Source: an uncultured cyanobacterium (GTDB taxonomy: Bacteria > Cyanobacteriota > Cyanobacteriia > CAKZMO01). Taken from it: a stretch of 64,000 bases of DNA. The DNA lies in NCBI GenBank assembly GCA_963719515.1, contig CAVRCJ010000010.1, positions 160,001 to 224,000 of the forward strand, read 5' to 3'. Shown piece by piece: positions 1-64,000 of the stretch. A model generated the notes under the pieces. That model saw nothing but the letters and a program-made list of their open reading frames with translations, ran no database searches and was not told the origin of the DNA. The position numbers and the translations under genes were made by a program. The first letter of the stretch is position 1. The number at the start of each line of letters is the position of its first letter.

Positions 1-347
1 AGTGACTCCCAGCTATTGCCGAGACATATCCTGAGATAGGTTTATACTCCGCCTGATGCCCCACGGCAGAGTTTTGAATTTTCATCTCCGCGAGGGAGGA
101 TACGCACTATGTGTCGCAGATACATTTGCAAACTGAGGAACGGGTGACTTGCAGCTTTCGCCTACGGGCCCGTCACACTCTTTGCGGGGTGTATCACCTT
201 GCTATCTCTATCATACCAACTGCTAGCCTCAGCGCTGAGCGCACTATCCGCTGTGCATCATTTTGCGGGCGCACTTCGGCTAGCGCGACTCTCATCCCGA
301 CGCTCACCCTGACGGGTAGAGCGCGGGGCTTCCTGTCTAGTAGCTAA
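1..347 (-). mobile_element. Probable IS200/IS605-superfamily element end with putative ncRNA; element continues left of the window
   Basis: Imperfect subterminal hairpin at 296-328 (CCCGACGCTCACCC-TGAC-GGGTAGAGCGCGGGG), preceded on the minus strand by TTAGCTACTAGACAGGAAGC. Minus-strand extended -10 TGGTATGAT at 218-210. No credible ORF. Family assignment is from recalled resemblance only. Confidence 0.5.
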
Positions 348-541
348 ATCTAGTGTAGTCCTAGTTTCCTTTCAGTGCCGTCATGCCTCACGCCGCAGTG
401 CCCAGTGCCGCCATACCCAATCTGTAGGTCTTTCGCGGCAATGACATCCTGCTCAAACCCCTAGGCTCGAAAGCCGCTGTAGCTGTCTACAAAATTGAGC
501 TAAGCCTGGCACAATAGTGAACACCGGGCGCTTCCATTCGT

Positions 542-1693
542 TTGACGATCGCCGACATTACGGAGGCAATTCATTTGAAGCTCGAATCCCAGCAGCACGT
601 GTCGATCTCGCTGTCGACTCTGTTCTCTATTGTCTCAGTTGGGCTAGCTATCGTGTTGCTTTGGCAGCTGCGGAGCTTGCTCTTACTCTTGCTGATCTCT
701 ACCGTTTTAGCCTCGGCGATCGCCCCTATTGTCAACTGGGCCGAGCAGTGGCGTATTCCCCGCTGGGTCACGGTGCTTTTGGTTTACCTCACGCTCATTG
801 GCGGGCTAACGGGGTTTGGCATTCTCATTGGTCCCTCCCTATTTGAGCAAATTCAGCGCCTCATTCGCCAGGTGCCCCTTTCCCTCGACAATGTCTTAGT
901 CACCCTAGAGGATTTGGCTACCCGTCAAGGCGACAATCGCCCTGACTTGGTGAGCGACTTGTTTAGACAAATCATTGATGTGCAAGGGCTAACCACCTGG
1001 GCCATCCGCTCGACCCAGCAGCTGCTGAGACGGTCGGTCAGCATTACGACGGGGCTAGTTGGCGGTGTTTTTAGCGTAGTGCTCGCCATTTTTATCTCCG
1101 GCTATATGGTTTCCGACAGCCGCAAGCTGATCCGCGGCCTCGTCAGCCTCTTGCCCCAGCCCTGGGATGAGCGCCTCGCTGCCCAAATGGCCCCCATTGG
1201 CGATCGCATCGGCAGCTACGTGCGGGGGCGCATTTTAGTGTCCGCGATTTTGGGCGTGCTGATTACGACCACGCTGCGGTTTCTGGGGCTGTCTGAGTTT
1301 GCCCTAGGTCTTGGGGCGATCGCCGGGGTTACCAATCTCATTCCGTTTATTGGACCGTTTCTTGGGGCGATTCCGGCGTTGACCATTGCGATTTCCCAGG
1401 GCTGGTGGACTATCCTTTGGGTTGCGGTCCTGTTTGTCGTCGTGCAAAACCTCGAAACCTACGTCCTTGATCCGCTACTGGTGGGCTCGTCGGTGGGGGT
1501 GCATCCGCTCTATCAGCTGCTTGCGGTGCTGGGGGGGACCCAGGTGCTGGGAATTATCGGGGCCATTATCGTGCCCCCTTGGATTGCGGGGGCGGCGGTG
1601 CTGGTAGAAAACCTGTACCTGCAGCCTAAGCTGCGAATGGAGAAGCGGGCGGCAAGGCGGGTCACGGCCAAAGCGCCCGTAGTCAGCGGGTAG
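542..1693 (+). CDS. AI-2E (PerM/TqsA) family transporter
   Basis: Multi-TM protein with family motifs NLIPFIGP, QNLETYVLDP and GVHP; start codon uncertain. Confidence 0.85.
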   Translation: MTIADITEAIHLKLESQQHVSISLSTLFSIVSVGLAIVLLWQLRSLLLLLLISTVLASAIAPIVNWAEQWRIPRWVTVLLVYLTLIGGLTGFGILIGPSLFEQIQRLIRQVPLSLDNVLVTLEDLATRQGDNRPDLVSDLFRQIIDVQGLTTWAIRSTQQLLRRSVSITTGLVGGVFSVVLAIFISGYMVSDSRKLIRGLVSLLPQPWDERLAAQMAPIGDRIGSYVRGRILVSAILGVLITTTLRFLGLSEFALGLGAIAGVTNLIPFIGPFLGAIPALTIAISQGWWTILWVAVLFVVVQNLETYVLDPLLVGSSVGVHPLYQLLAVLGGTQVLGIIGAIIVPPWIAGAAVLVENLYLQPKLRMEKRAARRVTAKAPVVSG

Positions 1694-1746
1694 GGACAGA
1701 GGGCCAATTTGCCCCTACAATATGCCTGTGTTGACGTAGATAACCC

Positions 1747-2955
1747 ATGCGCATCAGGCGTTCTTTTTGGCTGCTGGCTAGCCTCATCCTCTGCTTGAGC
1801 CTGTCGTGCGGCCAGCGCGGGCAAGACATCCCAGCGGCCGATTCTATGCCGCCAAAGACGGCTCCAGCCGCCGAGCCTAGAGGTGACTCCCGAGGGGCCA
1901 CAGCGCCACAGCTGCCGCCAGAAACCGCAGCGATCGCCTCTAGCGTGGCGGGAGGCCTGGTCAATCCTCCCAAGGGAGACTTGCGCCTAGCGGTAATCAG
2001 CGACCTCAACGGCGCGTATGGCTCGACGGATTATGACCCTGAAGTGGATAAAGCGATCGCTCTGATGCCGCTCTGGGATCCAGATATAGTGCTGTGCAGC
2101 GGCGACATGGTGGCTGGACAAAGCCCTACCCTCACGGTAGAAGAGATTCGCGCGATGTGGGCCGCCTTTGATGCCCATGTCGCCGCCCCTCTGCGGCAGG
2201 CGCAGCTGCCCTACGGATTTACCGTTGGCAATCACGATGCTTCTAGCGCTCGGGGGCAGGGGGGAAGCTTTTTGTTTGCGCAAGAGCGGGATTTGGCGGC
2301 GGAATACTGGAACGACCCGGCCCACGATCCGGGACTCCAGTTTAGCGATCGCCACCAGTTTCCCTTTTTCTATAGCTTTACGTTTGAAGATGTCTTTTTT
2401 CTAGCCTGGGACGGTTCGTCCAGCTCCCTCTCCGATGAAGAGCTGGCCTGGGTGGAGCAGGCCCTCGCCAGCCCCGAGGCTCAGAACGCCAAGCTGCGCA
2501 TCCTGCTGGGGCACCTGCCGCTCTATGCCGTGGCCATTGGGCGAGACAGTCCCGGTGAGGTAATGGAGAACGCCGACGTCCTGCGGGCTCTGTTGGAGCA
2601 GTACAACGTCCATACCTATATCAGCGGTCACCAGCACGCCTATTACCCCGCCCGTCGGGGTGACCTGCAGCTGCTGCACACGGGCCTGTTGGGGTCTGGT
2701 CCTCGTCCGCTCATTGCCGGTAACCTGCCTCCCGGCAAGACATTGACAATTATCGACATCACCTTCGACGTGCCGCAAGCCCTCTACACAACCTACGACA
2801 TGGAGACCCTGGGGCTTATTGAGCTGCAGCAGCTACCCCGCTACCTAGTGGGCCACAACGGGATGGTGCTACGGCGGGACGTGGCGTGGAAAGACCTAGA
2901 GGACTGGGAGCAAGCAGACTGTCTGCAGCAGCACGGCGAGGCCTGTGGCCCCTAA
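1747..2955 (+). CDS. Secreted/lipoprotein calcineurin-like metallophosphoesterase
   Basis: Lipobox-like LSLSC; motifs DLN, GDMV, GNHD, H and GHQH. Confidence 0.85.
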   Translation: MRIRRSFWLLASLILCLSLSCGQRGQDIPAADSMPPKTAPAAEPRGDSRGATAPQLPPETAAIASSVAGGLVNPPKGDLRLAVISDLNGAYGSTDYDPEVDKAIALMPLWDPDIVLCSGDMVAGQSPTLTVEEIRAMWAAFDAHVAAPLRQAQLPYGFTVGNHDASSARGQGGSFLFAQERDLAAEYWNDPAHDPGLQFSDRHQFPFFYSFTFEDVFFLAWDGSSSSLSDEELAWVEQALASPEAQNAKLRILLGHLPLYAVAIGRDSPGEVMENADVLRALLEQYNVHTYISGHQHAYYPARRGDLQLLHTGLLGSGPRPLIAGNLPPGKTLTIIDITFDVPQALYTTYDMETLGLIELQQLPRYLVGHNGMVLRRDVAWKDLEDWEQADCLQQHGEACGP

Positions 2956-2964
2956 CTTTGGCTA

Positions 2965-3930
2965 TCAGGCCAATCGCTTTAGCAGGTAGTGACGCAGCTT
3001 CTTTTTGCGTTTGCAGCGATACATCGCCTGGTCAGCGCATTCCCAAGCGTCCCACAATCCATTACTAGGACTTCGAAAAGCCATCCCAAAGGAGGCCTCG
3101 ATTCCCTTGAGCGCAAAGCTCCTGCGGATTCGCTTCAGCAAGGACTCGCCAACGGCCAGCGTACAGACCGTGCTCAAAATAGCGAACTCATCGCCCCCCA
3201 CTCGAGCCACGATATCGTGCTGACGCACAGCGTTCCGAATGAGCTGGCCCGCTTGACGGATTACCCGGTCTCCTTCCACATGGCCCTGACAGTCGTTGAT
3301 TTCCTTTAGCCCGTCCAAATCAACGGCGATGATGCAGGCGGAGTACCCCTGTCGCCGACATCGGGCCTCCTCTTCAACCAGCCTCCGGTTCCAGCCCCGA
3401 CGATTGTAAAGGTCGGTCAGGACGTCTTTCATCGCTACAGCTTCTGCTTGCTCAGCCTGTTTTGCCTGCTGTGCCAGCTTTAGGTCGGCGTCGAGCAGGC
3501 GGCTAAGTAGCTCAGCTATCGCTTCAACTAGGGGGAGCTTGGATGCGATCGCGTCGGGCTGAGGTTCGGGATGGATGGCGCAAAGCGTTCCGAATAAGGA
3601 GCCATCGCTGTAGAGCAACGGAACGCCTATGTAGGATTCGATGCTTATCTGCTCCCCGATGGGAGCGCTGTTATACGCTGGAATATCTCTAGAGCGAGGG
3701 GCAATCCGGGGGCCTTTGCCGGCTATCATCCACCAGCAGAAGGAGTCCAACCACCGAAAATTTTCGCCTTCTGCGATGCCATACCCTTGATCTTGAGCCT
3801 GTAAAACAATCCAATCGGTCTGTTTGACCTGGGTCACCATCCACAGGTCGAACCCAATCCATTTTTGAAGAAACGCTAACGCCTCACGGGCGGCGGCATC
3901 GAAGTGAGCAGAGATGGTGGCATCAACCAT
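2965..3930 (-). CDS. GAF-sensor diguanylate cyclase
   Basis: GAF motifs (YIGVPL, GTLCA); intact GGDEF with RxxD I-site (RQHD). Confidence 0.9.
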   Translation of the reverse strand: MVDATISAHFDAAAREALAFLQKWIGFDLWMVTQVKQTDWIVLQAQDQGYGIAEGENFRWLDSFCWWMIAGKGPRIAPRSRDIPAYNSAPIGEQISIESYIGVPLLYSDGSLFGTLCAIHPEPQPDAIASKLPLVEAIAELLSRLLDADLKLAQQAKQAEQAEAVAMKDVLTDLYNRRGWNRRLVEEEARCRRQGYSACIIAVDLDGLKEINDCQGHVEGDRVIRQAGQLIRNAVRQHDIVARVGGDEFAILSTVCTLAVGESLLKRIRRSFALKGIEASFGMAFRSPSNGLWDAWECADQAMYRCKRKKKLRHYLLKRLA

Positions 3931-4090
3931 TGGTTAACCGTTCCGCAGTCTGTGAGGCAGGTTGCTTAGGACAATAATAAACGGCTAAATAAAATTTGTC
4001 TTACCAGACGATTAGATTTTTGGAACTCTAGCGCGGCAGTCCCTAATCTCAGCGCAGCGGATTAGGGAAGGATAGGGGATGGCGGAGCCG

Positions 4091-4501
4091 TCAATCAGTC
4101 GGTGCATCTTGGCGGTGGATGTATTGTTTAAGCATTTCGATTGGGGCTCCGCCAGCGCTAGCGACATAGTAAGCGTTGGACCAAAACGCTTTATGTCCCC
4201 CGTAGTGTTCTTTGTACTGCTGGGGAAATTCTTTTTTCATGGTGCGGCTGGTTGCGGCTTTAAGGCTGCCAACGAGCGCAGAGATTGAGTTGCGTGGATG
4301 GAAGTCAACAAGTAGGTGGATGTGGTCCGCTTCCCCTGAGAACTCCAGCACCCTACACCCCATCTTCACGCAGACCTGAGAAATCATTTCCTCAATCCTA
4401 GTAAGCATTTCAGAGTCGATGGCTTTGCGCCTGTAGTGCGTTACGAATACTAGGTGCAGGTGCACACTAAAAACGCTGTGACTTCCTTTTCTTGTTGGCA
4501 T
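4091..4501 (-). CDS. tnpA: Y1 HUH transposase TnpA
   Basis: HUH motif (DHIHLL), FWSNAYY and catalytic Tyr in YIHRQ; ATG at 4501. Confidence 0.92.
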   Translation of the reverse strand: MPTRKGSHSVFSVHLHLVFVTHYRRKAIDSEMLTRIEEMISQVCVKMGCRVLEFSGEADHIHLLVDFHPRNSISALVGSLKAATSRTMKKEFPQQYKEHYGGHKAFWSNAYYVASAGGAPIEMLKQYIHRQDAPTD

Positions 4502-4530
4502 TTGAGCTAGGTGTAGGCTATTATGGGCAC

Positions 4531-5788
4531 ATGGTAACAACTCGCCGCGTCACTTTCAAGCTGTATCCGTCCGCCACTAAGGCGGCGAAGCTGCATGATG
4601 CGCGAAAGTTACACCAGTATCTGTACAATGCCGCACTAGCAGATCGCCGCGATATGTATAAGCGGTGGGGCGTCTCGGTGGACTACTTTGCTCAGCAAAA
4701 CTGTTTGCCAGCATTTAAGAGAGAGTGGCCTGAGTACAAAGGGCTAGCCAGTCACGCCTTGCAAGCGACTCTAAAGCGGGTTGACCTAGCATTTCAGGGC
4801 TTTTTCAATGGCCTGCGGGGTTACCCCAAATTCAAGGCATTCCGCTACTACAGAGGTTGGACATATCCTTGCAAGTCAGGATGGAAAGCCCATACCGATG
4901 GTACAAATGGCTACTTGGAGCTGAGAGATTTGGGGTTGCGCATTCAGATGCGCGCTCAGGCCAGAACTTGGGGAAAGCCAACCATCTGCACTATCGTCTA
5001 CAGCGCCGTTGAGGATTGCTGGTATACCAGCATCACGGTCAAATGCAGCCCGGTGCGGGAGACAGGGACAGGCGCTATCGGTGTGGACCTGGGCTGCAAA
5101 GATGCCATATCGTTCTCGGACCGCACCAAAGAGCGCAAGCCTCAATTTATCGCCGAGGGCGACCGGGCCGTTAAGCGACTGAGCAAGTCCCTGCAAAGGA
5201 AGCGCCGCCCTGACCGGCGTGGTGGGGTGCGTGGCTCTCGCAGATGGAAAGCAGCGCAACAAAAGATTTCTAGTCGCAAGCGAACAGTGAAGCGCCAGCG
5301 CGAGGATTGGCTTCACCAGGTAACCAGCAGCATAGTACGCGATAACAGCCTAGTTGCTGGCGAACAACTCAACGTCAAGGGCATGACTCGCAAGGCCCAG
5401 AAGGGTAAGCGGAAAAAGCAAAAGGCCGGTCTCAACCGCTCTATCTTGTCGGTAGGGTTTGCCGAGATTGGCAAGCTGCTATCCTACAAAGAGGCTGAGG
5501 CCGGTGGCTTCTATGTCGAGTCACCTACCCGGCAGCTTAAGCCTACTCAGCGGTGTGCTGTGTGCTGACAGACGACGCCCAAGACGATGGCTGAGCGCAC
5601 TCACGTATGCCAGCACTGCGGTCATGTTGAGGACCGCGATACCAATGCAGCCCAGGTCAACTCTGATCTGGGCCAAGGGGCACGAACTGTCCTTAAGCCG
5701 TCGATCCACTAGCTCCACTGATTGCCGAAGCATGAAGCGCCTAGCGGAAATGAAACGTGCGAAACGTCTAGCTCAGCCTTGCGGCTAG
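4531..5788 (+). pseudogene. tnpB: TnpB RNA-guided nuclease, disrupted
   Basis: RuvC-I (GVDLG) and RuvC-II (GEQL) present. TGA at 5566-5568 replaces Trp after the first CxxC. The second CxxC and DRD continue in frame, then a +1 shift near 5661. Close paralog of 19249-20502. Confidence 0.85.
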
Positions 5789-5975
5789 ACGTAGTTCATG
5801 AACCATTTCTTGCCGAAAGCGGCGCACAAGAGACAGGACTGCGCCGGATGTCGCCCTCTGTCCAACCCTATACCCATTGTGTAAATCTGTTGACCGTCTG
5901 AAGTATTGCGGCTTTCGGTCATAAAGATCCACATAATGGTCAAAGCTACTGTCATAGAGGATTCTCACGTCTCAA

Positions 5976-6128
5976 ATGACTGCGATTGATGATAGAGAAC
6001 TCGATCGATACGATAGTGAATGGGTTGAGACGGACATCATGGTTCAAAAACTGCGGCGAGTCGGCGTTGACCTATTTCAGGGTCATGTCTTTGGTCGCCC
6101 GGCTCCGCTCGATGAGCTAGTGCTTTGA
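5976..6128 (+). pseudogene. C-terminal EAL (c-di-GMP phosphodiesterase) domain fragment, 50-aa ORF
   Basis: Manual translation MTAIDDRELDRYDSEWVETDIMVQKLRRVGVDLFQGHVFGRPAPLDELVL matches the EAL tail pattern ExVET..L...GVD..QG...GRP. Confidence 0.7.
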
Positions 6129-6262
6129 CGCTCTGTATGCTGGGCTGTGGCTTTAAATTACGTTCGATAGACAAGCGCCGTGCTATCGATTGTTCAGACA
6201 GTAGGCAGAGCCATACGCCGGTATACTAAACACCTCGTTCTCAATCTCTATCGCCGTCTGCC

Positions 6263-7774
6263 ATGCCGTCTGACTATTTAGAGCGCATTTTGACCGCCCG
6301 CGTCTACGACGTTGCCCAAGAAACCCCCTTAGAGTTAGCGCCTAATCTGTCCGCTCGGCTTGACAACCGGCTGTTGCTCAAGCGTGAGGATATGCAGTCT
6401 GTCTTTTCGTTCAAGCTGCGGGGCGCTTACAACAAGCTGGCGCAGCTGTCCGCCGAGCAGCTCTCGCGGGGAGTGATCGCTTCCTCCGCGGGAAACCATG
6501 CTCAGGGGGTGGCGTTGGGGGCGCAGTGGTTGGGGGTCAAGGCGCTGATCGTCATGCCCGTGACTACCCCCCAAGTCAAGGTTCAGGCTGTGAAGGCGCG
6601 GGGGGCGGAAGTGGTGCTACAGGGCGAGACCTATGACGATGCCTATGCCTACGCACGCCAGCTTGAGGCCGACAAAGGATTAGTCTTCATTCATCCGTTT
6701 GACGACCCCGACGTGATCGCGGGTCAGGGCACCATCGGCATGGAGATTTTGCGCCAGCATCAGCAGCCGATTCATGCCGTCTTCGTGGCCATTGGCGGCG
6801 GCGGGCTGATTTCGGGCATTGCGGCCTATATGAAGCGGCTGCGCCCAGAGATCAAGATTATCGGGGTAGAGCCGGTGGATGCTGACGCCATGGCGCGATC
6901 GCTCGAAGCCGGCCACCGGGTTCGTTTGGAGCAGGTCGGCCTGTTTGCCGATGGGGTAGCGGTGCGGGAGGTGGGGGTGGAGACCTTTCGCCTATGCCAG
7001 CTGTATGTGGATGAGGTGATTCGGGTAGAGACGGACGATGCCTGCGCCGCCATCAAAGACGTGTTCGAAGACACGCGCTCGATTTTAGAACCCGCTGGGG
7101 CGCTGGCGATCGCCGGGGCGAAAGCCTACGTAGAGCGGGAGCAAATTCAAGGCCAAACCCTCGTGGCGGTAGCCTGTGGCGCTAACATGAACTTCGACCG
7201 GCTGCGGTTTGTAGCGGAGCGAGCGGAGCTAGGAGAGCGTAGGGAGGCGATTTTCGCCGTCACTATTCCTGAAAAACCCGGCAGCCTGCGCACGTTTTGC
7301 CACTGCATCGGCACCCGCAACGTCACTGAGTTCAACTATCGCATCGCTGACCATCAGGTGGCCCATATTTTTGTCGGGCTGCAGATCGCCAATCGCGCCG
7401 ACGCCGCCCAAATGGCCGCTACCTTCGAGGCCAACGGCTTTGAGACCTACGACCTCACCGATGATGAGCTCGCAAAAATGCACCTGCGCCATATGGTCGG
7501 GGGGCGATCGCCTTTGGCCCAAAACGAGCTGCTTTATCGGTTTGAGTTTCCAGAGCGCCCCGGCGCGCTGACTCGGTTTGTAGACACCATGGGGCCCAAC
7601 TGGAATATCAGCCTGTTCCACTACCGCAACAACGGGTCCGACTACGCTCGCATTGCAGCGGGTATTCAGGTCCCCCCGGAGGATACCTTGGAGTGGCAAA
7701 CCTTTCTAGAGGGCCTAGGCTATCGCTATTGGGATGAAAACGAAAATCCAGCCTATCGTCTGTTTTTGGGGTGA
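6263..7774 (+). CDS. ilvA: Threonine ammonia-lyase, biosynthetic
   Basis: SFKLRGA PLP lysine, SAGNHAQG and two C-terminal regulatory domains. Confidence 0.97.
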   Translation: MPSDYLERILTARVYDVAQETPLELAPNLSARLDNRLLLKREDMQSVFSFKLRGAYNKLAQLSAEQLSRGVIASSAGNHAQGVALGAQWLGVKALIVMPVTTPQVKVQAVKARGAEVVLQGETYDDAYAYARQLEADKGLVFIHPFDDPDVIAGQGTIGMEILRQHQQPIHAVFVAIGGGGLISGIAAYMKRLRPEIKIIGVEPVDADAMARSLEAGHRVRLEQVGLFADGVAVREVGVETFRLCQLYVDEVIRVETDDACAAIKDVFEDTRSILEPAGALAIAGAKAYVEREQIQGQTLVAVACGANMNFDRLRFVAERAELGERREAIFAVTIPEKPGSLRTFCHCIGTRNVTEFNYRIADHQVAHIFVGLQIANRADAAQMAATFEANGFETYDLTDDELAKMHLRHMVGGRSPLAQNELLYRFEFPERPGALTRFVDTMGPNWNISLFHYRNNGSDYARIAAGIQVPPEDTLEWQTFLEGLGYRYWDENENPAYRLFLG

Positions 7775-7981
7775 TGGGGCTCTCGCTCAGGCAGCGCAGT
7801 GTCCTGTCTCTAACAATTTCTACAACGACTTTTACGCAAGGGGGTTGCGCTTTCCATAGCAGGCTGTAACGCCCGACGTAAACTTTTTTTGCCCAATCCC
7901 CCCAGCTCAATTCGGGGTTGATACAGTCAAAAAAGATTTGGATTTGAAATCTATCTCATAAAGGCAGCAAATCGGCTAAGT

Positions 7982-8299
7982 ATGAAACACTATTGCGACG
8001 ACTGGATTCAAGAGTGGTGCCAAGATAATGGCTGGACTGAGCCGGTCATGAATCCTATCAACGCCTACTGGGCTTTTCCGCCAAACGCAGTGATGCCCGA
8101 GCCAATCCCCTTTTCGACCCTAAGAACCATCAAGGCTCGGAAAGGCCTAACGCCCCAAGAAACCCGATGGACGAGTGCGGCGATCGCCGTCAGCGTTTTG
8201 GCGATGGGGATGAGCTATTGGCTAAACTGCCCGCTGCCGCTGCTGGCGGGGTTTGCCTTTGCGGCGTTTGTGGTAGCTAGCCTAGAAGTGGAAGAGTAG
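7982..8299 (+). CDS. Conserved cyanobacterial hypothetical membrane protein
   Basis: YCDDWIQEWCQDNGWT..WAFPP N-terminus and two C-terminal TM segments. Confidence 0.75.
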   Translation: MKHYCDDWIQEWCQDNGWTEPVMNPINAYWAFPPNAVMPEPIPFSTLRTIKARKGLTPQETRWTSAAIAVSVLAMGMSYWLNCPLPLLAGFAFAAFVVASLEVEE

Positions 8300-8370
8300 C
8301 GGGCTGACACCCCTGTCGGCAGCGCCAGCTGCTCACCTATGGCCATTGCCCAATCACGCAGACGTTTTAA

Positions 8371-9723
8371 TTACGCAGGCGTTCGCTCTCGCTCTTTTAC
8401 CGTTTGATTAGCCGTCGGCAACCGCAGGTTGAACGCCTCTGGCCCCGTAATTAGCCTTGCTCCGCCCTTGCGGGTGAAGTAGTTCCAGGCCCATTGAGTC
8501 ATTACTACCAGCTTGTTATCAAACTCGATTAGGTAGTAGATGTGGGCAAAGATCCACACTAGCCACGCAAAGAAGCCCGAGAATTTTACAAAGCCCAGGT
8601 CTACCACGGCGGCGTTTTTGCCGATAACGGCCAGGCTACCCCGGTCGATGTAGCGAAATTCAGGAACGGACTTCTCCGCCAGGCGAGTCTTGATCAGCTT
8701 CGCCATATACTGACCCTCCTGCATGGCCACTGGGGCTACCCCCGGCAGCGGGCGATCGCCCTGGTGCGACACATGGGCCAAATCGCCGATCACGAAGATG
8801 CTGTCATCGTTTTCCAGGTGCAGGCGGGGCCCTACCATCACTCGGCCCGCCCGGTCTAGCTCCGCTCCGGTGCGAGATTCTAGCACTTTGCCCATCTTCG
8901 AGGCCCGCACCCCGGCAGCCCAGAGCACTGTGCGTGCGCCAATGGTTTCGGTGGTGCCGTCTTTTTTCTTGAGGGTCACCCCTTCTGGCTGGACGTCGGT
9001 CACCAGAGAGTTGGTGACTACGGTAACGCCCAGACCCTCTAGCGACTCGGCCGCCCGCGCAGATAAAGAAGGATCGTAGGGGGGCAGCACCCGGTCCATA
9101 CCTTCGACCAAAATGATGCGAGACTTGCGGGTGTCGATGCGGCGGAAATCCTGCGGCAAAATGTTGTAGGCCAGCTCGGCGATCGCCCCCGCTAGCTCTA
9201 CTCCGGTGGGTCCCCCGCCCGCAATCACAAACGTCAGCCACTCCGCCTGCTTTTCTGGGTCAGCTTCCTTCTCTGCCGCCTCAAAGGCCATGAAGATGCG
9301 GCGACGAATTTCTAGGGCGTCTTCCACGGTCTTGAGGCCAGGGGCGTCCTCTTGCCAGTGGTCGTTGCCGAAGTAGTGGTGGCTGACCCCAGTTGCCATG
9401 ATCAGGGTGTCGTAGGGTACGGTCTCGTGCTTGCAGAGCACCTGCTTTTCATCGGGATCAATATCCACCACTTCATCCAGCAGCACCTTTGTGTTGCGGT
9501 TGCGGCTGAGGATGCCCCGCAGCGGGGAAGAAATGTCGGCGGGGGAGACGGTGCCGGTGGCCACTTGGTAGAGCAGTGGCTGAAAGAGGTGGAAGTTGCG
9601 GCGATCGATGAGAGTGACATCGACAGGGGCTTTGCCGAGGGCTTTAGCGGTATATAGCCCGCCGAAGCCACCTCCCACTATGACAACGCGATGGGCCTGC
9701 TGAACCGGATTTTCCATTTGCAT
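8371..9723 (-). CDS. ndb: Type II NADH dehydrogenase (NDH-2)
   Basis: GGGFGG and GGGPTGVE Rossmann motifs, FQPLLYQVATG, AMQEG; start at 9723 or 9717. Confidence 0.92.
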   Translation of the reverse strand: MQMENPVQQAHRVVIVGGGFGGLYTAKALGKAPVDVTLIDRRNFHLFQPLLYQVATGTVSPADISSPLRGILSRNRNTKVLLDEVVDIDPDEKQVLCKHETVPYDTLIMATGVSHHYFGNDHWQEDAPGLKTVEDALEIRRRIFMAFEAAEKEADPEKQAEWLTFVIAGGGPTGVELAGAIAELAYNILPQDFRRIDTRKSRIILVEGMDRVLPPYDPSLSARAAESLEGLGVTVVTNSLVTDVQPEGVTLKKKDGTTETIGARTVLWAAGVRASKMGKVLESRTGAELDRAGRVMVGPRLHLENDDSIFVIGDLAHVSHQGDRPLPGVAPVAMQEGQYMAKLIKTRLAEKSVPEFRYIDRGSLAVIGKNAAVVDLGFVKFSGFFAWLVWIFAHIYYLIEFDNKLVVMTQWAWNYFTRKGGARLITGPEAFNLRLPTANQTVKERERTPA

Positions 9724-9932
9724 ACCGCCGTCCCTTAAATGCAAGGTGCTTACTGTTCTTGACTTTAGAGAAATCTGCAGATCGTCGATGAAGTCGATGC
9801 TACCGTCTATTGGCTCAATATTACAAAAAATTAACTCTATTGTCTTTAGATTGAGCTGGGATTTACAAAAACTTGGTACACTGCATGGGCCGTTTTGATT
9901 CGAGACCTATTCCCCTCGTGACTTTGCTCTCC

Positions 9933-9996
9933 GGTGGCTCTGTTCTCTGGTGGCCCTGTTCTCTGGTGGCCCTGTTTTTCAGCGGCCCTGTTTTTC
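9933..9996 (+). repeat. 16-bp tandem repeat, 4 copies plus decayed copies
   Basis: GGTGGCTCTGTTCTCT / GGTGGCCCTGTTCTCT / GGTGGCCCTGTTTTTC / AGCGGCCCTGTTTTTC. Confidence 0.85.
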
Positions 9997-10040
9997 AGCG
10001 GCTTTCTCAGGCGGCTCTGTTCTTCGGCGATCGCCCTTCC

Positions 10041-10736
10041 GTGATTGAACTCCAGCGCATCTCCCATTGGTTTGAGGCCTCTCGTCCCGTTTTGCGCGAC
10101 ATCACCCTCCAGCTTTGCGAGCCGCGCATCGGCATTATCGGCAGCAACGGCTCCGGTAAAAGCACCCTGGCCCGCCTCCTGAATGGGCTGATTCTCCCGG
10201 CGCGGGGGCGAGTGCTAGTAGATGGTCTCGACACCCGCAAGCAGGTGCGCTTGGTGCGCCGCCGGGTGGGGTTTGTGTTCCAGAACCCGGATAGCCAAAT
10301 TATTTTGCCCACTGTTGAAGAGGACGTCGAATTTGGGCTGAAGATTTTGAAGATTCCCCCAGCTGTTCGGCGGCAGCGGGTTAGCGATATCCTGGTCCGC
10401 TATGGCCTGGAGGTGATGCGCCATCAGCCTGTTCAGACGCTCAGCGGCGGGCAAAAGCAGCTGTTGGCGATCGCGGCTGTGATGGTGATGGAGCCGCAGT
10501 ACGTGGTGTTTGATGAGCCCACCACCCTGCTCGATCTGCGCAATCGCAACCTCGTGCAGCGGCTGCTGCGGGGTCTATCGCAGTCCATCGTAGTGGTGTC
10601 CCACGATTTAGATCTGCTGCTGGATTTTGACCGCGTCATCGTGCTGCAGTTGGGGCGAGTGGTGAAAGACGACAGGCCAGCGGCGGCGATCGCCTACTAC
10701 CGGCAGCTCATGACTGAAAGCTCTGACCCGTGCTAG
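10041..10736 (+). CDS. bioM: ECF transporter ATPase (BioM-like)
   Basis: Walker A GSNGSGKS, FQNPDSQ, LSGGQ and DEPT; GTG start at 10041 more likely than 9873. Confidence 0.85.
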   Translation: MIELQRISHWFEASRPVLRDITLQLCEPRIGIIGSNGSGKSTLARLLNGLILPARGRVLVDGLDTRKQVRLVRRRVGFVFQNPDSQIILPTVEEDVEFGLKILKIPPAVRRQRVSDILVRYGLEVMRHQPVQTLSGGQKQLLAIAAVMVMEPQYVVFDEPTTLLDLRNRNLVQRLLRGLSQSIVVVSHDLDLLLDFDRVIVLQLGRVVKDDRPAAAIAYYRQLMTESSDPC

Positions 10737-11329
10737 GGCTCTACGTTTCCCGGGCTTCCCCCATCCATCGTCTTCCCGCCGCCGTCAAGCTGCTGGCCCT
10801 GACCTGCGCGGGAATTGGCCTGTTTTGGGTGCGATCGCCCGTGGCGCTGGCGGGTGCGCTGGCCGGGGGGACAGTCTGCGTAGTCATCGCGCAGCTGCCG
10901 CCGCGGCGAGTGATTCATCAGCTGCGGCCTCTATTCCCCCTGCTGCTGTTCATTTTTCTGCTGCACGGCTGGGCCACAACTTGGGAAACCGGAGCAGTGG
11001 TAGTACTGCGCTTTGGGCTACTGGTGCTGCTAGCGACCGTCGTCAGCTTGACCACTCAGGTGACCGCCATGATGGCGGTGCTAGAGCGATCGCTGCGGCC
11101 CCTGGAGAGGGTGGGCGTTCCGGTTGCTGCCGTTACCCTGCTGCTATTGCTCACCATTCGCTTTATTCCCGTGCTGTTTGAGCAGCTGCAGGAGATTCAG
11201 GCGGCGCAGCAGGCTAGAGGCGTCTCCCGCCCGGCGCTGACGCTGTGGCTACCGCTGCTGTTGAAGACGCTGCGCCTAGCCGATCAGGTCACGGAGGCTC
11301 TAGACGCGCGCGGGTATGGGGACGGCTGA
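10730..11329 (+). CDS. bioN: ECF transporter T component (BioN-like)
   Basis: CbiQ/EcfT features: IRFIP and two ARG motifs. Confidence 0.85.
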   Translation: MLGLYVSRASPIHRLPAAVKLLALTCAGIGLFWVRSPVALAGALAGGTVCVVIAQLPPRRVIHQLRPLFPLLLFIFLLHGWATTWETGAVVVLRFGLLVLLATVVSLTTQVTAMMAVLERSLRPLERVGVPVAAVTLLLLLTIRFIPVLFEQLQEIQAAQQARGVSRPALTLWLPLLLKTLRLADQVTEALDARGYGDG

Positions 11330-11356
11330 GCGATATACTTTTGAGCGATATACTTT
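11327..11356 (+). repeat. 15-bp direct tandem duplication including the bioN stop codon
   Basis: TGAGCGATATACTTT, 2 copies. Confidence 0.85.
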
Positions 11357-11420
11357 TGGCTCTGGCAGCGCCTTTTTGGGATTCTGGCAGCACCGTTGTA
11401 AAGAGTTTGCCGTCTGGGAC

Positions 11421-11966
11421 ATGACCAACCGCGACATCGTTCATATCGCTCTATTCGCCGCTCTTGTAGCGGTGCTAGGCCTAATTCCACCCATTTTCTT
11501 TCCCTTTATTCCTGTTCCCATCACCGCGCAGACGCTGGGGGTGATGCTGGCAGGCTCGATTTTGGGGATGCGGCGGGGTGGGCTGGCGCTGCTGGTATTT
11601 TTGGGGTTGGTGGCAATGGGGCTGCCGCTGCTGTCTGGCGGGCGCGGGGGGCTGGGGGTGTTTTTGGGACCCTCCGGCGGGTTTGTGCTGTCGTATCCGC
11701 TGGCGGCGGCGGTAGTTGGCGCTTTGACCCAGAGGGTTTGGAGGCGGCTGAGCATGCCCCTCGCGTTTATGATCAACGTTATCGGCGGCATCGGCGTCAT
11801 CTACGCTCTGGGGATTCCCTGGCTGGCGATCGCCTCCGATCTGCCTCTGCTCCAAGCGGCACAAGGATCCCTAGTCTTTATTCCGGGTGATTTGGTCAAG
11901 GCGGCAATTGCGGCGGTGGCGGTAGTGACGGTGAAGCGGTCCTATCCGACCGTCAAGTCTTTTTAG
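11421..11966 (+). CDS. bioY: Biotin ECF S component BioY
   Basis: PVPITAQTLGV, GLPLLSGGRGG, GPSGGF and FIPGDLVK. Confidence 0.93.
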   Translation: MTNRDIVHIALFAALVAVLGLIPPIFFPFIPVPITAQTLGVMLAGSILGMRRGGLALLVFLGLVAMGLPLLSGGRGGLGVFLGPSGGFVLSYPLAAAVVGALTQRVWRRLSMPLAFMINVIGGIGVIYALGIPWLAIASDLPLLQAAQGSLVFIPGDLVKAAIAAVAVVTVKRSYPTVKSF

Positions 11967-11978
11967 GTTTCGCGCCCA

Positions 11979-13508
11979 ATGGGACGAATTACTGACGAAT
12001 TTGTAGAGCGGGCCATCCAGACGCCGGATAAGGCCGCTGTGGTCGTGGGCGATCGCCTCTACTCCTACGGTAGGTTTTTGAAAGAGGTCCAGCAGGTTGC
12101 GGGCTACGTTGCCCAGTTGGGGAGCGAGTCTACCGGCCTCGCACGGGACGGCCTGCCTAGGGTCGCTTTGCTGAGCGCTAACCGCATCGAGTTTATGTCC
12201 GTGTTTTTAGGAACGGCAAAGGCTGGGGGGGTGACGATGGTGCTCTCGCCCAGCTGGGGCGTGGCGCAGCTGCAGGAAGTGCTCCAGCGATGGCCCCCTG
12301 ACTGGCTGGTAGGAGAAGCGGCTTTACTCAAGCTGGACCTGTCGCCAGACCTGTCGATGCCCACGACTGCGTTGCCGGCCTTGCCGCCGGTCAATCTATC
12401 CTGGTCTCATGTGCTGACCCAGAACGCTGAGGCGATCGCCCCCGACCCCGAGTTGCCTTTCTACATTTGCTTCACCTCCGGCACCACTGGCCGGCCCAAA
12501 GGCATCGTTAAAAGTCACCGCTCCTGGCTGGCGGGGCTAACGGCTAGCCGCGCTGAATTTGGTATTGATGCCGCTGACCAAGTGTTTGTGCCGGGAGGCT
12601 TGTCCCACAGTCTGTCTCTTTACGCCGCCACAGAGGCCCTATCTGCCGGGGCGACGCTCCACCTGCTCTCCCAGGTTACCGGGGCAGCGGCAGTCTCGTG
12701 GATGCGACAGCACCCTATTACCGTCGTGGTGGCAGTGCCGACGCTGCTGCATCTGGTAGTGAAGGCGATGGCCCAGGCCCTTACGTTTCCGGCGGTGCGG
12801 CTGGTCATCTCCGGCGGTGCGAAGCTGACGGAGCACATGACCCAGGCGCTAGCGCGGGTATACCCTCAGGCCCGCATCATTGAGTACTACGGAGCGTCGG
12901 AGTTGGGGTTCGTTAGCGTTCGTAGCGGTAGGTCAGTGCCGCCCGAGTCGGTGGGCCGTCCGTTTACGGGGGTAGAGCTGTCCATACAGCGGCTGGAGGG
13001 CAGTGGGGAGGCGGCAGTAGGAGAATGCGGCTGGGTGAGCTTGCGCAGCTCGATGATTTGTTCTGGCTACTTGGAGGGGGGGGCTGCGGCTGGATTGCGA
13101 CAGCTCAACGGTTGGTGGACCGTGGGCGATCGCGGCTGGCAAGATGAGCAGGGGTACCTGTACCTGGCGGGCCGCGAGGAGATGCTGGTGTGCGCCGGGG
13201 TGAATGTCTACCCGGCTGAGGTGGAGGCCGCGCTGCTGAACCTGCCTGAGGTGGCGGCGGCGGCGGTGCTGGGGGTGAGCGACGATTGCCGGGGCGATGT
13301 GATCTATGCGGTGGTGGCCTGGGAAGGGGAGGCGCTGAGTCGGCGATCGCTGCGGCTGCGGCTGCGACCCTACCTTAATCGCTATGCCCTGCCCCGCCGA
13401 GTTTATGCGCTTCCTAAGCTGCCCCTTACCCCCAGCGGGAAGGTGGCGCGGGCTTTGCTCACTGAGCAGCTCGGGCGCGGAGAACTAACCCCTTATGAGG
13501 TGCGGTGA
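11979..13508 (+). CDS. Acyl-CoA synthetase (AMP-forming, YhfT-like)
   Basis: FTSGTTGRPKG, YGASE, TVGD and PSGK motifs. Confidence 0.9.
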   Translation: MGRITDEFVERAIQTPDKAAVVVGDRLYSYGRFLKEVQQVAGYVAQLGSESTGLARDGLPRVALLSANRIEFMSVFLGTAKAGGVTMVLSPSWGVAQLQEVLQRWPPDWLVGEAALLKLDLSPDLSMPTTALPALPPVNLSWSHVLTQNAEAIAPDPELPFYICFTSGTTGRPKGIVKSHRSWLAGLTASRAEFGIDAADQVFVPGGLSHSLSLYAATEALSAGATLHLLSQVTGAAAVSWMRQHPITVVVAVPTLLHLVVKAMAQALTFPAVRLVISGGAKLTEHMTQALARVYPQARIIEYYGASELGFVSVRSGRSVPPESVGRPFTGVELSIQRLEGSGEAAVGECGWVSLRSSMICSGYLEGGAAAGLRQLNGWWTVGDRGWQDEQGYLYLAGREEMLVCAGVNVYPAEVEAALLNLPEVAAAAVLGVSDDCRGDVIYAVVAWEGEALSRRSLRLRLRPYLNRYALPRRVYALPKLPLTPSGKVARALLTEQLGRGELTPYEVR

Positions 13509-13524
13509 TGATGGAGGTCGAGCG

Positions 13525-14705
13525 ATGTCTCTAGGAGACCCGTTGCCTACTGACCCGATTATCGTCGCTGCCCGCCGTACCCCCATTGGTCGCGTGGGGG
13601 GCAGCCTCAAAACCTTAACGGTAGAAGACTTGCTGGCTCCGGTGCTGCGATCGCTGCTGCAGGATACGGGAATTGCCTCGGAGCGGGTGAGCGACGTGGT
13701 GATTGGGAACGCTGTCGGGCCGGGGGGAAACCCGGCGCGGCTAGCGCTGCTGGCGGCGGAGTTTCCAGTCACGGTGCCCGGTCTGACGGTGGACCGGCAG
13801 TGCGGCTCCGGACTAGCGGCAATCAACCTGGCGGCGCGTTTGATTCAGGCGGGGGCGGGAGAGGTGTACGTTGCCGGGGGGGTGGAGAGCGTGAGCACCG
13901 CCCCTTGGCGGGTGGAGAAGCCCCGCTCTTTACACGAGCTGCCCCGCTTTGCCCATCGGGCGCGGTTTGCCCCTGAAGCCCTGGGTGACCCCGATATGGG
14001 GCCAGCGGCAGAGGCGATCGCTCAGACTTTCGGCATCAGCCGCGATCGCCAGGACGAGTATGCCCTGCATAGCCACCAAAAAGCGGTTCGAGCGCAGCGC
14101 GAAGGGCGCTTCGTTGCCGAAATCGTTCCTCTGGCCCTGTCTTCTACCACCGTTGTCGATACCGACGATTGCCCCCGCCCCACCCTGACGCCCCAGCGCC
14201 TGCAGCGTCTTGCCTCCCGCCTTCACCGCCAACGGCACCGTCACGGCAGGAAATGCCTGCCCTATCAATGACGGGGCAGCGGCGGCAATGATTGTGTCAC
14301 GGCGGCTGTTTGAGCAGTGGGGCATGACAGGCGGACTGCAGGTTGTGGAGGCGATCGCCGCTGGAGTTGACCCCAGTTTGCCGGGGCTAGGACCGGTGGC
14401 TGCCGTTAGGGCTCTGCTGGCCCGTCAGCCGGCGCTAAAACTTCAAGATATCGATTGGGTAGAGTTTAATGAGGCCTTTGCGGCCCAGGTGCTGGCCTGC
14501 ATGGACCAGCTGGAGCTAGACCCGAAGGCGGCTAAACGTTGACGGGGGAGCGATCGCCCTGGGCCATCCCTACGGAGCGTCGGGGGCCATTTTGGTGACG
14601 CGGCTGTTTAGCACGATGCGATCGCCTGGGTCTTTGGGATTGGCCACGATTGGCATTGGGGGAGGGCTCGGTCTCGCGACGCTGGTAAAGCGGGTCGATC
14701 GATAG
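13525..14705 (+). pseudogene. Thiolase (YhfS-like) split by two +1 frameshifts, possibly sequencing errors
   Basis: RQCGSG active Cys, NDGAAA, NEAFA and GGAIALGHPYGASG lie in three successive frames; shifts near 14208 and 14527; RBS GGAGG at 13513. Confidence 0.85.
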
Positions 14706-14814
14706 CGCCAACGCAATGGCGGGAATTTGAATGTTGATTCTGATATTGAGAAGACGGTTGGTCTGAGCGAGATCCGGCACAATAGGATTCGGCGTTTCCT
14801 CCATCCACTGCACA

Positions 14815-15558
14815 ATGACTGACAGAATCCTGATTATCGTTCATCAGCCGAGTTCTACCCCCGGACGCATCGGCCAGGTGCTGCAGGAAATGGGCTATGC
14901 CCTAGAACTTCGCTGTCCGGCGGCAGGCACGGCGCTGCCCGCTAGCGTAGAAGAATACGCCGCCGTGGTCGTCTTTGGGGGGCCGATGAGCGTCAACGAC
15001 GATCTGCCCTTCATTCAGGCCGAGCTGGCCTGGCTACCCCAGGTGCTGGCAGCTCAAAAGCCGCTCTTAGGGGTGTGTTTAGGGGCTCAGCTGCTGGCGA
15101 GAGCCCTCGGCAGTACCGTCAGCGCCCATCCTCAAAAGCGGGTAGAGATTGGCTATGCGCCGGTACGAGCGACAGAGGCGGGGCAGGCGCTGTTTGGTGA
15201 GCTATCTCACGTTTTTCAGTGGCATCACGAAGGGTTCGAGCTTCCCGAAGGCGGGACACTGCTTCTCACCGGAGATGTCTTTGCACATCAAGCCTTCCGC
15301 TACGGGCCGGGGGTTTACGGGCTGCAGTTTCACCCCGAGATGACGCGATCGCTCTTAGAGCTGTGGAATTCCAAAGCCGCTGACCAGCTAGACCTTCCGG
15401 GAGCTCAGCCCAGCGAGGCGCAGCGCGTGGCCCACCGGCTGCATCGGGAAACCGTTGAGCGCTGGCTGCGGCAATTTTTGGCCCAGTGGCTGACGGAAGG
15501 CGGGATAAAGCCCCTGCCCTACGGTTTGTTACAGTCTGGTTACCAGGCTTCTGCCTAG
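14815..15558 (+). CDS. Class I glutamine amidotransferase
   Basis: GGPMS, GVCLGAQ and QFHPE triad motifs. Confidence 0.9.
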   Translation: MTDRILIIVHQPSSTPGRIGQVLQEMGYALELRCPAAGTALPASVEEYAAVVVFGGPMSVNDDLPFIQAELAWLPQVLAAQKPLLGVCLGAQLLARALGSTVSAHPQKRVEIGYAPVRATEAGQALFGELSHVFQWHHEGFELPEGGTLLLTGDVFAHQAFRYGPGVYGLQFHPEMTRSLLELWNSKAADQLDLPGAQPSEAQRVAHRLHRETVERWLRQFLAQWLTEGGIKPLPYGLLQSGYQASA

Positions 15559-15679
15559 GTTGAGAATCGAGATAGTCTAGATCAAGCTTTATGAAAACCG
15601 GGGTTAGCGCTAACCCTTATAGGGTACAAAGGTAAAGCAAAAGGATTTAAGCCCGTCTACACGGAACGTCCATCAGTCT

Positions 15680-16738
15680 ATGACACAGTCATCGCTCAAC
15701 GTCTCAGCTCCCGCCCCAGCCTCGACAACTGCTGCGGCCCCCCCTGCTGACTCTAAGTCACGGGTCAGCGACTTTATGAAGTCGCTCCAGGATAATATCA
15801 GCCAAGCTTTGCAGGATTTGGACGGTAAAGCGACGTTTCAGCAGGACGCCTGGGATCGAGAAGAGGGCGGCGGCGGGCGATCGCGGGTCATCAAGCAGGG
15901 CAGCCTGTTTGAGCAAGGGGGCGTCAACTTTTCAGAAATCTGGGGCAAGCACCTGCCGCCCTCCATCTTGGTACAGCGGCCCGAGGCGAAGGGCCACAAG
16001 TTTTATGCCACCGGCACCTCTATGGTGCTGCATCCCCGCAACCCCCATGTGCCTACGGTCCACCTCAACTATCGCTACTTTGAGGCAGGTCCAGTGTGGT
16101 GGTTTGGCGGCGGCATCGACCTTACTCCCTACTACCCCGTAGACGAAGACGTCGTCCAGTTTCACCGCACCCTTAAGGCGGCCTGTGATGCCCATCACCC
16201 TCAGTACTACCCCACGTTCAAGCCCTGGTGTGATGAGTACTTTTATCTAAAGCATCGCGAAGAAACTCGGGGAGTAGGCGGCATTTTCTTCGATTACCAG
16301 GACGGGCGCGGGCAGCTCTATCGCGGTCCCCACCCGGACAAAGCCGCCGCAGGCCACAGCGATAAAATTGGCGAGGTTGAGCCTCGCAGCTGGGAGTCCG
16401 TGTTTGACTTCGTTCAATCGTGCGGCAACGGCTTTTTGCCAGCCTATATCCCCATCGTAGAGCGGCGGCGAGAGACCGCCTACGGCGATCGCGAGCGTCA
16501 GTTTCAGCTCTATCGGCGGGGACGCTACGTCGAATTTAACTTGGTGTACGACCGGGGCACAATTTTCGGGCTGCAGACCAACGGCCGGACCGAATCAATT
16601 TTGATGTCTTTACCCCCTCTGGTGCGGTGGGAATATGACTATGCCCCTGAGGCGGGAACTCCTGAGGCGCGGCTGTATGACGTATTTTTGCGGCCTCAGA
16701 ACTGGGTCGATTGGTCGTCTTCTGAGGACATGGGTTAA
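15680..16738 (+). CDS. hemF: Oxygen-dependent coproporphyrinogen III oxidase
   Basis: [20 protein letters not shown] and [10 protein letters not shown]. Confidence 0.97.
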
Positions 16739-16821
16739 GCTACCTTTAGTAGTAAATAGGCGCGATCGCCTTAGACCCTAAAACGAAACTGTCAAGAGGA
16801 CGGCGTCAAGAAGCCACCGCT

Positions 16822-17169
16822 ATGGACCAAGAGACTTTGACCCTCGACGAGAATAAGCAGGTCGCTATTCTCCGTCCCTCCGGCCGGTTGGACATCACTA
16901 CGGCTTGGCAGTTTCGCCTAAAGCTTCAGGGCTGCATATCTCCAGGCTGCCCTCACGTGATTGTGAATCTAAACGACGTCAATTTCATCGATAGCTCCGG
17001 TCTGACGTCTTTGGTTGCCGGCATGCGCGACGCCGACAAAGTCAGCGGTAGCTTTCGCATTTGTAACGTTCACTCAGATGCGAAGCTTGTACTAGAGGTC
17101 ACTATGATGGACTCGGTCTTCGACATCTATCCATCTGAGGATGATGCTTTAAAGGCGATCCCAGGCTAG
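16822..17169 (+). CDS. STAS domain anti-sigma factor antagonist
   Basis: GRLD and FIDSSGL phosphorylation motif. Confidence 0.9.
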   Translation: MDQETLTLDENKQVAILRPSGRLDITTAWQFRLKLQGCISPGCPHVIVNLNDVNFIDSSGLTSLVAGMRDADKVSGSFRICNVHSDAKLVLEVTMMDSVFDIYPSEDDALKAIPG

Positions 17170-17270
17170 TTCGTTCCCGGCCTTCTCTCAGCAGTTTACG
17201 TCCCTGTTTCTTGGCAAACGGTCAGAGACAAGGGAGAATGAGGGTACGATTAACGCATCTTAACTTATCA

Positions 17271-18023
17271 GTGAATAACGTCCGTACCGTTTCAGACACC
17301 AAGCGTGCTTTCTACAGCACTCATACCCGGCCGATCAATTCAATCTATCGTCGGGTCGTTGAAGAGCTGATGGTAGAGATGCATCTGCTATCGGTGAACG
17401 TAAACTTTCACTACAACGCCATCTACGCCCTCGGCGTTGTGACGAGCTTTGACCGATTCATGTTGGGCTATCGCCCGGAGCAGGACCTAGAGTCAATTTT
17501 CCCGGCACTTTGTCAGGCTATTGAAGCGGAACCCCAACGCTATCGTCAGGATGCTCAGCAGGTTTTAGCTGACGCGGCTCAGTTGTCTTTAGATGATCTG
17601 ACTGCGTTTGGGCGCTCCGAAACCTCAGAGGCCTTGAACAACACCGCTCTGCTTGGCACTTCCCTAAAAGACGTTGCCGATACGCCTGAGTTTAAGTACA
17701 GCCGCTTGTGGGTCATTGGCCTTTATACTGTCGTTGAGACAGTGGACAGCGCTGCTGCAGAAGATGCCGCGCGCTTAAAAGAGGTTCTTGAGCCACTTTG
17801 CGAGCGACTTCACATATCCTTTGACAAGCTCCAGAAAGATTTGGATATCTATCGTTCGAATTTGGAAAAGCTAGAGCAAGCCCGAATCGTAATGGAAGAT
17901 ATTCTGAAGGCGGATCGTAAGAAAAGAGAGCAGCGCCAGCCTGAGAGTCAGTCCCAAGCCGCTGAGGAGCCCAATGAGGCACCTTCTGAGCCGCAAGATT
18001 CTAAGTCTAAGGACGAAACGTAA
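17271..18023 (+). CDS. psb29: Photosystem II biogenesis protein Psb29/Thf1
   Basis: RTVSDTKRAF..RPINSIYRRVVEELMVEMHLL; GTG start at 17271. Confidence 0.95.
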   Translation: MNNVRTVSDTKRAFYSTHTRPINSIYRRVVEELMVEMHLLSVNVNFHYNAIYALGVVTSFDRFMLGYRPEQDLESIFPALCQAIEAEPQRYRQDAQQVLADAAQLSLDDLTAFGRSETSEALNNTALLGTSLKDVADTPEFKYSRLWVIGLYTVVETVDSAAAEDAARLKEVLEPLCERLHISFDKLQKDLDIYRSNLEKLEQARIVMEDILKADRKKREQRQPESQSQAAEEPNEAPSEPQDSKSKDET

Positions 18024-18366
18024 CCGCGCTCGGCAATCAGCCGGAATTCTCTGCAAGGCTGATCCTAAAGATTGAATAAACTTGCCAAAAATGTATGGCA
18101 GCTGCCTTACCGAACGTTTACAGTGTCGTATGTATTCGTAGCTTGTGTGCTTTGTGCCGAACACTTTCGTATTGAACGTCTCTAACTTCTAGGAGTTTTG
18201 AGGGTTTGATTCTATAGCGATTGGCAGCAATCCAATAGCTTGTGGCCTTACCTCTGCTGGGCAGATGATTGAGTATAGAGAATATAAGTATAGAGATCTG
18301 CGTTGGTAAGGCTGACAAAGTTGACCAGCTATTTTAGTTATTATCATTATATTCAGGAGTTAACTG

Positions 18367-18918
18367 ATGGGTAGCGAACAGCGCGGCGTCACGGTATGGT
18401 TTACGGGATTGAGCGGCTCGGGAAAGACGACTATTCGCATCGAGCTTGAGAAAAAGCTGCGGGCCCAGGGGCTCAAGGTTGAGGTACTAGACGGTGATAT
18501 CGTCCGGCAGAATCTGACTAAAGGGTTAGGCTTCTCGAAAGAAGACCGTGATGAGAATATTCGCCGAATTGGCTTTGTCTCCCAGCTGCTGACTCGCAAC
18601 GGAGTAATCGTCTTGGTTTCGGCTATTTCTCCCTATCGGGGCATCCGGGACGAAGTGAGAGAGCGCATTGGAGACTTTGTCGAGGTCTACGCCAATGCTC
18701 CCCTATCAGTGTGTGAAGATCGGGATGTTAAAGGTCTGTATAAGCGAGCCCGCTCTGGAGAAATCAAGCAGTTTACCGGCATCTCTGACCCCTACGAGGC
18801 TCCCGAAAACCCTGAAGTCGAATGCCGCACCGACCTGGAGACTTTAGAGGAGAGCGCCAACAAGGTTCTCTCCAAGCTAGAGGAGATGGGCTACGCTCCA
18901 GTCAAGAGCGCTACTTAG
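18367..18918 (+). CDS. cysC: Adenylyl-sulfate kinase
   Basis: [15 protein letters not shown] and RDVKGLY. Confidence 0.97.
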
Positions 18919-19148
18919 TCTGTAGGCCAAGCCTGTAGGCCAAAGTGGCGCGCATGTCGCTCTTGAGCCCACTCGTTGAGAAGCTGCTACGAGCCTGCAC
19001 CCTGAATCTCTTGGCCCTTCTTCTCGCAAATTTGAGAGAAGAGGCTAGGGGATGTAGAGCTTTACTCTTCCCGAAGAGTGGGCCTTTCTGTGTCATTTGC
19101 GAAAGTGACATGGGCCCCCAAAGCGCTGCTGGGCTTCCTCTATTGAAC

Positions 19149-20513
19149 AGAATCGCGGCAGTCCCTAATCTCAGCGAAGCGGATTAGGGAAGGATAGCGC
19201 GTGAGCGTAGCGAACATAGTACGATTGTCTCAGTGCATACATCGAGTTATGGCAACACGCCGTGTAACGTATAGGCTCTACCCGACGACCCAGCAAGGGG
19301 CGATGCTGTTCGAGTGGCGGCGTCTTCATGCCTACCTGTACAACGCCTGCATAGAGCACCGCCGCACCAGCTACAAACAGCACGGGCAGTCTGTGGGCTA
19401 CATCGACCAGCAAAACCTGCTACCTGCATTCAAGGAGTGCTGGCCAGAGTACAAAGCTTTGGGCAGTCATGCTTTGCAGGCTACGGTCAAGCGAGTAGAC
19501 TTTGCGTTTCAGCGGTTCTTCAAAGGGCTAGGGAAGTATCCCAATTTCAAGTCGATACGGCTGTTCTCTGGCTGGACCTATCCGTGCGGTTCTGGCTGGA
19601 AGGCGCTAAGCGATGGCATCAATGGTTGCCTGCAGCTATCAAACTTGGGCAAGATTCGGATGCGAGGACAAGCTCGTACCTGGGGGAGACCGACAACCTG
19701 CACGATTGTCTACCGGCCAAGTGAAGGGAAGTGGTACGCCTCCATCACCGTGGCGTGCAGCCCAGAGCGCCAAACCGCTGGCGGTGCTGTCGGGATAGAC
19801 TTAGGCTGCACTAATGCGGTGTCGTTCTCAGACGGCACCAAAGAGGAAAAGCCTGAGTTTATCAAAGCGGGCGATGTCGCGGTTAAGCAGGCCTGCAAGG
19901 TGCTGCGCCGCAAACGCAGGCCCAACCGCAAGCAGGGCGTCAAAGCCTCCAACCGCTGGCGCAAAGCCAGACGCAAAGTTTCCAAGATTCAACGCAAGGT
20001 AGCCAACCAGCGAGCGGATTGGTTGCACAAGCTCACCAGCAACATAGTTAGCCGTAATAGCCTAGTCGCCGGAGAGCAGCTTAACGTCAAGGGCATGACC
20101 CGCAAGGCCCGCAAAGGCAAGCGGAAACGTCAAAAGGCCGGTCTCAATCGCTCAATCCTGTCGGTGGGGTTTGCAAGGGTTAGACCGCTGCTGTCCTACA
20201 AGGAAGCTGAGGCGGGCGGATTCTATCTGGAGTCTCCTACCCGGCAGCTCAAGCCGTCCCAGCGCTGCGCTCAGTGCTGGGAGCTGACGCCCAAGACGTT
20301 GAGCGACCGTATCCACCGATGCCAACACTGCGGCCATACCGAAGACCGCGATACCAATGCTGCTCAGGTCAATCTGATCTGGGCACGGGGGCAGGAATCT
20401 TCCCTCGCAAGCGCTGAGCCGCCTAGCTCTACCAACTGCGGAAGCATGAGGCAACTAGGGGCAATGAAGCGCACGAAACACCTAGCTCAGCGTAGCGGTT
20501 AGGTGTAGTTCAT
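19149..20513 (+). mobile_element. IS200/IS605 (IS1341-type, tnpB-only) element
   Basis: Left end CGCGGCAGTCCCTAATCTCAGCGAAGCGGATTAGGGAAGGATAG nearly identical to 4032-4075; right hairpin 20478-20506 followed by AGTTCAT. Confidence 0.9.
19249..20502 (+). CDS. tnpB: TnpB RNA-guided endonuclease, apparently intact
   Basis: RuvC D (GIDLG), E (GEQL) and D (DRD); zinc finger CAQC/CQHC. Confidence 0.93.
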   Translation: MATRRVTYRLYPTTQQGAMLFEWRRLHAYLYNACIEHRRTSYKQHGQSVGYIDQQNLLPAFKECWPEYKALGSHALQATVKRVDFAFQRFFKGLGKYPNFKSIRLFSGWTYPCGSGWKALSDGINGCLQLSNLGKIRMRGQARTWGRPTTCTIVYRPSEGKWYASITVACSPERQTAGGAVGIDLGCTNAVSFSDGTKEEKPEFIKAGDVAVKQACKVLRRKRRPNRKQGVKASNRWRKARRKVSKIQRKVANQRADWLHKLTSNIVSRNSLVAGEQLNVKGMTRKARKGKRKRQKAGLNRSILSVGFARVRPLLSYKEAEAGGFYLESPTRQLKPSQRCAQCWELTPKTLSDRIHRCQHCGHTEDRDTNAAQVNLIWARGQESSLASAEPPSSTNCGSMRQLGAMKRTKHLAQRSG

Positions 20514-20661
20514 TGAACTGGGGGCAGTCTTGCGTCGCCATAGGGAAAGGGGAAAGCTGAGGATTTCCCTACGGTAGGTAGAGCCTATGCCAAGAGGACA
20601 GTTCATCAAAGAGATCTCAAGGCGCTAAGCGTCGTTGCGCAGTTTCATCAGTTCTGCAACG

Positions 20662-22119
20662 CTAGACAAACTCGCCTTCAATGACTTTATGTCGACGGCG
20701 AGCGGCGATCGCCATAGCTGATGCTACCGCTAGGCCCGCGATCGCTCCGGCTGGGTAGAGGGAACCCTCGGGTAGCCCGTGGTGCCACCGCTCAAGAGCG
20801 GGCTCTTCCGGCGGAATGAGCTCAGGGGGTGAGACAAGCTCCCAGGTCAATGATTCTTCAGCAGCCTCGAGCTGCAGCTGTTCCCGGCGGTCGATATGCC
20901 GCTGCAGCTGGTGCGTACTGGTCAATAGCCGCTGTTGCGCAGCCTCATACCGGCTCAGCGCCCCCGCCACGCGATGGCGCTCCTCAGCTAGCGTTATCTC
21001 CACCTGCGCGAGCGTTTTTTGGCGCAGTTCCAGGACTTCGATCTGATGGACAACGCCGACGAGCTTTTGCAGCAGCTCGCCGTAGATAGGCTGCTGAAAA
21101 ACAGGATCAACCGGGCCCCGGGGATTGTTCAAAAAGCGTCTGAGCCCCCCTTGAGCGTCTTGGGCGAGCTGTGCTGAGATAGAGCTGTGCTGTTGATAGA
21201 GGGTGCGCAGCGCCTGGCCATCGGTTTGAGCACGGCCAAACTCTACCGCAATTTTCTGCTCAACCTGACGCAAGATCTCTAGGGTCTGCTGATAGGGGGC
21301 ATCCTGCTGCAGTGTCGTAGAGGCTGGGGTTTGTTCTCTTATGCTGAGCCGATCTTTTAGGGTCGCCTGCTCTCGATAGGCGGCAGACAGGCGCTGCTCT
21401 AGCTCAATAGTTTGGCGCTGAGCCTCTACAGTCCGAGCCTGCAGCAACTTTGCCTGCCGGTCTGGGGCTGCGCTGCTTGCGTATAGCTGGCGCAGCTGGG
21501 TCTGGTCGGCCTGTACCTGCTGCTGCACGGCGGGCAGTTTTGCCTCAATAAACTGCAGGCCGCGGCAGGCGGATTGACGGCACGTATGACCGTGGGATAG
21601 ATAGGTCGAACTGAGCTGGTCGATGACGGCCTGGGCCGTTTCTGCGTCCGGGTGACGGTAGCGAATATCGAAAGTCTCTCCTCGGGCTTCAAGGGTCAGC
21701 GATTGGATGAGGCTGTCGTAATTGATATCGATGGCGCGAGCCTGAAGCTGGTCAACGACAGGTTCGAGCAATGTTGGGCTCTCCATCACCTCAAGCTGCG
21801 TCTCAATATCGAGATGGGTACGCCCCCTGCTCTCGGCAGCTAATTTGACGTGCGCTTCGTAGGTTGGAGTGACCTGTGTGGCTTGATCAATGATCCCGAT
21901 AGCAGCGACGATCGCCACTCCTGCCGCAATACTAATCGGGAGCAAGCGATCGCTGGGATCACTGTCATAGACCACCGCGTCGCAGTCAAGCAGAGCGGGC
22001 TTGAGGCGAGGGGCCAGCACAACTGCCGAGGAGGAGGAGGCAATCACCTGAGGCCAACCGTCTGCCGGGCGCGTTGGCTCAGCAGGGATCCAGAGGGGTG
22101 GCATCGCGATTGTCTCCAT
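20662..22119 (-). CDS. GumC/Wzz-like polysaccharide chain-length protein without kinase domain
   Basis: N-terminal TM, PTYEA, TQLEVMES, long coiled coil, WELVSPP and C-terminal TM. Confidence 0.65.
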   Translation of the reverse strand: METIAMPPLWIPAEPTRPADGWPQVIASSSSAVVLAPRLKPALLDCDAVVYDSDPSDRLLPISIAAGVAIVAAIGIIDQATQVTPTYEAHVKLAAESRGRTHLDIETQLEVMESPTLLEPVVDQLQARAIDINYDSLIQSLTLEARGETFDIRYRHPDAETAQAVIDQLSSTYLSHGHTCRQSACRGLQFIEAKLPAVQQQVQADQTQLRQLYASSAAPDRQAKLLQARTVEAQRQTIELEQRLSAAYREQATLKDRLSIREQTPASTTLQQDAPYQQTLEILRQVEQKIAVEFGRAQTDGQALRTLYQQHSSISAQLAQDAQGGLRRFLNNPRGPVDPVFQQPIYGELLQKLVGVVHQIEVLELRQKTLAQVEITLAEERHRVAGALSRYEAAQQRLLTSTHQLQRHIDRREQLQLEAAEESLTWELVSPPELIPPEEPALERWHHGLPEGSLYPAGAIAGLAVASAMAIAARRRHKVIEGEFV

Positions 22120-22187
22120 GATCTTCTTTGTGATACCAGGTTTACGTTTTCAATGAGTTATACGGCGTTTCCGTGCTCCTATCGGGA

Positions 22188-22281
22188 TAAGTAGGAGTCC
22201 ATAAATAAACGACGCGCTCAGGGGGTTCGCCCCCCACCGGGGGGCGAACCCCAACACCGTTTACTTGTGGCTAGCCATTTA
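22188..22281. repeat. Small palindromic, MITE-like intergenic element
   Basis: Central GC hairpin GGGGTTCGCCCCCC-ACC-GGGGGGCGAACCCC, flanked by imperfect inverted arms CATAAATAAACG / CGTTTACTTGTG. Confidence 0.55.
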
Positions 22282-22369
22282 CCTACTCATGTTCACAACG
22301 AGACGACTACAATTGAGAGTGTGGAGAGCCTAAAGACCTGGCCAGCAAAGAGCCAATTTTGGATGACCT

Positions 22370-23389
22370 ATGATCCCAGCGGTGCTAATCAAAGAGTTGC
22401 AAAAGCGCTACGGCTCCGTTGATGCGCTCAACGGGGTTTCCTTCAGCGTAGAGCCCGGCGAAATTTTTGGTCTGCTTGGCCCAAACGGGGCTGGGAAAAC
22501 CACGACCCTGCGCTGCTTATGTACCCTGGCTTCGCCAGATTCAGGGACGGTGGAGGTGTCGGGAACGTCGGTGATTGAGGAGCCAAAGCTCGCCCGCCAA
22601 CGCCTTGGCTACGTGGCTCAGGAGGTGGCTTTGGACAAGGTGCTCACGGGGCGAGAGCTGCTGCAGCTACAGGCGGCGCTCTACCATATTCCTCGGGCAG
22701 CGGCAGTGGCGCGCATTGATGCCATGGTTTCGCTGCTGGGGCTGACAGACTGGATAGACCAAAAAAGCGGCATTTACTCGGGCGGGCTGAAAAAGCGGCT
22801 CGATTTGGCGGCTGGGCTCCTGCATCAGCCAGACGTTTTAGTATTAGACGAGCCTACGGTAGGTCTAGACATTGAAAGCCGCGTGGTTGTCTGGGACTTT
22901 TTGCGGCAGCTCAAGGCTAGTGGGACGACGGTGCTGTTAACCAGCCACTACCTAGAAGAAGTTGACGCTCTAGCGGACCGCGTTGCCATCATCGACAAAG
23001 GCACCGTGATTGCCTCGGGAACCCCATCAGACCTCAAAGATAAGGTGGGCGGCGATCGCATCACCTTACGCATTCGCGAGTTTACGCCAGACGACGAAGT
23101 GACCCAAGCTCGGGGACTGCTAGAGCAGCTGCCTTTCGTCCAGGAAATCATCGTTAACGAGTCCCAGGGCAACTCCCTCAACATGGTGGTCGACCCCCAA
23201 AGTGAAGCTTTGATTACGGTACGGCAGGCGCTCAAAGACGCAGGACTGCCTACCTTTGGCATCTCTCAAGCCCGCCCGAGTCTAGATGATGTCTATCTCG
23301 CGGCCACCGGCAAAACCCTCATGGACGCGGAGCTAGCCGCTGCGGGGAACCGCGATCTCAAGGCTGAACGCAAGCAAAACATGCGCTAA
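22370..23389 (+). CDS. ABC-2 exporter ATP-binding protein (DrrA-like)
   Basis: GPNGAGKTT, YSGG and LDEPT. Confidence 0.92.
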   Translation: MIPAVLIKELQKRYGSVDALNGVSFSVEPGEIFGLLGPNGAGKTTTLRCLCTLASPDSGTVEVSGTSVIEEPKLARQRLGYVAQEVALDKVLTGRELLQLQAALYHIPRAAAVARIDAMVSLLGLTDWIDQKSGIYSGGLKKRLDLAAGLLHQPDVLVLDEPTVGLDIESRVVVWDFLRQLKASGTTVLLTSHYLEEVDALADRVAIIDKGTVIASGTPSDLKDKVGGDRITLRIREFTPDDEVTQARGLLEQLPFVQEIIVNESQGNSLNMVVDPQSEALITVRQALKDAGLPTFGISQARPSLDDVYLAATGKTLMDAELAAAGNRDLKAERKQNMR

Positions 23390-23411
23390 ACCAAGACACC
23401 CTAACATCGAC

Positions 23412-24284
23412 ATGAATCAAACCATTACTCCCCTGACTCCCGCCTCCGGTACGCTACAGCACACCCCCGGTCTACTCTCCGGCGAGTTCGTCCAAGAGAC
23501 GACAGCGTTGGCCAAGCGGCTGTTTATTCAGCTGCAGCGGCGACCCACCACCCTTATTGCTGGCATTATTCAGCCTCTGATGTGGCTGATTTTATTTGGA
23601 GCGCTGTTCCAGAATGTTCCCCAAGGGCTGTTTGGTACCAGCCAAAGCTATGGGCAGTTTTTAGGTGCGGGCATCATCGTGTTCACGGCCTTTGGCGGTG
23701 CCCTCAATGCTGGGCTTCCCGTAATGTTCGACCGAGAGTTTGGCTTTCTTAATCGACTGTTGGTGGCTCCCCTCGCGTCTCGCCTCTCGATTGTGATGGC
23801 CTCTGCGATCTTCATCGCTACCCTGAGCATGGTTCAGACCGCCGTGATTGTGGCCGCAAGCGCCGTCATGGGGGCCGGACTTCCTGGATTGGGAGGACTG
23901 CTGCTTGTCGCGGGTATCGTGCTGCTCCTGGTCTTGGGCGTAACGGGCCTTAGCCTCGCACTGGCGTTCGCTCTGCCGGGTCACGTCGAGCTGATTGCGG
24001 TTATCTTTGTCAGCAACCTGCCGCTGCTGTTTTCCAGCACGGCACTGGCTCCGCTGTCGTTTATGCCCACCTGGCTCCGCTGGATTGCTGCTCTCAACCC
24101 TTTGAGCTACGCTATTGAACCCATCCGCTACGTTTACACTAACAGCGCCTGGGGCTTGGACAGCGTTGTGATGCAGGCTCCCTTTGGCGATGTAACCCTG
24201 TGGTCGGCGGTGCTGGTGCTGGTTGGGTTTGATGCGATCGCTCTAGCTGCCGTTCAGTCCTTGCTGCGTCGCTCTTTCTCTTGA
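23412..24284 (+). CDS. ABC-2 exporter permease (Ycf38-like)
   Basis: MFDREFGFLNRLLVAP, NPLSYAIEPIR and about six TM segments. Confidence 0.9.
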   Translation: MNQTITPLTPASGTLQHTPGLLSGEFVQETTALAKRLFIQLQRRPTTLIAGIIQPLMWLILFGALFQNVPQGLFGTSQSYGQFLGAGIIVFTAFGGALNAGLPVMFDREFGFLNRLLVAPLASRLSIVMASAIFIATLSMVQTAVIVAASAVMGAGLPGLGGLLLVAGIVLLLVLGVTGLSLALAFALPGHVELIAVIFVSNLPLLFSSTALAPLSFMPTWLRWIAALNPLSYAIEPIRYVYTNSAWGLDSVVMQAPFGDVTLWSAVLVLVGFDAIALAAVQSLLRRSFS

Positions 24285-24507
24285 TTTCAGCGAGGCTCTC
24301 GAAAAAGCTGATCCCCAGCGTTCCTCCTGAAGCGGTCACCTTGAAGATAGGCACACCGACTAGAGCGTGAGGGCGAGAAAAAGGCATAATGCTGATAAGC
24401 CTGCCCTCTCTTTTGTACTCAGCGACTTATTCCCCTCAATGGTGCTCGCCAGAATAGGTCCTCTCAATAACATCTACAGTACTCCACAGCTCAGCGCGGT
24501 AGCTCAT

Positions 24508-24861
24508 ATGAAACTTACGACTCAGCTCGTTTTATCCCTGTCTGTTGCCCTCTGCGGTTTTGGCCTGGCGACTGCAGCCAGCGCCCAAACGACTATCGAT
24601 CCCTTAGAGGATTTACGGACCAACGACAACAGCAACAATCCCTTTGAAGGGAGCGGCAACTCTGCCCAAACAGGCATCTTTGATCTAATCCACAACTCCG
24701 TGCTCAGCAATGGAACTTCTAGAGAGGAGTTCAATGAGGCCCGAAGTGAGAACATTGAGGAACAGGCCGGCAGCTTTCGAGAGCAGCAGCGCCGGTTGCT
24801 CAACCAAAACGTCCAAGGCGACGCTGCTCAGAGCGATGCCGCCTCGAATCGTCAGCAGTAG
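24508..24861 (+). CDS. Secreted hypothetical protein
   Basis: Signal peptide ending ASAQ; ATG at 24508. Confidence 0.7.
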   Translation: MKLTTQLVLSLSVALCGFGLATAASAQTTIDPLEDLRTNDNSNNPFEGSGNSAQTGIFDLIHNSVLSNGTSREEFNEARSENIEEQAGSFREQQRRLLNQNVQGDAAQSDAASNRQQ

Positions 24862-24887
24862 CTGCTGACGCCGTTGAGGATTCGAGA

Positions 24888-25475
24888 ATGTCTACTGAAG
24901 CCTGTTCAGCCGACATTCTTGCCTTTTGGTTTGGCAAGTCGAGTCAAGTCGACATCAGCTATCGCGCTCGCCGAAAGCTCTGGTTTGGCAAGTCAGCGGC
25001 GTTTGACGCTCAGGTCCGCCAGCGATTCAAGTCTCTCTACGCCGCCGCATCTAGCGGCATAGACTGGCCGGAGACCCCGGACGATCGCTTAGCGCTAGCC
25101 CTGCTCTTGGACCAATTTCCGCGCAATATGTTTCGCGGGACTCCAGCTGCATTCGCTTCAGATCCCCAGGCCCGAGCAGTGTCCCGCTCCGCGATCGCTC
25201 AGGGCTTCGATCAAGCAGTGTCGCCCCTGCGGCGCATGTTCTTCTACTTTCCTCTAGAGCATAGCGAGTCGCTGATGGATCAGCAGCAGGCCATAGACTG
25301 CTTTAAAGGCCTAGTGGACCAAGCGCCAGAGCTTCAGGACACGTTCGACTACGCCATTCGTCATCAGCGAGTAATTCAGCGGTTTGGGCGCTTTCCCCAC
25401 CGCAACCCAATTTTGGGTCGCCTCAGTACCCCTGCCGAGGTGGCGTTTTTAAAGCAGCCGGGCTCTTCGTTCTAG
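24888..25475 (+). CDS. DUF924 family protein
   Basis: LDQFPRNMFRG, HSE and RFGRFPHRN. Confidence 0.92.
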   Translation: MSTEACSADILAFWFGKSSQVDISYRARRKLWFGKSAAFDAQVRQRFKSLYAAASSGIDWPETPDDRLALALLLDQFPRNMFRGTPAAFASDPQARAVSRSAIAQGFDQAVSPLRRMFFYFPLEHSESLMDQQQAIDCFKGLVDQAPELQDTFDYAIRHQRVIQRFGRFPHRNPILGRLSTPAEVAFLKQPGSSF

Positions 25476-25481
25476 TCCTTC

Positions 25482-28139
25482 ATGGTGCTAAAGAACCTCT
25501 ACCGCCATCTGCGTGCGCTCTCTCTTCGCCCTAAGCGTATCGCCATCTTTGAAGCCTGCGCCATTGGTTTAGTGTCGGGGCTAGCAGCGGTACTGCTGCG
25601 CGAGGGAGCGGGGGCGTTGGGCCTTTGGCGTATCCAGCTCGCGGAGCAGCCCGGCTACTGGTGGGTATTGCCCGTTGTGGGCTGCGCTGGCGGTGGGCTA
25701 GCGGGGCTGTTGGTGGAAGGGCTCGCCCCTGAGGCCGCAGGCAGCGGCATCCCCCAGGTGAAAGTAGCGCTGGCCAATATGCCAATTCGGCTGAACCTAC
25801 GGGTCGCCCTGGTGAAACTACTGGGGGTGGTGCTGGTGATGGGATCTGGGCTTAACTTAGGGCGACAGGGACCAACGGTACATATCGGCGCAGCGCTGGC
25901 GGCCCAGTTCAACCAATGGATTCCGACCTCTCCAGAATATCGGCGACAGCTGCTGGCCTCAGGGGCGGCGGCGGGTCTGGCTGCAGGGTTCAACGCCCCC
26001 ATTGCAGGGGTTTTGTTTGTGGTGGAGGAGCTGCTGCAAGACTTCTCTGGGCTGACTTTGGGCACTGCCATCTTGGCCTCGTTCATCGGGGCAGTCGTCT
26101 CCCGAATTCTAGGGGGACGTAGCGGTAGCCTTACCCTTGCAACGACCGTTTCCCAGGCCGATGTCTCTCTACAGGATGTGCCCTTCTTTATCGTGCTGGG
26201 ACTCTTGGCGGGGGTACTGGGGGCGCTGTTTTGTCGCGGCATTATCGCCAGCAGCCTGCTTAACCGCCGCCTTGAGCTAAGACTCCCCCTCAAAATCGCG
26301 ATCGCAGGCGCTGCTTCGGGGGCAATTACCATGCTGCTGCCCACCGTGTTTCGCGACAATACCGGCTTGCCCGAGTTTCTCAGTCAGGGAGGGGTCGCCT
26401 GGCAGCTGGTGTTTTTGGGCTTTGGCCTTAAGTTTTTGCTGACGCTAATTGCCAGCGGCTCCGGCGCTCCGGGGGGAATCTTTGCCCCAGCGCTAATTCT
26501 AGGTTCGTCGCTGGGGCTGCTAGTCGGGCAGGGGGCAGAAGCCTTGGTGACGGTAGTGGGCCAGCCGCTGGGGCTAGCTGCCGGAATTGGTTCGGCGTCG
26601 ACCTACTCGCTAGCGGGGATGGGCGCTTTTTTTAGTGCGGTCACCAAGGGGCCGATTACCGCTATCGTCATCGTCTTTGAAATGACGGCGGATTTCAACC
26701 TGGTGCTGCCGCTGATGATTACCTCCGTCACAGCCTATCTCACCTCAGATCTGCTGTACAGTGGCTCCATTTACAACCGGCTGCTGGCCCTGCGGGGCAT
26801 CCGCTTTGACCAGGTGGGGGAGAGCAGCGAGCCGATCGTCAATCTAACCGCCGCTCAGCTGATGCAGTCTCGCGTGGAGACGCTGTCCAGTAAGATGCCT
26901 TTGCACGAAGTGATGCAGGCCTTCTCCGACTCTCACCACCGGGGCTTTCCCGTGGTCAGTGAGAGAAAGCTGGTGGGCATCGTCACTCGCTCAGATCTCG
27001 CAGACGCTTCGCGGCTACGGGCGAAGCGATCGCTCAAGGCTAGCCAGCTGTGCTTGAAAGACGTGATGACGCCGCAGCCGGTTACAGTCAGACCAACGGA
27101 TCACCTGTCCCACATTCTGTATTTGCTCAACCGCTTCAAAATTAGCCGCCTGCCGGTGACCGAAGGACAGCGGTTGGTAGGAATTATCACCCGGGCCGAT
27201 ATTATTCGAGCGGAATCAGATCAGCTCAGCGGCACCGCCAAGCCCACCGCACTGCAGGACGAGCCCTCTTATATCGTCTACCAAACCCGCTCCCCGGCTA
27301 CCGGCAATGGCCGGCTTTTGGTGCTCTTGGGCAACCCCCACACGGCCCCCTTTTTGCTGCAAATGGCGGCGGCGATCGCTCGCAGTCGGGGCTATGAGCT
27401 AGAGTGCCTGCAGATTATCAAAACCTCCCGCAGCCGCTCCCCCTGCGAGACCACGGTCCACACCCAGTTCAGTCGGCGGCTTTTGCGACAGGCGGAGCAG
27501 GTGGGACGCGAATGGGATCTCCCGGTCCACACTCAGATTCGAGCCGCCCACGATGTGGCTCAGGCTACTCTAGAAGCTATTGAGGCGCACCACATTGACC
27601 TGACGCTGATGGGCTGGCAGGGCCGGACCAAAATACCAGGGCGCGTCTTTGGCAACACCGTAGACACCCTTATCCGACAGGCGGATTGCGAGGTCATTGT
27701 CGTTAAGCTGTGTGATGCCCCCACGTTTGAAAACTGGCTTTTTCCAGTAGCAGGAGGTCCCAACTCTCAGCAGGCCTTTAAGCATCTCTCTGCCCTAATG
27801 AGCCTTGGGAAAGCGCCAACGATCGCCGTCTGTCAGGTCCTCGAGCCGGGTAAAGCCTATGATACTAGGTCTCTCAAACGGGCCGTTAAGCAGCTCAAGC
27901 GACTCGATTGCTCAGTCCGGTCTCACCCCGTTTGGGGATCAGTCGTCAGCGATGCTGTTTTGGAGGTTGCCGACGAAGAGGGCTCAGATGTGATTATCTT
28001 GGGGGCAAGTCGCGCCGGTATTTTACAGCAGGCGATTCGCAGCAATATCCCCGAGGCGATCGCTCGCAGCAGCGGCGCCACCGTCATCTTGGTGCGGGGT
28101 GCCCTCGAACTAGAAGCGGTGGCCGCCCCCAAACTTTGA
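25482..28139 (+). CDS. ClC chloride channel/transporter with CBS pair and two USP domains
   Basis: GSGIP, GRQGP, FNAP and GIFAP; CBS (GFPV, RLPV); USP-like C-terminus. Confidence 0.92.
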   Translation: MVLKNLYRHLRALSLRPKRIAIFEACAIGLVSGLAAVLLREGAGALGLWRIQLAEQPGYWWVLPVVGCAGGGLAGLLVEGLAPEAAGSGIPQVKVALANMPIRLNLRVALVKLLGVVLVMGSGLNLGRQGPTVHIGAALAAQFNQWIPTSPEYRRQLLASGAAAGLAAGFNAPIAGVLFVVEELLQDFSGLTLGTAILASFIGAVVSRILGGRSGSLTLATTVSQADVSLQDVPFFIVLGLLAGVLGALFCRGIIASSLLNRRLELRLPLKIAIAGAASGAITMLLPTVFRDNTGLPEFLSQGGVAWQLVFLGFGLKFLLTLIASGSGAPGGIFAPALILGSSLGLLVGQGAEALVTVVGQPLGLAAGIGSASTYSLAGMGAFFSAVTKGPITAIVIVFEMTADFNLVLPLMITSVTAYLTSDLLYSGSIYNRLLALRGIRFDQVGESSEPIVNLTAAQLMQSRVETLSSKMPLHEVMQAFSDSHHRGFPVVSERKLVGIVTRSDLADASRLRAKRSLKASQLCLKDVMTPQPVTVRPTDHLSHILYLLNRFKISRLPVTEGQRLVGIITRADIIRAESDQLSGTAKPTALQDEPSYIVYQTRSPATGNGRLLVLLGNPHTAPFLLQMAAAIARSRGYELECLQIIKTSRSRSPCETTVHTQFSRRLLRQAEQVGREWDLPVHTQIRAAHDVAQATLEAIEAHHIDLTLMGWQGRTKIPGRVFGNTVDTLIRQADCEVIVVKLCDAPTFENWLFPVAGGPNSQQAFKHLSALMSLGKAPTIAVCQVLEPGKAYDTRSLKRAVKQLKRLDCSVRSHPVWGSVVSDAVLEVADEEGSDVIILGASRAGILQQAIRSNIPEAIARSSGATVILVRGALELEAVAAPKL

Positions 28140-28309
28140 TCCCCGCTTCATCTTTCAAAAGAGGACAACGCCAATCCTCTCAAGAAATAAGCCAATCCGC
28201 GTTGTCTCGGTCTAATATGTTTCATGGAGACGTTGAGGTATCAGTGCTGCTAGATTGGCCGCTGCATCGAAACGTCAGCGCTAACCTACTGCTTAACCTA
28301 ATTAGTCCT

Positions 28310-28795
28310 ATGGCACGCTATCGTTCTTTCCTATCCTTTGTTCTGGCGGCGATCGCCCTATTTATCGTCAGCTGCGGCGGCGTCAAAGAGGCGGCCCTGC
28401 CGACATACACCGATGCCGATATTGCTCAGATTGAAACCTACGTTGCCGATATCGATCAGCTCCGCGATCGCCTCACCGAGCTGCCTGAAATGGCGCGAAC
28501 GGCCAAGTGGTCAGACATTGATTCTTTGATTCACGGCCCTTTGGGTGATCTACGCTTCAAGATGTCGTCGGTGGCCCGCAAGCTGGATAAAAGCCAGCAG
28601 GCTGACGCCCGCAGCATTTCCAAGGACGTATTCGGCCATTTGGTTGCCATTGACGATGCCGCCAAGGGCCAGAACTACGAGAGCGTCCTGCTGAACTACA
28701 ACGGCGTCTTAGAAGACATCGAGCGGTTTGTGCAGCTGACGCCGGTATTTCCGACGCCCGGCGATGCCGCTGCGCTGCCCGCTGCAGTCGTGTAG
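28310..28795 (+). CDS. psbQ: Photosystem II lipoprotein CyanoQ
   Basis: Lipobox IVSC, PTY and IHGPLG; ATG at 28310. Confidence 0.9.
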   Translation: MARYRSFLSFVLAAIALFIVSCGGVKEAALPTYTDADIAQIETYVADIDQLRDRLTELPEMARTAKWSDIDSLIHGPLGDLRFKMSSVARKLDKSQQADARSISKDVFGHLVAIDDAAKGQNYESVLLNYNGVLEDIERFVQLTPVFPTPGDAAALPAAVV

Positions 28796-28827
28796 CGAGC
28801 AGATAGGGCATAGAAAGGCTGGCTCCC

Positions 28828-29901
28828 GTGAACCGGCTACTGGTGAATCTCTCTTTCCTGATGGCAAAGCCAACGGGACTGGCCACCTACGGGCTAAATC
28901 TATTTCCCTATCTAGGCCCATTAGATCCTGTTCTCCTCTCCCCTCTGGCTCATCCCAATCATCAGGTACATACCCTTGCTGCCAATATGACGGCTCAGCA
29001 GGGTTCAAGGGGCCACGCGCGGCGACTGTGGTGGACTCAGCGGCAGCTTCCTCAGCTTTGTCGGGCTTACGAGAGCAGTCTACTGTTCTCCCCGATTCCC
29101 GAAGCGCCCTTGGGAACAGGCGATCGCTTCGTGGTTACAGTGCATGATTTTATCGCCCGCCGGTTTTCCAAGCCGGCTTCTCCGCTGGCCCTGTACACCC
29201 GCTACTACGTCCCTAAAGTGCTGCAGCAGGCGGTCCGGGTCATTGCTAATTCCGAAGCGACAGCGCGGGACGCTGTTCGGTTTTGCGGAATCGCGGCGCA
29301 GAAAATTACCCCGATTCCGCTGGCCTACGATGCTCAGCATTTTCGGGACTTGGGATTGCCTACACAGCCCTACTTTCTTCACTTAGGGCGGCACGATCCC
29401 CACAAGAACGTAGCGCGAACTTTAGAGGCCTTTGCGCAGATCTCAGCCGTTGTCGACTGTGAGCTGTGGCTAGCGGGTAGCCCAGACGCCCGCTATACGC
29501 CACAGCTGCAAGCCCAAGCCGCGGCCTATGGTCTTGCGGAGCGCGTTCGGTTTTTGGACTACGTGCCCTATGACAGACTGCCCATTCTTCTTAACCAAGC
29601 TCTAGGCCTGGTGTTTCCAAGCCTCTGGGAGGGATTTGGCCTACCCGTGCTAGAAGCAATGGCCTGCGGCACGCCGGTTATTACTTCGAATCTCTCTGCG
29701 CTGTCCGAGGTAGCGGCGGATGCAGCCTTGCTCGTCGATCCCTATCGGCCTTCGGAAATTGCTGCAGCACTCAGGACGGTCGCCACAGATAATGTAGCAA
29801 GAGTACAGCTGAAGCAGGCCGGATTGACCCATGCCCAAAAATTTAGCTGGGCGAAAACGGGCGAAGAAACCCGTCAACTTCTTAGCGAAGCTATGCGGTA
29901 G
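28828..29901 (+). CDS. Glycosyltransferase family 4 (GT-B)
   Basis: PHKN, EGFGLPVLEAMACG and FSW. Confidence 0.92.
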   Translation: MNRLLVNLSFLMAKPTGLATYGLNLFPYLGPLDPVLLSPLAHPNHQVHTLAANMTAQQGSRGHARRLWWTQRQLPQLCRAYESSLLFSPIPEAPLGTGDRFVVTVHDFIARRFSKPASPLALYTRYYVPKVLQQAVRVIANSEATARDAVRFCGIAAQKITPIPLAYDAQHFRDLGLPTQPYFLHLGRHDPHKNVARTLEAFAQISAVVDCELWLAGSPDARYTPQLQAQAAAYGLAERVRFLDYVPYDRLPILLNQALGLVFPSLWEGFGLPVLEAMACGTPVITSNLSALSEVAADAALLVDPYRPSEIAAALRTVATDNVARVQLKQAGLTHAQKFSWAKTGEETRQLLSEAMR

Positions 29902-30107
29902 GTAAAACGGGTCACCGCCAACCCAGCCGTGACGTCGGTCCAACGGCGCAGGCCCAGAAAGGCCGATCTAACAGCGCCGTAAAACTACGGAGAATGCGGT
30001 ATTAAACTCTGCGGTAGTGCCACATCTCAGTGAAGGCACGATTGCCGCTGCCGATGTCTCAGCTTAAAGTGGCGTTATCGAGAGCGTTACTGCTGAGGAT
30101 ATCGATA

Positions 30108-30320
30108 CTAGAGGCTGACGAAGTGGCCGGAGTTCTCTAGGCCCAACGTGGTTTCCGCCGCAGGCGCGATCGCCGACAATAGGTCATCTAGTGCATCTTG
30201 GGCGCCATCTTCCTCAAGAATTTCCATGAAAAACTTGGGAACCTCGTCCAGAGAGCATGCTCCCTGACGTAGAGCGTAACCATACATCGACTTGACCCTC
30301 TGCTTCATCTGGTCTTCCAT
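30108..30320 (-). CDS. Small hypothetical protein
   Basis: About 70-aa ORF filling an intergenic gap; no recognisable motif. Confidence 0.45.
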   Translation of the reverse strand: MEDQMKQRVKSMYGYALRQGACSLDEVPKFFMEILEEDGAQDALDDLLSAIAPAAETTLGLENSGHFVSL

Positions 30321-30600
30321 AATCACACCCAAATGCATTGATACTTGAAGCGTTTTGGTTCAAGGTTTTGAAACCCTTATCCTGAGCCGATTACTTCTGA
30401 GTAATTGCCATCAGCCTAGCTGAATAAGCTTGGATCTGGCCTCTTTCAAAGGGTAGGCTCTAGGTAATTAACCCGACCTTTGCTAACAATACTAATAGGC
30501 TCTGAATGAAGGGCACGTGTTATCGAACAGGCATGGGATGAAGATAGTATGAACTTTTGGGCGTAAGTTCAGTAGCCCCACGAAACTTGGAGTAGCCCAG

Positions 30601-31614
30601 CTAGAGGGTTACTGTATTCAGCTGTTCACGGGGCTCATAGCTGCGAATGGTCTGCAGCTTTTGGTACAGCTCTTGCTCAGCTTGACTGATCGATTTTGGC
30701 GGAACAATCGTTACCGTTACCAGCTGATCTCCCCGGCCCCCCTTAGGCATTGGCCAACCCTTACCCCGCAGCCGCAGCGTCTGCCCTGAGCGCACCCCTG
30801 CCGGAATGCTCATCGTAACGGGACCATCAGGCGTTGGGACGTCAATTGCGCCCCCCAACACGGCTTCATCGGGCGCAATGGGAACATCACAGACTAAATT
30901 ACTGCCATCGAACGCAAAGAAAGGGTGCGGTTTTAGATTCACCACTAGGTAGAGATCTCCCCGCTGCCCAGAGGCAGGGGATACGCGTCCTTTGCCCCGT
31001 ACGCGAATGCGGCTACCGGACTTAGCCCCTGGGGGAATGCGGACCGTGATTACTTCATTGCCAAGGCTCAAGCGCTGCTTTACCCCGCGAAAGGCATCTG
31101 CGAAGCTCAGGGTGATAGGCGACTCAAGATCTTGACCCGCTTTACCAAACGGATCGCTGCCAAAACCTTCTGTACCAAAGCCACCGGGAGTCGCAGTGCG
31201 GGTCTTATATCGAAATCCCTGCCGTCCGCCCGCCGGACCTCCCGCTGCGCCCGTATTGAAGCGACCCAGCAGCTCGTTAATGAAATCGTCGAAGCTGCTG
31301 TATTGACTGAAATCAAAGCCGTCTACTCCCACACCGGGACTTGCGCCCGCTCCGGGAGGCCAGCCGCTGGGGGCACCGGACTGTTTCCAATATTGACCGA
31401 ACTGGTCGTACTTCTGCCGTTTGTCGGAATCAGACAGGACCTCGTAGGCTTCGTTGACTTCCTTAAAACGATTTTCCGCCTGCTGATCCCCTTGGTTCAT
31501 GTCAGGGTGATACTTGCGAGCTAGTTTGCGGTAAGCTCGCTTGATCTCGTCAGCGCTGGCGCTTTTGGCGACGCCCAGCACGGCATAGTAATCTTTGAAG
31601 TCGGTTGCAGCCAT
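30601..31614 (-). CDS. DnaJ class B / CbpA-like co-chaperone
   Basis: J domain with HPD, G/F region and DnaJ_C domain; no zinc finger. Confidence 0.93.
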
Positions 31615-31750
31615 TCACCTCACTCTCCTGACAACAGATTCACACAGTTTGGGGCTAGCTCTAGCCTACCAAGCTCGTAGGACCGGCCCGGTTCGGTTAT
31701 GCCAGCCGCACAAGCGCGATTTCCGCACCTTCTCCAGGCTACGCTGTGAC

Positions 31751-32236
31751 TCATGATATCGCCAAGGGTATTCTCACTAAAGCGTCGAAGCCCTCATCAA
31801 GATTAGGAGGAGCCCCAGTGAGGCAGCGCTGCATCCGCGACATCACGGCCTCCGGAACCTGACGCGATCGCATTCTGTTGCGCGCTAGGCAGAGGTCGAA
31901 AGGCATATCGAGCCAGCAGCCAGATACCGCAAAGCCCAGGGATTGAGCCTGTCGTATGACGCGGCGGCGCTGACGGCGAACCACGTTGGTGGCGTCGTAG
32001 ATCGCCCAGAGAGAAGGATCGGCCAACCTCACAGCTGCCTCAGCTTGCGCGAGCCGCTCAATGACGCGGGCTTCAATTCGGGGCCAAGATCCTTGAATAG
32101 CCTCGTCGCCAAACAGCTCTGCGCGAATAGCGTCCGTCGAAATGAGCAGCTCGGCGGGGGCGAGCTGCCGGGCCAGGGTGGTTTTGCCGCTGCCGGGCAG
32201 CCCCACCATAATCATCAAGCGGGCCACACCACTCAT
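31751..32236 (-). CDS. P-loop kinase (AAA_33 family)
   Basis: GLPGSGKTT, STDAIR, DATN and RNxxR lid. Confidence 0.85.
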   Translation of the reverse strand: MSGVARLMIMVGLPGSGKTTLARQLAPAELLISTDAIRAELFGDEAIQGSWPRIEARVIERLAQAEAAVRLADPSLWAIYDATNVVRRQRRRVIRQAQSLGFAVSGCWLDMPFDLCLARNRMRSRQVPEAVMSRMQRCLTGAPPNLDEGFDALVRIPLAIS

Positions 32237-32260
32237 ACCATAGCGCCCTGAAGCGTTAGG

Positions 32261-32905
32261 CTACTTTTTGGGTGAACCCGACGACTTAGAAGAGCCTTTT
32301 TTCCGAGAGGCGCGAATCGCCCGCTGAAGGATGAACACTGCAAAGGCGATCGCCAGCCCAATTAAGACGACTTTGCCCACCGGCCCTAAGAAGCGGCCAA
32401 TGACGGTGTAGTTTTGTCCCAGAAAATAGCCCGCAGCGGTCAAGAAGCCAATCCAGACTACGGTGCCTAGGGTGGAGTAGAGCAAAAACGGCACAAAGGC
32501 CATTTCCTCTAGCCCGGCCGGTACCGAAATATAGGTGCGAATGCCGGGGATCAGTCGACCCAGCATCACCGCAATTGAGCCGTAGCGGTTGAACCAGTCG
32601 CGAGACTTGTCAACGTCGTCCGCCGACAGCCCAATAATTTTGCCGTAGCTGTCCACCAGCTTTTTGAGCCGCTCGGTGCCCAGCGATCGCCCCAGCCAAT
32701 ACCAGGGCAGCGCCCCGGCCACTGAGCCTGCGGTTCCCGCAATAATCACCCCCACCAATCCCAGATCCCCTCGGGAGACGCTGAATCCCGCTAAAGGCAT
32801 GATCACCTCCGATGGAATGGGAGGGATCACGTTTTCTAGGAACATCAAAAAGGCGATGCCAAAGTAGCCCAGGGAGGCAATGATGTCGGTGATCCAGTTC
32901 AGCAT
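32261..32905 (-). CDS. DedA family membrane protein
   Basis: ENVIPPIPSE and GRLIPGIRT. Confidence 0.93.
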   Translation of the reverse strand: MLNWITDIIASLGYFGIAFLMFLENVIPPIPSEVIMPLAGFSVSRGDLGLVGVIIAGTAGSVAGALPWYWLGRSLGTERLKKLVDSYGKIIGLSADDVDKSRDWFNRYGSIAVMLGRLIPGIRTYISVPAGLEEMAFVPFLLYSTLGTVVWIGFLTAAGYFLGQNYTVIGRFLGPVGKVVLIGLAIAFAVFILQRAIRASRKKGSSKSSGSPKK

Positions 32906-32964
32906 GGGGTGCTCTAGCCCTCCGGGCTAAGGTGGAGTAGTTGTCAGAGATAGATTAATTTAGT

Positions 32965-33175
32965 TTAGCCCCCTGGGCCGGGCTACTTTGCTTTAGCCCT
33001 CTGGGCCCGGGTAGTCTGCTTTAGCCCCCTGGGCTGGACTACTTTGCTTTAGCCCTCCGGGCCGGGTTAACTTGCTTTAGCCCTCCGGGCCGGGTTAACT
33101 TGCCTTAGCCCTCCGGGCCGGGTTAACTTGCCTTAGCCCTCCGGGCCGGGTTAACTTGCCTTAGCCCTCCGGGCC
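32965..33175. repeat. 28-bp tandem array (7 units plus a partial unit) overlapping the carotenoid oxygenase 3' end
   Basis: Consensus TTAGCCCTCCGGGCCGGGTTAACTTGCY at exact 28-bp period from 32965 to 33161. Confidence 0.95.
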
Positions 33176-34663
33176 AAAGTACTGCGATACGAAATTGCCG
33201 TGTAGACCGTAGGGTACGTGGTGCTTCAGCCGCAGGGTTGCGATCGCCCCCTGCTCAATATTTTTGGCGTCTAAAATCACCAGTTCTGAGCGTCCGTGGG
33301 CGGCGTTGAATACCATCGTCATCACCCAGCCTTCGTCTTCTGCCGTCGCGCCTTCTGGCCCCTCCGGACGGGGCACAAACACCGGCTCTCCCACAAACCC
33401 CTGAGGGGCCGCGCTCCACAGCTGCCGCTTCCCTGTTTCTAGATCTGCCTTGAGGATGGCCTGCAGCGGGGCATTGCCGCTGGGCTGGTCTGCCGCCCCC
33501 AAGTAAACGTAGCGATAGGGCCGTCCGGCATGGCGAGGGTGAACCGAGGGAAACTCGCAGCAGCGGCTCTCCAGCTGCGAGCGCGCCACCGTCTTTTGCT
33601 CTAGGTCTAGCTCGAAGCGCCACAGCTGTCCCTCTGGCACCCGGGAGAAGTCAATCTGGCGAAAGTCTTGGTTGGGCTCTACTTCGGGGAAGCCGCTGTA
33701 GCACACCGAATCGATGTGGACCTTTCCGCCTTTTTCAAAGGCATTGGCGTGGTGAAAGACAAAGCCGGACTGGGTCTCTAGGGTCACTACCTCCCCGGAC
33801 GGCTGGCGCGGCACTAGAAGAATGCGGGTGGGTTTGTCGGGCTGAAACTTGATGCATTCCCCTGGTCCCCGCAGCCCTAAGGCAAAGGGCACGGGGTTGA
33901 AGGCCACCGGGTTTTGAAAAAAGATGGCGTAGTTGGGGGTAATGGCAAAGTCGTGGATGAAGGCAAACCCCGGCACGTTGTAGGCGTAGCGTCGCCGCAG
34001 CTTGCCGCTGGGGTAAAACTCGTAGAGGTTAATTTTGGTGGATAGGCCAGGCTGGATAGAGAAGTTGACCAGGCAAGGCTCACCGTCGATAAACTGGCAG
34101 TCTGGGTCTATCCGGGGGTGGGCGGCGAAGGAATCCGCCTCTTCCAGCACGTCATTGAGAGAGTCAATGCCAATGGTCTCTAGGGTGTGGGGGTTGAGGC
34201 GGTGAGGCTTGGCCGCTTCCCACAGCGCCAGCAGCTTATCGCCCCAATAGATGACGTTGGTGTTAGCGATATTTTTGAGGCGAAAGTCGAAGGCGTTGGC
34301 CAGCGGCCCGCCCGGCTTCTGGGTCCCAAAGACGCCCCGGTAAAGAATGGCCTCTGCCGCCTGCTCGGCGCAGTAGCCCTCGGTGCGCACGTAGCGGTTG
34401 CGGAAATGGGCCTTTCCGTCCTTAAAGGCGATCGCGCAGATCATGCCGTCGCCGTCGAAGGGGTGCTGAATCGGCGTGCCGCCAATATCCATCAGCCCTG
34501 GGCCATTGCGAAACAGGGTGCCCGCTAGCGCCGGGGGAATCTCTCCCTCAACGTCATCAATCCAGTAGTCGAACTCGTTGTAAAGCGAGCGGTAGCCGTC
34601 CTGCCACTCTTGTTGGCGGTAGGAGCGGCCGTGGGTTTGAGCGATGGGGGTTGAGGGTGTCAC
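33161..34663 (-). CDS. Carotenoid cleavage oxygenase (ACO/Diox1-like, RPE65 family)
   Basis: RNGPG, FDGDG, four His ligands (AHP, IHDF, FHH, GLHG) and EPVFVP. Confidence 0.93.
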   Translation of the reverse strand: MTPSTPIAQTHGRSYRQQEWQDGYRSLYNEFDYWIDDVEGEIPPALAGTLFRNGPGLMDIGGTPIQHPFDGDGMICAIAFKDGKAHFRNRYVRTEGYCAEQAAEAILYRGVFGTQKPGGPLANAFDFRLKNIANTNVIYWGDKLLALWEAAKPHRLNPHTLETIGIDSLNDVLEEADSFAAHPRIDPDCQFIDGEPCLVNFSIQPGLSTKINLYEFYPSGKLRRRYAYNVPGFAFIHDFAITPNYAIFFQNPVAFNPVPFALGLRGPGECIKFQPDKPTRILLVPRQPSGEVVTLETQSGFVFHHANAFEKGGKVHIDSVCYSGFPEVEPNQDFRQIDFSRVPEGQLWRFELDLEQKTVARSQLESRCCEFPSVHPRHAGRPYRYVYLGAADQPSGNAPLQAILKADLETGKRQLWSAAPQGFVGEPVFVPRPEGPEGATAEDEGWVMTMVFNAAHGRSELVILDAKNIEQGAIATLRLKHHVPYGLHGNFVSQYFGPEG

Positions 34664-34730
34664 AGGAAAGTAGGGATAAAGAACGGGTAAACAGGTCGCT
34701 GGAATAGAGCCGATGCTTGATAGATTTGGG

Positions 34731-36212
34731 TTAATCTACATCGGCAGCGGGCTGCAGCGCGGGAATCGACGGGGGCGTGTAGGTCTGGTGGCTCACCGAT
34801 GTTGCTGTAGACATGGCCTCGTGGCCAACTGCCGGGGCCGGGAACCTATTGCCCTGTGCCTTTTCTTGAGCCGCGTTGGTGGCACTGTCAATATTGTCGT
34901 CCGGCAGCAGCCGCAGAAACAGCAGCGGCAACAGCGTGCTGACGTTGGCCACCAGCACCAGCACCCACAGGTGGTCAAAGCTCACCTCAGTAATACCCAG
35001 CGCCTTGGTCAATAGCGCTCCGCCCTCATGGGAAACCAGCCGCGCCATATTCAAAATCGACATCAGCAGAGCAAATAGCGTCGCCTCTACCCCCGGCGGA
35101 CAAATGCGGGCCGCCAGCACCAAAATCGGCATGTAGGCAATTTCTCCCATTACCGTCAGCACCAGGCTATCTCCTAGGCTGAACCAGCGGTCGTCGATGC
35201 CCAATGTACGGTTAGCGTGGGTTACCAGCAGCAGCGACGTCAGCCCCAGCACCGCCGAGATCAAAATCGTCCAGCGAAAAATGATGCGAAAGGGGACTTT
35301 TTTGAAAAAGCGCTGAAAGAGCCAAATGCCTGCGATCGCCGCCGCGCTGGTGACCAGCCGCAGCCGCCCTAAGAACTCAGCGCTAAACCCCAGGTCGTTG
35401 GTGGAAAAGAAAAAGAAGGCCGAATCGGACGAGGGGGTGGCCTGCCACACGAAGATAAACAGGGCGGGCATCCAAATGGCCCGCTGACTCACCGCCTGCC
35501 GCAGGAGGCTCACCTGCTGCCGCACCACCACCAGGCCCTGATTAGCCTCGACCCGCTCCTCGGCAATCAGCCCCGCCACGCAGGACACCAGCAGCGGGAA
35601 GGTGGCGGTAATCAAAAAGACCGTCTGGCTATCGAACTGCTCTAGCAGCGAGCCGCTGAAGTAGGCCGTCAGCAGTCCCCCTACGGCGGCAGTCCCCCAG
35701 CACAGCGACTGCAGACTTCCTGCGGTCGCCTGGGACTCGCGCCGCGCCCGCTCCACCACTAAAGAGTCGACAATCACGTCGCTAAGGGCGATGGAGGCGG
35801 AACTTAGGGTAATGGCAATGGTGGCCGCGATCGCCGTATGGACTACTGTCGCGAGCACGACCCAGGACCCAGCTCCCACTAGCCCCGACAGAACCAGATA
35901 GGGGCGGCGGCGATAGCCAAAGATGGGCAGTCCATCGGAAACAAAGCCAAAGACGGGCTTAATAATCCAGGGAATGGAGACTACCCCCAGCAGCGCCGCC
36001 ATCTGGGTCGGAGAGAGGCCAAGGTCGTCTTTGAGGAAGAAGCTTACGGCCAGCTGGGCCAGCCCCAACGTGCCCTGAACAAAGTACACCAGCAAAATGG
36101 CGGCTAGCTCTAGGCTGGGGCGGTTACCAAACAGCAGGTGAGTTTGCGCGGCAGTGGCGATCGCCTGCCGGGTTGACTGCTGTGGGGTGGTGGGGTCGGG
36201 AGGCGAGGCCAT
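34731..36212 (-). CDS. Folate/biopterin (BT1) MFS transporter
   Basis: VYFVQG, PWIIKP, SDGLPIFGYRRRPY and CPPGVEATLFALLMS. Confidence 0.93.
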   Translation of the reverse strand: MASPPDPTTPQQSTRQAIATAAQTHLLFGNRPSLELAAILLVYFVQGTLGLAQLAVSFFLKDDLGLSPTQMAALLGVVSIPWIIKPVFGFVSDGLPIFGYRRRPYLVLSGLVGAGSWVVLATVVHTAIAATIAITLSSASIALSDVIVDSLVVERARRESQATAGSLQSLCWGTAAVGGLLTAYFSGSLLEQFDSQTVFLITATFPLLVSCVAGLIAEERVEANQGLVVVRQQVSLLRQAVSQRAIWMPALFIFVWQATPSSDSAFFFFSTNDLGFSAEFLGRLRLVTSAAAIAGIWLFQRFFKKVPFRIIFRWTILISAVLGLTSLLLVTHANRTLGIDDRWFSLGDSLVLTVMGEIAYMPILVLAARICPPGVEATLFALLMSILNMARLVSHEGGALLTKALGITEVSFDHLWVLVLVANVSTLLPLLFLRLLPDDNIDSATNAAQEKAQGNRFPAPAVGHEAMSTATSVSHQTYTPPSIPALQPAADVD

Positions 36213-36307
36213 TATGTTAAGAAATATCAATTCCCCTTATCATAACGCCCTATCTCTCCGGTGCCCTCTGGCGATCGCGCGCTCCTGCTCTACCGAAGGG
36301 CTGAAAC

Positions 36308-38569
36308 CTAATTTTTTGGTGAGAGCGCGCCGCCGTCTATTCCGACCCGTTGCGACGATGCCTTTTCAGCTGGCTTGATGACGACTCGCAGATACTTTAG
36401 CCCAGTGACTCCCTGCAGGGGTTCGACGACTCCTTGGTCTACCTGCTCTTCAACCCAGCCTTCCCGCATCAAATAGCGCAGATACTCTTCATACTGCTGC
36501 CGCTCACTGCCCGTGGAGTAGACCACCGTCAGCTGGCCGGGCTGGGTAATGCGATCGCGGGTTTCTTGGTCAACGGCTTTGTCGATGCGCTTCTTCACGA
36601 TCTCGTAGCGGGTGTCGCGGGTGCCTCTCACCTCAAAGGGGCGGTCGGTACGCTCGTCGTGAAAGATATCTACCGTCAAATCCTGCACTAAAACCAAGTG
36701 GGTCATTTCCAGCGTGGTATCAAACTCGGTCTGAATTTGAAAGGCCCGCCTCGCGCAGTGGCAGATGCCTCGCAGCTGCTCGTAGCGCAGGCTACGTAGA
36801 TAGAAGGGCGAAAAGCTAGCGTTGATAGACTCCCCTGCATAGATCATGTGGTCAATGCCGTCAGTCGTCTCCACATCGCAATAGTGGGGGATGATAGTCT
36901 GCATTTTCGCTTGCCACTCATCCCAAACCTGACGCAGCTGGGTGTTGAACTGGCTGAGCAGAGTATCGTAGGCGTTGCGGGCGGTATGAACGGTGCCCAG
37001 ATTGTTGCTGCAGGCGGTCTGATAGGCCAGAACGGCATCCTGCGCAGCGTGACTGCATTGGGAAAAGTAGTCGAAGTTAGCTTCGACGCAGGTCTGTAGA
37101 TACTGAACCGCCGTTACTTCCGTATCGACCGTCACCCCCTGACGCAGCTCCGTTACCTTTGCCTGGAGATCGAGTCGTATTTGCTCACACAGGGCGTGTC
37201 CCTCGGACTGGTAAGCCACGTCTACAATAGCGATCGCCAGCTCAAACTGGGTCAGTAAGTCTTCTTGAATGGCGCGGTTGCGCTCATGGGAAGAGCCGCG
37301 AATATCGGATACCCCATACAGCGGATAGACGTTCGCGAAGACGATAGATTCGGACGGTAGCCCCCAGCTGCGCCGTTCAGCCTCTTGGGCAAAGCGCCAC
37401 TCCACTGCGGCATGAATCTTACTGGTAAACTGCCGCTGCTGCAGCTGTCGCAGGGCGTTGGTGAGGGCCATAGTAAATGAAGGAATAAGCTGCTTCGCCT
37501 GTTTACGGTCGACGCCGTCGAAGTGATGGACCTCATTGCTGAGCAAGATGACCACGCCGATAGGATTACGGACGCGCTGGCCCGCGACAGACGTTTTGGC
37601 AATCAGGGGCATGAGCAACATCGAGCGAGTGCCCATCGCCAGCATCTGGTCGCCCTCTTCTGTGGCTGGCACCTGAGCTAGGTCCGGTACGGCGACGACC
37701 TGATCGGTTTCGATGGCTTGAACAATAGGCTGTCCTTTGAGAGAGTCTAGGGAGTACTCTGCGGCGTCAATCTCCTCGCTGATCGAGCCGCTAAAGATAC
37801 GAACCGTGTTGCCCTCAATGCCGGCGATAATTGTGTTCTGTGCCCGGAACAGCTGGCACATCTGCTCGTTGAGCTGCTCAAAGGGCTGGCTGCTGCAAAT
37901 TGAGTCTTTATTGACTAGCAGCTGGGTAATACGGCGAATGGTCTCGCGCGTAGTAATATCGACGCCTTCGAGGGCGATTGTCCCTTCGAGGACGTAATCC
38001 ACGGTGTTCATCTGTTGAACCAGAGGATCGAGCCACTGTGGATCGTTGGCCAGCGCTCGCTGCTCATCGAGGGTCAGAGTTTCTAGCGATAGCTTATCTA
38101 GCGGGCAGGCTTGGTCTGGATTGATGTGGATGCGTAGGCCATGGGGCCGCAGGCAGAACTGGACATAGCGCGGGCTGGGGTAGAGCGGGCTCTTGATTCT
38201 GGCTAACACGGGTTGGTTGAGCGATCGTAGGGGAGCCTCGAAGCGGTAATCCTGGACAAGCAGATTGTGGAGCAGCTGTGCCTTTATCAACCAGTGAAGT
38301 TCTCCCAACGTTGATTTGGGCAGCACGCTGAGATCTGACAGCCGGGTTTCAGCCGGTGCAATGTCCTCAATGTTGGCCCCCATGAACTGCTGAAAGTAGC
38401 GGTTGGTGGCCTCTATGGCGTCAGTTCTAGGGTCTATGAATGCAACCAGCATCTCGCTGGGCACGACGTCACAGACGCTATCGCGATGGCCTGAGGTATG
38501 TGACGGTTGCAGGTGAGAGGAGACCAGGTCGGCAATGGAAACCAGGTTATTGGGAGTGCAGGCAGTCAT
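36308..38569 (-). CDS. GAF domain-containing protein with uncharacterised C-terminal domain
   Basis: Central GAF (VAVPDL, RSMLLMPL, IGVVIL); C-terminal motifs YPLYGVSDIRGSS, TDG and YEIVKKRIDKA. Confidence 0.8.
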   Translation of the reverse strand: MTACTPNNLVSIADLVSSHLQPSHTSGHRDSVCDVVPSEMLVAFIDPRTDAIEATNRYFQQFMGANIEDIAPAETRLSDLSVLPKSTLGELHWLIKAQLLHNLLVQDYRFEAPLRSLNQPVLARIKSPLYPSPRYVQFCLRPHGLRIHINPDQACPLDKLSLETLTLDEQRALANDPQWLDPLVQQMNTVDYVLEGTIALEGVDITTRETIRRITQLLVNKDSICSSQPFEQLNEQMCQLFRAQNTIIAGIEGNTVRIFSGSISEEIDAAEYSLDSLKGQPIVQAIETDQVVAVPDLAQVPATEEGDQMLAMGTRSMLLMPLIAKTSVAGQRVRNPIGVVILLSNEVHHFDGVDRKQAKQLIPSFTMALTNALRQLQQRQFTSKIHAAVEWRFAQEAERRSWGLPSESIVFANVYPLYGVSDIRGSSHERNRAIQEDLLTQFELAIAIVDVAYQSEGHALCEQIRLDLQAKVTELRQGVTVDTEVTAVQYLQTCVEANFDYFSQCSHAAQDAVLAYQTACSNNLGTVHTARNAYDTLLSQFNTQLRQVWDEWQAKMQTIIPHYCDVETTDGIDHMIYAGESINASFSPFYLRSLRYEQLRGICHCARRAFQIQTEFDTTLEMTHLVLVQDLTVDIFHDERTDRPFEVRGTRDTRYEIVKKRIDKAVDQETRDRITQPGQLTVVYSTGSERQQYEEYLRYLMREGWVEEQVDQGVVEPLQGVTGLKYLRVVIKPAEKASSQRVGIDGGALSPKN

Positions 38570-38897
38570 GGTGACGTCCAGTGGAGAGGATGGAGGGTTT
38601 CAGCAACTCATGTCCCTAGAATTACGCAATCCTCTACCGCTCGTTTTGATATTGTCTTAAGCTTTATAAAAGATTTGAGAACTGAAAGCCTATATGTAGG
38701 GGGGAAATAGATTGCTATAGCGGGAACATAGCCCCTCAGCCTATTTGAATAGGCTTTTGGATGGAGCCAGCTAAGCGGAAATTTAGGCCAGCAGCATTTA
38801 AAATAGGGCAATATTGTGCTAGCTTGGTGAAGCTTAAAAAATTTGCGTCTGCTTTGGCGATCGCTCTACAAGAGCGTCCTCCAAATGTCGCAGGTCT

Positions 38898-38970
38898 GGC
38901 TCAGTAGCTCAGTGGTTAGAGCAGGGGACTCATAAGCCCAAGGTCGCAGGTTCAAATCCCGCCTGAGCCA
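38898..38970 (+). tRNA. trnM: tRNA-Met (CAT), elongator type
   Basis: Cloverleaf GGCTCAG..CTGAGCC-A, anticodon loop CTCATAA and GGTTCAAATCC. Confidence 0.93.
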
Positions 38971-39187
38971 TTTATTTTGTTTAGAGCGTTTGCAGCTCGC
39001 CTAATTCAAGTTCTTGAGGCGTAAAGGACTATGTTAGTGATCGTCGGACTGTTTCGTTAGCGTCAGTCTTGAAATAAGTTCGATTGCTAGGCTCGTCTTT
39101 ATAAAAATGCGCTGTAAGACGCTGATATCCTCTGGCAAGGAATTGCGGTGTGACTGAGCTACCATTCGTGCTTGGCGAGAAAAAATC

Positions 39188-40348
39188 TCAATTCTTTTTC
39201 ATCACTAGAATCCTTTCAAACTTCGTCGTATCAGTTTTGCGGCGCGATCGCCGTTCATCGGGGATTAAGTCATCATAGATTGTCTCAATCTTGAGCGCCC
39301 CGCGAGTGGTCTCGACAGCTAAATCAGCTAAGATTTCAGCCGTACGTTTGGTTTCTCCATTTTTCTTGACATCGCCTAAAACTAAGATGCAGTGGGCACG
39401 TGATTTGAGTATTCGCGACATTTCCTGTAGACAGATACTCATCTGAGGTAAGTAAACTTTGCTGCTTGATGTCAAATCAGCGTCGAGCGATTTCCAGTCA
39501 TCACAGCCTAGAAACCAAAGGCGCAGCCGATTGTCTCGGGCATAGTCCAGTGCTCCGAAATAGGGTGGGCTAGAAATAATAGTGTCGACCGTCTCATCAG
39601 CTATAGGCAAGTTCATGCAGTTGGTAGACCACACCCGGTACTGCGCCGGGCACCAGCTCAACGGCAAGCAGTGGCGACGATAGGCCCGCTTGACTTTCGC
39701 AATCAGGCGAGATCTTAGATCCCGGTACTCATACATTTTCGGAAACGCTTCGGGGGGATATTTCTTCTTCCGGAGATAGGGAACTAGGTGACTCGCTGGG
39801 TAAGAGAGAAAACCGGGGCGAACGTGGTGGAGGATGCCCATCAGGCAGGCCAGCAGAAAATAGTTCTCTTTCTGCCGCAGCAAGGAAAATCCTGCTAGAA
39901 CTTCCCTAAAGGTCTCTGGGTGAAAGAACTCTTGTACCCAATCGGGGGCGAGTGCGCTATCTATTATTTGCTTCTTTTGATCAACTGCATCGAGCAGATG
40001 ATGCGCTTGATCTAAAGCAAGTATTTCGCTGGAGGGGGCTTCCAGTTTGCCTCGCGTTATGGCATAGGCGTAAGGGCTCAAGTCGTTAGCCCAAGCAATT
40101 CGCTCTGACAGAGCAGCTTCCAACGGAACGACACCCGAACCACAGAAGGGGTCGAGAACGATATCGCCGGGCTTTGAGTACAGCTCCAGCAGAACCTGAA
40201 CCATACCCGACTTGAGTTTACCGACGTAGGGGGATAGCTGTTGTAGGGTGCTTTCGCGAGCGTTGAAAGACCCGTGCCACAGCGATGCGTCTAAAGCGGG
40301 AGCTTTTTTACCGAAGAGGCTGAGCTGTTGGACATTTTGCTTGTACAC
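39188..40348 (-). CDS. Amino-DNA methyltransferase, likely m4C, alpha-type motif order
   Basis: Motif I DPFCGSG near the N-terminus and motif IV SPPY near the C-terminus. Confidence 0.85.
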   Translation of the reverse strand: MYKQNVQQLSLFGKKAPALDASLWHGSFNARESTLQQLSPYVGKLKSGMVQVLLELYSKPGDIVLDPFCGSGVVPLEAALSERIAWANDLSPYAYAITRGKLEAPSSEILALDQAHHLLDAVDQKKQIIDSALAPDWVQEFFHPETFREVLAGFSLLRQKENYFLLACLMGILHHVRPGFLSYPASHLVPYLRKKKYPPEAFPKMYEYRDLRSRLIAKVKRAYRRHCLPLSWCPAQYRVWSTNCMNLPIADETVDTIISSPPYFGALDYARDNRLRLWFLGCDDWKSLDADLTSSSKVYLPQMSICLQEMSRILKSRAHCILVLGDVKKNGETKRTAEILADLAVETTRGALKIETIYDDLIPDERRSRRKTDTTKFERILVMKKN

Positions 40349-40363
40349 GGATAGGTTTTGCCG

Positions 40364-41230
40364 CTAGGGTTGCCACGAACGGGATAGACTACTGTCTACG
40401 ATAGTTCCCTGATGGACTACCTTGACCTCCCGACGGAGCTTTCCTCGCTCTAGCTGCAGAAGTTTAACGTGAACATTCCAGATGTGCTTATGGTGCCTAT
40501 TAGAAGATATGTCGAAGAGCTCAAGGATCAGTTTTGGTAGCCGTAGGGTTTTTAGAGTGTGAATGGGAGGCTCAGGGTCATCTTGAGATGGAACACGCTG
40601 GGGAAAGAGAAATATATCTGGGGCAGTATTTTGCGTGATGGTGGCCTCCTGACCTGGATATTTAGGGCAGGGGCGAGCCGGGGTGCCGCATAAAAGATCC
40701 TTGAAAAACAAAACGTCTACCTGCTTTTGTCGTCGAACTAGCTCATTGGTGAGTCGGTTGATGATGGAATGGGCTCCATTGGCAGGCTGATTGACGATCG
40801 CCCCGTCTAGGTGGCACCAAACGGCAAATTCTCTAGCCCATAGAGGACGTTCAGAAATATTGATGCTGTTGCCTTCACCGCCTTTAACTTCGATACAGGA
40901 AAAATAGTCAGGATTTTTCTGAATGGCAACGGTGAAGTCATATCGGTTGCTCCGTCCAGTTTGGTCGTAGTCGGCGATCTTCCCATTCTGCCGCAGAGCC
41001 TGTAGGATTCGGCTGACGAGCTGCTCCCGTCTTACAGTGGATGAAGCGATGAAAGTGCCGCGAATGCTTTCGACAGCGGATCTAAAGACGAGGCTGGACT
41101 TGTAGTCTTCGGGCTGAATGGCGTGTTGGAGCAAAATATCTGGATGCCACTCATCCATATGAGTAAGTAAGTCAATAGTGGGCTGAACCTGGCATGTGAC
41201 GTTTGGCTGGTGCTGACAGGGTAATGCCAA
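40364..41230 (-). CDS. Putative type II restriction endonuclease (PD-(D/E)xK)
   Basis: RYDF..IEVK signature; 15 bp upstream of the MTase on the same strand. Confidence 0.6.
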   Translation of the reverse strand: MALPCQHQPNVTCQVQPTIDLLTHMDEWHPDILLQHAIQPEDYKSSLVFRSAVESIRGTFIASSTVRREQLVSRILQALRQNGKIADYDQTGRSNRYDFTVAIQKNPDYFSCIEVKGGEGNSINISERPLWAREFAVWCHLDGAIVNQPANGAHSIINRLTNELVRRQKQVDVLFFKDLLCGTPARPCPKYPGQEATITQNTAPDIFLFPQRVPSQDDPEPPIHTLKTLRLPKLILELFDISSNRHHKHIWNVHVKLLQLERGKLRREVKVVHQGTIVDSSLSRSWQP

Positions 41231-41378
41231 CGGCTAAAATCTCCCGTTAGTTGATAGAGCAGTCTTTCTAGAAAGTCTAGCGGCAGACTGTGCGATGACG
41301 CTGATTAGTCTCGAACTATTTTTTGGGTACGGTTCTATCGTCGCCGTTTTCTCGTTTGGTTTCTGTAGAGTGTACCGG

Positions 41379-42713
41379 CTACGCCACTGCCTTAATCAAT
41401 TCATAGAGCGATCGCATTCCCATCGCCTCGCCGCCCTCAGGCCGTCCTGGCTGAGATCGAATATTCCAAGCCATAAAGTCGAGATGTACCCAGGGAACGC
41501 TGGGTTGGACAAACTCCTGCAGAAATAGAGCAGCGGTAATTGCCCCGCCATAGGACCCGCTAGAGATATTGCAGATGTCTGCGATCTTGCTGTCGAGGAG
41601 GGAGCGGTAGGGCGAATGCAGCGGCATTCGCCACAGGGGATCGCCAGCTTGCTCGCCCAGTTCGAGCAGCTGGCTGGCGATCCCCTCGTCGTTGCAGAAA
41701 AGAGCCGGTAGCTCAGTTCCCAAAGCCGCCCGCGCTGCCCCGGTCAGCGTGGCGCAGTCTATCAAAAGCTGGGGGGATTCAGAGCAGGCTTCCCACAGGG
41801 CATCAGCCAAAATTAGCCGTCCCTCCGCGTCGGTATTGCCCACTTCCACAGTCATGCCCTTGCGAGATGACAGCACGTCGTAGGGGTGGGTTGCATTACC
41901 GGCGATACTGTTCTCGACGGCAGGGATCAAGAGCCGCAGCCGCACCGGCAGCTCTAGGGACATCACCATCAGGGCTAGTCCCAGCGTCTGGGCTGCGCCA
42001 CCCATGTCCTTCTTCATCAGCTTCATGCCGCTGGCAGACTTCATGTTTAGTCCACCCGTATCGAAGCAGACGCCTTTACCCACCAGGGTAACTTTGGGGT
42101 GGCTAGGATCGCCCCAGCGCACATCGATGAGACGGGGGCAGTGCTCGCTGGCTCGGCCCACCGCGTGAATCAGCGGGTAATTTTGCGTCAGTAGGTCGTC
42201 TCCTCGGACGACCGTAAATTCAGCGTCGCAGGAGTCCGCTACTTGCTTGACCTGTCGCTCTAGCTGCTCTGGGCCCATATCGCCAGCGGGGGTGTTGACG
42301 AGGTCGCGGACTAAGGCGATCGCCTCAGCGGTCACCTTCACGTAGTCGCGATCGCCTGCTTCAGGAATTTCTAGCTTGGCGTGGCTGGTGCGAGAGGCTT
42401 GTTTGTAGGTATCGAAGCAGTACTGCCCTGCCTGCCATCCCAGGCTTAACATCGTTGCCTCTTTTGGGGCCAGCTCGTCGGCTAGGCGGTAAGTCATCGG
42501 AGGTAAGCTTTGGGCCAGTCCCCCCAGCAGCCAGGGGTCTAAGTCTTCCGCGCGGCCTACCAGCACCTCATGTATTTCTCCACTCGCACTGGGGATGAGG
42601 CAGTGACTTCCAACCTCGCCCTTAAACTGTGATGCCCGCACCCAGGGATGTTTACCGTACCGCTGTTGAAGCTGCTCGGGCGTCACGAGATAAATGGGGA
42701 TTGAAGTAGACAT
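41379..42713 (-). CDS. Leucyl aminopeptidase (M17 family)
   Basis: GKGVCFDTGG, MKKDMGG and NTDAEGRL. Confidence 0.95.
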   Translation of the reverse strand: MSTSIPIYLVTPEQLQQRYGKHPWVRASQFKGEVGSHCLIPSASGEIHEVLVGRAEDLDPWLLGGLAQSLPPMTYRLADELAPKEATMLSLGWQAGQYCFDTYKQASRTSHAKLEIPEAGDRDYVKVTAEAIALVRDLVNTPAGDMGPEQLERQVKQVADSCDAEFTVVRGDDLLTQNYPLIHAVGRASEHCPRLIDVRWGDPSHPKVTLVGKGVCFDTGGLNMKSASGMKLMKKDMGGAAQTLGLALMVMSLELPVRLRLLIPAVENSIAGNATHPYDVLSSRKGMTVEVGNTDAEGRLILADALWEACSESPQLLIDCATLTGAARAALGTELPALFCNDEGIASQLLELGEQAGDPLWRMPLHSPYRSLLDSKIADICNISSGSYGGAITAALFLQEFVQPSVPWVHLDFMAWNIRSQPGRPEGGEAMGMRSLYELIKAVA

Positions 42714-43116
42714 ATTAGAGAGCCGGTGGAGATAGTTGAATACGCTTGAGCCGATGCTGCAGTCAGCGTTGAAGATTAAGCTGGCTCCGTCTGAGAGGGG
42801 GTGCCAACCGAACTACGCTGTTTGTTACAGAAGCTTACCAGATGCCGAAACGATTCTCTGATCTACGATCGCAGTCACTAGTCATTGTACTGGCTGTCCA
42901 ACGGTTCGGGCTGCGATCGCTAACTGCTTTCAAACTCTCCCATTGCGCCCAATCGAATGGTAATTGGCTCCACATCCGTCACCGCTTCGTGGGGACCTTG
43001 CTGGGTGTCTTTGGGAATGGTCTAGAGACAGCCGGCGCGGCACAATCGGTCATCCGCTTTGACCTGACCTGAGAGGGCAAACAGCGCCTTTTCTATTGCA
43101 GTAAGTCGGAGTGGGA

Positions 43117-43989
43117 CTAGCTTGTTTGTATTCGCATACTCAGATCCAGCCAGCGCGATCGCGTGATGGGAGCGCTGGTGGAGATATAGTCCACTCCCGT
43201 CTCCGCCACCGCCCGAATGGTCTCCAGCGTCACATTCCCTGAGGCTTCAATCTTGATGCGATCGCTCTGCTGCCGAATGAGCTGCACCGCCTCAATCATC
43301 ATTTGGGGTGACATATTGTCCAACATAATAATGTCGGCTTTGCTTTTGAGGGCGGCTTTGACCTGGAGAAGGCACTCGGTTTCCACCTCAATTGCCAACG
43401 GGTAAGGAACGCGGCGGCGAACCTGCTCTATTGCCTCAGCGATTCCGCCTGCTGCTGCAATGTGATTGTCTTTAATCATGACGCTGTCATCTAACCCCAT
43501 GCGGTGATTCTGCGCTCCCCCTACTTGAGTCGCATACTTTTCTAATAGCCGCAGCCCTGGCGTTGTTTTGCGGGTGTCTACGAGCTGCGCTGGCAGGTCA
43601 GCAATCGCCTCAATGTACTGCCGCGTGGCTGTGGCAATCCCAGATAGGCGCATTGCTAGATTGAGAGCAACCCGCTCCCCGGTTAGCAGGGCGCCAATAG
43701 GCCCTTCGAGTTCAACGATGATGTGCCCTGGGTGACAGTGGCTTCCTTCTGCGACTGCAGGACGAAATACAATAGACGGCTCTAGAAGCTGAAACACCCG
43801 AGGGGCGATCGCTAGGCCGGTCACGATGCCGTCTTCCTTACACACCCAGTTGGCCTGCCGCCGCACCGTGCTGCCGGAAAAAATGGCATCCGTGGTGCGA
43901 TCGCCGCGTCCAATATCTTCCTGTAGCCAAGCCCTGAGCATGGGGTCAAGCAAAATATCAGGTGGGATAACAGCGGTGGGAGTAGACAT
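43117..43989 (-). CDS. nadC: Nicotinate-nucleotide diphosphorylase (carboxylating)
   Basis: DTRKTTPG, NHRMGLDD, KDNH and EASG. Confidence 0.97.
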   Translation of the reverse strand: MSTPTAVIPPDILLDPMLRAWLQEDIGRGDRTTDAIFSGSTVRRQANWVCKEDGIVTGLAIAPRVFQLLEPSIVFRPAVAEGSHCHPGHIIVELEGPIGALLTGERVALNLAMRLSGIATATRQYIEAIADLPAQLVDTRKTTPGLRLLEKYATQVGGAQNHRMGLDDSVMIKDNHIAAAGGIAEAIEQVRRRVPYPLAIEVETECLLQVKAALKSKADIIMLDNMSPQMMIEAVQLIRQQSDRIKIEASGNVTLETIRAVAETGVDYISTSAPITRSRWLDLSMRIQTS

Positions 43990-44234
43990 GGCCAGAGGTT
44001 GGACCTATATACGATATCTACCTATCGTATGACCCACGTTGCGTCATCTGGTCGTCAACGTCCTTTCTCAATCAGTGCTCAAAGTACGCGTCGATCTGTC
44101 AGGGTGCTCACCTCAAAGTAGGAAAATCGGGCAATGATGAGCTCAGATCTAAATTAGGGCGATCGCTCTAATTCCCGCCAGGCAAGGATTTCAAAGTAAT
44201 TTGGAGAAGTATCCAAGTTATTTCGGAAAAAAGG

Positions 44235-44329
44235 TTGACACCTAGCGGGAGATTTCGTTATATTGTCTAAGCGGTCGAGAGGGAGCGGAGCGAAAGCGAA
44301 GCGAGCTCGAGGCCACCGAACCTAGACAA
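44235..44329 (+). promoter_or_regulatory. rRNA operon promoter and boxB/boxA antitermination signals
   Basis: TTGACA (44235)-N18-TATATT (44259); hairpin followed by GAACCTAGACAA (44318), matching ITS boxA GAACCTTGAAAA (46466). Confidence 0.75.
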
Positions 44330-44571
44330 GAGAATAGTTTGAAAGCTAAGCGCATCTAGAATAAAGCTTGGATAACATACACTCCGTCGATAGGAAGCAT
44401 TAAGCTTTAGCACAGGGAGGGATAAGACCTAAACTTTGTTGAGATTAGTGTATCACTAGAAGACGAAAGAAAGAATGATTCCGAGATAAGGATAACTTAT
44501 CTGAGGGATTGGATAGACTCAGTGCTTGATATTCATTTAGTTTTGTCTGAGTGAATTTGAGAGTACAACCA

Positions 44572-46058
<1,487 letters not shown>

Positions 46059-46196
46059 AAGGGAGACCTACCCGTTAGCGACTGTCTAATATATGACGTT
46101 GCTGATGAGGTCACTCTAAGGTCGGTCCAAGCAGTATTTATTTTGGGTGCAGTGTTTAGCTTTCAAACTATGTTTAGGTTTACCAAAACCAATTAC

Positions 46197-46270
<74 letters not shown>

Positions 46271-46289
46271 CTGCTACGGCTTTAGTCGT

Positions 46290-46365
46290 GGGGGTATAGC
46301 TCAGTTGGTAGAGCGCCTGCTTTGCAAGCAGGACGTCAGCGGTTCGAGTCCGCTTACCTCCACCA
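46290..46365 (+). tRNA. trnA: tRNA-Ala (TGC)
   Basis: ITS cloverleaf, anticodon loop TTTGCAA, encoded CCA. Confidence 0.97.
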
Positions 46366-46567
46366 ATTGGAATACTCGACTAGAACACTCGAGTGAACTA
46401 GGTGAATTCAGCACTCAATCAGGCGAAGGCTTAGATGGGCTGCTGAGCTCAAGAAGTTCAGCAAAGAACCTTGAAAACTGCATAGAAGAACAAACAACTG
46501 TCAGGTAGTTGATTTAGGTTGTGTAAAAGCAATTTAGAGAACGAAACAGACAAAAGCCGAAAGTAGT

Positions 46568-49381
<2,814 letters not shown>

Positions 49382-49451
49382 AAACTTTCAGCTCGCTTTG
49401 TTCTTCTGTGCAGTCCTCAGGGCTCTATAAATTCAATAGACCCATCAGCTC

Positions 49452-49571
49452 TTCTGGTGTCTATGGCGCGGTGGACCCACTCTGACTCCATCCCGAACTC
49501 AGATAGTGAAACATCGCAGCGGCGAAGATACTTTGGGGGTAGCCCCGCGGGAAAATAGCTCGATGCCAGGT
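49452..49571 (+). rRNA. rrf: 5S rRNA
   Basis: CTGGTG..CCGAAC..GTGAAA..GCCAGG. Confidence 0.95.
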
Positions 49572-49581
49572 GATTATTAAA

Positions 49582-49620
49582 CAAACTGCCCCTACAGCCT
49601 CAAACTGTAGGGGCAGTTTG
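49582..49620 (+). terminator. Strong hairpin after the rrn operon
   Basis: CAAACTGCCCCTACAG-CCTCAAA-CTGTAGGGGCAGTTTG, perfect 16-bp stem. Confidence 0.75.
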
Positions 49621-49681
49621 CTATTAGAGCTAGGTAATTGGGAACGTTAGGTAGCGCATCTCAACCATCAGGAGCATCGAT

Positions 49682-50089
49682 ATGGCTAGTGCAGGCTTAA
49701 ATAAATGGATTGTCAGCGGTAATCTGGCTGCTGACGCAGAAGTAAAGACCGTCGAGCTGCGCAGTGGCGATCGCGCCCAGGTTGCTACAGCAACCCTCTA
49801 CGTGCAAAAGCTACGCGATCGCAAGGACTCGTTCACGGTCTCACTCAACGTCTGGGAAAGTTCGGCAGCTTGGCGAAAGCTACCCTACATGACTAAAGGT
49901 TCTCTAATCATCTGCACCGGCAGTATCGAGCCCCAGCCCTATATCTCCAATGGCGACGGTAAGCCGAAGGCGGGGCTGTCAATGACGGTACTGGATGTTG
50001 ATTTGGACGTGATTCGTGGCCTGGATTCTAACCCGGACTCGACTGCTGAAGCCAGTGCTACTGAGGACGAGACCGCCCTTGTAGACTAG
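49682..50089 (+). CDS. Divergent single-stranded DNA-binding (SSB) family protein
   Basis: LNKWIVSGNLAADAE, VW and KGSLIICTGSI match the SSB OB-fold pattern; RBS AGGAG. Confidence 0.75.
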   Translation: MASAGLNKWIVSGNLAADAEVKTVELRSGDRAQVATATLYVQKLRDRKDSFTVSLNVWESSAAWRKLPYMTKGSLIICTGSIEPQPYISNGDGKPKAGLSMTVLDVDLDVIRGLDSNPDSTAEASATEDETALVD

Positions 50090-50096
50090 CCATACC

Positions 50097-53000
50097 TCAG
50101 CCGAAGCCACCTCCCCCCGGCGTTTCAATTGCGATCGCATCTCCAGGCTGCATATCGACTTGGGCGCTGCCCAATAGTATCTCTACTACACCATTGGCTC
50201 GCTCTACTTTATTGAGCCCGATTTTTCCCGCTTCTCCGCCTTCAAGCCCAAAGGGGGGAATTATCCGATGTCCTGAAAGGATTGCTGCTGTCATAGCCTC
50301 ACGAAACCGAAGACGACGCAGAACGCCATTTCCGCCTCGATGCTGTCCGCTCCCCCCGCTCCCCTGGCGAATTGAAAACTCTTCCACCAGTACCGGAAAG
50401 CGCCATTCTAAAACCTCCGGGTCAGTGAGCCGCGAGTTGGTCATATGGGTTTGAACTGCGTCTGCGCCGTTGAAATTGGGTCCAGCCCCTGCGCCGCCGC
50501 AGATGGTCTCGTAGTACTGGTAGCGATCGCTGCCAAAGGTAAAGTTGTTCATGGTGCCTTGCCCCGCCGCCATCATGCCCAGCGCACCGTAGAGAGCGTT
50601 AGCGATCGCCTGCGAGGTTTCTACATTTCCCGCCACAACGGCTGCCGGATAGCGAGGATTGAGCATACAGCCCTCAGGAATGGTGATCTGTAGCGGCGCG
50701 AGACAGCCCGCATTGAGGGGAATTTCGTCATCGACTAGGGTGCGGAAGACATATAGCACTACCGCCTTGCCGATAGCAAGGGGGGCGTTGAGGTTATTGT
50801 CCTGCTGAGGCGAGGTGCCGGTAAAGTCTACGTGGGCCGTGCGCTGGGTGCGATCGATGGTGACAGCGACCTGAATGACGCTGCCGCCATCCATGGGGTA
50901 GGTGAACTGCCCATCGCTCAGCTTTTCAATAACTCGCTGCACTGAGGCTGTAGCGTTAGTCTGCACGTGACCCATATAATCCTGAACAACATTTAGGCCA
51001 TAGTGGTCGCTGACGCGGCGCAATTCCTGAATGCCTCGTTCGTTGGCGGCAATCTGCGCTTTAAGGTCAGCTAGGGTCTGAGCCGGATTGCGGGCGGGAT
51101 AGGGCCCGGACGTCAGGCGCTCAATCAGCGCTTTTTCTTGAAAACGACCTTCAGCTACGAGGGGTAAGTTGTCTAGCAGCACGCCCTCCTCTTCAATGGA
51201 GCGGCTATAGGGGGGCATCGAGCCCGGCGTGATGCCGCCAATATCGGCGTGATGGCCCCGCGAGGCGACGTAGAAGACAGGCTGCTCAGCATTTAGAAAT
51301 ACTGGCGTGATCACCGTAACGTCAGGCAGGTGGGTGCCGCCGTTGTAGGGGTTATTGGAGAGATATACGTTCCCCGGCTGCATCTGCCGCGCCGCAATCA
51401 GGCTGCTGACGCTCTCGCTCATGGAGCCCAAATGCACGGGGATATGAGGCGCATTGGCGACCAACCGGCCCTGAGCGTCGAACAGGGCGCAGGAGAAGTC
51501 AAGCCGCTCCTTAATATTGACCGAATGGCTGGTGTTCTGAAGGGTAATGCCCATCTCATCGGCGATCGCCTTGAACAGATTATTGAAGATCTCCAGCACC
51601 ACGGGATCAGGCTGGGCCTTTGCCTGAGAAATAGCTGGAACATTGGAAGTCTTAGACGCTTTGATGCGGCGGATCGCTAAGTGGTTCTGCTTAGTGAGGG
51701 TCGCTTTCCAGCCCAACTCAACGACGTTGGTGCCCGTCGCCTCCACAATCAAGGCGGCCCCACGTACCTCGTCGCCGGACCGCAGATCCTGCCTCCGGTA
51801 CACCGGAGCCTCGTGCCAGCTATCGCCGCTATACAGAGATACCGCTGCGACAGGAGCAAGCGGGGCAGTTCGCTTAGGGGGGACCCAATCCTGCTGCAGC
51901 GACGGCGTTTCCCCAATTACCTCCACCGACACCGCCTCCACCGTCAACGGCATATCGACTGTGGCAAAGCCGTAGCGCTGCCGATGCTGCTCATGAAACT
52001 GCGATCGCATCTCTTCCACGCTGCCCACCTCTACCAGCAAGGATGAGTCGGTGCCAGGGTAGCGCAGGTGGGCCTTGCACCTGATGCGGATGCAGTCGGG
52101 CGCAATATCCTGACCCAAAATTTCCTTCCGCCCCGCTGCCGCGAGCTCATCTAAAACTCGGTTAATTTGAGGCAGCGTCTCCGCCAATAGCCCAACCTCC
52201 ACTGCTCTCTCCCGCAGGGTGCGCAGGTCTGCTAGCCCAATTCCATAGGCCGACAGTACCCCCGCGTAGGGGTGCAGAAAAATCTGCGTCATCCCCAACG
52301 CCTCAGCAATTAAGCAGGCGTGCTGCCCCCCCGCCCCGCCAAAGCAGCATAGGGTATAGTCCGTGACGTCGTAGCCCCGCTGCACTGAGATTTTTTTAAT
52401 AGCGCTGGCCATCTTATCCACGGCAATGGTGAGATAGCCCGCCGCCACCTGCTCTGGAGACCGCTGGTCACCGGTCTGCTCGTCAATGACCTTGGCCTGC
52501 TCCGCAAAGGCCCGCTGCACTGCTTCCCTATCCAAAGGCAAATCCCCCTCGGGCCCAAACACCTTAGGAAACAGCTCTGGCTGCAGCTTCCCCAGCATGA
52601 CGTTGCAGTCGGTGACCGTCAGCGGCCCGCCTTGACGATAGCAGGCTGGTCCGGGCTGCGCTCCGGCGGACTCGGGGCCGACCCGATACCGGGCCCCATC
52701 GAAGGATAAAATCGAGCCGCCGCCTGCCGCCACGGTGTGAATGGAGAGCATGGGCGATCGCAGCCTAACTCCGGCGATTTCCGTTTCAAAGGTGCGCTCA
52801 TACTCCCCGTTGAAGTGAGAGACATCGGTGGAGGTGCCTCCCATGTCAAATCCAATGATGCGACTGAATCCTGCCTGCTGGCTGGTTTTCACGGCCCCTA
52901 CGATGCCCCCGGCAGGCCCAGAAAGCAGGCTGTCTTTACCTTGAAAGAGCTGTGCGTCCGTCAGCCCGCCGTCGGACTTCATGAACTGAAGCTTTGGCCC

Positions 53001-53768
53001 TGCGTCTGGTCCCCTCAGCGCTGCCGCCACCTGATCAACATAGCGCCGCAGCACGGGCGACAGGTAGGCATCTACAACGGTGGTATCCCCGCGACTGACA
53101 AACTTCATTACCGGACTCACCTCGTGGGAAACCGACACCTGGGTAAAGCCGATATCTCGGGCGATCGCCGACACCTGCTGCTCATGGTCTGGGTAGCGAT
53201 AGCCGTGAAGGAACAAGACGGCGCAGGCGCGAATGCCGTCGTCGTAGGCAGCCTGAAGGGCGGTAGTCACTCGCGCTAGCTCATGATCATTAGGGGCAAC
53301 GAGCTCTTCTCCTTCAGCGGTGTAGCGCTCTTTCACCTCCACCACCTGCTCGTAAAGCATCTCCGGCAGCACAATTTCTCGGGCGAAGATGTCGGGGCGA
53401 TCTTGGTAGCCGATGCGCAGAGCATCCCGGAAGCCTCGGGTGGTAATAAGCAGGGTGCGATCGCCTTTGCGCTCTAGCAGGGCGTTGGTGGCCACGGTAG
53501 TGCCCATCTTGACGACTTCAATTTCTTTGGCTGGAATGGTGGCTTCGGGCGAGAGCCCGAGAATATCGCGGATGCCTTGAATAACGGCGTCGGGGTAGCG
53601 ATCGGGGTTCTCCGAAAGCAGTTTGTAGACGATCACCCAGCGCTGATTCGGTAAGGGCGTGACTTGAAAGCGATCTTGGGCCGCAAGGCGCTGGGCGACC
53701 TGCGAACTATCGGTAACGGCAACGAGGTCGGTAAAGGTGCCACCGCGATCGGCAAAAACTTTAAGCAT
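50097..53768 (-). CDS. ATP-dependent 5-oxoprolinase / hydantoinase A+B fusion
   Basis: [38 protein letters not shown] and TPGGGG. Confidence 0.95.
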
Positions 53769-54212
53769 TATTTTTCTCTGTAAATCCTGTACGAACCCGG
53801 TCATTCCCGGTCGGTATCAATTTCTAACGTTTCAACAACCTGCCGTTGATGATCCATGTCGGTGCTACAGCTATTTTTTAGACCTGCCTCTAACCTAGAA
53901 CAGCTGGAGGGCTAAGAGAGCCAACGCCTGTCGCTGATTACGCCGACAGCTGTTGCTCCCTGAGATCAATGACCGCAGAGAGGGGTAATCTTTTTGTCTA
54001 TGGACTAGCTTTCTGAGAAGATTCCTCACAGTTGTTCATCATGTAACTACTCTGATCGATCTGTATCGTCTTGTATCTCCCTTACCTTCAAGACCGACTG
54101 AGATACGCTATCGTCAAAACGTGTTTTCCCCCCTATTCACCTCCTACGCTTTGATTCTCGTTTTGTTAACGAGCCATTATCCCTACAGTCATCTTTAGGA
54201 GGACTCTCTACA

Positions 54213-54419
54213 ATGACTCCATCCCTGGTTAGAAATCTTTGGTCTTTAGTGGACCGCGCTCAGGCTAGGCTGCCCCTCGACCTAGACGACAGCAGTTTAA
54301 CCGACTGGCTCGTCACTCAGGTTCGCTCTGAGCAACCGCTTAATGGCCAAGAAACCGCAGCGCTAGACGGCTACGTCCGCTCGCGACTACTGCTGATTCG
54401 GGACCTAGTGCAGACATAG
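54213..54419 (+). CDS. Small cyanobacterial hypothetical protein
   Basis: RBS AGGAGG; MTPSLVRNLWSLV..SRLLLIRDL. Confidence 0.75.
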   Translation: MTPSLVRNLWSLVDRAQARLPLDLDDSSLTDWLVTQVRSEQPLNGQETAALDGYVRSRLLLIRDLVQT

Positions 54420-54459
54420 TTTACCTCAGCAGAAAAGCTGAAACAGAGAAGGGTGAAAC

Positions 54460-54475
54460 TGTACAGTTTGATACA
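54460..54475 (+). promoter_or_regulatory. NtcA binding site
   Basis: TGTA-CAGTTTGA-TACA, a perfect GTA-N8-TAC, upstream of an amino-acid uptake operon. Confidence 0.7.
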
Positions 54476-54496
54476 AACAGAATCGTGAACCGATGG

Positions 54497-54533
54497 AATG
54501 TTAAGAGCAGTTAATGTTAAGAGCAGTTAATGT
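54497..54533 (+). repeat. 16-bp tandem duplication in the promoter region
   Basis: AATGTTAAGAGCAGTT twice, followed by AATGT. Confidence 0.9.
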
Positions 54534-54632
54534 CACAGAAGCGGATTTTGATGGCTCCGCAGATTTGCGCTGAATGCAGTCATCTACTACTCTGAACAGA
54601 CTTAAGTGAAACGTGAAGTTGAGATATCAAAC

Positions 54633-55709
54633 ATGACTAAGTGGCGTTCCTTGCTTGCGATGATGGTTTTAGCGATCGCTCCGATTGCTGCCTGCGCGTC
54701 CCCACCCGACAGCTCGGCGGGAGCTGATGGCGACGGCGAGACGGCATCTAGCGGCGGCTCAGGGCGGCTTCAGACCCTACTTGACCGGGGAGAACTGGTT
54801 TGCGGCGTTGAGGGCAACATCCCTGGCTTTAGCTTTGTTGACGAAAGCGGTGAGTACTCCGGCATTGATGTGGACTACTGCCGCGCCGTAGCCGCTGCCT
54901 TATTCGATGACCCCGACGCGGTGCAGTACCGCAACCTCGACTCCACCGAGCGCTTCACGGCGTTGTCCGGCGGTGAGGTCGACATGCTGGCCCGCAACAC
55001 CACCTGGACCATCAGCCGCGACACCTCGGTGGGCCTCGAATTTGCCCCCACGACCTTCTACGATGGTCAAGGCATGATGGTGGGTACCGATTCGGGCATT
55101 TCCACCCTAGAAGATTTCGGCGGCAAGTCGGTCTGCGTTGAGACGGGCACCACCACCGAGCTCAACCTAACGGACCAGATGAGCAAGCTGGGCGTGGACT
55201 TTGAGCCGGTGGTGTTCCAAGACGCCAACGCCGCCTATGCCGCCTACTCAGAAGGCCGCTGCGAAGGCATGACCTCTGATAAGTCGCAGCTGGTGGCGCG
55301 TCGCTCGACGCTGCCCGACCCCGACGCCCATACGGTGCTTGAGGTCACCATGTCCAAGGAGCCCCTAGGCCCTGTGACCATCAACAACGACTCCGGTCTA
55401 TTTGACGTGGTCAAGTGGGTGACCTTTGCCACCATCGAAGCCGAGGAGCTAGGGCTGACTCAGGACAATGTCGAAGAGGCACTCAACAGCGAAGATCCCA
55501 ACGTGCTCCGCTTTGTGGGCGCTGAAGGTGAGCTGGGCGAAGGTCTGGGTCTGAGTAATGATTTTGCCTACCGCGTCGTCAAGGCTGTGGGGAACTACGG
55601 TGAAATCTATGCTCGTAACCTGGGTGAGGACTCTCAGTTCAACCTCGACCGAGGCCTCAACGACCTGTGGACCAACGGCGGGCTGCTGTATTCGCCCCCA
55701 TTCCGATAG
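54633..55709 (+). CDS. natF: Amino-acid ABC transporter substrate-binding lipoprotein (AapJ/NatF)
   Basis: Lipobox IAAC, RNTTWT, YDGQG, SKEPLGP and LLYSPPFR. Confidence 0.9.
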   Translation: MTKWRSLLAMMVLAIAPIAACASPPDSSAGADGDGETASSGGSGRLQTLLDRGELVCGVEGNIPGFSFVDESGEYSGIDVDYCRAVAAALFDDPDAVQYRNLDSTERFTALSGGEVDMLARNTTWTISRDTSVGLEFAPTTFYDGQGMMVGTDSGISTLEDFGGKSVCVETGTTTELNLTDQMSKLGVDFEPVVFQDANAAYAAYSEGRCEGMTSDKSQLVARRSTLPDPDAHTVLEVTMSKEPLGPVTINNDSGLFDVVKWVTFATIEAEELGLTQDNVEEALNSEDPNVLRFVGAEGELGEGLGLSNDFAYRVVKAVGNYGEIYARNLGEDSQFNLDRGLNDLWTNGGLLYSPPFR

Positions 55710-55989
55710 ATTGATCCGATCCGCTTAGGGTACGTAATAGTCCTTAACGCAACTTTAATCTATCGTTAATCGATGAAACGGCTAGTGGCTGCGGCGACTG
55801 GCCGTTTCTTTATGGTCGGGCGACGACGGCATTTTGCCCCGGATGATAATAAATTACGTTACGAAGGCGACATTCGCGATCGCCTGTATGGTGCAGGATA
55901 GCGTTAACTATATGGTGTGAGTCCATTGACATATCGCTGCAGCGCATATGGCCCTAATGCTCACAGGCGCTCAGTAACTGAATGCAATT

Positions 55990-57381
55990 ATGACCAGCAG
56001 CTCGGACCCCAACAAGGTTGCCCTTTGGCGAGACGAACGATTTTGGAAACTCGCGTTCCAGGTGATCACCCTTGCGGCGGTGATTATAGCTCTCTCTATC
56101 TTAGGAACCAACCTCAGCCGAAACATGGCCCGTCAGGGCATCAACTTTGGCTTCTCTTTCTTAGAAAACTCTTCCGGCTTTGGCGTCGGTGAAACATTAA
56201 TTGACCTACAGCGCCAAGACCCCTACATCAAGGTCTTAGCCGCCGGACTGATCAACTCCCTCAGGGCAATCGCGGTGGCGGTAGTGCTCACCACCATTGT
56301 GGGCATATTGGCAGGGGTGGCTAGCTTCTCAGACAACTGGCTAGTCTACAAAATCAGCCGCGCCTACGTCGGCCTCATCCGCAACGTCCCCCTGCTGCTG
56401 CAGCTGTTCTTCTGGTATTTTGCGATTTTCTCGCAGGCCCCTTCTGCAGAGGAGCAGTTCAACCTATTTGGCTTAGTAGCGCTCAGCAAGCGGGGCCTCT
56501 ATCTGCCGGGGCCGTCCTTTACCGACTCAAACTGGCTGGGGCTAGTGCTGCTGGCGCTTGCCCTTCTGTTTGGTGGACTGCTGTGGAAGCTGGTGAGCGA
56601 CGTACGCAGGCCCCACATCGGCACCGTTGGTTTAGTAAAGCGGGTGGTGTCGGGCATAGCTGCCGCCGTCGTAGCGCTGGCGGAACTGTGGCTGATTGGC
56701 TATGGCCTTAGCTATGTCGTTGACGGACCAGCCGAAGGGTTCAACCTTGGCCCTGGGGCCTGGCTGCCGGTGATTGCGGTGGCGGCCATTGTGCTGCTGC
56801 TGGTGTGGCAGTGGCGCACCAAAGCAATCGTCGAGCAGGGTGCGTCTGGAGACTCCTATCTCAAGGGCATGTGGGCGATCGCCGCCGCCATTTTGCTGAT
56901 GATAGTCTTTGGCCTGGGGTGGCAGACGCCTACAGCGGCAGAGGGCGGCGGGTCCAGCGGCGGCCTGCGGCTCTCGCTAGAGTACGCGGCGGCGGTGACG
57001 GCGCTGGTATTTTACACCGGAGCCTTCATCGCAGAAATCGTGCGCGGGGGCATCCAGTCGGTGTCTAAGGGACAGTGGGAAGCGGCGCGATCGCTAGGGT
57101 TACCCACCGACATGGCCATGCGGCTGGTGGTGTTTCCCCAGGCGCTGCGGGTAATCATTCCGCCCCTCAACAGCGAATACATGAACCTGACGAAGAACTC
57201 CAGTCTGGCCTTTGCCATCGGCTACCCGGATCTGTATTCGGTCTCTAACACCACCTACAACCAAACCGGACGGCCCGTCGAAGTATTCATTGTTCTGATC
57301 GCCACCTATCTCATCCTGTGTCTGCTGATATCCGTCAGCATGAACCAGCTCAACAACACCGTTCAGCTTAAGGAGCGCTAG
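55990..57381 (+). CDS. natG: Amino-acid ABC permease (AapQ/NatG)
   Basis: RNVPLLLQ, AEIVRGG, EAARSLG and KNSSLA. Confidence 0.9.
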   Translation: MTSSSDPNKVALWRDERFWKLAFQVITLAAVIIALSILGTNLSRNMARQGINFGFSFLENSSGFGVGETLIDLQRQDPYIKVLAAGLINSLRAIAVAVVLTTIVGILAGVASFSDNWLVYKISRAYVGLIRNVPLLLQLFFWYFAIFSQAPSAEEQFNLFGLVALSKRGLYLPGPSFTDSNWLGLVLLALALLFGGLLWKLVSDVRRPHIGTVGLVKRVVSGIAAAVVALAELWLIGYGLSYVVDGPAEGFNLGPGAWLPVIAVAAIVLLLVWQWRTKAIVEQGASGDSYLKGMWAIAAAILLMIVFGLGWQTPTAAEGGGSSGGLRLSLEYAAAVTALVFYTGAFIAEIVRGGIQSVSKGQWEAARSLGLPTDMAMRLVVFPQALRVIIPPLNSEYMNLTKNSSLAFAIGYPDLYSVSNTTYNQTGRPVEVFIVLIATYLILCLLISVSMNQLNNTVQLKER

Positions 57382-57383
57382 AC

Positions 57384-58631
57384 ATGACCACAACAACCCC
57401 TGACAAGGTCGCAGCGCCTCCGAAGTCCGCTCAGCCTGGCCCAGGAGAATGGCTGAAGGAGAACTTATTTAACGGCTGGTTCAACAGCTTGCTGACAATA
57501 GTGGTCGGTGCCATTCTGCTTTTTGCGGCCTGGGGCATCGTGAGCTGGGCCTTCACCACCGCCCAGTGGCGGGTCATCCCCAATAACTTAGGCCTGTTTA
57601 TGACCGGGCTTTACCCCCGGGAGATGTACTGGCGCATGTGGACGCTGTTCGGCATGGTGCTCACGCTAGCCGGGGTGAGCTTTGGAGTCCTAACACGCGA
57701 CTCGGCTAAGCTGCTGACGCGCCCGATGCTGATTGCCTTAGGGATATTGGTTGCCCTTATCCTCATCATTCCGGCGGTCACCGGTTCAGAGGAGGGACCA
57801 GGGCTGCTAACGGCCTTAAGCGCTTCCGTACTGGTGGCGCTAGTGGCCATCACTGTGGCAGCGGCGTTTATTGGTCGCACCGTCACCCAGAAGTCCCCAG
57901 GCTTAGCGCAGTGGCTGCCGCTGGCCTGGTTCCTCTCCTACATTGTGGCCCTATGGCTATTGGGAGGTGGCTTGGGCATTGAGTCAGTACGCTCAAACGA
58001 CTGGGGCGGCCTGGTGCTGACCCTGATTTTGGCGGTGACCGGCATCGCCCTGTGTTTTCCCATCGGGGTTGTCTTGGCCCTAGGGCGACGCAGCGAACTA
58101 CCCATCGTCCGCTGGCTGTCGGTGGCCTATATCGAGCTGGTGCGGGGGACGCCGCTGATCGCCATTTTGTTTATGGGGCAGGTGATGATCCCCTTGTTTT
58201 TGCCGGAAGGGGCCCGCCCGGACCGCATCATCCGCGCCGTCATCGCCCTGACCATCTTTAGCTCGGCTTACCTGGCGGAAAACGTGCGGGCGGGTCTGCA
58301 GGCGGTGCCCCGAGGGCAGACCGAGGCGTCTATTTCCCTAGGTCTCAACAAGCCGCTGACGGTGGCGTTCATTGTCCTGCCCCAGGCCCTGAAGACCGCT
58401 ATCCCGGCGGTGGTGGGTCAGTTCATCAGTCTATTTCAGGACACTACCCTGCTCGCGACCCTGGGCCTAATTGAGCTCCTGGGCATCAGTAACTCGGTGC
58501 TGGCCAACCCCAGCTATCTGGGGCGCTACATGGAGGTGTATCTGTTTATTGGGGTAATCTACTGGTTCTTCTGCTACGCCATGTCGCTAGGCAGTCGCCG
58601 CATCGAGAAGCAGCTCAATACGGGCCATTAA
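57384..58631 (+). CDS. natH: Amino-acid ABC permease (AapM/NatH)
   Basis: WGGL, RGTPLI, AENVRAG and QDTTL. Confidence 0.9.
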   Translation: MTTTTPDKVAAPPKSAQPGPGEWLKENLFNGWFNSLLTIVVGAILLFAAWGIVSWAFTTAQWRVIPNNLGLFMTGLYPREMYWRMWTLFGMVLTLAGVSFGVLTRDSAKLLTRPMLIALGILVALILIIPAVTGSEEGPGLLTALSASVLVALVAITVAAAFIGRTVTQKSPGLAQWLPLAWFLSYIVALWLLGGGLGIESVRSNDWGGLVLTLILAVTGIALCFPIGVVLALGRRSELPIVRWLSVAYIELVRGTPLIAILFMGQVMIPLFLPEGARPDRIIRAVIALTIFSSAYLAENVRAGLQAVPRGQTEASISLGLNKPLTVAFIVLPQALKTAIPAVVGQFISLFQDTTLLATLGLIELLGISNSVLANPSYLGRYMEVYLFIGVIYWFFCYAMSLGSRRIEKQLNTGH

Positions 58632-58745
58632 ACGGTGCCTCGGGTTCGCCCTCTGCTAGGAGGCGAGCCCCAACAAGTCATGCTCACCCTAGGCCAAACC
58701 GCTTTTGGGTGACGCCATTAAAAACTATATTTAGGAGAAAATCCA

Positions 58746-59531
58746 ATGGCTGTATCTGAAACCTATACCGATCCCACAGCCGCTCAAAACGGCAGTGGTG
58801 GTCCTGTAATCGTCGCTACAGGCGTAGAAAAGTGGTACGGCGCTTTTCACGTCCTCAAAGGGGTAGACCTCACCGTCAACAAAGGGGAGGTGGTGGTGGT
58901 CATGGGACCTTCTGGTTCGGGTAAATCTACCTTTATTCGCACCTTCAACGCCCTGGAGACTTACCAAAAAGGCAGCATCGTCATTGACGGCGTCAAGATT
59001 TCCCACGACCTTAAGGATATCGAGTCCATCCGCCGTGAGGTGGGCATGGTGTTTCAGCAGTTCAACCTGTTTCCCCATTTGACGGTGCTCAAGAACGTGA
59101 CCCTGGCTCCCATCTGGGTGCGCCGCTGGGCCAAGGCCAAGGCCGAAGAAGAAGCCATGCGTCTGCTGGAGCGGGTGGGCATTCTGGAGCAGGCCAAGAA
59201 GTATCCGGGGCAGCTCTCCGGCGGTCAGCAGCAGCGGGTGGCTATAGCTCGGGCTCTGGCCATGAAGCCGAAGGTGATGCTGTTTGACGAGCCGACATCG
59301 GCCCTAGACCCCGAGATGGTGCGGGAGGTGCTGGACGTGATGCGCGGCCTGGCCGATGAGGGGATGACCATGGTGGTGGTGACCCACGAGGTGGGCTTTG
59401 CCCGTGAGGTGGCGGACCGGGTGGTGTTGATGGATGGGGGCGTGCTGGTGGAGGATGCGAAGCCGGAGGCGTTCTTTAATAACCCGCAGGAAGAGCGATC
59501 GAGGAAGTTCTTGTCTCAGATTTGTAAATAG
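58746..59531 (+). CDS. bgtA: Amino-acid ABC ATP-binding protein (AapP/BgtA)
   Basis: [25 protein letters not shown] and DEPTSALDP. Confidence 0.9.
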
Positions 59532-59828
59532 TCCGGACACTTTTCTGGGCAAGCGCTGAAACTATTGATTTCTCGTTAGCCGAGCTGCTGTAGAAGAGGC
59601 CTGAAACCCGCATTCCACTGTTAGCCACCGAAAACGTCCGGAGTGTTGTAAGCGCTGAGATATTGAACATGACCTGTGAGGCTCTGGGGCTCGATAATGA
59701 GTTCTGGAGCTTCGCTACGACGATTTGTTCCCCCGGTGACAAGGCAACTGTAGTGATGGCCACTGGTGGCGATCGCCTCGCGATAGCTTTGCTCTTATCG
59801 CTCCTTGACTGCATGCCTCTGTACTCAT

Positions 59829-60161
59829 TCAATACAGCGTGAGCATGCCCGCTTGAGGATCAGCGGCGAGGGCTTGAATGTCCAATAGATGCCGTCGCAA
59901 AATGGCTTCAATTTCGTTCGTGCTGCAGTTGCCGCGTCGTATCCACACGATCTTAGGCGGGAAGCCTTTGAGCTGCATCAAGTCGTTGTAATCGTTGTCG
60001 CGGGTAACGATTGTGAAACCCTGCTCCTGGGCGTAGCGCCATACTTCAATATCTTCGGCTTCTGCCATATCGAGGCGGTAGACATGGGCGGATTCTGGAA
60101 ATAGGTCGGCGATGCGATCGACTAATCGCGGCGAGAGGTTGTGATCAAAGAGTAGTTTCAT
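59829..60161 (-). CDS. DUF5615 PIN-like toxin
   Basis: MKLLFDHNLS, D..VW, IVTRDND and PPKIVW. Confidence 0.88.
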   Translation of the reverse strand: MKLLFDHNLSPRLVDRIADLFPESAHVYRLDMAEAEDIEVWRYAQEQGFTIVTRDNDYNDLMQLKGFPPKIVWIRRGNCSTNEIEAILRRHLLDIQALAADPQAGMLTLY

Positions 60162-60382
60162 GCCTGTATGGCTAGGGTCTGTCTCTCGCGATCAGCAGCA
60201 TACTGTAGGCAGGCTAGGATGTCTGCTTGGGTGAGATAGGGGAAATCTTCTAGGATTTCGGCGTAGGTCATACCTGAGGCGAGGTATGACAATACATCGT
60301 AAACGGTGATTCGCATGCCTCGGATGCAGGGTTTTCCGCTGCGCTTGCCGGGTTCAATGGTGATGATGTCTTTGTAGTTCAT
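60158..60382 (-). CDS. DUF433 antitoxin
   Basis: SGKPCIRGMRITV and EILEDFPYL; 4-bp overlap with the toxin gene. Confidence 0.9.
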   Translation of the reverse strand: MNYKDIITIEPGKRSGKPCIRGMRITVYDVLSYLASGMTYAEILEDFPYLTQADILACLQYAADRERQTLAIQA

Positions 60383-60469
60383 AATCTATGGGCTAGACGA
60401 TAGATTCGGGGGCGGCTAGTTGCGTTTTGATGGCCTCAGCTATCAGCTCGAAGTGCTTTTGCTCGATTC

Positions 60470-60670
60470 TCAATTACTTTCGCAATGTTTGTCCAAACTT
60501 GGTCGCGATCGCTTGTTGTCCTGGTGATCCAGCAACGAAGAAACCGCAATCTCAACCACTAGATTAGGGGCCGGATAGCGGTTTAAATCCACCACCGCCG
60601 TTTCCCTAGGGAGGGACTTAGAGGACTTATCCGAATAGATTCCTCCAGCATATCGCTCTATACCCTGCAT
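60470..60670 (-). pseudogene. Uma2-family endonuclease fragment
   Basis: YPAPNLVVEIAVSSL..KR resembles the Uma2 PDLxxE core; truncated at both ends. Confidence 0.55.
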
Positions 60671-60709
60671 CCGCTCCCTAACCCATCGCAGCTAGCGACG
60701 GCTACATCG

Positions 60710-61330
60710 TTACACTTTAGCCAAATGATTCAGGATAGAAAGCACCTGGTAAAGCTCGTTTCCTGGATTGAACAAAGAAAATAATTTGGACGTTGCATAC
60801 TGAGCTGTGGGCTGGCGCTGAGCTTTCAAAAACATAAACTCCGTGCCATTAGTCATGAAGCCAAACGTCGGTCGCGTCTGGTTCGGGTTGCCCATCATAT
60901 AGGCTAGGGTTTGAGGTAGGGCACGCGTCACGGCAAAATCGCTGCGCTTTGATTCAATGACGACCAACCAAAGCAAGTCGTTGAGGACGAGGACATCAAT
61001 ACGACCCCGAATGAGGGTGCCTTCATCTTCTAGCGTAATATCGATACTGGTTTCAGTGGTGATGCGAAACGGGCGACGGTAGAAGCCCGCCAAGTCCAAT
61101 AACGGACCTAATACAACCATTTTGACGCTGTTTTCCAGAACTGGCGGATCTTCGAGTAGGTCTAGAAAGTTGCCTTTGACCCGATCAAGCGATCGCTGCT
61201 CAGACTCGCTGACGGTCTCTAGTTTGGCCTGCCACTCAAAAAAGAACTGGGTATCTGCAGCCGGCTGCAGATTGAGCGTCCGTTTGAGGGTCTTCAGGGT
61301 GACTGCTGCGGCAGGAATCGCTTGAACCAT
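60710..61330 (-). CDS. Stand-alone HsdR N-terminal-like PD-(D/E)xK protein
   Basis: E..GRIDVLV..IESK, QTLAYM and TNG..F. Confidence 0.8.
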   Translation of the reverse strand: MVQAIPAAAVTLKTLKRTLNLQPAADTQFFFEWQAKLETVSESEQRSLDRVKGNFLDLLEDPPVLENSVKMVVLGPLLDLAGFYRRPFRITTETSIDITLEDEGTLIRGRIDVLVLNDLLWLVVIESKRSDFAVTRALPQTLAYMMGNPNQTRPTFGFMTNGTEFMFLKAQRQPTAQYATSKLFSLFNPGNELYQVLSILNHLAKV

Positions 61331-61445
61331 GGTGTACCTATCTGCTTTACAGACTTAGAGTGCCTTGTACGGACTGCGATCGCCCCAACAACAGTCTCAT
61401 TCTGCCCCAATTTGCAATGTCAGCGCCCTACAACTTAAAGTCGCT

Positions 61446-61612
61446 CTGTCCGCACTAAAGGTCAACAGCCCCATAGTCAGTTATCGTAGCTGCGCAATAA
61501 AGATCCATCCCTGCACAGCCAATGTACAGCGCCGCACAGTCAATAGGCACGGCTGCGCATCAAAGATCAGCCCATCATATTTTAGTCTGCAGGCCCTGAT
61601 CTCAATGTACAG
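61446..61612. repeat. Degenerate 21-bp periodic repeat
   Basis: Units AGCTGCGCAATAAAGATCCAT / CCCTGCACAGCCAATGTACAG / CGCCGCACAGTCAATAGGCAC / GGCTGCGCATCAAAGATCAGC. Confidence 0.5.
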
Positions 61613-61692
61613 CGATCGCAATAAAACTTTCGGCTGCCCCCTTGCCACCAGCAGCACAAATGCTCTATTCTCTGGAGCTAGAGCCGTGTCCC

Positions 61693-61895
61693 ATGGTTCT
61701 AGTCTCCCAAAGATTCGGTCTGGCGGAGCCGCATGTTGCCGAACACAACATGCAGCCCCTAAGCCACCAAGACAGAAGTAGCTGTCCGGATGACCTTGGT
61801 TGATTGTACCTGAGTCATTTCGAACCTCTTAAAGCGCTTGGAATGTCCGGGTTCTTTGGGGGACTCCAAACCCATACACAAAACTGGAGTCCCTC
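61693..61895 (+). ncRNA. Putative structured cis-regulatory leader RNA
   Basis: Long-range stem 61701-61713/61853-61865, inner hairpins, and an alternative stem 61860-61868/61885-61893 covering the RBS. Confidence 0.55.
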
Positions 61896-62246
61896 ATGAC
61901 AATCCAATACCCCGCGTGGTCCCTTACCCAAGAGGCCGCACAGCTCGCAGTGAGGCAACAGCTCGCTGCGGACAAAGCCGCACGGCTAGATTTCTCCCTT
62001 CGAGGCAGATCCCGCTATCCCCACGCTGCTGGAGCCTTCGCCAGCTCCGGGTGTGAGCATTTACGGCATCTGCTCATCGGCTCTCCCGCTGGCGTACAGG
62101 AGGCGATCGCCCGTCTGCACCTGCTTGACTACGTGGAACGTCACTACTGGACCCCGCTAATTCAGATCACCAGTCGCGGCATCCACATCACCCCTGCCCA
62201 GGGCCAGGTGCTCAGCTACCTGGTGCAGCAGCGGTCTCTTCGATAA
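61896..62246 (+). CDS. Hypothetical protein (116 aa)
   Basis: RBS GGAG at 61886; core EHLRHLLIGSPAGVQEAIARLHLLDYVE..W; hairpin downstream at 62260-62301. Confidence 0.7.
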   Translation: MTIQYPAWSLTQEAAQLAVRQQLAADKAARLDFSLRGRSRYPHAAGAFASSGCEHLRHLLIGSPAGVQEAIARLHLLDYVERHYWTPLIQITSRGIHITPAQGQVLSYLVQQRSLR

Positions 62247-62331
62247 TGGGCTATGGAGCAGCAAAATCGGTAGGAGGCATTGTCTAGCCTACGATTTTGC
62301 TTCAGGGTTGTCCTGCTAAAATAGGCATTGC

Positions 62332-62612
62332 TTGGGGGCAGCCTGCCCCCAAACCCCCGCTGAAGGACGAGCGCGTCCCCCAGACTCTCTCCGCAAGGCC
62401 GTATCCCATTGCCCTTTTCAGTTTAGGTTCGGCCAAGTATCGGCTCCAGGCCTAAAGCTGTAGCTACCTCCACTTGGCGATCGCTCCACCCCTCATCTCT
62501 AGCCAAACCGCACCAAAACCCCCAACCACTCACAAGCAATCCATTATGCAGGGGGCCGCTGGGGGAGGCATTTCGTCCCCCAGCAACGGGGGCTTGGGGG
62601 CCGCGCCCCCAA
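62332..62612. repeat. Pair of inverted GC-rich hairpin repeats
   Basis: TTGGGGGCAGCCTGCCCCCAAACCCCCG (62332-62359) and its inverted counterpart CGGGGGCTTGGGGGCCGCGCCCCCAA (62587-62612). Confidence 0.65.
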
Positions 62613-62640
62613 ATACCATCTCTCACCTCTTCTCCAACAT

Positions 62641-62673
62641 AAAAAAGCGCCCCCGCGATGGGAGGCGCTTTTT
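62641..62673 (-). terminator. Intrinsic (bidirectional) terminator of psbA
   Basis: AAAAAAGCGCCCCC-GCGAT-GGGAGGCGCTTTTT. Confidence 0.85.
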
Positions 62674-62713
62674 CAATTCAAGCTAACTCAAGGATTCGCT
62701 GTGAAGGCGCTTC

Positions 62714-63777
62714 CTAGCCGTTGATGGCAGGTGCCTCAGCAGCAGCAAGGTCAAGCGGGAAGTTGTGAGCGTTGCGCTCGTGCATCACTTCCATACCCAG
62801 GTTGGCGCGGTTGATGATGTCCGCCCAGGTGTTGATGACCCGGCCCTGGCTGTCTAGAACAGACTGGTTGAAGTTGAACCCGTTCAGGTTGAACGCCATC
62901 GTGCTGATGCCCAGCGCCGTGAACCAGATGCCTACGACAGGCCATGCACCCAAGAAGAAGTGCAGTGCGCGTGAGTTGTTGAACGATGCATATTGGAAGA
63001 TCAGGCGGCCGAAGTAGCCGTGCGCTGCAACGATGTTGTAGGTCTCTTCTTCTTGCCCGAACTTGTAGCCGTAGTTCTGGCTCTCGCTCTCAGTCGTCTC
63101 TCGCACCAGTGAAGAGGTCACCAGTGAACCGTGCATCGCGCTGAACAGCGCTCCGCCGAAGACGCCTGCCACACCCAGCATGTGGAAGGGGTGCATCAGG
63201 ATGTTGTGCTCTGCCTGGAACACGAACATGAAGTTGAACGTACCCGAGATGCCTAGCGGCATGCCGTCAGAGAATGAACCCTGTCCGATGGGGTAGATCA
63301 GGAAGACTGCAGATGCCGCTGCAACAGGTGCAGAGTAAGCAACGCAAATCCAGGGGCGCATGCCCAGACGGTAGGATAGTTCCCACTCGCGGCCCATGTA
63401 GCAGAAGACGCCAATCAGGAAGTGGAATACCACCAGCTGGTAAGGTCCGCCGTTGTACAGCCACTCGTCAAGTGATGCTGCTTCCCAGATGGGGTAGAAG
63501 TGAAGACCAATGGCGTTGGATGACGGAACAATTGCACCAGAGATGATGTTGTTGCCGTACATCAGTGAACCTGCAACAGGCTCGCGGATGCCGTCGATGT
63601 CAACGGGAGGAGCCGCCACGAAGGCGATGAGGAAGCAGGTGGTAGCAGCTAAGAGAGTCGGAATCATCAGGACGCCGAACCAGCCTACGTAGAGGCGGTT
63701 GTTGGTGCTGGTGACCCACTCGCAGAACTGCTGCCATACGTTAGCGCAGTAGAGCGCTGCTGTAGGGTAGTAGTCAT
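62714..63777 (-). CDS. psbA: Photosystem II D1 protein (E130 form) with an apparent frameshift near codon 10
   Basis: Canonical MTTTLQQRS start at 63777 is out of frame with [10 protein letters not shown]161, D170, E189, H190, H332, E333, D342 and A344 all present. Confidence 0.97.
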
Positions 63778-63852
63778 AATTGCGGTTGGTGTTATTGATT
63801 GGATGTATTAGGTGGGAGGTCTGTAACCGTTTGGTTGCTTCCCACTGATTCA

Positions 63853-63881
63853 ACATTACAGGGTTTGTAAACAAAAGTAAA
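63853..63881 (-). promoter_or_regulatory. psbA promoter overlapped by an HLR1-like (RpaB) direct repeat
   Basis: Minus strand TTTACT-N17-TAATGT; TTTACTTT-TG-TTTACAAA fits the (G/T)TTACA(T/A)(T/A) direct repeat with one mismatch. Confidence 0.65.
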
Positions 63882-64000
63882 GCGATTCGTTACAAAGCTC
63901 AGCTACTTGGTGTAGCAGCGGCCTCTGCGGTATCGATTTGGAGGGCAGATTAAACCGTTCGTAGGTCGGGCAGTACCCGATCTACCGATTTCATACATCC

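Follow-up and report, generated by a model that had tools for sequence, protein, structure and literature searches.

The stretch of DNA analysed here (hereafter, the window) comprises 64,000 nucleotides from an uncultured cyanobacterium and harbours, on its forward strand, a compact unit in which a promoter is followed by a ~220-nt leader and a small open reading frame (ORF); the flagged stretch is one copy of this unit (Table 1). The TTGC and TAnnnT positions of the promoter-like site, which is aligned in 44 leaders, are invariant in 19 close paralogues, and homology between copies starts at this site. The promoter appears to be of the sigma-70 type and transcription would start near G61677. 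The homologous segment runs from ~61635 to the stop codon at 62246 and has sharp borders. A long hairpin follows the ORF, as had been noticed in the sequence-only reading, and in the window copy it has no clear U-tract. Folds downstream of the ORF reach z < -2 in 32 of 52 copies, and these hairpins are not homologous between copies.

Table 1. Features of the promoter-leader-ORF unit in the window (positions are those of the window).
Feature	Position	Strand	Details
Promoter-like site	61642..61671	+	-35 TTGCCA 61642-61647, 18-nt spacer, -10 TATTCT 61666-61671; consensus scan
P0, 5' hairpin	61677..61703	+	core GAGCCGT 61681-61687 / ATGGTTC 61693-61699
P1, 5' strand	61701..61720	+	subfamily-specific extension AGTCT 61701-61705; P1a core CCCAAAGA 61706-61713; P1b TCGGTC 61715-61720
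P2, 14-bp hairpin	61725..61759	+	GGAGCCGCATGTTG 61725-61738 / CAACATGCAGCCCC 61746-61759
J2/3, conserved C-rich junction	61760..61771	+	consensus CU.A.CC.. (82 leaders)
P3, hairpin	61771..61786	+	GACAG 61771-61775 / CTGTC 61782-61786
P4, variable-length hairpin	61792..61816	+	GACCTTGGT 61792-61800 / ACCTGAGTC 61808-61816
P5	61817..61844	+	ATTTC 61817-61821 / GGAAT 61840-61844; variable loop ~18 nt
P1, 3' strand and P6, 5' strand	61845..61867	+	GTCCGG 61845-61850; TCTTTGGG 61853-61860; GGACT 61861-61865; P6 GGGGGACTCC 61858-61867
P6, 3' strand	61886..61898	+	GGAGTCCCTC 61886-61895; Shine-Dalgarno (SD) GGAG 61886-61889; runs to ATG 61896-61898
ORF, 116 aa	61896..62246	+	stop 62244-62246; uncharacterised cyanobacterial small-protein family
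3' hairpin	62260..62301	+	~14 bp stem and inner stem; fold of 90 nt 3' of the stop

In the proteins of this family, a variable linker rich in Pro and Ala separates a conserved N-terminal MT.. from a conserved C-terminal domain of ~65 aa. Across 46 members (window ORF first), G62, W85 and G95 of this domain are invariant, H58, I61, S63, P64, H75 and R113 nearly so, and the window ORF carries the domain with its motif IGS..V..I..LH..(G)Y.E..W. Lengths vary from 91 to 158 aa in the window's own genome and from 68 to 158 aa overall. No membrane-like segment is apparent, the maximum 19-residue Kyte-Doolittle mean being 1.31 and none of the 46 members reaching 1.6. Searches of Pfam, NCBIfam, PADLOC, PHROGs and the PDB sequence profile returned no match to the ORF protein, and the ESM Atlas yielded only nameless cyanobacterial ‘hypothetical protein’ clusters. 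Among 32 database relatives, the 10 rows with a source name all read ‘hypothetical protein’ and the other 22 are nameless. In the Nostoc-type search, in which many rows are nameless, each listed relative with a source description is a ‘hypothetical protein’ according to at least one source, and three listed relatives also carry an enzyme name from one source. An AlphaFold2 model (mean pLDDT 71.5; 82-93 in the C-terminal domain) predicts a small alpha/beta fold for the C-terminal domain. Foldseek against the PDB gave a best E-value of 0.32, with no fold match above noise, and VIA-align against 48,161 chains gave a best Z of 4.2 with every row within noise, so no fold was assigned. The VIA-align rows for uS10-type ribosomal proteins, MinE, dodecin, CutA1/PII-like proteins and the E2 DNA-binding domain were set aside as lying within noise. 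The idea of an HUH/Y1 transposase was dropped, Y108 and His58 being replaced in subfamily C and in Nostoc-type members.

The unit is multicopy, a property that lay beyond what the sequence-only reading could see in the window. The window's own genome holds 55 tblastn matches to the ORF and 62 matches to a covariance model of the leader (R1), of which 60 have an ORF of the protein family, or a recognisable remnant of one, directly 3'. In ten other genomes the family ORF lies directly 3' of 24 of the 25 leader matches, the 25th running off its contig. R1 matches occur in 12 of 17 genomes of the same taxonomic family and in 9 of 151 sampled cyanobacterial genomes, and the protein-family profile matches 50 of 401 sampled cyanobacterial genomes. 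Subfamilies of the RNA coincide with those of the protein. Named relatives that are candidate culturable carriers include strains of Nodosilinea, Leptolyngbya, Halomicronema and Egbenema. In Nostoc-type genomes, protein homologues are preceded by a short hairpin leader only, and hence the leader RNA is not essential to the protein family. Conservation in the best paralogue of the window copy is higher in the leader (87%) than over the entire unit (78%). A conserved neighbour gene was sought and rejected, as the 102 neighbouring ORFs scanned around 18 copies include no common gene family. Several copies lie in defence or restriction contexts. In a congeneric genome (contig C134 of genome G402), the flanking gene adjoins the unit at the same locus as in the window. 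A phage or plasmid origin was likewise rejected, blastn giving no match to the unit in phage and plasmid collections. Relatives of the unit, 88-99% alike, are present in four RNA-library runs of metatranscriptomes, with cover limited to ~61623-62234 and with one 501-nt contig covering 61746-62233; such contigs carry no strand, end or expression-level information and may reflect DNA carry-over, and they show only that relatives occur there.

The leader of the window copy folds at -73.7 kcal/mol, as against -58.0 ± 4.6 kcal/mol for shuffled sequences (z = -3.45; 1 of 200 shuffles as good). The structure proposed for the leaders comprises a 5' hairpin (P0), a closing helix of 13-20 bp (P1), four inner helices (P2-P5) and a hairpin that pairs with the ribosome-binding site (RBS; P6); P1 is predicted to enclose a five-way junction of ~150 nt, formed by P2-P5 and the conserved C-rich J2/3. 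An alignment of homologous leaders, which the sequence-only reading had suggested as a check, shows that the helices are kept with compensatory changes. Across these 82 leaders, which come from 11 genomes, the proposed structure has 86.7% of its cells paired and 53 of its 60 pairs changed on both sides, with compensatory pairs in every helix, pair counts that are inflated by the fitting of the alignment to the model's own structure. Paired cells fall to 69.9% on shuffling (none of 500 shuffles reaching 86.7%) and to 33-48% when the partners are slid, controls that overstate significance since the sequences are paralogues and close kin. Concordant helices also came from two MAFFT alignments made without fitting to the model: RNAalifold recovered P0, P2, P3 and P6 from 19 paralogues, and an independent column scan recovered P0, P1b, P2, P3, P5 and P6 from 44 leaders. 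Furthermore, a sequence-weighted all-pairs scan placed only consensus helices in its top ranks, with P0 first. G-U pairs are frequent (for example, in 40 of 82 leaders at one P1b pair), which marks the + strand as the folded one. The leader has, in short, the conserved structured domain with covariation that is characteristic of riboswitches.

Individual helices have diverged extensively between subfamilies while retaining their pairing (counts for the 82 model-fitted leaders). All seven core pairs of P0 have changed on both sides (91.5% of cells paired), and in the subfamily of the window copy this hairpin is extended by GCTA/TAGT. In P2, which includes the hairpin GCATGTTG (61731-61738) / CAACATGC (61746-61753) seen earlier in the window, 13 of 14 pairs have changed on both sides, and the stem sequence is wholly different in other subfamilies (for example, GCGATCGC). 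P3 (5 of 6 pairs; 89.2% of cells) varies as GATAG/CTATC, AACAG/CTGTT and GCTG/CAGC, and P5 (5 of 5 pairs; 92.2% of cells) as AUCCC/GGGAU, GCCC/GGGC and ACCUC/GGGGU. P4, in the region where the complementary ATGAC (61790-61794) and GTCAT (61814-61818) had been pointed out and are indeed present, has changed on both sides at 7 of 9 pairs; its apical motif is ATTGTA at 61803-61808 in the window copy, and its loop, AUUNUA, has the A in 82, one U in 77 and another U in 78 of the 82 leaders. Two earlier observations fared less well. The stem GTCTGGCGG/CCACCAAGAC does occur in the window and three of its pairs co-vary, but it clashes with the better-supported P1b, P2 and P3; and the doubled TGTCCGG, although present in the window, is not preserved in the paralogues.

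In the junction strand J2/3, conservation reaches 98% at C191 and 100% at C197. The complementarity between its 3' part, CCAAG (61767-61771), and CTTGG (61837-61841), first remarked on in the window, is kept through changed sequences in relatives (CCAGA/UCUGG, CCCUU/AAGGG, CCCG/CGGG, CCGC/GCGG and CCACCG/CGGUGG). Own partners pair at a mean of -5.21 versus -4.19 kcal/mol for swapped ones, and none of 5000 permutations is as good, a control that close kinship again makes overstate significance. This pairing may form a pseudoknot or else replace the inner part of P5. Because helix registers differ between subfamilies, J2/3-P5 and the CCC/GGG of P1 were assessed not column by column but by computing the duplex of each sequence and comparing it with swapped partners.

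The claim that the RNA belongs to no named family agrees with the Rfam searches. At gathering thresholds, Rfam 15 finds rRNA and tRNA only in the whole window; at E <= 10, the region 61300-62720 gives eight weak matches, which all lie 3' of 62325, outside the leader (61672-61895).

The long-range helix proposed earlier between AGTCTCCCAAAGA (61701-61713) and TCTTTGGGGGACT (61853-61865) is present, with 13 bp including one U-G; its extent was underestimated, as it continues inward through TCGGTC (61715-61720) and GTCCGG (61845-61850). Judged by eye, the P1 duplex has 13-20 bp in nearly all of 70 distinct rows and 9 bp or fewer in about four divergent ones. P1b occurs as TTTGGTC/GGCCAAA, TTTAGCC/GGCTGAA and TTTGCCG/CGGCAG, among others, and C71-C73 and A75 of the P1 5' strand are at least 96% conserved. 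The second helix of the sequence-only reading, GGGACTCCA (61860-61868) with TGGAGTCCC (61885-61893), was likewise borne out; it covers the GGAG at 61886-61889, just before the ATG at 61896. P6 (82 model-fitted leaders) has 92.5% of its cells paired and two-sided changes at 7 of 8 pairs, the subfamily variants including GGGUUUUCU/AGAAAACCC, GGGUUGUCUUUCC/GGAGACAACCC and GGGGUUUCC/GGAAACCCC. Own P6 partners pair at a mean of -10.42 versus -7.51 kcal/mol for swapped ones, and own P1 partners also beat swapped ones; in both cases 0 of 5000 permutations are as good, subject to the overstatement noted above.

Every one of the 82 leaders has an overlap of 1-11 nt between the 3' strand of P1 and the 5' strand of P6, which reaches 3 nt or more in 71 leaders and 9 nt in the window copy, and the complementarity is kept through sequence change between subfamilies, in agreement with the earlier claim that the two helices are mutually exclusive. 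The overlap amounts to 7-11 nt in subfamilies A and C and to 3-5 nt (GGG) in subfamily B, the GGG being 95-96% conserved. Both the P1 extension and P6 change together with the overlap strand, as in AGUCU-CCC/GGG-GGACU/GGAGUCCC, GACA.CCC/GGGUUGUC/GACAACCC and GACGCCC/GGGCGUC. In constrained folds, which are nearest-neighbour models of isolated RNA, the median of E(ON)-E(OFF) is +2.2 kcal/mol, with the two states within 3 kcal/mol of each other in 43 of 82 leaders and OFF being slightly favoured in 60 of 82; in the window copy the minimum-energy fold holds P6 and the centroid holds P1. The leader consequently possesses an expression platform that competes with the closing helix, as riboswitches do, given the overlap in every leader, the co-variation and the nearly iso-energetic states. 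In the genus labelled g3, the hairpin adjoining P1 can close locally without the SD, and P1 greatly exceeds P6 in strength in four leaders (L126, L129, L130 and L132) from the window's own genome; the platform thus varies between leaders.

These features suggest a mechanism in which the 3' strand of P1 continues into the 5' strand of P6, and P6 would pair the SD and the bases up to the AUG. Since the G-rich segment is common to both helices, P1 and P6 cannot be complete at once. With P1 complete, the RBS would be free and translation ON; with P6 complete, the RBS would be buried and translation OFF. The overlap would serve as an ‘anti-SD’ segment, the pivot of the switch, and the P1 5' strand would act as an ‘anti-anti-SD’ strand. 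Because the predicted energies of the ON and OFF states differ little, with a slight preference for OFF, a factor stabilising the junction and P1 by a few kcal/mol would be expected to turn translation on, a role like that of the ligand in a translational ON riboswitch. The effector, if it exists, is somewhat more likely to be a small molecule or ion than the encoded protein. The locus is thus read as a self-contained promoter-leader-ORF-3' hairpin unit, and it is probable that its leader is a new cis-acting RNA with translational ON/OFF switching through P1 and P6. The comparative data uphold the core of the sequence-only reading (an undescribed leader in which competing helices would control access to the RBS of a small ORF), and the leader is read as a new riboswitch-like translational control element with predicted switching.

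Several known systems provide points of comparison. The add adenine riboswitch of Vibrio vulnificus is a translational ON riboswitch and, as in the leader, an aptamer-like multi-helix domain is closed by a P1 whose 3' strand overlaps the strand otherwise pairing the SD/start region; little energy separates the two folds, and P1 stabilisation would free the RBS. Unlike add, the leader is much larger (a ~150-nt five-way junction), has no ligand assigned and is tied to one uncharacterised protein family in up to ~60 copies per genome, and it matches no riboswitch family in Rfam. The lysine riboswitch, a five-helix junction, resembles it in having a large junction closed by P1 with the expression platform directly after, but the leader has no Rfam match to it even at E <= 10 and its gene context is unrelated to lysine metabolism. 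The cyanobacterial glutamine riboswitches represented in Rfam by the glnA RNA and the Downstream-peptide motif, which are pseudoknots of ~60 nt, are likewise cis-regulatory RNAs before very small ORFs; nevertheless, cmscan reports neither in the leader, and the proteins encoded downstream bear no relation to the present family. A riboswitch class usually governs several gene families connected with its ligand, which speaks against a riboswitch for a leader RNA accompanying one protein family only, and the one-family link with up to ~60 copies per genome fits a protein- or family-specific circuit equally well. The rpsF leader bound by S6:S18 is reported to be an autoregulatory ribosomal-protein leader (PMC3895269); the present leader is similar in being a structured 5' leader tied to one protein family whose product could feed back on translation, and differs in that its protein has no known RNA-binding family and its copy number is far higher.

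As to what the switch might sense, the leader could be the aptamer of a new riboswitch class (for a small molecule, ion or second messenger) gating up to ~60 paralogous genes copy by copy in thin filamentous cyanobacteria, which is possible rather than probable. Autogenous, family-wide feedback, in which the encoded protein or the paralogue pool binds the junction or a loop, shifts the P1/P6 balance and sets dosage, is a doubtful candidate of some weight. Ribosomal-protein leaders offer a precedent for a family that controls its own dosage through a leader, and the restriction of the RNA to one protein family (60 of 62 matches at home, 24 of 25 elsewhere), the parallel RNA and protein subfamilies, the P4 loop AUUNUA and conserved J2/3 as possible protein-binding sites, and the presence of uS10-type chains (Z 4.2) among the weak best fold matches are all compatible with it. 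However, linkage between a cis element and its gene is expected under any model, Nostoc-type homologues have no such leader, a ~150-nt five-way junction is large for a 65-aa domain, and Pfam, NCBIfam and PDB sequence searches gave no RNA-binding family, with fold matches below noise. A leader that does not switch at all, but sets mRNA stability, a fixed low translation or a passive temperature response, with the overlap as a by-product of adjacent helices, is unlikely. The 3-5 nt overlap of subfamily B would allow both helices largely to coexist, OFF is slightly favoured in most leaders (60 of 82), and 5' hairpins such as P0 commonly stabilise mRNAs; yet the 7-11 nt overlap of subfamilies A and C and the extra 5' complement that co-changes with the overlap strand are hard to explain unless competition was selected, and a ~150-nt junction with conserved unpaired bases exceeds what stability needs.

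The sequence-only reading had likened the module to phage C4/icd-type antisense control or to a type I toxin leader. The mRNA leaders of hok, tisB and aapA1 exemplify the latter, in which SD burial by long-range pairing is typical, and together with c4/icd of phage P1 they share with the unit a small ORF that is preceded by a long structured 5' UTR and followed by a 3' hairpin, with an RBS buried by pairing to a segment far upstream; a putative antisense promoter of the unit lies in the P4 loop. An antisense RNA initiated there on the minus strand would cover the 5' half of the leader. The corresponding proposal, that this RNA pairs the P1 5' strand so that P6 closes and translation is turned off, is distinctly improbable. 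On the minus strand, the P4 loop reads TAnnnT in 70 of 82 leaders, the most conserved positions of the -10 box are also the most conserved here (A242 in 82/82, U246 in 78/82), and a consensus scan gives a minus-strand promoter-like site (61832->61803) in the window copy. Against this, AU-rich loops give TAnnnT easily, no conserved minus-strand -35 element is visible by eye, no canonical terminator lies downstream, and the many G-U pairs mark the + strand as structured. Moreover, the 68-158 aa proteins without a membrane-like segment in any of 46 members are unlike type I toxins, which are short (< ~60 aa), hydrophobic and membrane-active, and the unit has no phage or plasmid DNA match; membership of the leader in the c4/icd or toxin group is accordingly not supported, the antisense RNA being putative. 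A mobile-element RNA (a guide or bridge RNA, or a MITE-like repeat) spreading with the small ORF is highly improbable. Such an element would fit the scatter of ~60 copies through the genome, the sharp limits of their homology, the lack of relatedness among their neighbours and the location of several copies in defence or restriction contexts; but the unit extends from its own promoter to the stop codon, the window copy occupies the same locus in the congeneric genome, phage and plasmid collections hold no match, and the ORF has no transposase, recombinase or nuclease signature. IS110 bridge RNAs and IscB/TnpB omega RNAs adjoin a recombinase or nuclease gene, whereas the small ORF is the only gene linked to the leader.

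Literature searches found no description of the leader RNA or the protein family; the supplements of a 202-genome CMfinder study (PMC12873609) lay outside their scope, and one of its 409 novel structures may overlap with the leader. That study is an example of a screen anchored on annotated orthologues. Annotation-anchored orthologue screens would not have covered the present family, because it has no KEGG or Pfam annotation. If the P1/P6 reading is correct, a large, well-supported class of structured RNA joins the short list of cyanobacterial cis-regulatory RNAs, with an unusual genomic habit: dozens of leaders per genome, each linked to a paralogue from a single family of uncharacterised small proteins, which occurs widely in cyanobacteria and has no entry in Pfam or NCBIfam. 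The three-strand design (P1 5' strand, overlapping G-rich strand and SD strand) allows simple compensatory mutants. The leader RNA offers a handle on when these proteins are made and, should the riboswitch reading hold true, one signal would switch on a whole uncharacterised protein family at the level of translation.

The conserved element is a free-standing unit of promoter, structured leader (about 220 nt) and small ORF, of which the window holds one copy. Counting the window copy itself, the leader DNA (61640-61900) matches 21 places in the 5.28-Mb genome that it comes from, at 72-87% identity, and the ORF has 55 protein-level matching places there. A wider BLASTN query puts the borders of homology between copies at about 61623-61642, just 5' of a promoter-like site, and about 62233-62254, at the stop codon. 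Across 19 close paralogues, the promoter-like site is invariant at its TTGC and TAnnnT positions, and transcription presumably starts near G61677. Among 102 ORFs around 18 copies, Pfam scans revealed no shared neighbour gene; XisH/XisI, PIN, Mrr and methylase genes occur beside the copies, as do photosystem, CobN, photolyase and PriA genes. These sharp borders and the lack of a common neighbour define each copy as a self-contained promoter-leader-ORF unit. The 90 nt 3' of the stop codon fold strongly (z < -2) in 32 of 52 copies, and the downstream hairpins are mutually non-homologous between copies.

Coordinates of the promoter-like site and leader elements in the window copy
Feature	Position	Strand	Description
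Promoter-like site	61642-61671	+	TTGCCA, 18-nt spacer, TATTCT
P0	61677-61703	+	5' hairpin
P1	61701-61720 with 61845-61865	+	13-bp helix of the sequence-only reading plus TCGGTC/GTCCGG
P2	61725-61738 with 61746-61759	+	helix
J2/3	61760-61771	+	C-rich junction
P3	61771-61775 with 61782-61786	+	helix
P4	61792-61800 with 61808-61816	+	helix
P5	61817-61821 with 61840-61844	+	helix
P6	61858-61867 with 61886-61895	+	covers GGAG, extends to ATG

The strings and pairings described in an earlier sequence-only reading were all found in the window where it had placed them. The window leader (61693-61910, 218 nt) has a folding energy of -73.7 kcal/mol, where dinucleotide shuffles average -58.0 +/- 4.6 (z = -3.45). 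Its minimum-energy fold contains the hairpin over the ribosome-binding site (RBS), while its centroid contains the long-range helix, so that two competing folds are visible from a single sequence. A homologous leader (about 225 nt) precedes nearly all paralogues with the same architecture and different helix sequences, and this architecture extends to subfamilies whose leaders have no BLASTN link. A covariance model of the leader, R1 (230 positions, 60 pairs), was built from a consensus structure written on 44 aligned leaders, omitting two loci with unalignable leaders (L042, L045) and one partial copy (L034). Full-length R1 matches were then aligned, giving 82 leaders, of which the own genome supplied 57 and ten other genomes 25. 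Standard pairs fill 86.7% of the cells in this alignment. Shuffling the 3' letters lowers the share to 69.9% (none of 500 shuffles as high), and offsetting the partners by 1-3 columns lowers it to 33-48%. Both sides change in 53 of the 60 pairs, and compensatory pairs occur in all seven helices. These figures lean towards the structure, since the alignment was fitted to it and the sequences are related. Independently of the R1 fit, the same helices emerged when 19 MAFFT-aligned paralogues were folded with RNAalifold, when the 44-leader MAFFT alignment was scanned column by column, and in a sequence-weighted all-pairs scan. The abundance of G-U pairs identifies the + strand as the one that folds, and indels of 1 and 2 nt between leaders of close paralogues argue against a coding leader.

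The closing helix P1 is a duplex of 13-20 bp in nearly all of 70 distinct rows (by eye, 9 bp or less in about four divergent rows), while its sequence is highly variable (CCCCAAAAAUUUGGUC/GACCGAGUUUUUGGG, UCCCAAGAAUUUAGCC/GGCUGAAUUCCUGGG, CCCCCGAAAUUUUGGUC/GGCCAACAUUUCGGGG, CGCCCAAAAAUCUAGUU/GGCUGGGUUUUUGGG). The complementarity of CCAAG and CTTGG noticed in the window recurs elsewhere as CCAGA/UCUGG, CCCUU/AAGGG, CCCG/CGGG, CCGC/GCGG and CCACCG/CGGUGG. This pairing between J2/3 and P5 is stronger with own partners (mean -5.21 kcal/mol) than with swapped ones (-4.19; 0 of 5000 permutations as good), and would either form a pseudoknot or replace the inner pairs of P5. The stem GTCTGGCGG/CCACCAAGAC, also proposed from the sequence, fared less well: three of its pairs co-vary, but it clashes with P1b (part of P1), P2 and P3 and is not among the top-ranked helices.

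P6, the hairpin pairing the Shine-Dalgarno (SD) sequence, shares bases with P1 in each of the 82 leaders: its 5' arm overlaps the 3' arm of P1 by 1-11 nt, with 3 nt or more in 71 leaders, 6 nt or more in 36, and 9 nt in the window copy. Just 5' of a conserved CCC, subfamilies A and C have bases that complement the continuation of this shared strand and change together with it (AGUCU/GGACU, GACA/UGUC, GACG/CGUC), and the SD-side strand changes correspondingly. Own partners outperform swapped ones both upstream (mean -6.23 vs -4.97 kcal/mol) and at the SD (-10.42 vs -7.51), with 0 of 5000 permutations as good in either case, a test on 54 distinct sequence classes that is generous given their relatedness. 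When P1 or P6 is enforced, the SD-buried fold is the more stable by a median of 2.2 kcal/mol (interquartile range -0.4 to 4.3), and the two folds lie within 3 kcal/mol of each other in 43 of 82 leaders. The arrangement is that of a translational ON switch, with the RBS expected to become free once the junction and P1 are stabilised. Exceptions are four subfamily C leaders, with P1 far stronger than P6, and genus g3 (loci L093-L113), where a hairpin beside P1 can close locally (GGGUUUUUCUAGAAAACCC); here the SD, downstream of the local hairpin and 8-10 nt further on than elsewhere, can alternatively pair with GUUUUUCU, so that the expression platform is a three-way variant.

The favoured trigger is an effector stabilising the junction and P1, a small ligand being somewhat more likely in this role than the encoded protein. 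Alternatively, the encoded protein family might exert feedback on the leader, or the competing folds might involve no switching at all. Control by a cis-antisense RNA is a further alternative, and concerns the P4 loop, whose motif AUUNUA is almost invariant, with A in 82 of 82 leaders (ATTGTA, 61803-61808, in the window copy). Read on the minus strand, this motif looks like a -10 box (TACAAT, TAAAAT or TATAAT) in 70 of the 82 leaders, and a consensus scan places a minus-strand promoter-like site at 61832->61803 in the window copy. The antisense explanation builds on this one observation, and the motif might just as well make a tertiary contact, bind a protein or serve as a ribonuclease site.

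The leader is closely tied to its ORF. R1 has 62 matches in the own genome at E <= 0.001 (60 at E <= 1e-5), 18 of them outside the seed leaders, subfamily C copies included. A family ORF or its remnant lies directly 3' of 60 of the 62; about eight of these ORFs have degenerated, with internal stops, frameshifts or loss of the start codon. One of the remaining matches is a fragment and the other, at L045 (G000 C1:181082-182055), lies about 0.8 kb upstream of its ORF, whose immediate upstream region retains only the last part of the leader (P5 3' strand, P1 3' strand and P6), apparently after an insertion within the leader. Of 25 matches in other genomes, 24 stand in front of a family ORF, and the last is cut off by the end of its contig. 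Within the same family, 12 of 17 genomes are positive, with 2-60 copies each and many assemblies fragmented; under stricter filters, a phylum sample yielded 9 of 151 genomes and 5 of 80 genera, and a sequence profile found the leader in two further families. At Nostoc-type loci with homologues of the protein (L082, L086-L089) the large RNA is absent, and a short leader carries one or two GCGATCGC-containing hairpins before the RBS; the RNA is therefore an accessory element of some lineages. In a congeneric genome (G402, contig C134) the flanking gene and unit are adjacent at the same locus, so the window copy is not a very recent insertion. Phage and plasmid records gave no match to the unit.

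Nothing in Pfam, NCBIfam, PADLOC or PHROGs matches the 116-aa product, and a sequence search found no relative of known structure. Own-genome paralogues comprise subfamily A (N-terminus MTIQYP.., including the window copy), subfamily B (MTFLYPE..), subfamily C (MTY.., bearing LRLIAIGSLYAVNNCRD.LH.LGYA..EWS..VMRILTKR) and intermediates; all subfamilies share a C-terminal domain of about 65 aa preceded by a variable Pro/Ala-rich linker. AlphaFold2 predicts this domain as small alpha/beta with confidence (pLDDT 82-93) and leaves the N-terminal half poorly defined. Neither Foldseek (best E-value 0.32) nor an independent scan of 48,161 chains (best Z 4.2) gave anything above noise, and no family member has a membrane-like segment. 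A 46-member profile has matches, frequently several to a genome, in 50 of the 401 cyanobacterial genomes sampled and in 24 of 156 genera. The relatives are cyanobacterial, the named ones being Elainellaceae and allied thin filamentous forms, and together with a psbA-type gene beside the unit they mark the window as DNA of a cyanobacterium; in the Nostoc-type search, each listed relative with a source description is a "hypothetical protein" in at least one source.

Several other features surround the window copy. Adjacent small genes for DUF433 (74 aa) and DUF5615/PIN-like (110 aa) proteins, a typical toxin-antitoxin-type pair, occupy 59829-60382 (minus). A 206-aa protein with a domain like the type I restriction enzyme HsdR N terminus (PF04313, E = 3.9e-7; 60710-61330, minus) is encoded divergently from the leader's promoter. 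Repeated words (TGTACAGCG three times, plus GCGCAATAAAGATC, GCGCATCAAAGATC and GCGATCGCAATAAAAC) lie 5' of the unit at 61440-61630, a stretch not common to other unit copies. Downstream, a psbA-type gene (62714-63874, minus) has at least six further genome copies (G000 C14, C8, C10, C16, C1) at 91-96% identity. Between it and the ORF lie G+C-rich palindromic elements (62327-62398, 62477-62627; GGGGGCAGCCTGCCCCC, GGGGGCCGCGCCCCC) that resemble a small REP-type repeat and recur at about 10 other genome loci with 76-91% identity.

The sequence-only reading had recognised no named RNA family, and no Rfam 15 family matches the leader. A full-text literature search found no description of the leader RNA or the protein family. 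The nearest systematic study, a CMfinder screen of 202 cyanobacterial genomes, looked, as its search scheme is described, only beside 931 KEGG-defined orthologue groups, so an unannotated family would have escaped it (PMC12873609). With no Rfam match and no description found by these searches, the leader is rated an undescribed RNA class of a known kind, namely a structured cis-regulatory leader with an SD-sequestering platform. What is unusual is its habit of occurring in dozens of copies per genome, every one linked to the same protein family.
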